This document shows positions 1 to 26,086 of a DNA stretch of 26,086 bases, piece by piece. Under the pieces are notes generated by a model. That model did no database searches and was not told the origin of the DNA. It saw only the letters and a list, made by a program, of their open reading frames with translations. Position 1 is the first letter of the stretch, and every line of letters starts with the position of its first letter. The stretch is from Spirochaetes bacterium GWF1_49_6 (GTDB taxonomy: Bacteria > Spirochaetota > Brevinematia > Brevinematales > GWF1-51-8), in assembly GCA_001829395.1 (NCBI GenBank), contig MIBD01000123.1:3795-29880 (forward strand), written 5' to 3'. The translations under genes were made by a program, and so were the position numbers.

Positions 1-278
1 AGCGTAACTTTCCCGCACCCCGCGAGTATCGCCGCGAGTTTTACCGATTGGAATACGATCCCGCCGTCCAGCGCGATTTCCCCGCTGTTTATCGACACAA
101 TCCCCTTATCGAGGGTATGTCCCGACGGTTTGACGAGCGGGCGCGCGTCATGTATCTCGCGGATAATCATTTTCTCAAGGTCGGGGGAAAGTTCGGATTT
201 CTTTTTATTGTACCCCATGCGGGTGAGGACGTTCTCTAACGGGGGGGTGATGGTTTCTAGGGAGAATTTGCGTATCAC
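1..278 (-). CDS. Partial (runs off window start) cobalamin-dependent methionine synthase activation-domain-like protein; not in ORF track
   Basis: My translation of the minus strand from GTG at 278 is open to base 1: VIRKFSLETITPPLENVLTRMGYNKKKSELSPDLEKMIIREIHDARPLVKPSGHTLDKGIVSINSGEIALDGGIVFQSVKLAAILAGCGKVT(L). VLxRMGY...F.S.KLA..L.GC..V.L matches the stand-alone MetH activation-domain family pattern. Start codon uncertain (weak RBS). Confidence 0.65.
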   Translation of the reverse strand, partial: MIRKFSLETITPPLENVLTRMGYNKKKSELSPDLEKMIIREIHDARPLVKPSGHTLDKGIVSINSGEIALDGGIVFQSVKLAAILAGCGKVT

Positions 279-293
279 GGCGGGTTCCGGGAC

Positions 294-1685
294 TTAATTC
301 AGCAGGAGGCGCGCGGAAAATTTACTGCCGACGCCGTAGGTGCTGTCTACCGAAACGTCGCCGTTATAATAGCGGAGGAACTTTCGGACAAGAAACAATC
401 CCAGCCCAGCGCCCTTCTCGTTCAGGGTGGGAGAGGTCTCGGTACGGTAGAACTGCTCGAAAACGCTATGGATATCGCTCTTTTTTATTCCGTGCCCGGA
501 ATCGATAATATCGACCATCAGGTAATCGCCCTGCTTATACCCGCGTATCTCGATTTTCCCGTCCACCCGGTTATAGAAAATAGCGTTGGAAATCAATTCC
601 TCGAATATGGTACGCATAATCTGACGGTTGCCGTGATAAGCCTTGAAGTGCTCGGACATATCCACCGATACGGTGATATTCCGCTTTTTTATCTCTTCCT
701 TGTAGAAGTCGAGGATGAAATCGAACAAGGCGGTAAAATCGACCTCGTCGCAATAAAGGTCTTCGACTTCTTTTTCGAGCTCCTGGATGGTCAGCACGCG
801 GACGACCGTTTTTTCCGACTGCTGAATCAGGTATGTCATCCGTTCCAGATCGGATTTAACGGATGCATTCTCGCACAAATCGGATTGGGAGGTTTTCGTC
901 AGCAGCTTCGCTACTTCTTCCAGCGGTTTTTTTAATTTCTTGGATACTTCGTTCATCAACTGATCCTTCAGATTGACTAACTTCATCAATTCAAGGTTCT
1001 GTTCCTTAATCTTCTGGTACAGCGAGGCGTTATTCATCGAAATCGCCGCCTGCGAACAGAATAAATCCGCGATATCCTGATCCTGTATCCTGAACGTTTT
1101 GTCCTCGGAGATAATATCTACGTAAACGATGCCCATGAGGTGTTCTTCATAGAGGAGCGGCAGACACACGAAAGATAGCGACCTCATTTTACCGCTGATT
1201 TCGAGATCCTCGAAAAGACGGAATACCGGCTTCCTATAACGCGCTACCTCGTCTATATAAAGCAGACAAAATTGAAAATAGGGTTGATTCACTTCATCGG
1301 CATTGAAGTTGCTGAATATAACAGGTTCGGTCTTTCCTTTGCTATAAAAAAACATGACGCCGCGTTGGGCTTTTAATGATGTGATGAGTCCTTCGAGGAC
1401 TTTTTCCAGAAGTTTCTGTTCGTCAAGGATGGAACTGATATTTTTATTGATCTCCAGCATTGTCCGCAGAACTTCATCACGGAGACGGAGTTCACGTTCG
1501 GAAAAATCGCTGAGTTTCGACTGGGTCTTGATTGTTTCTTCCTTCTCAATCAATTCCTGCGTCGTCATTTTCTCAACATTCCCGTATGCCCGTAAGACCA
1601 TCTGCATATACTTGATGTCTTCATCCTTGGACTTGAGTTCTTTTGTTAAACGCTCAATATCTTGCCGATACTCTTCCTCAGTCAC
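294..1685 (-). CDS. Cytoplasmic coiled-coil + GAF + HisKA/HATPase_c sensor-kinase-like protein with degenerate H-box (pseudo-histidine kinase)
   Basis: GTG start with AGGGGG RBS. GAF motifs (CLPLLYEEHLMGIVYVD, FCSQAAISMNNASLY). N box ELISNAIFY, G1 DSGHGI, F box VFEQFYR, G2 GAGLGL. H-box reads VSKKLKKPL. No TM segment. Confidence 0.85.
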   Translation of the reverse strand: MTEEEYRQDIERLTKELKSKDEDIKYMQMVLRAYGNVEKMTTQELIEKEETIKTQSKLSDFSERELRLRDEVLRTMLEINKNISSILDEQKLLEKVLEGLITSLKAQRGVMFFYSKGKTEPVIFSNFNADEVNQPYFQFCLLYIDEVARYRKPVFRLFEDLEISGKMRSLSFVCLPLLYEEHLMGIVYVDIISEDKTFRIQDQDIADLFCSQAAISMNNASLYQKIKEQNLELMKLVNLKDQLMNEVSKKLKKPLEEVAKLLTKTSQSDLCENASVKSDLERMTYLIQQSEKTVVRVLTIQELEKEVEDLYCDEVDFTALFDFILDFYKEEIKKRNITVSVDMSEHFKAYHGNRQIMRTIFEELISNAIFYNRVDGKIEIRGYKQGDYLMVDIIDSGHGIKKSDIHSVFEQFYRTETSPTLNEKGAGLGLFLVRKFLRYYNGDVSVDSTYGVGSKFSARLLLN

Positions 1686-1727
1686 ATAGCCCCCTGTAAC
1701 GTCTTAGCCTGCTACTTCTTCTGCTAT

Positions 1728-1756
1728 AGTTTAATTCAAACTTAGTTGAAAATCAA
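1728..1756 (-). promoter_or_regulatory. Possible sigma70 promoter for the kinase-like gene (TTGATT-17-TAAACT)
   Basis: -35 at 1751-1756, -10 at 1728-1733, 17-nt spacer, 42 nt upstream of the GTG. Confidence 0.45.
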
Positions 1757-1764
1757 GACAATTC

Positions 1765-2628
1765 CTATTTATCTTTTTCCTTTGCAACTTCTTTCTCGGC
1801 ATCCTCCGCTTCCTGCTTCCTCAGCTTTCCCGAGAACGGGCTAAATAAGTCGCGTACCGATCTCTTTGGAAAATCCTTCCCCTGGGGGAAATCGTCGAAT
1901 ACATAACGGTATGTCCATGTATGCATCGTGGTGACAAATCCCATATATGCGAAGATAGGGATAACCGTCAGGAACGGCGAGACCGCCGGGATAGTAAAAA
2001 TAAAGAAAATTAACAGATTGATGATAGCGAGGCCGAGCATCACCAGCCCCTTTTTCACCATCCAGTACAGGGAGATCATATAATACGACCCGATTTTCAG
2101 ACGGTCTTCCTTCTTTTCCGCGAGGTCGGATATCACAAGGGGCGCCATAATAAACTGCGACAGGAGGAAGCTGAATATAAACCACCCCGATAATCCGATC
2201 AGGATATAATTCCACGGGTAGAGATTGACCAGCTTATCACGGAAATACAGTATCGAATAACCCAGCAGGAGTCCCGCCGTGGTGTTAATCAGCGTAAATA
2301 TCATTCCCTTACCGAATACCTTGCGTAATTCTCCCCAGTACTCCCGGAAATAGGACTTGGTTTCGCCGTCGATCAGCTTCGCCTGCATCGAGTACGCGGC
2401 GAGTGTAGTCGGGAACGTCTGCATATTGAGGATAGACCCCATCAGCACGAGAAAGAACGCGTCCTTATATTGAAGGATAAATCCCATATCCTCGGCGAAA
2501 AGCCAGCGGAATCCCGCGATAATCACCAGATAGAACGGGTTCGCCGCTCCGAGCAGGGATGTAAAAACGGCGTAGGACAGATTATCCCACCAGCTCCAAA
2601 AGGTTCGTTTGATAATACTGAAAAACAT
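1765..2628 (-). CDS. Integral membrane protein, DUF624/YesL-like
   Basis: 287 aa with about 5-6 hydrophobic segments, N-terminal FWSWWDNL and C-terminal PKRSVRDLFSPF motifs. GAGGGG RBS. Confidence 0.6.
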   Translation of the reverse strand: MFFSIIKRTFWSWWDNLSYAVFTSLLGAANPFYLVIIAGFRWLFAEDMGFILQYKDAFFLVLMGSILNMQTFPTTLAAYSMQAKLIDGETKSYFREYWGELRKVFGKGMIFTLINTTAGLLLGYSILYFRDKLVNLYPWNYILIGLSGWFIFSFLLSQFIMAPLVISDLAEKKEDRLKIGSYYMISLYWMVKKGLVMLGLAIINLLIFFIFTIPAVSPFLTVIPIFAYMGFVTTMHTWTYRYVFDDFPQGKDFPKRSVRDLFSPFSGKLRKQEAEDAEKEVAKEKDK

Positions 2629-2660
2629 AAACCCCTCGTTTCTTGTTAGTTCAGAAGAGT

Positions 2661-2689
2661 ATTATATCGTTCGCTCTCCCTTCTGTCAA
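2661..2689 (-). promoter_or_regulatory. Perfect-consensus sigma70 promoter (TTGACA-17-TATAAT) for the membrane protein gene
   Basis: + strand tgtcaa at 2684-2689 and attata at 2661-2666; spacer 17 nt. Confidence 0.85.
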
Positions 2690-2720
2690 ACTCTTTCTTC
2701 TTAAATTACGCCGTCCGAAA

Positions 2721-2749
2721 TTGCTAAAACCTATTTTTTCAATTATAAT
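2721..2749 (+). promoter_or_regulatory. Sigma70 promoter for hom (TTGCTA-17-TATAAT), divergent from the previous promoter
   Basis: TTGCTA 2721-2726, TATAAT 2744-2749, AAGGAGG RBS at 2776-2782 before ATG 2790. Confidence 0.75.
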
Positions 2750-2789
2750 CTATTTTCTTAGTCGATGGTGACGCCAAGGAGGCTTTCAA

Positions 2790-4079
2790 ATGACAAAGGT
2801 CGGTGTTGCGCTCGTCGGTTTCGGGACTATCGGAACCGGTGTTCTGGAAATATTACAAAGCAACCGGGAACTGATTCAAAACCGTACCGGAGTGGATATT
2901 CAGCTGAAATATATTGTCGATATCGATATAAAAACGCCCCGCCGTGTCATGCCCGACTCTTCGGTCAAGATGACCACGGATTATAAAGTGGCGTTGAAAG
3001 ACCCCGATGTGGAGATTATTATCGAACTGGTCGGCGGTACCGGATTCGCCCTGCAACTGGTGGAGGAGACGTTACGCGCGGGTAAGAATGTCGTGACCGC
3101 GAATAAAGCCCTTCTCGCTGAAAAAGCCGATGTCGTATTCGGGCTCCGTAACGAGGTCGGTAAGGTCATCGGTTTCGAGGGGAGTGTCGCGGGGGGTATC
3201 CCGATTATCCGCACGGTCACTAACGCGCTCGCCGCGGACAATATCACCGCATTATACGGGATTGTCAACGGGACGACAAATTATATACTGACGAAGATGT
3301 CCGAAGAGAAGATGGATTTCAAGACCGCGCTGGGTCAGGCGCAGGAACTCGGATTCGCCGAGGCCGACCCCACGCTGGATATAGGCGGGTTCGACGCGGC
3401 GCATAAGATCGCGATTCTCGGCGCGCTCGCGTTCAACTGCCCCGTCCCGTACCAGCAGGTATATGTCGAGGGTATCGACTCGGTCGATCTGATCGACATC
3501 AACTACGCCGCGCAGATGGGGTACGTCCTCAAGCTGATCGGTATCGCGCGTATCGACGCGGATGAACGGGTCGAGTTCCGGGTACATCCGACGCTCCTGC
3601 CAGAAAAGCACCAGCTCGCCGCGATCAGAAACGAGTATAACGCCATAATGATAGAAAGCAAGTACCTCGGTACGTCCCTGTACTATGGGCGCGGAGCGGG
3701 ATCGCGTCCCACCGCGACCGCTGTGATGGCGGATATTATTTCCATCGGACGTTCGCTCGATAATCCCGAACGTTCCTCCAAGTACCAGAATTTTAACAAT
3801 TACCCGGTCAAGCCGATGGGCGATGTCGAATCGCGCTACTATCTGCGGTTTAACGTCCGCGATCAGGTGGGAGTCCTATCCGGCATATCGGGAATATTCT
3901 CCGAATACAGTATCAGTATTTCCTCGGTTGTTCAGCACGAGACCAAGACCGGCGATCATGTCCCGTTAATCCTGACCACTCACCGCGCGAAAGAAAGCAA
4001 TATTTTAAGCGCGCTGGAAAGAATAGAGAAATTGGAGTATTCCAACGGCAGAGGCATCATGATACGGATATTGGACTAA
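2790..4079 (+). CDS. hom: Homoserine dehydrogenase with C-terminal ACT domain
   Basis: GFGTIGTG Rossmann motif, VVTANKA, FEGSVAGGIP, GIVNGTTNYIL, GFAEADPTLDIGGFDAAHK, GRGAG, ACT domain RYYLRFNVRDQVGVLS. Confidence 0.96.
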   Translation: MTKVGVALVGFGTIGTGVLEILQSNRELIQNRTGVDIQLKYIVDIDIKTPRRVMPDSSVKMTTDYKVALKDPDVEIIIELVGGTGFALQLVEETLRAGKNVVTANKALLAEKADVVFGLRNEVGKVIGFEGSVAGGIPIIRTVTNALAADNITALYGIVNGTTNYILTKMSEEKMDFKTALGQAQELGFAEADPTLDIGGFDAAHKIAILGALAFNCPVPYQQVYVEGIDSVDLIDINYAAQMGYVLKLIGIARIDADERVEFRVHPTLLPEKHQLAAIRNEYNAIMIESKYLGTSLYYGRGAGSRPTATAVMADIISIGRSLDNPERSSKYQNFNNYPVKPMGDVESRYYLRFNVRDQVGVLSGISGIFSEYSISISSVVQHETKTGDHVPLILTTHRAKESNILSALERIEKLEYSNGRGIMIRILD

Positions 4080-4094
4080 ATAAGGGAGATTACG

Positions 4095-6071
4095 ATGGCA
4101 ATCCGGCACTTTGAAAAATTCTTCGCGATTGCGGAAAAGCTCGCGCTCAAGAAAAAGAAAGACCTGAACGAGCTCCGCGAGATCGGGGAAACGATACTCG
4201 GCGAGTATACCGCGAAGGGTCATATGACGCTGATGCCTCACGATAGCCTCAAGATGGAGTACTATAGCCTGATCCCGTTAATTAAACATCTCCTTGAGAA
4301 GCACGGGAATCCCGATATAGTGCAGTCGCCGGTGGAAAAGATGCCCGATTCGAGCTGGATGGCGGATGCATCGTTCTGCTTCATCAATGTACGCGGTACG
4401 GGAGCCGCTTCCGGCACGCACGGCGACTTTATCAACGCCGCGAAACTTTTGCCCGTCCTCCGGGTAAACTCCATCCACCTCGCGCCGTTTTTCGAATGCG
4501 CGCTGGAAATTATCTACGGAATCGACACATTGACTATCATAGACGAGAACACGGTCAACGCGGAGTTCCTGAAGGCGGGGATGAAGTCCGACGAGCAGGT
4601 GCGCTTCTTTACCGACCTCGCGCATCTTCTCGGGATGACCGTCGGGTTCGATATCGAACCGCATACCTCGCAATTCTCGCGTATCGCGTTGGAACACCCG
4701 GAGTACTTTCGATGGATCCGGCTTTCCGCGTCGCGTGAAGAAATCGCCGGTAAGAAAAAACAGCTGGATATGCTGACCGACGCCGCGCAAAAGGAAATCC
4801 ATGCGGCGATAAAACCGCTTCGTGAAAAAGTGCTTGCCAAATACGGCCTGAAGTCGCTCGAGCAATCCGGAAAGGACGCCGTATCCAAGAAGGCGCATTA
4901 CGAACTGATCGACGAACTCATCGCGGCGGGGTTTTGGACTGTCCCGTCCCATACATGGAAGGGCGCGGGCTTGCCGGAATTCTCGCATTACGTGGATGAA
5001 CAGGAATTCCCGGAATTCAAGTACCTTTCCACCGACGGGGAAGACCACCGGGAGCACGCGTTCGGGACGCTCACCCCGTTCCGTTTCTATGACAATATCC
5101 CGCTGAACCGTATCCCCAAGCCCAACAACCCGCCTGTCCCCAACGAGGAGACTATTAAATATTTCACTAATATCTTTCCCGCGCTCTATAAAAAATTCCG
5201 CTTCGATTACCTGCGTTTCGATTATGTCGATCATGTGTGGGACTCGGTGCTCGATAAGGCCGGTAAAATCCCCATCTCCGACAGAATTACCCCATACGTG
5301 CTGAAAAAAACCATCGCGAAGGCGCGTTCCGGCGGGCGTAAGTTTATCGGGGCTATGGCCGAACGAATGGGCACCGATATACAGGTCTATAAAAAGGCGG
5401 GATTCGATCTCCTTCTCGGCGACGATATTCTCAAACCTATCGGACTGCCGCTCCTGAAAGATACGTTCAAGCTGAATAAAAAGATAGAGAAGCTCAACTC
5501 CAAGCCGGGAAAGAAGGTCAACATCCAGTTCGCGGTCGATACCCACGATTCGTCTCATCCCCTGTTCAATGTCACTCCTATGCTGATCTACGGAGCGAAG
5601 GGTGTCGGTATGCGGATGTTTATCGCGAGGTTCTCCGGGTGGGGCAACGCCATCCGTTCGAAATACGAACTGATCGGGAATCAGGACGGCACTACCGGGC
5701 TATATCTCGCGAATAATAAGGTTGTTTCGGTCGAGTGGAAAAGTGAAAAGGACATGAACGATATCTATCATAATATCGAGAATACCTACGACTTTTTACT
5801 TCCCCGCCTGAAAAAAGCCAATTTCGTGGACTTTATTCCCATCCAGCGGAAGGCGGCTTACTGGATATTCGAGGACGATCAGGGGAAAATGGTGTTTATC
5901 GTGAACCTGACCGAGCATGCGTCTATCCCGTCGATACTGATAAAAGAGATCAAGGTATTCAAGTGCGCTTCGATGATCAATCCCTATACCGGGCAGAAAC
6001 GGATGATGTCGCATCTGCTGGTTAACGAACTCCCGCCGCTCGAATGCAGGATTGTTTTTATTCAGGTTTAG
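4095..6071 (+). CDS. GH13 (alpha-amylase clan) cytoplasmic glucanotransferase, maltosyltransferase-like
   Basis: GH13 regions recognisable: IHLAPF (beta2), GFDIEPHT (region I), HPEYFRWI, YLRFDYVDH (nucleophile Asp), AMAERM (acid/base Glu), VDTHDS (third Asp). No signal peptide. TAAGGGAG RBS. Confidence 0.7.
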   Translation: MAIRHFEKFFAIAEKLALKKKKDLNELREIGETILGEYTAKGHMTLMPHDSLKMEYYSLIPLIKHLLEKHGNPDIVQSPVEKMPDSSWMADASFCFINVRGTGAASGTHGDFINAAKLLPVLRVNSIHLAPFFECALEIIYGIDTLTIIDENTVNAEFLKAGMKSDEQVRFFTDLAHLLGMTVGFDIEPHTSQFSRIALEHPEYFRWIRLSASREEIAGKKKQLDMLTDAAQKEIHAAIKPLREKVLAKYGLKSLEQSGKDAVSKKAHYELIDELIAAGFWTVPSHTWKGAGLPEFSHYVDEQEFPEFKYLSTDGEDHREHAFGTLTPFRFYDNIPLNRIPKPNNPPVPNEETIKYFTNIFPALYKKFRFDYLRFDYVDHVWDSVLDKAGKIPISDRITPYVLKKTIAKARSGGRKFIGAMAERMGTDIQVYKKAGFDLLLGDDILKPIGLPLLKDTFKLNKKIEKLNSKPGKKVNIQFAVDTHDSSHPLFNVTPMLIYGAKGVGMRMFIARFSGWGNAIRSKYELIGNQDGTTGLYLANNKVVSVEWKSEKDMNDIYHNIENTYDFLLPRLKKANFVDFIPIQRKAAYWIFEDDQGKMVFIVNLTEHASIPSILIKEIKVFKCASMINPYTGQKRMMSHLLVNELPPLECRIVFIQV

Positions 6072-6603
6072 GATCGTCCTTTTTCGGCGCTTCCAGCCCC
6101 TTACGATAGAGTCCGTCCAATAACGAGGCGATACCTTTCGCATGATTCGCGCGTCTTTCCTTAATTACCTGCCCGACAGCCCCCGTCATCTCCGGGAACA
6201 TTTCCAACGCCCAGAATACGATTGCCAGCGCGCGTATCTTAGAATACTCGTCTTTATACTTCTCCAACGGGAATAGCGCCTTGAGGGTAAAGAATACCGC
6301 GCAGAATAGGGTGAACACCCGGAGGGACGACCTCGCGCCGTTCATCATCCCCTCATAGTAGATATTGATAAACCCGAGCGGGATAACCTGCCCGTCGGAA
6401 TAGACCAGCGACTTGATGATAAAAAGAGGTATCAGGAAGACAAGCAGGAATAATAACTGCTTCAAAAGCGCGGGGATTTTTTTCGGCGCGATAATCGTGG
6501 ACATGAGGATGAGCAGGGCGCACATTCCCGCCAGCACGATTTCCGGGATAAAAAAAATCCCTACCGCAAGTAACGATAGGGATGTTAATATCAGGATTGC
6601 CAT
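6058..6603 (-). CDS. Short EcfT/CbiQ-like ECF transporter transmembrane component (C-terminally truncated)
   Basis: About 5 TM segments. GFINIYYEGMMNGARSSLRVFTL resembles the EcfT G..I..EG...G....LR pattern. ALEMFPEM...IKERRA resembles the first coupling helix. ATG overlaps the rplQ stop (TAATG). Confidence 0.55.
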   Translation of the reverse strand: MAILILTSLSLLAVGIFFIPEIVLAGMCALLILMSTIIAPKKIPALLKQLLFLLVFLIPLFIIKSLVYSDGQVIPLGFINIYYEGMMNGARSSLRVFTLFCAVFFTLKALFPLEKYKDEYSKIRALAIVFWALEMFPEMTGAVGQVIKERRANHAKGIASLLDGLYRKGLEAPKKDDPKPE

Positions 6604-7067
6604 TATTTTTTAGCTTTCGCTTCTTTGACTTTCACTTCTTTCGCTTTCGGCTTCGCGGGAGCTTTCTCCGCGGCGGCCGCTTTGGGCTTGCGGTCTTCCG
6701 CCTTCTTCAGCATCTCAGGCACAAGTTCGATCATCGCCATTTCGGTACCGTCGTTGGAACGGAAACCGAGACGGAAGATGCGTGTATATCCGCCGGGGCG
6801 TTCCTTATAGCGCAACGCGATATCGCCGAACAGCTTCCTGAGAAGCTCGTCGTCCTTGATCGTACGCGCGAGCAGACGGCGCATCGCGACAGTATCCGTG
6901 CGAGCCTTCGTGATTAACTTCTCGGCATACGGGCGGAGAGCTTTCGCTTTCTGTATGGTCGTCTTGATGCTTTCATAATTGAATAACGCGGACGCGAGAT
7001 TCTGCATCAGCGCTTTTCTATGCGAACTGGTTCGGCTGAGTTTTCTTACTTTCTTTCCGTGTCTCAT
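6603..7067 (-). CDS. rplQ: 50S ribosomal protein bL17 with Lys/Ala-rich tail
   Basis: MRHGKKVRKLSRTSSHRKAL, ERPGGYTRI motifs. Confidence 0.98.
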   Translation of the reverse strand: MRHGKKVRKLSRTSSHRKALMQNLASALFNYESIKTTIQKAKALRPYAEKLITKARTDTVAMRRLLARTIKDDELLRKLFGDIALRYKERPGGYTRIFRLGFRSNDGTEMAMIELVPEMLKKAEDRKPKAAAAEKAPAKPKAKEVKVKEAKAKK

Positions 7068-8098
7068 TCCTCATCTCCTTCATCTGTATCATCGAAATCC
7101 TCATCGTCTATATCGGAAAGTCCGTCTTCGGATTTCCCGGTATCGAGCGTGAGATTATACATTTTTATCTTCTCGGAAATCTCCGTCAGGGACTTCTTTC
7201 CGAAGTTTTTGATCTTCATCAGCGAATCTTTATCGTAAGTGATTAGATCGCCGATCGTGTCGATTTCCGCGCTCTTGAGGCAGTTATATGAACGCACCGA
7301 CAGGTCGAGTTCCTCGATAGGCTTCAGGAGAACATCGTCGCCGGGCCCGCTTTCGGAGATCGACGCGGAGGAAATACTTTCCTCTTCCTCTTCGAACTCG
7401 ACGAACAGCGAGAAATATTTCTTCAGGATCGACGCCGCATCGCTCATCGCGTCTACAGGCGAAATCGTGCCGTCAGACCATACTTCCATCACGATCTTTT
7501 CACAGTCGGTCTTTTCGCCGACACGGAAATCTTCTACTATAAAATTCACTTTCTGTATAGGCGAGAAAATCGCGTCCACGGGGATAACGGCGATTACCGA
7601 ATTGGAGTCCATCGCGTCTTCCGACGAACGATAACCGCGCCCGAACTCGATTTGTATATCGAGCGAGAGATCCGCTTCATCGTTCAACGTCGCGATTTTC
7701 AATTCGGGGTTGACCACTTCGACAGTGACATCTACCGCGAAATCTTTCGCGGTAAATTCGCCGGGACCCTTTTTATTGATATGAATAATCTTCTTATCGG
7801 AATTATCCAAAAGTGTCATGCGAATCTTCTTGATCGCGAGAATGATATCCGTCAGGTCTTCTTTGACCCCTTTAACCGGCTCGAACTCGTGACTGATCCC
7901 TTCTATCTTAACAGAAGTAATCGCGTATCCGGGAATGGCGCTCAGGAGTATTCTGCGCAGAGAATTCGCGATAGTAATACCTACCCCTTTATCGAACGGA
8001 TAGATACTGAATTTCCCATAATTATTAGAATAGGAACTCTTTTCATATTTCATCTCATGTGGCAATATTAAATCTTTTAGTAGTCCTTTATGTGCCAT
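7064..8098 (-). CDS. rpoA: RNA polymerase alpha subunit with acidic C-terminal tail
   Basis: GITIANSLRRILLS, GVKEDLTDIIL, IPVDAIFSPI, LSVRSYNCLK, KNFGKKSL. Confidence 0.98.
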   Translation of the reverse strand: MAHKGLLKDLILPHEMKYEKSSYSNNYGKFSIYPFDKGVGITIANSLRRILLSAIPGYAITSVKIEGISHEFEPVKGVKEDLTDIILAIKKIRMTLLDNSDKKIIHINKKGPGEFTAKDFAVDVTVEVVNPELKIATLNDEADLSLDIQIEFGRGYRSSEDAMDSNSVIAVIPVDAIFSPIQKVNFIVEDFRVGEKTDCEKIVMEVWSDGTISPVDAMSDAASILKKYFSLFVEFEEEEESISSASISESGPGDDVLLKPIEELDLSVRSYNCLKSAEIDTIGDLITYDKDSLMKIKNFGKKSLTEISEKIKMYNLTLDTGKSEDGLSDIDDEDFDDTDEGDEE

Positions 8099-8130
8099 TT
8101 ATTAAACCTCCCTAAAAAAGGAAATCCGCA

Positions 8131-8763
8131 TTACTTCGAATACAATTCGACGATTAAAGGCTCGTTAATCTCGACTTCAAGCGCCATTTCCGCTTTTTCA
8201 GGAATATGCAGAACCTTTACCGACTTTTTCTTATAATCCGCTTCGAGCCATACCGGCACGACACGATTTTCTACCTTGGAGAGCGCTTCATCCACAATAG
8301 TCATCTTTGCGCCTTTATCAGCTAATGTAATCACATCGCCGATTTTGAGCAGATAGGAAGGTATGTCCACCTTCTTACCGTTGATCTGAATATGCCCGTG
8401 CCCGACAAACTGACGGGCGGCCTTTCTCGATGCGGCGAATCCTACGCGGTAAACCACGTTATCTAAACGGCGTTCGAGTATCTGCAAAAGCAAGATACCT
8501 GTAATACCTTTTAATTGGCTCGCGGTTTCAAAATACTTCCGGAACTGGCGTTCCAAAAGCCCGTAGTAGCGTTTCACTTTCTGCTTCTCGCGAAGCTGAA
8601 CCGCGTACTCGGTCGGTTTTTTACGGAACTTCGGAATCATGCCGGGAGGCGTCTTTCTTTTAGTAACAGCGCATTTCGCTGTATAACAACGGTCGCCTTT
8701 CAGGAATAATCTAACTCCCTCGCGGCGGCATTGCCGGCAGGAAGCATCAGTATATCTACCCAT
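8131..8763 (-). CDS. rpsD: 30S ribosomal protein uS4 (Zn-binding, 4 Cys)
   Basis: CRQCRREG...RCYTAKC, QLREKQK, LERRLDNVVYR, GHIQINGKKVDIPSY. Confidence 0.98.
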   Translation of the reverse strand: MGRYTDASCRQCRREGVRLFLKGDRCYTAKCAVTKRKTPPGMIPKFRKKPTEYAVQLREKQKVKRYYGLLERQFRKYFETASQLKGITGILLLQILERRLDNVVYRVGFAASRKAARQFVGHGHIQINGKKVDIPSYLLKIGDVITLADKGAKMTIVDEALSKVENRVVPVWLEADYKKKSVKVLHIPEKAEMALEVEINEPLIVELYSK

Positions 8764-8774
8764 CTATTACCTCA

Positions 8775-9170
8775 CTATACTCTTCTCTTTTTTCTGGGAC
8801 GGCATCCATTGTGCGGTATCGGTGTGATATCACGGATGCTTTTGACCTTGATACCCGCCCCGTCTATCGCACGTATAGCGGACTCACGGCCGGGGCCGGG
8901 GCCTTTTACACGTACATGTACGGACTCGAGGCCATGGTACTTCGCCGCGTCAAGCGCTTTTTCACAAGCAAGCTGCGAGGCGTAGGGAGTACCCTTTTTG
9001 GTGCCTTTGAAACCGGCAACGCCCGCGCTGGACCAGCTCAACGCGTTCCCGTTCATATCGGTTACCGTAATCAGTGTATTGTTAAACGATGCCTGGATAT
9101 TGACAATCCCTTCCAGTACGTTCTTCTTTTCTTTCTTTTTTCTCGTAACTGCGGCTTTCTTAGTTGCCAT
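8775..9170 (-). CDS. rpsK: 30S ribosomal protein uS11
   Basis: [33 protein letters not shown]. Confidence 0.98.
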
Positions 9171-9184
9171 TAACTAATCCTCCG

Positions 9185-9556
9185 TTATTTCTTTTTCGCG
9201 CCGATGGCGTTCTGGCGAGGCCCTTTCCAGGTTCTCGCATTGGTCTTCGTGCGCTGTCCGCGTACGGGGAGACCTATTTTATGCCGATGCCCGCGGTAAC
9301 ACGCGATATCGATCAAGCGCTTTATATTCATCGCGACTTCCGTTCTCAGGTCGCCCTCGACTTTAAAGTTCTTCTCGATGACTTCCCTGATACGAGCCAA
9401 CTCGTCTTCCGACAAGCTCGATACTTTTTTATCCGGCTCTACTTTTGCGAGTTCGACAATCTTTTTCGCGGTGGTACTACCGACCCCGAAAATATAGGTC
9501 AACCCGATAATAGTCGTTTTATGATTGGGTACTTCCCGACCTGCTATACGTGCCAT
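9185..9556 (-). CDS. rpsM: 30S ribosomal protein uS13
   Basis: [40 protein letters not shown]. Confidence 0.98.
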
Positions 9557-9571
9557 ATTCTTCCTCCTCCG

Positions 9572-9700
9572 TTAAACCCGTTTCGAACCGCGCTGGCGCT
9601 GCTTGTGCTTGGGGTTCTCACAAATAATACGCACAACGCCATAACGCCTGATAACACGGCATTTCTCGCAAATCGGTTTTACTGACGCACGAACTTTCAT
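9572..9700 (-). CDS. rpmJ: 50S ribosomal protein bL36 (Zn-ribbon type), 42 aa; missed by ORF track
   Basis: My translation: [51 protein letters not shown]; canonical position between infA and rpsM. Confidence 0.96.
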
Positions 9701-9724
9701 ATTTTTCCTCTCATTCTTTGTCCA

Positions 9725-9943
9725 TCACTTATAACGATACACAATTCTCCCTTTGGTCAAATCATAGGGAGAGAGTTCGATATTTACCTTATCTCCGGGG
9801 GTTATCTTGATGTAATTCATCCTCATTTTTCCCGAGATATGTGCCAGAATCTGGCGTTTCCCCTCGAGTTCTACCCTGAACATCGCGTTGGGTAGCTGTT
9901 CGATGACCGTTCCGTCAAGACGGATGACATCTTCTTTGTCCAT
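9725..9943 (-). CDS. infA: Translation initiation factor IF-1
   Basis: [37 protein letters not shown]-like motif. ATG 9943 overlaps the adk stop (TGATG); the track's TTG start at 9946 is less likely. Confidence 0.97.
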
Positions 9944-10593
9944 CAAGACTTTAAAACCTCCTTTATGTCGGCAAATACTTCATCAATGTTCTTTTCGCCT
10001 TTTATTACAGTTAGGACGCCTTTTTCTTTATAATAGTTTACCGCCGCGACTGTCTGATCCTTATAGACCTTCAACCGGTTCGTAACTGTTTCGATCTTGT
10101 CGTCGTCACGGATAATCAAGTCTTCGCCTGATACATCGCACTTTCCCTCAACCTTCGGGGGATTGAAGTGGATATTGTATATCTTTCCGCTATTGACCGC
10201 GGTACGGCGGCCGGTCAGACGCTTGATCAGCTGGTTCTCGTCCACATCGATCAGTATCACATGCGTCAACGGAGCGCTGGCGAGTTTCGCGTCAAGCACC
10301 TTCGCCTGGTTCAGACTGCGCGGAAACCCGTCAAGCAGGTATCCGTTCTGGCAGTCGTCCTTGCTGATACGGTCGAAGAGTACGTCGACAACAGCCTCAT
10401 CGGGAACCAGTTCGCCGCGGCTCATATAACCGCGAATCATATCGGCGAGTTCCGATTTCCCTTCCTTGATCATCGCGCGGAATATGTCTCCGGTCGATAT
10501 ATGGGGGATGTTGAGAAATTTGCAGACCATGTCGGCCTGTGTACCTTTTCCGCCTCCGGGAGGCCCTATGAATACAATATTATACATTTTCAC
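9943..10593 (-). CDS. adk: Adenylate kinase (long LID)
   Basis: [11 protein letters not shown]-loop, [22 protein letters not shown]. Confidence 0.98.
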
Positions 10594-10599
10594 TTCCGT

Positions 10600-12252
10600 T
10601 TATCTGTTTTTCTGGGCTTTCTTGTGATGCAGGAACCCGTCCAAATGATGCATCATCATATGCGACTCCAACTGCTTCAAGCTGTCGAGAGCCACACCCA
10701 CCATAATCAGTAACGATGTACCGCCCATCAGGTAACCCATATCCTGGGGTATCTCGAGACGGTTGATAACAAACGACGGCATCAGCGCGATCGTACCGAG
10801 GAACAGCGCGCCGGGGAGCGTGATACGGCTTAATACAAATCCGATATACTCCTGCGTCTTCTGTCCGGGACGTATCCCGGGAATAAACCCGCCCTGCTTT
10901 CTCAGGTTCTCCGCGATATCGTGGGGGTTCAGTTCTATTTCAGTATAGAAGTACGCGAAGAATATAATCATCATAAAGTAAACTATCGAGTACCAGAGCT
11001 TGCCCGGCAGCATGGCATTGGTAATATCGCTGAAAAATCTCGCGACACTGCTTACCCCATGTACCTGCATCGAGTCGATCTGCCATCCGGCTTCCGACCC
11101 CTGCCCGTCAGTCTTAAAGATCAGGTACGCGGTATCGCCCGCTACACTGACGCTTTTATCGTCGAAACTACCCGTCAGTTGCTGAGGGGATTTCATCGTC
11201 TTATCATATACGTACAGGATATCTTTCCCTTTCTCGGAGCGGAAGTACGGGAAGTGCAGGATAATCATCCTCGCGCCGTCTTCTTTAATCACGTTCGTAA
11301 CATTCAGGTTCATCGGGTATCCGGCGGTATCGCCGAATCCGGGTGATGCTATACTGATCTGTTTCGTATCTTCGTAATTACCCTGCCCGATAAACTGGTA
11401 TATCTGCGCCGGCACCATCAATATGGCTGAGGCGAAGATGATCGGGATAACACCCGTGGGGTTGACCTTGAACGGCAGAAATGAGACCTGCCCGCCGGCG
11501 CCGCCGGAACCCACCATTCGCTTCGCATACTGCACGGGAATCCTTCGTAAGCCCGATTCCTCGAATACGACCACTCCTATCACTATCGCGAATAACGCGA
11601 CGACTATCAGGACGTTTATCGTATCCGGCGATGTGGTCGCGAGGTGATATAACGCTGCGGGGAGTCTCGCGATAATACCGCACATAATGATAAGCGATAT
11701 ACCGTTACCGATACCCCGTTCCGTAATCTGTTCGCCCATCCACATCAGTATTAACGTACCCGCTGTTACGGAGATGATAAACAGTATAAGAAATGTAGTG
11801 TTATCTATCAATATAAACTTTTGCGCCGAACCAGCGTTGTCGGCGATTATATTATTCCCGTAGATGATACCCTGAACAATCGTCACTAAGACGGTGCCGT
11901 AACGGCCATACTGCTGGAACTTCTTTCTGCCCTCGGGTCCTTCCTTCATCATCGCGTCAAGCTGGGGAACAACCGCAGTCAACAACTGCATGATGATCAT
12001 CATAGTGATGTAAGGCATGATACCGAGCGAGAACAGGGAGAGGTTCTTCAGACCGCCGCCTGTGAACAAGCTGATAAAATCAGTCCACGGATTACTTGCC
12101 GCACCCGCGCGGAACTCCTGCAGGATAGAAAGACTGATTCCCGGAACGGGAATATAAATCCCAATACGATAGATAATAAGCAGACCTAAAGTAAAAAGGA
12201 TCTTCTTTCTTATATCCGGAACCTTGAGTATATCGACGAGTGTCTTCAGCAT
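10600..12252 (-). CDS. secY: Preprotein translocase SecY with inserted CUB-like domain (aa ~291-398)
   Basis: LGIMPYIT, WMGEQITERGIGNGISLII, GVIPIIFASA, FIPGIRPG, GGTSLLIMVG. 550 aa versus the usual ~430-450. Confidence 0.97.
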   Translation of the reverse strand: MLKTLVDILKVPDIRKKILFTLGLLIIYRIGIYIPVPGISLSILQEFRAGAASNPWTDFISLFTGGGLKNLSLFSLGIMPYITMMIIMQLLTAVVPQLDAMMKEGPEGRKKFQQYGRYGTVLVTIVQGIIYGNNIIADNAGSAQKFILIDNTTFLILFIISVTAGTLILMWMGEQITERGIGNGISLIIMCGIIARLPAALYHLATTSPDTINVLIVVALFAIVIGVVVFEESGLRRIPVQYAKRMVGSGGAGGQVSFLPFKVNPTGVIPIIFASAILMVPAQIYQFIGQGNYEDTKQISIASPGFGDTAGYPMNLNVTNVIKEDGARMIILHFPYFRSEKGKDILYVYDKTMKSPQQLTGSFDDKSVSVAGDTAYLIFKTDGQGSEAGWQIDSMQVHGVSSVARFFSDITNAMLPGKLWYSIVYFMMIIFFAYFYTEIELNPHDIAENLRKQGGFIPGIRPGQKTQEYIGFVLSRITLPGALFLGTIALMPSFVINRLEIPQDMGYLMGGTSLLIMVGVALDSLKQLESHMMMHHLDGFLHHKKAQKNR

Positions 12253-12260
12253 GAGTTCTC

Positions 12261-12716
12261 CTACTGCTGGGATTCGATAAGTTCTACGGAACCGCCCGCC
12301 TGTTCGACTTTCAACTTAGCGGTTGCAGAACAAGCATTCACCTTAATCTTTAAACCCTTTATCGTCAGTTCGCCGTTGGCTAGAAGTTTGACCGGCGACT
12401 TATTGGACTTTATCAATCCAGACTTTCTGATCGCTTCAACCGTTACTTCCGAACCTTCCTTAAAGGAAACAAGGTCGCGAAGATTGATTATATTGAAGTA
12501 TATTTTATTAATATTCTTGAAACCGCGCTTCGGCATACGGCGGTATAACGGCATCTGCCCGCCTTCGAACCCGGGTCGTACTCCTCCGCCGGAGCGAGCC
12601 TTCTGCCCCTTGTTACCGCGACCGCAGCGTACACCCTTACCGTTACCGGAACCTCTGCCTCGGCGAATGGGACTCTTCTTGGAACCCGGAACGGGCTTAA
12701 TTTCTATAAAGTTCAT
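12261..12716 (-). CDS. rplO: 50S ribosomal protein uL15
   Basis: GRGSGNGKG, GRGNKGQKARSG, GFEGGQMPLYRRMPKRGF. Confidence 0.98.
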   Translation of the reverse strand: MNFIEIKPVPGSKKSPIRRGRGSGNGKGVRCGRGNKGQKARSGGGVRPGFEGGQMPLYRRMPKRGFKNINKIYFNIINLRDLVSFKEGSEVTVEAIRKSGLIKSNKSPVKLLANGELTIKGLKIKVNACSATAKLKVEQAGGSVELIESQQ

Positions 12717-12731
12717 TTTTTTCTCCTCGGC

Positions 12732-13292
12732 TTATTCGGATTTAGACGGCATTCCGAAAACTTCCTGTACCGTCTTTCCGCGCTTTTCGGCTATTTTCTT
12801 CACGTCCATCAGACTATGCAATCCCTGAAGCGTCGCCTTCACCAAGTTGAACGCGTTGGTAGAACGCAGGGACTTGGTCAATACATCCTTCAGGCCGACC
12901 ATTTCGAGAACCGGTCTGACCGCGCCGCCGGCGATAACACCGGTACCGGGAGATGCCGGACTCATCCAGACCTCGCCGCTTTTAAAGCGCCCGACTACCT
13001 CGTGAGGGATAGTGGAGCCTTTGCTCAGGACGGGTTTGGCTTCTCTGATCGCTTTATCTTTAGCTTTGCGGATAGCGTCCATCAATTCATTCGCCTTACC
13101 GTACCCGACGCCGACCATTCCTTTGGTGTTGCCGACTACGATTATCGCGTTGAACCGGAAACGTTTGCCTCCGCGAGTGACCTTCGCAACACGGCGAAGT
13201 TTAACTACTCTCTCTTCCCACTCGCTCTCGACTTTCTCTTTCTTCCGGTCCTTGAATCTGTCTCTGTCTCGGTTGCCTTTATTTTCCGCCAT
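12732..13292 (-). CDS. rpsE: 30S ribosomal protein uS5
   Basis: RVAKVTRGGKRFRF, GYGKA, PASPGTGVIAGG. Confidence 0.98.
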   Translation of the reverse strand: MAENKGNRDRDRFKDRKKEKVESEWEERVVKLRRVAKVTRGGKRFRFNAIIVVGNTKGMVGVGYGKANELMDAIRKAKDKAIREAKPVLSKGSTIPHEVVGRFKSGEVWMSPASPGTGVIAGGAVRPVLEMVGLKDVLTKSLRSTNAFNLVKATLQGLHSLMDVKKIAEKRGKTVQEVFGMPSKSE

Positions 13293-13313
13293 TTTTCACC
13301 TCAAATTCTTTTT

Positions 13314-13682
13314 TTAGAACTGTATTCCACCCTCGCGGCAGCTATCCGCGAGCGCTTTGATTTTCCCATGATACTGGTAACCGTTTCTGTCGAATACGAC
13401 TTTATCGATCTTCTTGCTTTTCAGCTTTTTCGCAATCGCGGTTCCCAATACCTTAGCGGATTCAATATCCTTACCCAACTTCTTATCGGCCATCTCTTTC
13501 GATACGGACGAAATACTGCAAATCACGGTATGATTACTATCATCTATTACCTGCGCATAGATATACTTATTCGTCTTGGTGACAATCAGTCTCGGACGTT
13601 CCGCCGAAGATTTCAGGTGCTTCTTACTGCGAAGACGGCGCTTGGTATATTGTTTGTTCTTATGTGAAATAACATCTATCAT
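13314..13682 (-). CDS. rplR: 50S ribosomal protein uL18
   Basis: RPRLIV..TNKYIYAQVIDD, VVFDRNGYQYHGKIKALAD. Confidence 0.97.
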   Translation of the reverse strand: MIDVISHKNKQYTKRRLRSKKHLKSSAERPRLIVTKTNKYIYAQVIDDSNHTVICSISSVSKEMADKKLGKDIESAKVLGTAIAKKLKSKKIDKVVFDRNGYQYHGKIKALADSCREGGIQF

Positions 13683-13702
13683 CTTTCAATTCTCCTTACT
13701 GT

Positions 13703-14248
13703 CTATTTTTTAGCGCCTGCTTTCCCTTCTTTCAGCCGTACCACTTCGTCTTTATAACGAATACCCTTGCCTTTGTAAGGTTCGGGAGGGCGGATGAAGC
13801 GAAGGTTCGCAGCGACCTGTCCGACTATCTGCTTATTGATACCGGTAATATTCAGGATCGCAATACCGTCGGTAGCGATCTTTACGCCGGCCGGTACGGG
13901 GAATTTCATCGGATGAGAAAAGCCCGCTGTAATCATCAGGGCATTTCCCGACATTTCCCATTTATAACCGATACCCTTTATTTCCATCGTTTTGGTAAAT
14001 CCGGTGGTAACACCGGTAACCGAGTTACGGATGAGAGACCAGTACAGCCCCTGTAACGCGCGGGCATTCCCTGCGTCGCTTTTCCGCTCGACCATTACCT
14101 TACTGTCTTCTATCTTAATGCTGATAAAATTAGGAAGAAACTTCTCCTCTAATTTTCCGAGCGGACCTTCCACCACGATAACGTTACCGTCAATACGGAT
14201 GTTCACACCCTGGGGAATATGTACAGGCTTTTTCGCTAATCTTGACAT
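13703..14248 (-). CDS. rplF: 50S ribosomal protein uL6
   Basis: GPLGKL, GFSHP, RPPEPYKGKGIRY. Confidence 0.98.
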   Translation of the reverse strand: MSRLAKKPVHIPQGVNIRIDGNVIVVEGPLGKLEEKFLPNFISIKIEDSKVMVERKSDAGNARALQGLYWSLIRNSVTGVTTGFTKTMEIKGIGYKWEMSGNALMITAGFSHPMKFPVPAGVKIATDGIAILNITGINKQIVGQVAANLRFIRPPEPYKGKGIRYKDEVVRLKEGKAGAKK

Positions 14249-14259
14249 ATTTTCCTCTC

Positions 14260-14646
14260 CTACCAGACCGAGCAGATAACTTCGCCGCCTATACCGATAG
14301 CGCGGGCTTCCTTATTGGTCAGCACGCCTCTCGAGGTGGTCAGTATCGCCACACCCATGTTGTTGTACACGCTGGGGATTTTATCCTTCGACACATATAT
14401 GCGGCGGCTCAGGTGACTGACCCGTCTCAGACCCGCTATTACGGATTTACCGTTCGACATATATTTCAATATCACGGTAAACGCGTAAGGGGAGTCCTTA
14501 CTCTGCGAATAGTCAAGAATATAACCTTCTTTTTTCAATATTTTTAATATATCCTCAATCAGGTTATTCTTTGCAACATCAACCGTGGCGATTTTTCTCG
14601 ACCCGGCATTTCTGATTTTCGTTAGGGTATCTGCGATCTTATCCAT
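14260..14646 (-). CDS. rpsH: 30S ribosomal protein uS8
   Basis: IADTLTKIRNA, LKKEGYI, ILTTSRGVLT, GGEVICSVW. Confidence 0.96.
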   Translation of the reverse strand: MDKIADTLTKIRNAGSRKIATVDVAKNNLIEDILKILKKEGYILDYSQSKDSPYAFTVILKYMSNGKSVIAGLRRVSHLSRRIYVSKDKIPSVYNNMGVAILTTSRGVLTNKEARAIGIGGEVICSVW

Positions 14647-14666
14647 TTTCCGCTCCGTCTGTCATT

Positions 14667-14852
14667 TTACCAACTGGACTTGGTCACACCGGGGATCAGC
14701 CCTTCGCTCGCGAAGTTTCTGAAGCAAATTCGGCATATCCCGAAATCACGCATATAACCGCGGGGTCTCCCGCAGATATTGCATCGGTTATATTTTCTTA
14801 CCTTGAATTTAGGCGTTCTTTTCCACTTTTCGATAATCGATGTCTTGGCCAT
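14667..14852 (-). CDS. rpsN: 30S ribosomal protein uS14, short Zn-binding type Z (61 aa)
   Basis: [10 protein letters not shown]...GICRICFR...PGVTKSSW; ATG at 14852 after GGAGG. Confidence 0.97.
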
Positions 14853-14864
14853 CAAATCCTCCGC

Positions 14865-15590
14865 TTACTTTTCTTTAAACGGCATGCCGAGAAACGACAG
14901 CAGCTTATAAGCCTCTTCGTCCGTCTTCGCCGTGGTCACAATCGTAACATCCATTCCGCGAACTTTATTGATCTTATCGTAATCTATTTCGGGAAAGACG
15001 ATCTGTTCCTTCAAGCCCATACTGTAGTTTCCGCGGCCGTCGAAACTGGACATCTTGAGCCCGTTAAAGTCGCGTACACGGGGAAGAGCTACCGCGATCA
15101 GCTTATCGAGAAAATCGTACATCCGGTCGCCGCGAAGAGTGACTCTCGCGCCGATAGGCATACCCTGGCGGAGTTTGAAGTTCGATATAGACTTTTTTGC
15201 TAACGTTTTTACCGCATGCTGGCCGGCAATCAGCGAAAGCTCGTCGGCGGCGGAGTCCAGTATATTCTTATCGTTAATCGCCTCGCCAACACCCATATTG
15301 ATCGAAATTCTTTCCACTTTAGGCAAAGCCATAGGCGATGCATATTTAAATTCTTCCATCAGGGCTTTTTTTACTATCGTATCGTACTTTGTTCTGAGTC
15401 TCGGTACGTACTTTTCCTTAGGCCCGGAAGGCTTTTTCTCAGCTTTAGGTTCAGCGGCTTTCTCAGCTTTAGGCTGTGCAGCCTTTTCAGCTTTCGGCTC
15501 GGTAACTTTTTCGGCCTTAGGCGCGGTTTTCTTCTCAGTCTTTGGCTCGGATGCTTTTTCCGTTGCCGGTTTCTCTATCTTGTCAGCCAT
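14865..15590 (-). CDS. rplE: 50S ribosomal protein uL5 with ~60-aa N-terminal repeat extension
   Basis: Core: [43 protein letters not shown]. The extension is PKAEK repeats. Confidence 0.97.
15426..15569 (-). repeat. Six degenerate 24-nt (8-aa) tandem units in the 5' end of rplE
   Basis: [48 protein letters not shown]; 144 nt = 6 x 24. Confidence 0.9.
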
Positions 15591-15609
15591 CGCTTATTAA
15601 CCTCTCTGC

Positions 15610-15936
15610 TTATTCGAATATATAATCAACGCCTTTTGCTCTGGCCTTGCGTTTCTTATTACCGTTCTTATCAGTCGTAAATCCCACTCGCACGCCTTTC
15701 CCGTTCTTAGGGCAGAACAGCATGACGTTGGAAACATGGAGGGGCGCTTCGATCTCGAGGAATCCGCCGTTAGGGTTTTCCTTCGATTTCTTGATCGTCT
15801 TTTTTACATAGTTAACGCCCTTGACGACCACTTTGTTCTGTGTCGGCATAGCGCGGACAATTTCGCCCTTTTTACCTTTTTCGCTTCCGGCTATTACGAT
15901 TACCGTATCGCCTTTTCTGACTTTCAATTTTGCCAT
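15610..15936 (-). CDS. rplX: 50S ribosomal protein uL24
   Basis: KGDTVIVIAGSEKGKKG, EAPLHVSNV. Confidence 0.97.
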   Translation of the reverse strand: MAKLKVRKGDTVIVIAGSEKGKKGEIVRAMPTQNKVVVKGVNYVKKTIKKSKENPNGGFLEIEAPLHVSNVMLFCPKNGKGVRVGFTTDKNGNKKRKARAKGVDYIFE

Positions 15937-15945
15937 CGGGTTCTC

Positions 15946-16314
15946 CTAAAACACTTCAGGGGCTAACGAGACGATCTTCATGAAGTTCTTTTCACGAAGT
16001 TCGCGGGCTACAGGGCCGAATATACGGGTTCCTGTAGGATCGCCCTGCTTGTTTATAATAACCGCGGAATTTCTGTCGAATCGTATCGACGAACCGTCCC
16101 GGCGATTTAGTTCCTTCTTAGTGCGTACCACAACTGCGCGGACGACTTCCCCTTTCTTGATAGGTGAATTGGGAATAGCGGTCTGTACGGACGCCACAAC
16201 AGTGTCGCCGACATGGGCGTAGCGTCTTTTCGAGCTGCCTTCTACATGTATACAAACTATTTCTTTCGCACCGCTGTTATCAGCGACATCCATGCGAGTT
16301 CCGAGCATAATCAT
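15946..16314 (-). CDS. rplN: 50S ribosomal protein uL14
   Basis: [35 protein letters not shown]. Confidence 0.98.
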
Positions 16315-16323
16315 AGACGCCTC

Positions 16324-16575
16324 CTACTCCGCTTTGGTCACAACTTTCACGAGTGTCCACCGCTTGTTCTTGCTCAACGGGCGGGACTCCTCGATCAGTA
16401 CAGTATCGCCTTTGCGGCTCTCGTTATTCTCATCGTGAATCATATATTTCTTTCTGATTTTCACATACTTCCCGTACAAGGGATGCGGTTTTTTGCGGTC
16501 GTGCGCGACAACTCTGGACTTTTCCATCTTATCGCTGACCACAAGACATGTCATTTGTTTTCTTTTCGTTTCCAT
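16324..16575 (-). CDS. rpsQ: 30S ribosomal protein uS17
   Basis: [30 protein letters not shown]. Confidence 0.98.
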
Positions 16576-16587
16576 ATTTCCCTCGGC

Positions 16588-16824
16588 CTATTTCTTTTTA
16601 GTAATCTTCGCGGCTACAGGGGCTTCGCCGGTCTTCTCATAGTGCGTTAAAAGAGTATTGATACGGGAAACCTGCTTCTTCATTTCCCTTTTTTCCATAA
16701 AATTCTTCGGCGGCTCTATTTTCGATTTGAAGCGAAACATCATAATCCTGCTCTGCAGGTCGCCGCGCATCTTCTTGAGCTCGTCCGAGTTTAAATCCAA
16801 AAGTTCTTTCATTTTCTTCGACAT
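16588..16824 (-). CDS. rpmC: 50S ribosomal protein uL29
   Basis: Position between rplP and rpsQ; EL..L..DEL, KKQVSRINTLL. Confidence 0.9.
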   Translation of the reverse strand: MSKKMKELLDLNSDELKKMRGDLQSRIMMFRFKSKIEPPKNFMEKREMKKQVSRINTLLTHYEKTGEAPVAAKITKKK

Positions 16825-16835
16825 ATCGGTACCCC

Positions 16836-17252
16836 TTATATTCCTACACGCGAGACAAACTTCACGAGTATCGGGAGTTTGTGACTGGCGAGTCTGAACG
16901 CTTCTTTTGCGGTCGCTTCATCGACGCCGCCTACCTCGAACATGACGCGTCCGGGTTTAACCACAGCGACCCAACCCTCAGGCTGGCCTTTACCTTTTCC
17001 CATACGAACGCCTTCCCCTTTCGCCGTATACGGCTTATCGGGAAATACGCGTATCCACATCTTCGCGCCCTTGGTGAGCTTACGGTTCGCGGCTACACGG
17101 GCGGCTTCTATCTGGCGCTCGGTAATCCACTTCGGTTCGAGAGCTATAATCCCGAAATCCCCGAAATTAACCTTGTCGCCTTTGTTTGCATTGCCCTTTA
17201 TTGTTCCGCCGCGCTGCTGTTTGCGGTATTTTGACTTATTCGGGAAAAGCAT
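16836..17252 (-). CDS. rplP: 50S ribosomal protein uL16
   Basis: [38 protein letters not shown]. Confidence 0.98.
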
Positions 17253-17273
17253 TGCAGTCTCCTTTTTCTATTG

Positions 17274-17888
17274 TTACCGGCAAATCCACACTTTGATACC
17301 GATCACGCCCATTTCCGTATAGGACTGGGACATGCAGTAATCGATGTCCGCGCTGAGAGTGCTCAACGGGATTCTGCCTTCTTTAAATTCTTCCGTACGG
17401 GCGATTTCAGCGCCGTTGAGACGGCCGGAAATACGTATCTTGATACCCTTTGCTCCGGCTTTGATCGAGTTCCTGATGGACTGGCGTATCGCGCGCTTAT
17501 ACGAGATACGGCGTTCGATCTGACGGGCTATATCCTGTCCCGCAACCGATGCGTCGAGTTCGGGAACCTTTATCTCCTTGACGGAAAGATTGATCTTCTT
17601 ATTGGGAACCAGCTTCTCGAGCTTTTTGTTGAGCTCTTCGATTTCAGCGCCCTTGCGCCCGATCAGGATACCCGGCTTCGCGCAGCTGACCGTGACATTC
17701 ACGAGCTGGGGGAAACGGGCAATCTCGATACGTGCAATAAATGCCCGAGCGTATTCTTTCTTTAAGAACTTGCGGATTGTAAAATCTTCTTTCAGATAAT
17801 TTACAAATTCCTTTTCGCTATACCACATAGAGTCCCATGTGCGAATAATACCTATGCGAATGCTCTGGGGATTAACTTTCTGTCCCAT
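17274..17888 (-). CDS. rpsC: 30S ribosomal protein uS3 (short, 204 aa)
   Basis: MGQKVNP, KPGILIGRKG, ISGRLNGAEIAR, GRIPLSTL, GIKVWI. Confidence 0.97.
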   Translation of the reverse strand: MGQKVNPQSIRIGIIRTWDSMWYSEKEFVNYLKEDFTIRKFLKKEYARAFIARIEIARFPQLVNVTVSCAKPGILIGRKGAEIEELNKKLEKLVPNKKINLSVKEIKVPELDASVAGQDIARQIERRISYKRAIRQSIRNSIKAGAKGIKIRISGRLNGAEIARTEEFKEGRIPLSTLSADIDYCMSQSYTEMGVIGIKVWICR

Positions 17889-17900
17889 CGGAAATTCTCC

Positions 17901-18254
17901 TTACTTCTTCTCTTCAGGCGCGGGGAGCGCAACTGTTACTACAAGATGCGAATTGCCTTTCATCAGCATATCCGCCCGGCCTCTCGCACGGGGAAGCCAT
18001 CTTTTCAGATAAGGCGCCTGATCCGCGCAAATTTTCGTGATTACGAGATTATCGGCGGTCTCTTCGGGGTTCACATTCTTAAAGTTCGCCTGCGCCGAAT
18101 GAATCACCTTGTATGCCATTTTCGCGCCCTTATTCGGCAATACCCGCAATAATGCGAGCGCGTCTTTAACACTTTTACCGCGCACGATATTGATAATCTT
18201 TCTAAGCTTCAGTACGGAAATGCGGAGATATCTCCCGAATGCTTTCGCTTCCAT
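17901..18254 (-). CDS. rplV: 50S ribosomal protein uL22
   Basis: RIS..KLR, VRGK, LKRWLPRARGRA, SHL. Confidence 0.96.
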   Translation of the reverse strand: MEAKAFGRYLRISVLKLRKIINIVRGKSVKDALALLRVLPNKGAKMAYKVIHSAQANFKNVNPEETADNLVITKICADQAPYLKRWLPRARGRADMLMKGNSHLVVTVALPAPEEKK

Positions 18255-18271
18255 ATTTCAATCCTATGCTG

Positions 18272-18559
18272 TTATTTAGCGGGGGCCGCTTTCTTTGCGC
18301 CGGAATGTCCGCGAAATACGCGGGTCGGCGAAAATTCCCCAAGTTTATGTCCAACCATGTTCTCATTGACAAAAACAGGGATGAATATTTTACCATTATA
18401 TACCTGAATTGTCAAGCCAATCATCTCAGGAATTATTGTCGAACGTCTCGACCACGTCTTCAGCGTCTTTTTATCGCCGCTGGTCGCTTCCTGAGCAACT
18501 ACCGCTTTCTTATATAATTTCGCGTCCACATAGGGACCTTTCTTAACTGAACGTGACAT
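18272..18559 (-). CDS. rpsS: 30S ribosomal protein uS19
   Basis: [29 protein letters not shown]. Confidence 0.98.
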
Positions 18560-18575
18560 TCATGTTCTCCCGCGT

Positions 18576-19409
18576 TTATTTCTTACGTCTGGAAAGAATA
18601 TACTTACTCGTTGTCTTCTTTTTATCACGGGTCTTGTAGCCCTTCGCGGGTACGCCCGTGCGGCTGACAGGAGTCTTATAACCCTTCTGCTTACCGCGTC
18701 CGCCGCCATGCGGATGGTCATGCGTATTCATCGCGACGCCGCGTACGGTAGGACGGATGCCGAGATGCCGGCTCTTTCCGGCTTTACCGAACACAATGTT
18801 CGAATTGTCCGCGTTACCCACTTCCCCGACAGTGGCGTAGCATTCGCTGAGCACCATACGGATTTCACCGGACGGCATTCTCAGGATTGCATACTTGCCT
18901 TCTTTACCTTCGAGCTTGGCAAACGAGCCTGCGGAACGGGCCATCTGGCCGCCCTTTCCGGGTTTGAGCTCTATATTATGTACGATTGTACCCACAGGTA
19001 TCGCCTTTAACGGCAGTGCGTTCCCGGGAAGGATATCGGAACCGTCGCCCGCGATTATACGTTGGCCGACCTCCATACCCTTGGGGGCGAGGATATACCG
19101 CTTTTCTCCGTCAACATAGTGCAGGAGAGCTATTCTAGCGCTGCGGTTAGGATCGTACTCAATCGTCATAACCTTTGCCTCGACATCGCGTTTATCGCGT
19201 TTGAAGTCGATGACACGGTAGTAACGCTTGTTTCCTCCGCCGCGGTGCCTCGCGGTGATACGGCCCTGGCTGTTTCTGCCGTCGCCGCGTCCGCGCTTCA
19301 TCCCCTCGATCAGGGTCTTTTCCGGTTCGGTCGCCGTGATTTCAACGAAATCGAAGCTAACCTTATGCCGGAGACCGGGATTTATAGGCTTAAAACGTTT
19401 GATTCCCAT
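18576..19409 (-). CDS. rplB: 50S ribosomal protein uL2
   Basis: [41 protein letters not shown]. Confidence 0.98.
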
Positions 19410-19420
19410 ATTAACCTCTC

Positions 19421-19750
19421 CTATGCCTTGAAGACATCGATCTCGCCCTTCTTCAGGGTGACAATCGCTTTCTTCCAGGTATTAGTGTATCCCGGCACTT
19501 TCTGGTTGCGAAGCCGTTTACGCTTGGGCTTGACAAGTATGGTATTCACTTTGTCGACTTCGACCTTGAATAACTGCTCGACCGCCCGGGTGATCTCAAT
19601 TTTATTCGCATCCTTACTGACTTCGAACGCGTACTTTTTATGTACGTCTTTTTTGCCTTTTCCCTTACCGGATTTCTTCTCATCGGCGTTCATATCGCTC
19701 ACTTTTTCGGTGATGACCGGTCTGATCAGGATTTCACTCGCCAACGACAT
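19421..19750 (-). CDS. rplW: 50S ribosomal protein uL23
   Basis: [34 protein letters not shown]. Confidence 0.97.
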
Positions 19751-19751
19751 T

Positions 19752-20390
19752 TTATTTCTCCACGTTTAATATATTCGAAAACTTCTCATCCAGCTTCTTC
19801 ATAGCGGCTTCCACCACGAAGATTCTCGCCGCGTAAACCAACGGGAGTATGTCGAGATTATCCACCGACAGACAGGTCACGTTGGTAAGGTTCTGCGCGC
19901 CAAGCACCATATTTTTATCATAATCGGGAACCACGACTACTACTCTCTCGTTGACATTCTCCGTAATCCCGGATAACGCCTTCAGGAAATCTTTCGTCTT
20001 GTGGCTTTCGACCTTGAACGAACCGATAACGGAAAGCCGGCCGATCTCATTCATTTTACTGAAGACATACAGGTAAGCCTTGGCTTTCTGCTTCTTGTTG
20101 ACAGACTGCGAAAAATCGCGGGGTTTCGGCCCGAATATAACACCGCCTCCTCTCCATAGAGGTGAACGGGTACTACCGGCACGCGCGCGCCCCAAACCCT
20201 TCTGTTTAAACGGTTTGCGCCCGCCGCCGCGTACTTCAGATTTGGTCTTCGTACTGGCGTTACCCTGACGGTCGTTCGCCAAACGCGCGACTACTACCTG
20301 ATGCAGCACCTTATCGGTGACATCGTCCCACACTTTCGACAGTTTCATGTCGTTCGTCTTGGTTTTCCCTTCGTATACTTCTATCTTCAT
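19752..20390 (-). CDS. rplD: 50S ribosomal protein uL4
   Basis: [37 protein letters not shown]. Confidence 0.97.
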
Positions 20391-20404
20391 ATACCGTTCC
20401 TTAC

Positions 20405-21010
20405 TTATGCTTTGATGGCGTCGCGAACCATGACATAGCCGTTGTTCGCACCGGGTACATTACCGCGGATAAAGAGCAGACGTTTTTCAGCGTCGAACTT
20501 CACCAGCTTCTGTCCTAATACAGTCACACGGGTGTTTCCCATATGTCCGGGCATATGCTTGCCCTTGAAAACGTGAGCGGGGAAGGTATGCATACCGATA
20601 GAACCGGTCCGGCGATGCATCTTCGCGCCGTGAGTGGCGGGACCACCGTTGAAGTGCCAACGTTTGATGGCGCCGGCAAAACCGCGTCCCTTCATGATAC
20701 CCGCAATATCTACCTTTTTAATCGAACTCACGGCCTCGGACAATTTCGCGTCGTCATCATAGACTCCGCTGTCCTCGATCCTGATTTCGCGGCAATATCT
20801 CGGTTTCTTGAACTCTTTCTCTTTCCGGCGCACGGTTTTAAAATCGTAACCCAGTATCACGGCGTTGTAACCGTCTTTTTCAGTAGTACGCTTCCCGATT
20901 ATTTCCATATCGGAAAAATCGATCACCGTAACACCGGCTATCGCACCGTTATCATACACTTGGGTCATACCGAGTTTCTTCCCGATTATGCCGACTTTAT
21001 TAGCCTTCAT
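20405..21010 (-). CDS. rplC: 50S ribosomal protein uL3
   Basis: [45 protein letters not shown]. Confidence 0.97.
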
Positions 21011-21030
21011 TTTTAGCCACCTGTTCCCTA

Positions 21031-21333
21031 TTATTGCTTAATTTCAACATCCACGCCGGCCGGTAACTGCAACTCCATGAGTGCGTTGATCAGGTCGTTA
21101 GTAGGCTCGTAGATATCGATCAGGCGCTTATGTGTTCTCTGCTCGAACTGTTCGCGCGAATTCGCGTTGACATGAGGAGAACGGAGCACCGTAAACTTCT
21201 TCGTCATGGTAGGCAACGGGATAGGGCCGGAGACCCTACCCCCTTTACTTTTTACAGATTCAACAATCGCCTTCGCGGATTTATCGATCAGGCGGGCGTC
21301 GAAAGATTTCAAACGAACTCTTATTCTGCTCAC
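21031..21333 (-). CDS. rpsJ: 30S ribosomal protein uS10
   Basis: GTG start; [31 protein letters not shown]. Confidence 0.98.
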
Positions 21334-21345
21334 AGACGCCTCTTA

Positions 21346-22545
21346 TTATGCTATTATATCGGTAACGACACCAGCGCCAACCGTACGGCCGCCCTCGCGG
21401 ATAGCGAAGCGCATACCCTTTTCGATAGCAACAGGCACTATCAATTCGATAGTCATGTTGACGTTATCTCCGGGCATCACCATATCAGCGCCCTTGATCC
21501 CCGCAATATTACCGGTAACATCGGCAGTGCGGATAAAGAACTGCGGACGGTACCCGACATGGAACGGGGTCTTACGACCGCCTTCTTCGGGCTTCAGCAC
21601 GAGCACTTCAGCGTCGAACTTCGTGTGCGGAGTGATGGACTTCGGCTTCGCTACGATCATACCGCGGCGAATAGCGTCCTTATCGACACCGCGCAGGAGT
21701 AAACCTACGTTATCGCCCGCCATACCTTCGTCGAGAAGTTTGCGGAACATTTCCACACCGGTTACGACGGAAGTAGTGGTATCCTTGTAACCTATGATTT
21801 CAACAGGATCGTTTACATGAATAATACCGCGCTCGATACCGCCGGTAGCAACCGTACCGCGGCCTGTGATCGAGAAGATATCTTCTATCGACATCAGGAA
21901 GGGCTTATCGGTTTCACGTAAGGGATCCGGGAAATACGAGTCCATAGCATCGCAAAGTTCCTTGATACAATCATAAGCGGGATCGCTCGTGTTAGGAGCT
22001 TCGTACGCCTTGAGGGCGGAACCGCGGATGATCGGGGTATCGTCGCCGGGGAACTTATACTGGGTCAAAAGTTCGCGTATATCCATTTCCACCAGGTCGA
22101 TCAACTCAGCGTCTTCCTTGGATATCTGGTCGCATTTATTTAAAAATACGATAATATTCGGCACGTTAACCTGACGGGCAAGCAACACGTGCTCGCGGGT
22201 CTGGGGCATAACACCGTCGGTCGCCGCGACTACGAGAACCGCACCGTCCATCTGGGCAGCGCCGGTAATCATGTTCTTGATATAGTCGGCGTGTCCGGGA
22301 CAGTCGATATGCGCATAATGGCGCTTATCGGTTTCATATTCGACGTGCGCGGTATTGATCGTTATACCTCTTGCCTTCTCTTCCGGCGCATTATCGATTT
22401 CATCATACTTCTTGACCTTACCGCCGCCCTTACTTGCGAGATACATAGTAATAGTCGCGGTCAAGGTGGTCTTACCGTGATCCACGTGACCTATAGTACC
22501 AACGTTCAGGTGCGTTTTTTTACGTACGAATTTACCTTCAGCCAT
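21346..22545 (-). CDS. tuf: Elongation factor Tu
   Basis: [45 protein letters not shown]. Confidence 0.99.
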
Positions 22546-22572
22546 TGTATTATTCCTCCTGCTGGTTTTCTT

Positions 22573-24651
22573 CTATTCAGCTTTTAATACATTATCCCAT
22601 AAACTTTTAGGCAGTTCCGCGTAGTGATCGAAAGTCATCACATGGGTAGCGCGTCCCTGTGTCAATGAACGCAGGGTAGTCGTATAACCGAACATTTCAG
22701 CCATCGGCACATGCCCGCTAATCATACGAGCGCTGCCCTTGGGGTCCATTCCGATTATCTTCGCGCGGCGGGAACTCAAATCCCCGATAACATCACCGAG
22801 ATAATCTTCCGGTACCGTAACGTCTGCCTTCATAACCGGTTCGAGGATGACAGGGTCTGCCTGCTGCATCGCGTCCTTGAAGCCCTTCGACGCCGCGATT
22901 TTAAACGCGATTTCCGATGAGTCAACTTCGTGATACGAACCGTCTATTAATATTACCTTAATATCTACAACTTGGAACCCGCCGATAACACCGCTCTCGA
23001 TCGCTTCCTCGACACCTTTCTTGATGGCGGGGATGTATTCCTTCGGTATTCTACCGCCGACTACGCGATCCTCGAACTCGAAGCCCTTTCCGGTTTCCAA
23101 CGGTTCGACTTCCATCAGTACGTGTCCGTACTGACCGCGTCCGCCGGACTGGCGGATATACTTGCTCTCCGCTTTAGCGTGACGCTTGATCGTTTCGCGG
23201 TAGGCGACCTGCGGCTTACCGACATTCGCCTGAACATTGAACTCGCGGATCATACGGTCGACGAGAATTTCCAGATGAAGTTCGCCCATCCCGTAGATCA
23301 ATGTCTGCCCGGTCTCGTCGTCGGTTTTCACCTTGAACGTCGGGTCTTCTTCCTGAAGCTTGCCGAGCACTTCGCTCAGTTTATTAATATCGTCTTTCGT
23401 CCTAGGTTCGATCGCTACCGAGATAACCGGATCCGGGAAGTCGATCGCCTCAAGAATAATAGGATGATTTTCATCCACCACACTATCGCCGGTGGTAGTG
23501 TCCTTAAACCCGACTACCGCGACAATGTCTCCAGCGTACACGACATCTACTTCTTCCCTCTTATTCGCGTGCATGCGTAATAAACGAGCTACGCGTTCCT
23601 TTCTCTGTTTAGCGACATTATAAATATAACTGCCCTTTTCGAGGGTACCGGAATATATCCGGGCGAAAACGAGCTTTCCAACATGCGTATCGACCATCAC
23701 CTTAAACGCCAGCGCGGTTAACGGTTCGCTATCCAACGGCTTGCGAATCTCTTCCTTCCCGTTGTTCGGATTGATACCCTTAATCGGGGGAACATCTCCC
23801 GGAGACGGCAGAAAATTCACCACCGCATCCAACAACAACTGTACGCCTTTATTCTTCAGGGCGGAACCGCAGAGCATAGGATACATTTTACTGGTAATCG
23901 TGGAATGACGAATTCCGCGCAGCATTTCCTCTATACTCAATTCTTCGCCTTCGAGATACTTTTCCATTAAATCGTCGTTCCCGTCGCAAATAGCTTCCAC
24001 TAATTTCAGACGGTATTTCTCGACTTTTTCCTTCATATCGGCCGGGCAGTCGGTTTCTTCGTACTGCTCGTCTTTATCCTTACCGACCCAGACATAAGCC
24101 TTCCGGGTAATCAGATCGATCATACCTACAAAATCGTTTTCAGCGCCTATGGGCAACTGAAGCGGTATAGCAGTAACACCGAGTTTCTTTTCCATCGAAG
24201 TGACGCACATATAGAAGTCGGCGCCAATTTTATCCATTTTATTCACAAATGCTATACGCGGAACATTATACTTATCAGCCTGACGCCATACCGTTTCGGA
24301 CTGAGGCTCGACACCTTCGCCCCCGTCAAAAACCGCAACCGCTCCATCAAGTACGCGTAACGAACGCTCTACTTCGGCGGTAAAGTCCACATGCCCGGGA
24401 GTGTCGATAATATTGATCTTATGCTCTTTCCAGAAACATGTAGTAGCGGCGCTGGTAATAGTGATACCGCGTTCTTTTTCCTGGATCATCCAGTCCATTT
24501 CAGCCGCGCCTTCATGCACTTCACCAATCTTATGTGTTTTACCGGTATAATATAATATACGTTCGGACACCGTCGTTTTACCCGCATCGATATGCGCGGC
24601 GATCCCGATATTTCTTATTTTATCAATTGCGTATTTCTTTTCAGCAGCCAT
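22573..24651 (-). CDS. fusA: Elongation factor G
   Basis: [38 protein letters not shown]-like [17 protein letters not shown]. Confidence 0.99.
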
Positions 24652-24663
24652 GCAAAAAACCCC

Positions 24664-25137
24664 TTACCAACGATAATGAGCGAAGGCTTTGTTAGCTTCG
24701 GCCATTTTAATAGTATCAACTTTCTTTTTAATAACCGTACCCGTATTGTTAAACGCGTCGATTAATTCCTTCCCGAGTTTCTCAGCCATAGAATGTTCCT
24801 TTCTCGTGCGGGAGGTATTTACCAGCCAGCGAATGGAAAGTGAATTCTGTCTCGTAGGCCTGACTTCGACAGGTACCTGATAGGTAGCGCCGCCGACGCG
24901 GCGTGAACGGACTTCGATAGGCGGTTTGATATTCTCCATCGCCTTCTCGAGCGCCTGTAACGCGGGCTCGCCGGTTTTCTGAGCAAGAAAATCCATCGCG
25001 CCGTAGACTATTTCGGTCGCGGTAGATTTCTTACCGGCCCACATAATCTGGTTCACGATTTTCGTTACCAACAGGCTCCCATATTTATAGTCCGGCTGTA
25101 TCGGTTGCCGATGGACTTTATTCTTTTTCCTAGGCAT
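24664..25137 (-). CDS. rpsG: 30S ribosomal protein uS7
   Basis: [31 protein letters not shown]. Confidence 0.98.
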
Positions 25138-25150
25138 AGTCCTTCACTCC

Positions 25151-25525
25151 TTATGACTTGGGCTTCTTGGCTCCATACTTGGAGCGGCTGGTCATACGCT
25201 TCTCCACACCCATCGCGTCGAGGGTACCGCGGATAATATGGTAACGGACACCGGGAAGGTCTTTTACACGGCCTCCGCGGATAAGCACAACCGAGTGTTC
25301 CTGAAGGTTGTGGCCGATACCAGGAATATAAGCGGTTACTTCGATACCATGGCTCAACCTGACACGGGCGATCTTACGCAGCGCCGAGTTCGGTTTTTTA
25401 GGAGTCATAGTAGTCACTTTAACACACACACCGCGCTTCTGCGGGTTGCCCCTCAGAGCCGGAGATTTTGTTTTCTTCTTGACTAATTCTCTTCCGAAAC
25501 GAACCAACTGGTTAATCGTCGGCAT
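25151..25525 (-). CDS. rpsL: 30S ribosomal protein uS12
   Basis: [32 protein letters not shown]. Confidence 0.99.
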
Positions 25526-25569
25526 ACTTTTTACCTCTTCTCAATATTAAAGCGTAAACGGTGACGTAT

Positions 25570-25598
25570 ATTATAGCGAGCCGTTTTACGTTTGTCAA
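25570..25598 (-). promoter_or_regulatory. Perfect-consensus sigma70 promoter (TTGACA-17-TATAAT) for the rpsL superoperon
   Basis: + strand tgtcaa 25593-25598 and attata 25570-25575, 17-nt spacer, A-rich upstream; GAGG RBS before the rpsL ATG. Confidence 0.88.
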
Positions 25599-25649
25599 TT
25601 TTTAGACATATTAGTTTTGCGCCAATCTTCAAATGCGGAAAAATCAGGC

Positions 25650-26086
25650 TTACTCGTTCGTACGGAGCTTAATTCCCTGGTAATACTTGATGCCCGTTCC
25701 CGCGGGAATCAGCTGTCCGATAACGAGATTTTCCTTCAGTCCCTGAAGTTTGTCGATTGCGCCTCTTAATGCGGCGGTGGAAAGCACTCGGGGTGTTTCC
25801 TGGAACGACGCGGCGGAGAAGAAACTCTCCGTAAAGAGCGACGCTTTCGTCAAACCCATGAGGATAGGCCGGGCCTTGGCAGGCTGCCCTCCTTGGCTGA
25901 TTACGCTTTCATTTTCCCTATTAAAAACTATTTTATCTACATTCTGCCCGATAATGAATTCCGTATCTCCGGCGTCCACTATTTCCACTTTCTTCAACAT
26001 CTGCCGGACAATTATACTGATGTGCTTCTCGTTGATATCCACACCCTGTAGACGGTACACTCCCTGTATCTCGTTCAGGAGGAATT
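25650..26086 (-). CDS. rpoC: RNA polymerase beta-prime subunit, 3' end (partial; continues beyond window)
   Basis: Frame open to window edge: [29 protein letters not shown]...[24 protein letters not shown]...[17 protein letters not shown]. The track's start at 26060 is internal. Confidence 0.97.

Follow-up and report, generated by a model that had tools for sequence, protein, structure and literature searches.

SecY is among the most conserved of membrane proteins and its periplasmic face is normally nearly bare; the factors that act on it from outside, such as PpiD/YfgM, SecDF and YidC, are separate proteins. In the eukaryotic channel, the ER-lumenal loop 7 of Sec61 alpha, between TMD7 and TMD8, is expanded to about 65 residues and contains a mini-helix. 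This loop is the only large lumenal domain of the channel and is needed for the gating of soluble-protein transport, and its direct interaction with BiP has been proposed (PMC3897919). The SecY analysed here carries an additional domain in the same loop of the homologous channel. Unlike this insert, Sec61 loop 7 was not acquired as a domain that folds on its own, and it is unrelated to CUB in sequence and in fold.

CUB domains are best known from animal extracellular proteins, and the classical motif of those that bind Ca2+ is reportedly numbered by Gaboriaud et al. 2011 as C1s Tyr17/Glu45/Asp53/Asp98. The Ca2+-binding CUBs lack the extra beta1/beta2 strands and have an eight-stranded form; their Ca2+ loops form the ligand site, and the bound Ca2+ also gives these loops stability (PMC8051872). 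The bacterial CUB repeats that resemble the insert most closely belong to T9SS-sorted (Por_Secre_tail) secreted proteins, mostly of Bacteroidota, whose hosts include C10, M4, M43 and S8 peptidases and GH18. These repeats are tandem accessory modules of secreted enzymes, none of them in a membrane channel, and differ in this respect from the SecY insert, just as the animal domains, strung in extracellular arrays, differ from one lying inside a polytopic membrane protein.

The window, the whole stretch of 26,086 nucleotides that was analysed, contains secY in its canonical ribosomal spc-operon position with rplO and adk as neighbours (Table 1). L15 was called from a Gly/Arg-rich N-terminus in the sequence together with the operon position, and the adenylate-kinase-like product from a loop motif seen in the translation. 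The secY product matches PF00344 with an E value of 4.3e-105 and, over aa 15-533, the SecY equivalog TIGR00967, for which it scores 383.3 bits (cut-off 253.6). Each of the four insert-bearing genomes (G000-G003) holds one SecY copy; G000 is a MAG of 74% completeness, and the other three are 93-96% complete. Two stretches, residues 1-290 and 424-541, can be aligned with the solved SecYs of Geobacillus thermodenitrificans (5EUL/6ITC), Thermotoga maritima (3DIN), Thermus thermophilus (5AWW) and E. coli (5ABB). Hydropathy and this alignment are consistent with a ten-helix, N-in layout, the topology being borrowed from the known SecY structures. In its full-length equivalog match, predicted helices, operon slot and single copy the protein is like canonical SecY.

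Table 1. Features of the secY locus and of the inserted domain (coordinates in the window).
Feature	Coordinates	Strand	SecY residues	Description and basis
secY	10600..12252	minus	1-550	550 aa; between rplO (L15) and adk; ORF list, profiles
Upstream L15-like ORF	12261..12716	minus		151 aa; 9 nt from secY start
Downstream adenylate-kinase-like ORF	9943..10593	minus		216 aa; begins 7 nt past secY stop
TM7, lateral-gate helix	11386..11460	minus	265-289	PTGVIPIIFASAILMVPAQIYQFIG; hydropathy, alignment to solved SecYs
Inserted domain	11047..11382	minus	291-402	112 aa; alignment; absent from all insert-less relatives
CUB core	11077..11367	minus	296-392	PF00431 profile positions 7-108 of 110; Pfam
Y312 codon	11317..11319	minus	312	Tyr of the Ca2+-binding CUB signature; Tyr in 59/60 bacterial repeats
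E340...D344 (EKGKD)	11221..11235	minus	340-344	Third-fourth strand loop, equivalent to CUB L5
Invariant segment	11170..11208	minus	349-361	YDKTMKSPQQLTG; invariant in both diverged lineages
D382 codon	11107..11109	minus	382	Equivalent to CUB loop L9, motif FKTDGQGS; Asp in 54/60 repeats
Native TM7-TM8 loop remainder and TM8	10933..11046	minus	403-418 and 419-440	

The first-pass annotation of this DNA had described an extra block of 108 residues in the TM7-TM8 loop, and 11059-11382 on the minus strand encodes exactly the residues that it quoted (SecY aa 291-398). The extra block stands, but its length has to be corrected to the 111-112 aa given by alignment. Aligned with eight SecYs of the same order that lack it, the insert stands out as a clean block between conserved flanks; the gap in these relatives runs from about aa 291/292 to 402, and they realign with SecY from aa 403. 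The insert starts directly after TM7 and is absent from all 118 other top homologues, which are 423-458 aa long. The alignment to the solved SecYs breaks at Geobacillus SecY residues 288/308 and resumes from aa 424; the loop of about 20 residues in Geobacillus SecY (288-308) contrasts with about 130 here, including a folded 112-aa domain. Kyte-Doolittle hydropathy in 19-residue windows places hydrophobic segments at 261-289 (TM7) and 413-441 (TM8) and none in the insert, whose maximum is 0.49. In the established SecY topology (ten helices, N-in) the TM7-TM8 loop is periplasmic. The alignment break bears out the original placement of the insert between TM7 and TM8, and this topology would put it on the periplasmic side. 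The full-length AF2 model, calculated from a 13-sequence alignment, had a pLDDT of 47.7, which is too poor for placing the domain on the channel.

We consider it nearly certain that the insert is a real CUB jelly-roll, Cys-free, mildly acidic (pI about 4.9), with the Tyr-Glu-Asp-Asp signature kept and under purifying selection as strong as that on the channel core. With the curated PF00431 profile, whose cut-off is 21.4 bits, the insert alone reaches 27.1 bits (E 5.6e-6), the whole protein 22.2 bits, and all four insert genomes 24.4-26.2 bits. An HMM of 60 bacterial CUB repeats from proteins other than SecY gave the four inserts 78-80 bits (E about 1e-23), while its best score on 2000 shuffles was 9.3 bits. 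A profile search started from the insert retrieved 636 proteins at E<=1e-3 and 163 at E<=1e-10, and all 13 of the top matches scanned reciprocally were CUB proteins with 2-15 CUB domains each (PF00431 E 0 to 4e-24). The insert shares with the bacterial repeats the consensus Y..N...I / F..F.TE.G.D.V.VYDG / F.TD.....GW; individual repeats are 21-32% identical to it and score up to 41 bits singly. In the PDB, a sequence search with the insert ranked cubilin CUB5-8 first.

The predicted fold points the same way. AF2 modelled the insert alone as eight beta-strands with a pLDDT of 92.5 and a pTM of 0.85, and this model leans towards the CUB fold because the alignment behind it consisted of CUB repeats. 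Compared by VIA-align with 48,161 chains, it found CUB domains in all top 20 places (Z 10.3-12.8), the next chains reaching Z<=8.6, and Foldseek likewise returned CUB as top matches (probability 1.0, TM about 0.7). The structural matches span model residues 11-115, approximately aa 296-400, and searches of the ESM Atlas and AlphaFold DB agree with CUB. Curated profile, reciprocal profile search and predicted fold together confirm the PF00431 assignment anticipated in the first-pass annotation, and structure prediction with Foldseek, which it had also named, places CUB domains on top. The insert has the same jelly-roll as the animal Ca2+-binding CUBs cubilin CUB5-8 (3KQ4), MASP-1 CUB2 (3POB/3POF) and neuropilin a2 (2QQM), at Z 11.7-12.8; C1s, PCPE-1 and Kremen are further members of that group for comparison. 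Like them it is eight-stranded and keeps the Tyr/Glu/Asp/Asp positions. Unlike them it is without disulfides, shows an identity of only 16-26%, and has the short Glu-to-Asp spacing (E-x3-D) of the bacterial repeats.

The retention of the Ca2+ signature, earlier judged by eye, holds in the alignments, as Y312, E340, D344 and D382 fall in near-invariant columns of the 60 CUB repeats (90-98%; Glu at E340 in 54/60, Asp at D344 in 59/60) and have identical counterparts in cubilin CUB5. E340, D344 and D382 are also invariant in 4/4 inserts. The insert model, without the extra beta1/beta2 strands, fits the eight-stranded, Ca2+-binding form of CUB. The description of the insert as Cys-free "like prokaryotic CUB domains" has to be given up, as 57 of the 60 closest bacterial repeats contain one Cys or more. 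It is the SecY insert that is peculiar in being Cys-free: all four inserts have a Cys count of zero and hence no classical four-Cys disulfide pattern. Disulfides were taken as non-defining for the Pfam CUB family because the bacterial repeats range from 0 to 5 Cys.

Same-position inserts among SecY homologues map to one genus of uncultured groundwater spirochaetes in the order Brevinematales. Four genomes carry them, as does one additional contig from a metagenome, and the copies differ at many synonymous sites. Scans of contig patterns in genomes and metagenomes found only the close relatives DeMMO6_14, GWF1_51_8 and Ga0154538_130, and a word search of aa 270-420 in 5.8 billion proteins gave P0003 as the sole match; the insert-profile search for CUB-bearing SecYs covers the 150 representative matches listed. 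The insert-bearing SecYs form one clade with 100/100 support, nested among 45 insert-less SecYs, and this clade therefore points to a single gain of the CUB domain by SecY. No second CUB-like sequence was found in G000-G003, and 41 genomes of the order and class contain no PF00431 CUB beyond the four SecYs. No in-genome donor was thus found, and the donor was therefore probably foreign. The first-pass annotation knew of no described SecY-CUB fusion, and this is consistent with our literature searches for SecY-CUB fusions, inserted SecY domains and SecY loop insertions, which found no relevant paper.

The rarity of the feature and the 74% completeness of the G000 MAG could be read as signs of an artefact or of a non-functional sequence, whether a chimeric assembly, a mobile element resembling an intein, a pseudogene or a second SecY that is dispensable, but we regard this as extremely improbable. 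Misassembly at the junctions, a concern raised at the outset, is excluded by Logan contigs of independent groundwater studies that span both junctions without indels or joints; contig X3 (20.9 kb) differs from the window at 12 places and is free of gaps, and an X4 contig is 1.7 kb long. The recurrence of the same insert in the four genomes and the metagenome contig, the open frame and the single SecY per genome also speak against an artefact. An intein or other mobile element was rejected: no intein, HINT or transposase family was matched, the fold is CUB, and the GC and GC3 of the insert equal those of the SecY core, so that its base composition is that of the host gene.

For close pairs the insert has a dN/dS of 0.01-0.03, and against G003 one of 0.07-0.09, values equal to those of the SecY core. 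Conservation is uneven along the domain. Residues 352-355 and 357-358, within the invariant segment aa 349-361, are not conserved in the 60 generic CUB repeats and are invariant in the SecY inserts, while the two lineages differ most in aa 305-317, the distal loop that joins strands one and two. From the strand order in the insert model we infer that aa 349-361 includes a membrane-proximal loop. Arguments from conservation are thin because only two diverged lineages are available. A co-evolving periplasmic SecY surface was also considered and rejected, as the 14 clade-specific substitutions in the SecY core show no periplasmic enrichment (4/76 periplasmic positions versus 6/125 in cytoplasmic loops).

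What the domain does is a matter of graded likelihood. It is a reasonable possibility, which we hold at somewhat below even chances, that the sole housekeeping SecY took up a complete CUB domain once, after TM7, and that this domain acts at the channel exit. As a CUB pairs its first strand with its last, both chain ends would lie at one pole, tied to TM7 and TM8, and the opposite pole with the Y312, E340/D344 and D382 loops would point away from the membrane into the periplasm; this orientation on the channel is geometry deduced from CUB strand pairing. By analogy with Ca2+-binding CUBs elsewhere, the domain may then serve at the channel exit as an integral docking site that depends on Ca2+ and captures a basic (Lys/Arg) side chain, a proposal we put forward tentatively and with some doubt. 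The partner could be a periplasmic protein, for example a chaperone, foldase or an enzyme of signal or lipoprotein processing, or alternatively the emerging exported chain itself, and a docked factor would be held beside the lateral gate, as a bacterial counterpart of what Sec61 lumenal loop 7 is proposed to be for BiP. Replacement of a lost accessory by the insert was rejected: no Sec accessory is missing from the insert clade, and SecD/SecF, SecG and SurA/PpiD-type chaperones occur in genomes with the insert and in those without it. Further points weigh against docking. The acidic triad could persist only because Ca2+ stabilises the fold, and a distal loop as variable as aa 305-317 would be odd for a fixed binding tip.

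These same points lead to a less specific reading, in which the domain is a passive addition, either a spacer or anchor or a steric shield that keeps SecY-targeting proteases, toxins or phage components off the periplasmic face; it would have no specific ligand, and its Ca2+ site would do no more than stabilise the fold. Purifying selection shows that the fold matters and not that a ligand does, the distal loop differs between the lineages, and no partner or lost accessory gene was found. Ca2+ is likewise reported to aid the stability of CUB loops (PMC8051872). A bulk shield would, however, hardly need a dN/dS as low as that of the channel core, nor the retention of all four signature residues together with loops L5 and L9. 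We also know of no SecY-targeting agent for the insert-bearing organisms, and we judge a passive role improbable. [quoted passage not shown] The domain would be held tightly at the gate because it begins within two residues of the end of TM7. The segment aa 349-361, which by strand order includes the membrane-proximal loop and has two lysines, is invariant in both lineages though much of it varies in generic CUBs, and the gating of Sec61 responds to changes in its loop 7 (PMC3897919). Against this, the clade-specific core substitutions are not enriched on the periplasmic side, and a cap sitting permanently on the sole SecY would need to shift each time a substrate passes, so that gating too appears unlikely. 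Docking at the channel exit is the reading that we tentatively prefer.

The feature is limited to a single genus of uncultured organisms, and the role proposed for it is drawn from sequence, models and analogy. On a wider and rather speculative view, which we think has only a modest chance of being right, the TM7-TM8 loop would be a repeatedly used slot for receptor domains at the translocon exit, and here a horizontally acquired CUB of the Ca2+ type would couple the lateral gate to a partner or to the emerging chain. If this is true, bacteria would have a hard-wired link equivalent to the one between Sec61 loop 7 and BiP. For CUB, insertion into a polytopic membrane channel is a new host context. 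The insert indicates that the TM7-TM8 loop of SecY tolerates a 12-kDa domain and that selection can favour the hard-wiring of a periplasmic function into the channel. It may serve both as a natural handle on the events at the translocon exit and as a ready permissive site for SecY engineering.

The 550-aa product of the secY gene is SecY by every curated measure, matching PF00344 with an E value of 4e-105 and the NCBIfam equivalog TIGR00967 with 383 bits (cut-off 253.6). The gene occupies the usual place of secY, with an L15-like ORF 9 nt before it and an adenylate-kinase-like ORF 7 nt after it, and each of the four insert-bearing genomes has one SecY match. The first-pass annotation had assigned an extra domain to 11059-11382 (-), and translation of this segment indeed gives exactly the 108 residues quoted, SecY aa 291-398. 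When the protein is aligned to eight SecYs from other members of its order (438-457 aa), the insert appears as a single clean extra block of 111-112 residues (aa 291/292-402) with well conserved flanks; its presence is confirmed, and the extent first proposed was slightly short. The insert lies directly after TM7. Hydropathy places hydrophobic segments at aa 261-289 and 413-441 and none within the insert, and solved SecY chains cover aa 1-291 and 424-541, the break falling at residues 288/308 of Geobacillus SecY, i.e., in the TM7-TM8 loop. From the established SecY topology, this loop is expected to be periplasmic.

Variation was also seen elsewhere on the periplasmic side. In the insert-bearing clade, and likewise in G004, a relative without the insert, the TM5-TM6 loop (window 11620-11640 region, SecY aa 205-212, columns 228-231 of the alignment with order relatives) is shorter by four residues than in the other relatives; in the clade it also contains G207T and P211T, two of the few clade-specific SecY substitutions. 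About 19 residues, PGFQGLPEGATSFWQILGS (columns 45-63), are peculiar to the 457-aa SecY of G004 (L011:1060-2430, family f2) among all the aligned SecYs; they lengthen the periplasmic loop that joins TM1 to the plug.

The contig comes from a 74%-complete MAG, and the same 550-aa SecY is found in three more genomes belonging to the same GTDB genus, two with 96-98% identity and one with 75%. Two insert-bearing lineages are publicly named 'Brevinematales bacterium DeMMO6_14' and 'Spirochaetes bacterium GWF1_51_8'; the form of the latter is also present on one more metagenome contig, and the gene occurs in groundwater metagenomes of at least four studies. Misassembly of the insert is excluded by contigs from two studies, a 20.9-kb contig in one and a 1.7-kb contig in another, which cross both junctions with no indel and no joint. 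Eleven single-base differences were tabulated between window positions 10400-12450 and independent metagenome contigs (X3, X4 and X7); none lies inside the 324-nt insert, whose length would predict about 1.7, a non-significant deficit. Of the 120 top-ranking SecY homologues in 5.8 billion proteins, only the window SecY and that of GWF1_51_8 (P0003) are 550 aa long, the rest having 423-458 aa. The public NCBI name of P0003, 'hypothetical protein A2Y33_11080', reflects neither its SecY identity nor the CUB insert, and its precomputed Pfam column gives PF00344 alone.

Unusual SecY matches were also noted in other genomes. A same-order genome, G010, contains a second, partial SecY-like match (G010:C58:15122-15658, -), 45% identical to aa 10-194 only and situated within an 884-aa open frame, which may represent a fused gene, a paralogue or contaminating sequence. 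In G031 (89% complete, 5% contamination), six SecY matches at two places on one contig (G031:C6, 7208-8509 and 22715-24017), some with internal stops, suggest that a copy of the gene has been duplicated or has decayed, or that the assembly is faulty.

The insert belongs to the CUB family, as its host protein does to the SecY family. The CUB assignment, originally made by eye, is borne out by Pfam: PF00431 is covered over profile positions 7-108 of 110, with 27.1 bits for the insert and 22.2 for the complete protein, both above the gathering score of 21.4. Among solved structures, a profile built from the four inserts placed cubilin CUB5-8 at the top (E 0.0026), with MASP-1 CUB2 also among the matches. 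From 1.84 billion representative proteins, it retrieved 636 at E<=1e-3, 163 of them at E<=1e-10. Among the 150 representative matches listed, all have 2-16 matched stretches each, save one SecY, P0003. The thirteen top matches scanned carry 2-15 Pfam CUB domains apiece, in most cases together with a T9SS sorting domain and a peptidase or PKD module. An HMM of 60 non-SecY repeats scored the four inserts at 78-79.5 bits (E ~1e-23), compared with 9.3 for the best of 2000 insert shuffles, a very large margin that is somewhat overstated because the repeats had been picked by likeness to the insert.

The predicted fold agrees with this assignment. AlphaFold2, run on a 64-sequence alignment of inserts and bacterial CUB repeats, gave an eight-stranded model with pLDDT 92.5 and pTM 0.85, which the CUB repeats in the alignment bias towards the CUB fold. 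An exhaustive comparison of this model with 48,161 solved chains returned CUB domains in all top 20 places (Z 10.3-12.8; next Z<=8.6), including neuropilin a2, enteropeptidase, cubilin, Kremen, PCPE-1, TSG-6, MASP-1 and C1s, and Foldseek searches of the PDB, AlphaFold DB clusters and ESM Atlas likewise point to CUB. The evidence from sequence comparison stands independently of the AlphaFold2 model.

Near-invariant columns of the 64-sequence alignment correspond to SecY Y312, F334, E340, D344, Y349, G361, F379, D382 and G389. The Tyr-Glu-Asp-Asp signature of Ca2+-binding CUBs, which the first-pass annotation had recognized, is retained in these columns (see table), and HMMER aligns its four residues opposite the Tyr, Glu, Asp and Asp of cubilin CUB5. 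Ca2+-binding CUB domains are described as being without strands beta1 and beta2, with Ca2+ held between long odd-numbered loops, usually the ligand site (PMC8051872); in both its sequence and its model, the insert fits this picture. It is also free of Cys, as claimed, although the supposed likeness to prokaryotic CUB domains in this respect does not hold, since 57 of the 60 nearest bacterial repeats contain at least one Cys.

Coordinates of secY in the window and of the putative Ca2+-site residues in its product
Feature	Position	Strand	Description
secY	10600..12252	-	ORF, 550 aa
Tyr	SecY 312		Tyr in 59/60 non-SecY repeats
Glu	SecY 340		Glu in 54/60 non-SecY repeats
Asp	SecY 344		Asp in 59/60 non-SecY repeats
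Asp	SecY 382		Asp in 54/60 non-SecY repeats

The insert was apparently gained once: in a tree from the core-only alignment, its four carriers group as one clade (100/100 support) nested in 45 Brevinematales-type SecYs without it. It is under strong constraint, with Nei-Gojobori dN/dS of 0.01-0.03 (SecY core 0.01-0.08) when the three close genomes are compared with each other and of 0.07-0.09 (core 0.06-0.13) when they are compared with the distant one. A foreign origin is most likely, because PF00431 was found in 4 of the 41 genomes of the order and class, each time solely as the SecY insert, and the four insert-bearing genomes contain no paralogue of it. Its closest relatives are Bacteroidota-type secreted-protein repeats (21-32% identity). 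The GC content (0.51) and GC3 (0.63) are the same as in the remaining gene, and the insert is old enough for full amelioration.

In the AlphaFold2 model, the longest two strands are the first (aa 290-302) and the last (aa 389-402). Since the first strand of CUB domains pairs with the last, both chain ends would lie at the same pole, where TM7 and TM8 anchor them. The same strand order would put the loops with Y312 (303-316), E340/D344 (339-344) and D382 (381-388) at the far pole, toward the periplasm, and loop 350-356 close to the membrane. The stretch containing the latter loop, YDKTMKSPQQLTG, is invariant across both lineages, although many of its positions vary in generic CUBs.

As to the role, the insert is tentatively predicted to be a Ca2+-type docking module built into the exit side of the channel, which might bind a basic side chain on a periplasmic partner or on the chain as it emerges. 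The nearest functional parallel is offered by Sec61, in whose lumenal loop 7 the same loop forms the sole large trans-side domain of the channel; gating of soluble-protein transport depends on it, and direct contact with BiP has been proposed (PMC3897919). In E. coli, the exit-side helpers PpiD/YfgM, SecDF and YidC are separate proteins contacting the lateral gate and periplasmic cavity (PMC8082313). However, several observations speak against docking: the lineages differ most in distal loop 305-317, the insert-bearing clade lacks no accessory factor, and no periplasm-specific co-evolution was seen in the SecY core. An intramolecular modulator of the gate or plug seems rather unlikely, and we give equally little credence to a passive role, as a shield or a structural addition, in which the Ca2+ site would only stabilise the fold. 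That the insert is an artefact is hardly conceivable.

A literature search turned up no SecY carrying an inserted domain, CUB or otherwise; each family is known, and what is new here is their combination. SecY-CUB is restricted to a single genus of uncultured bacteria, and the role given above is a prediction. As a fact of sequence and fold it is well supported, and it would surprise a Sec specialist.
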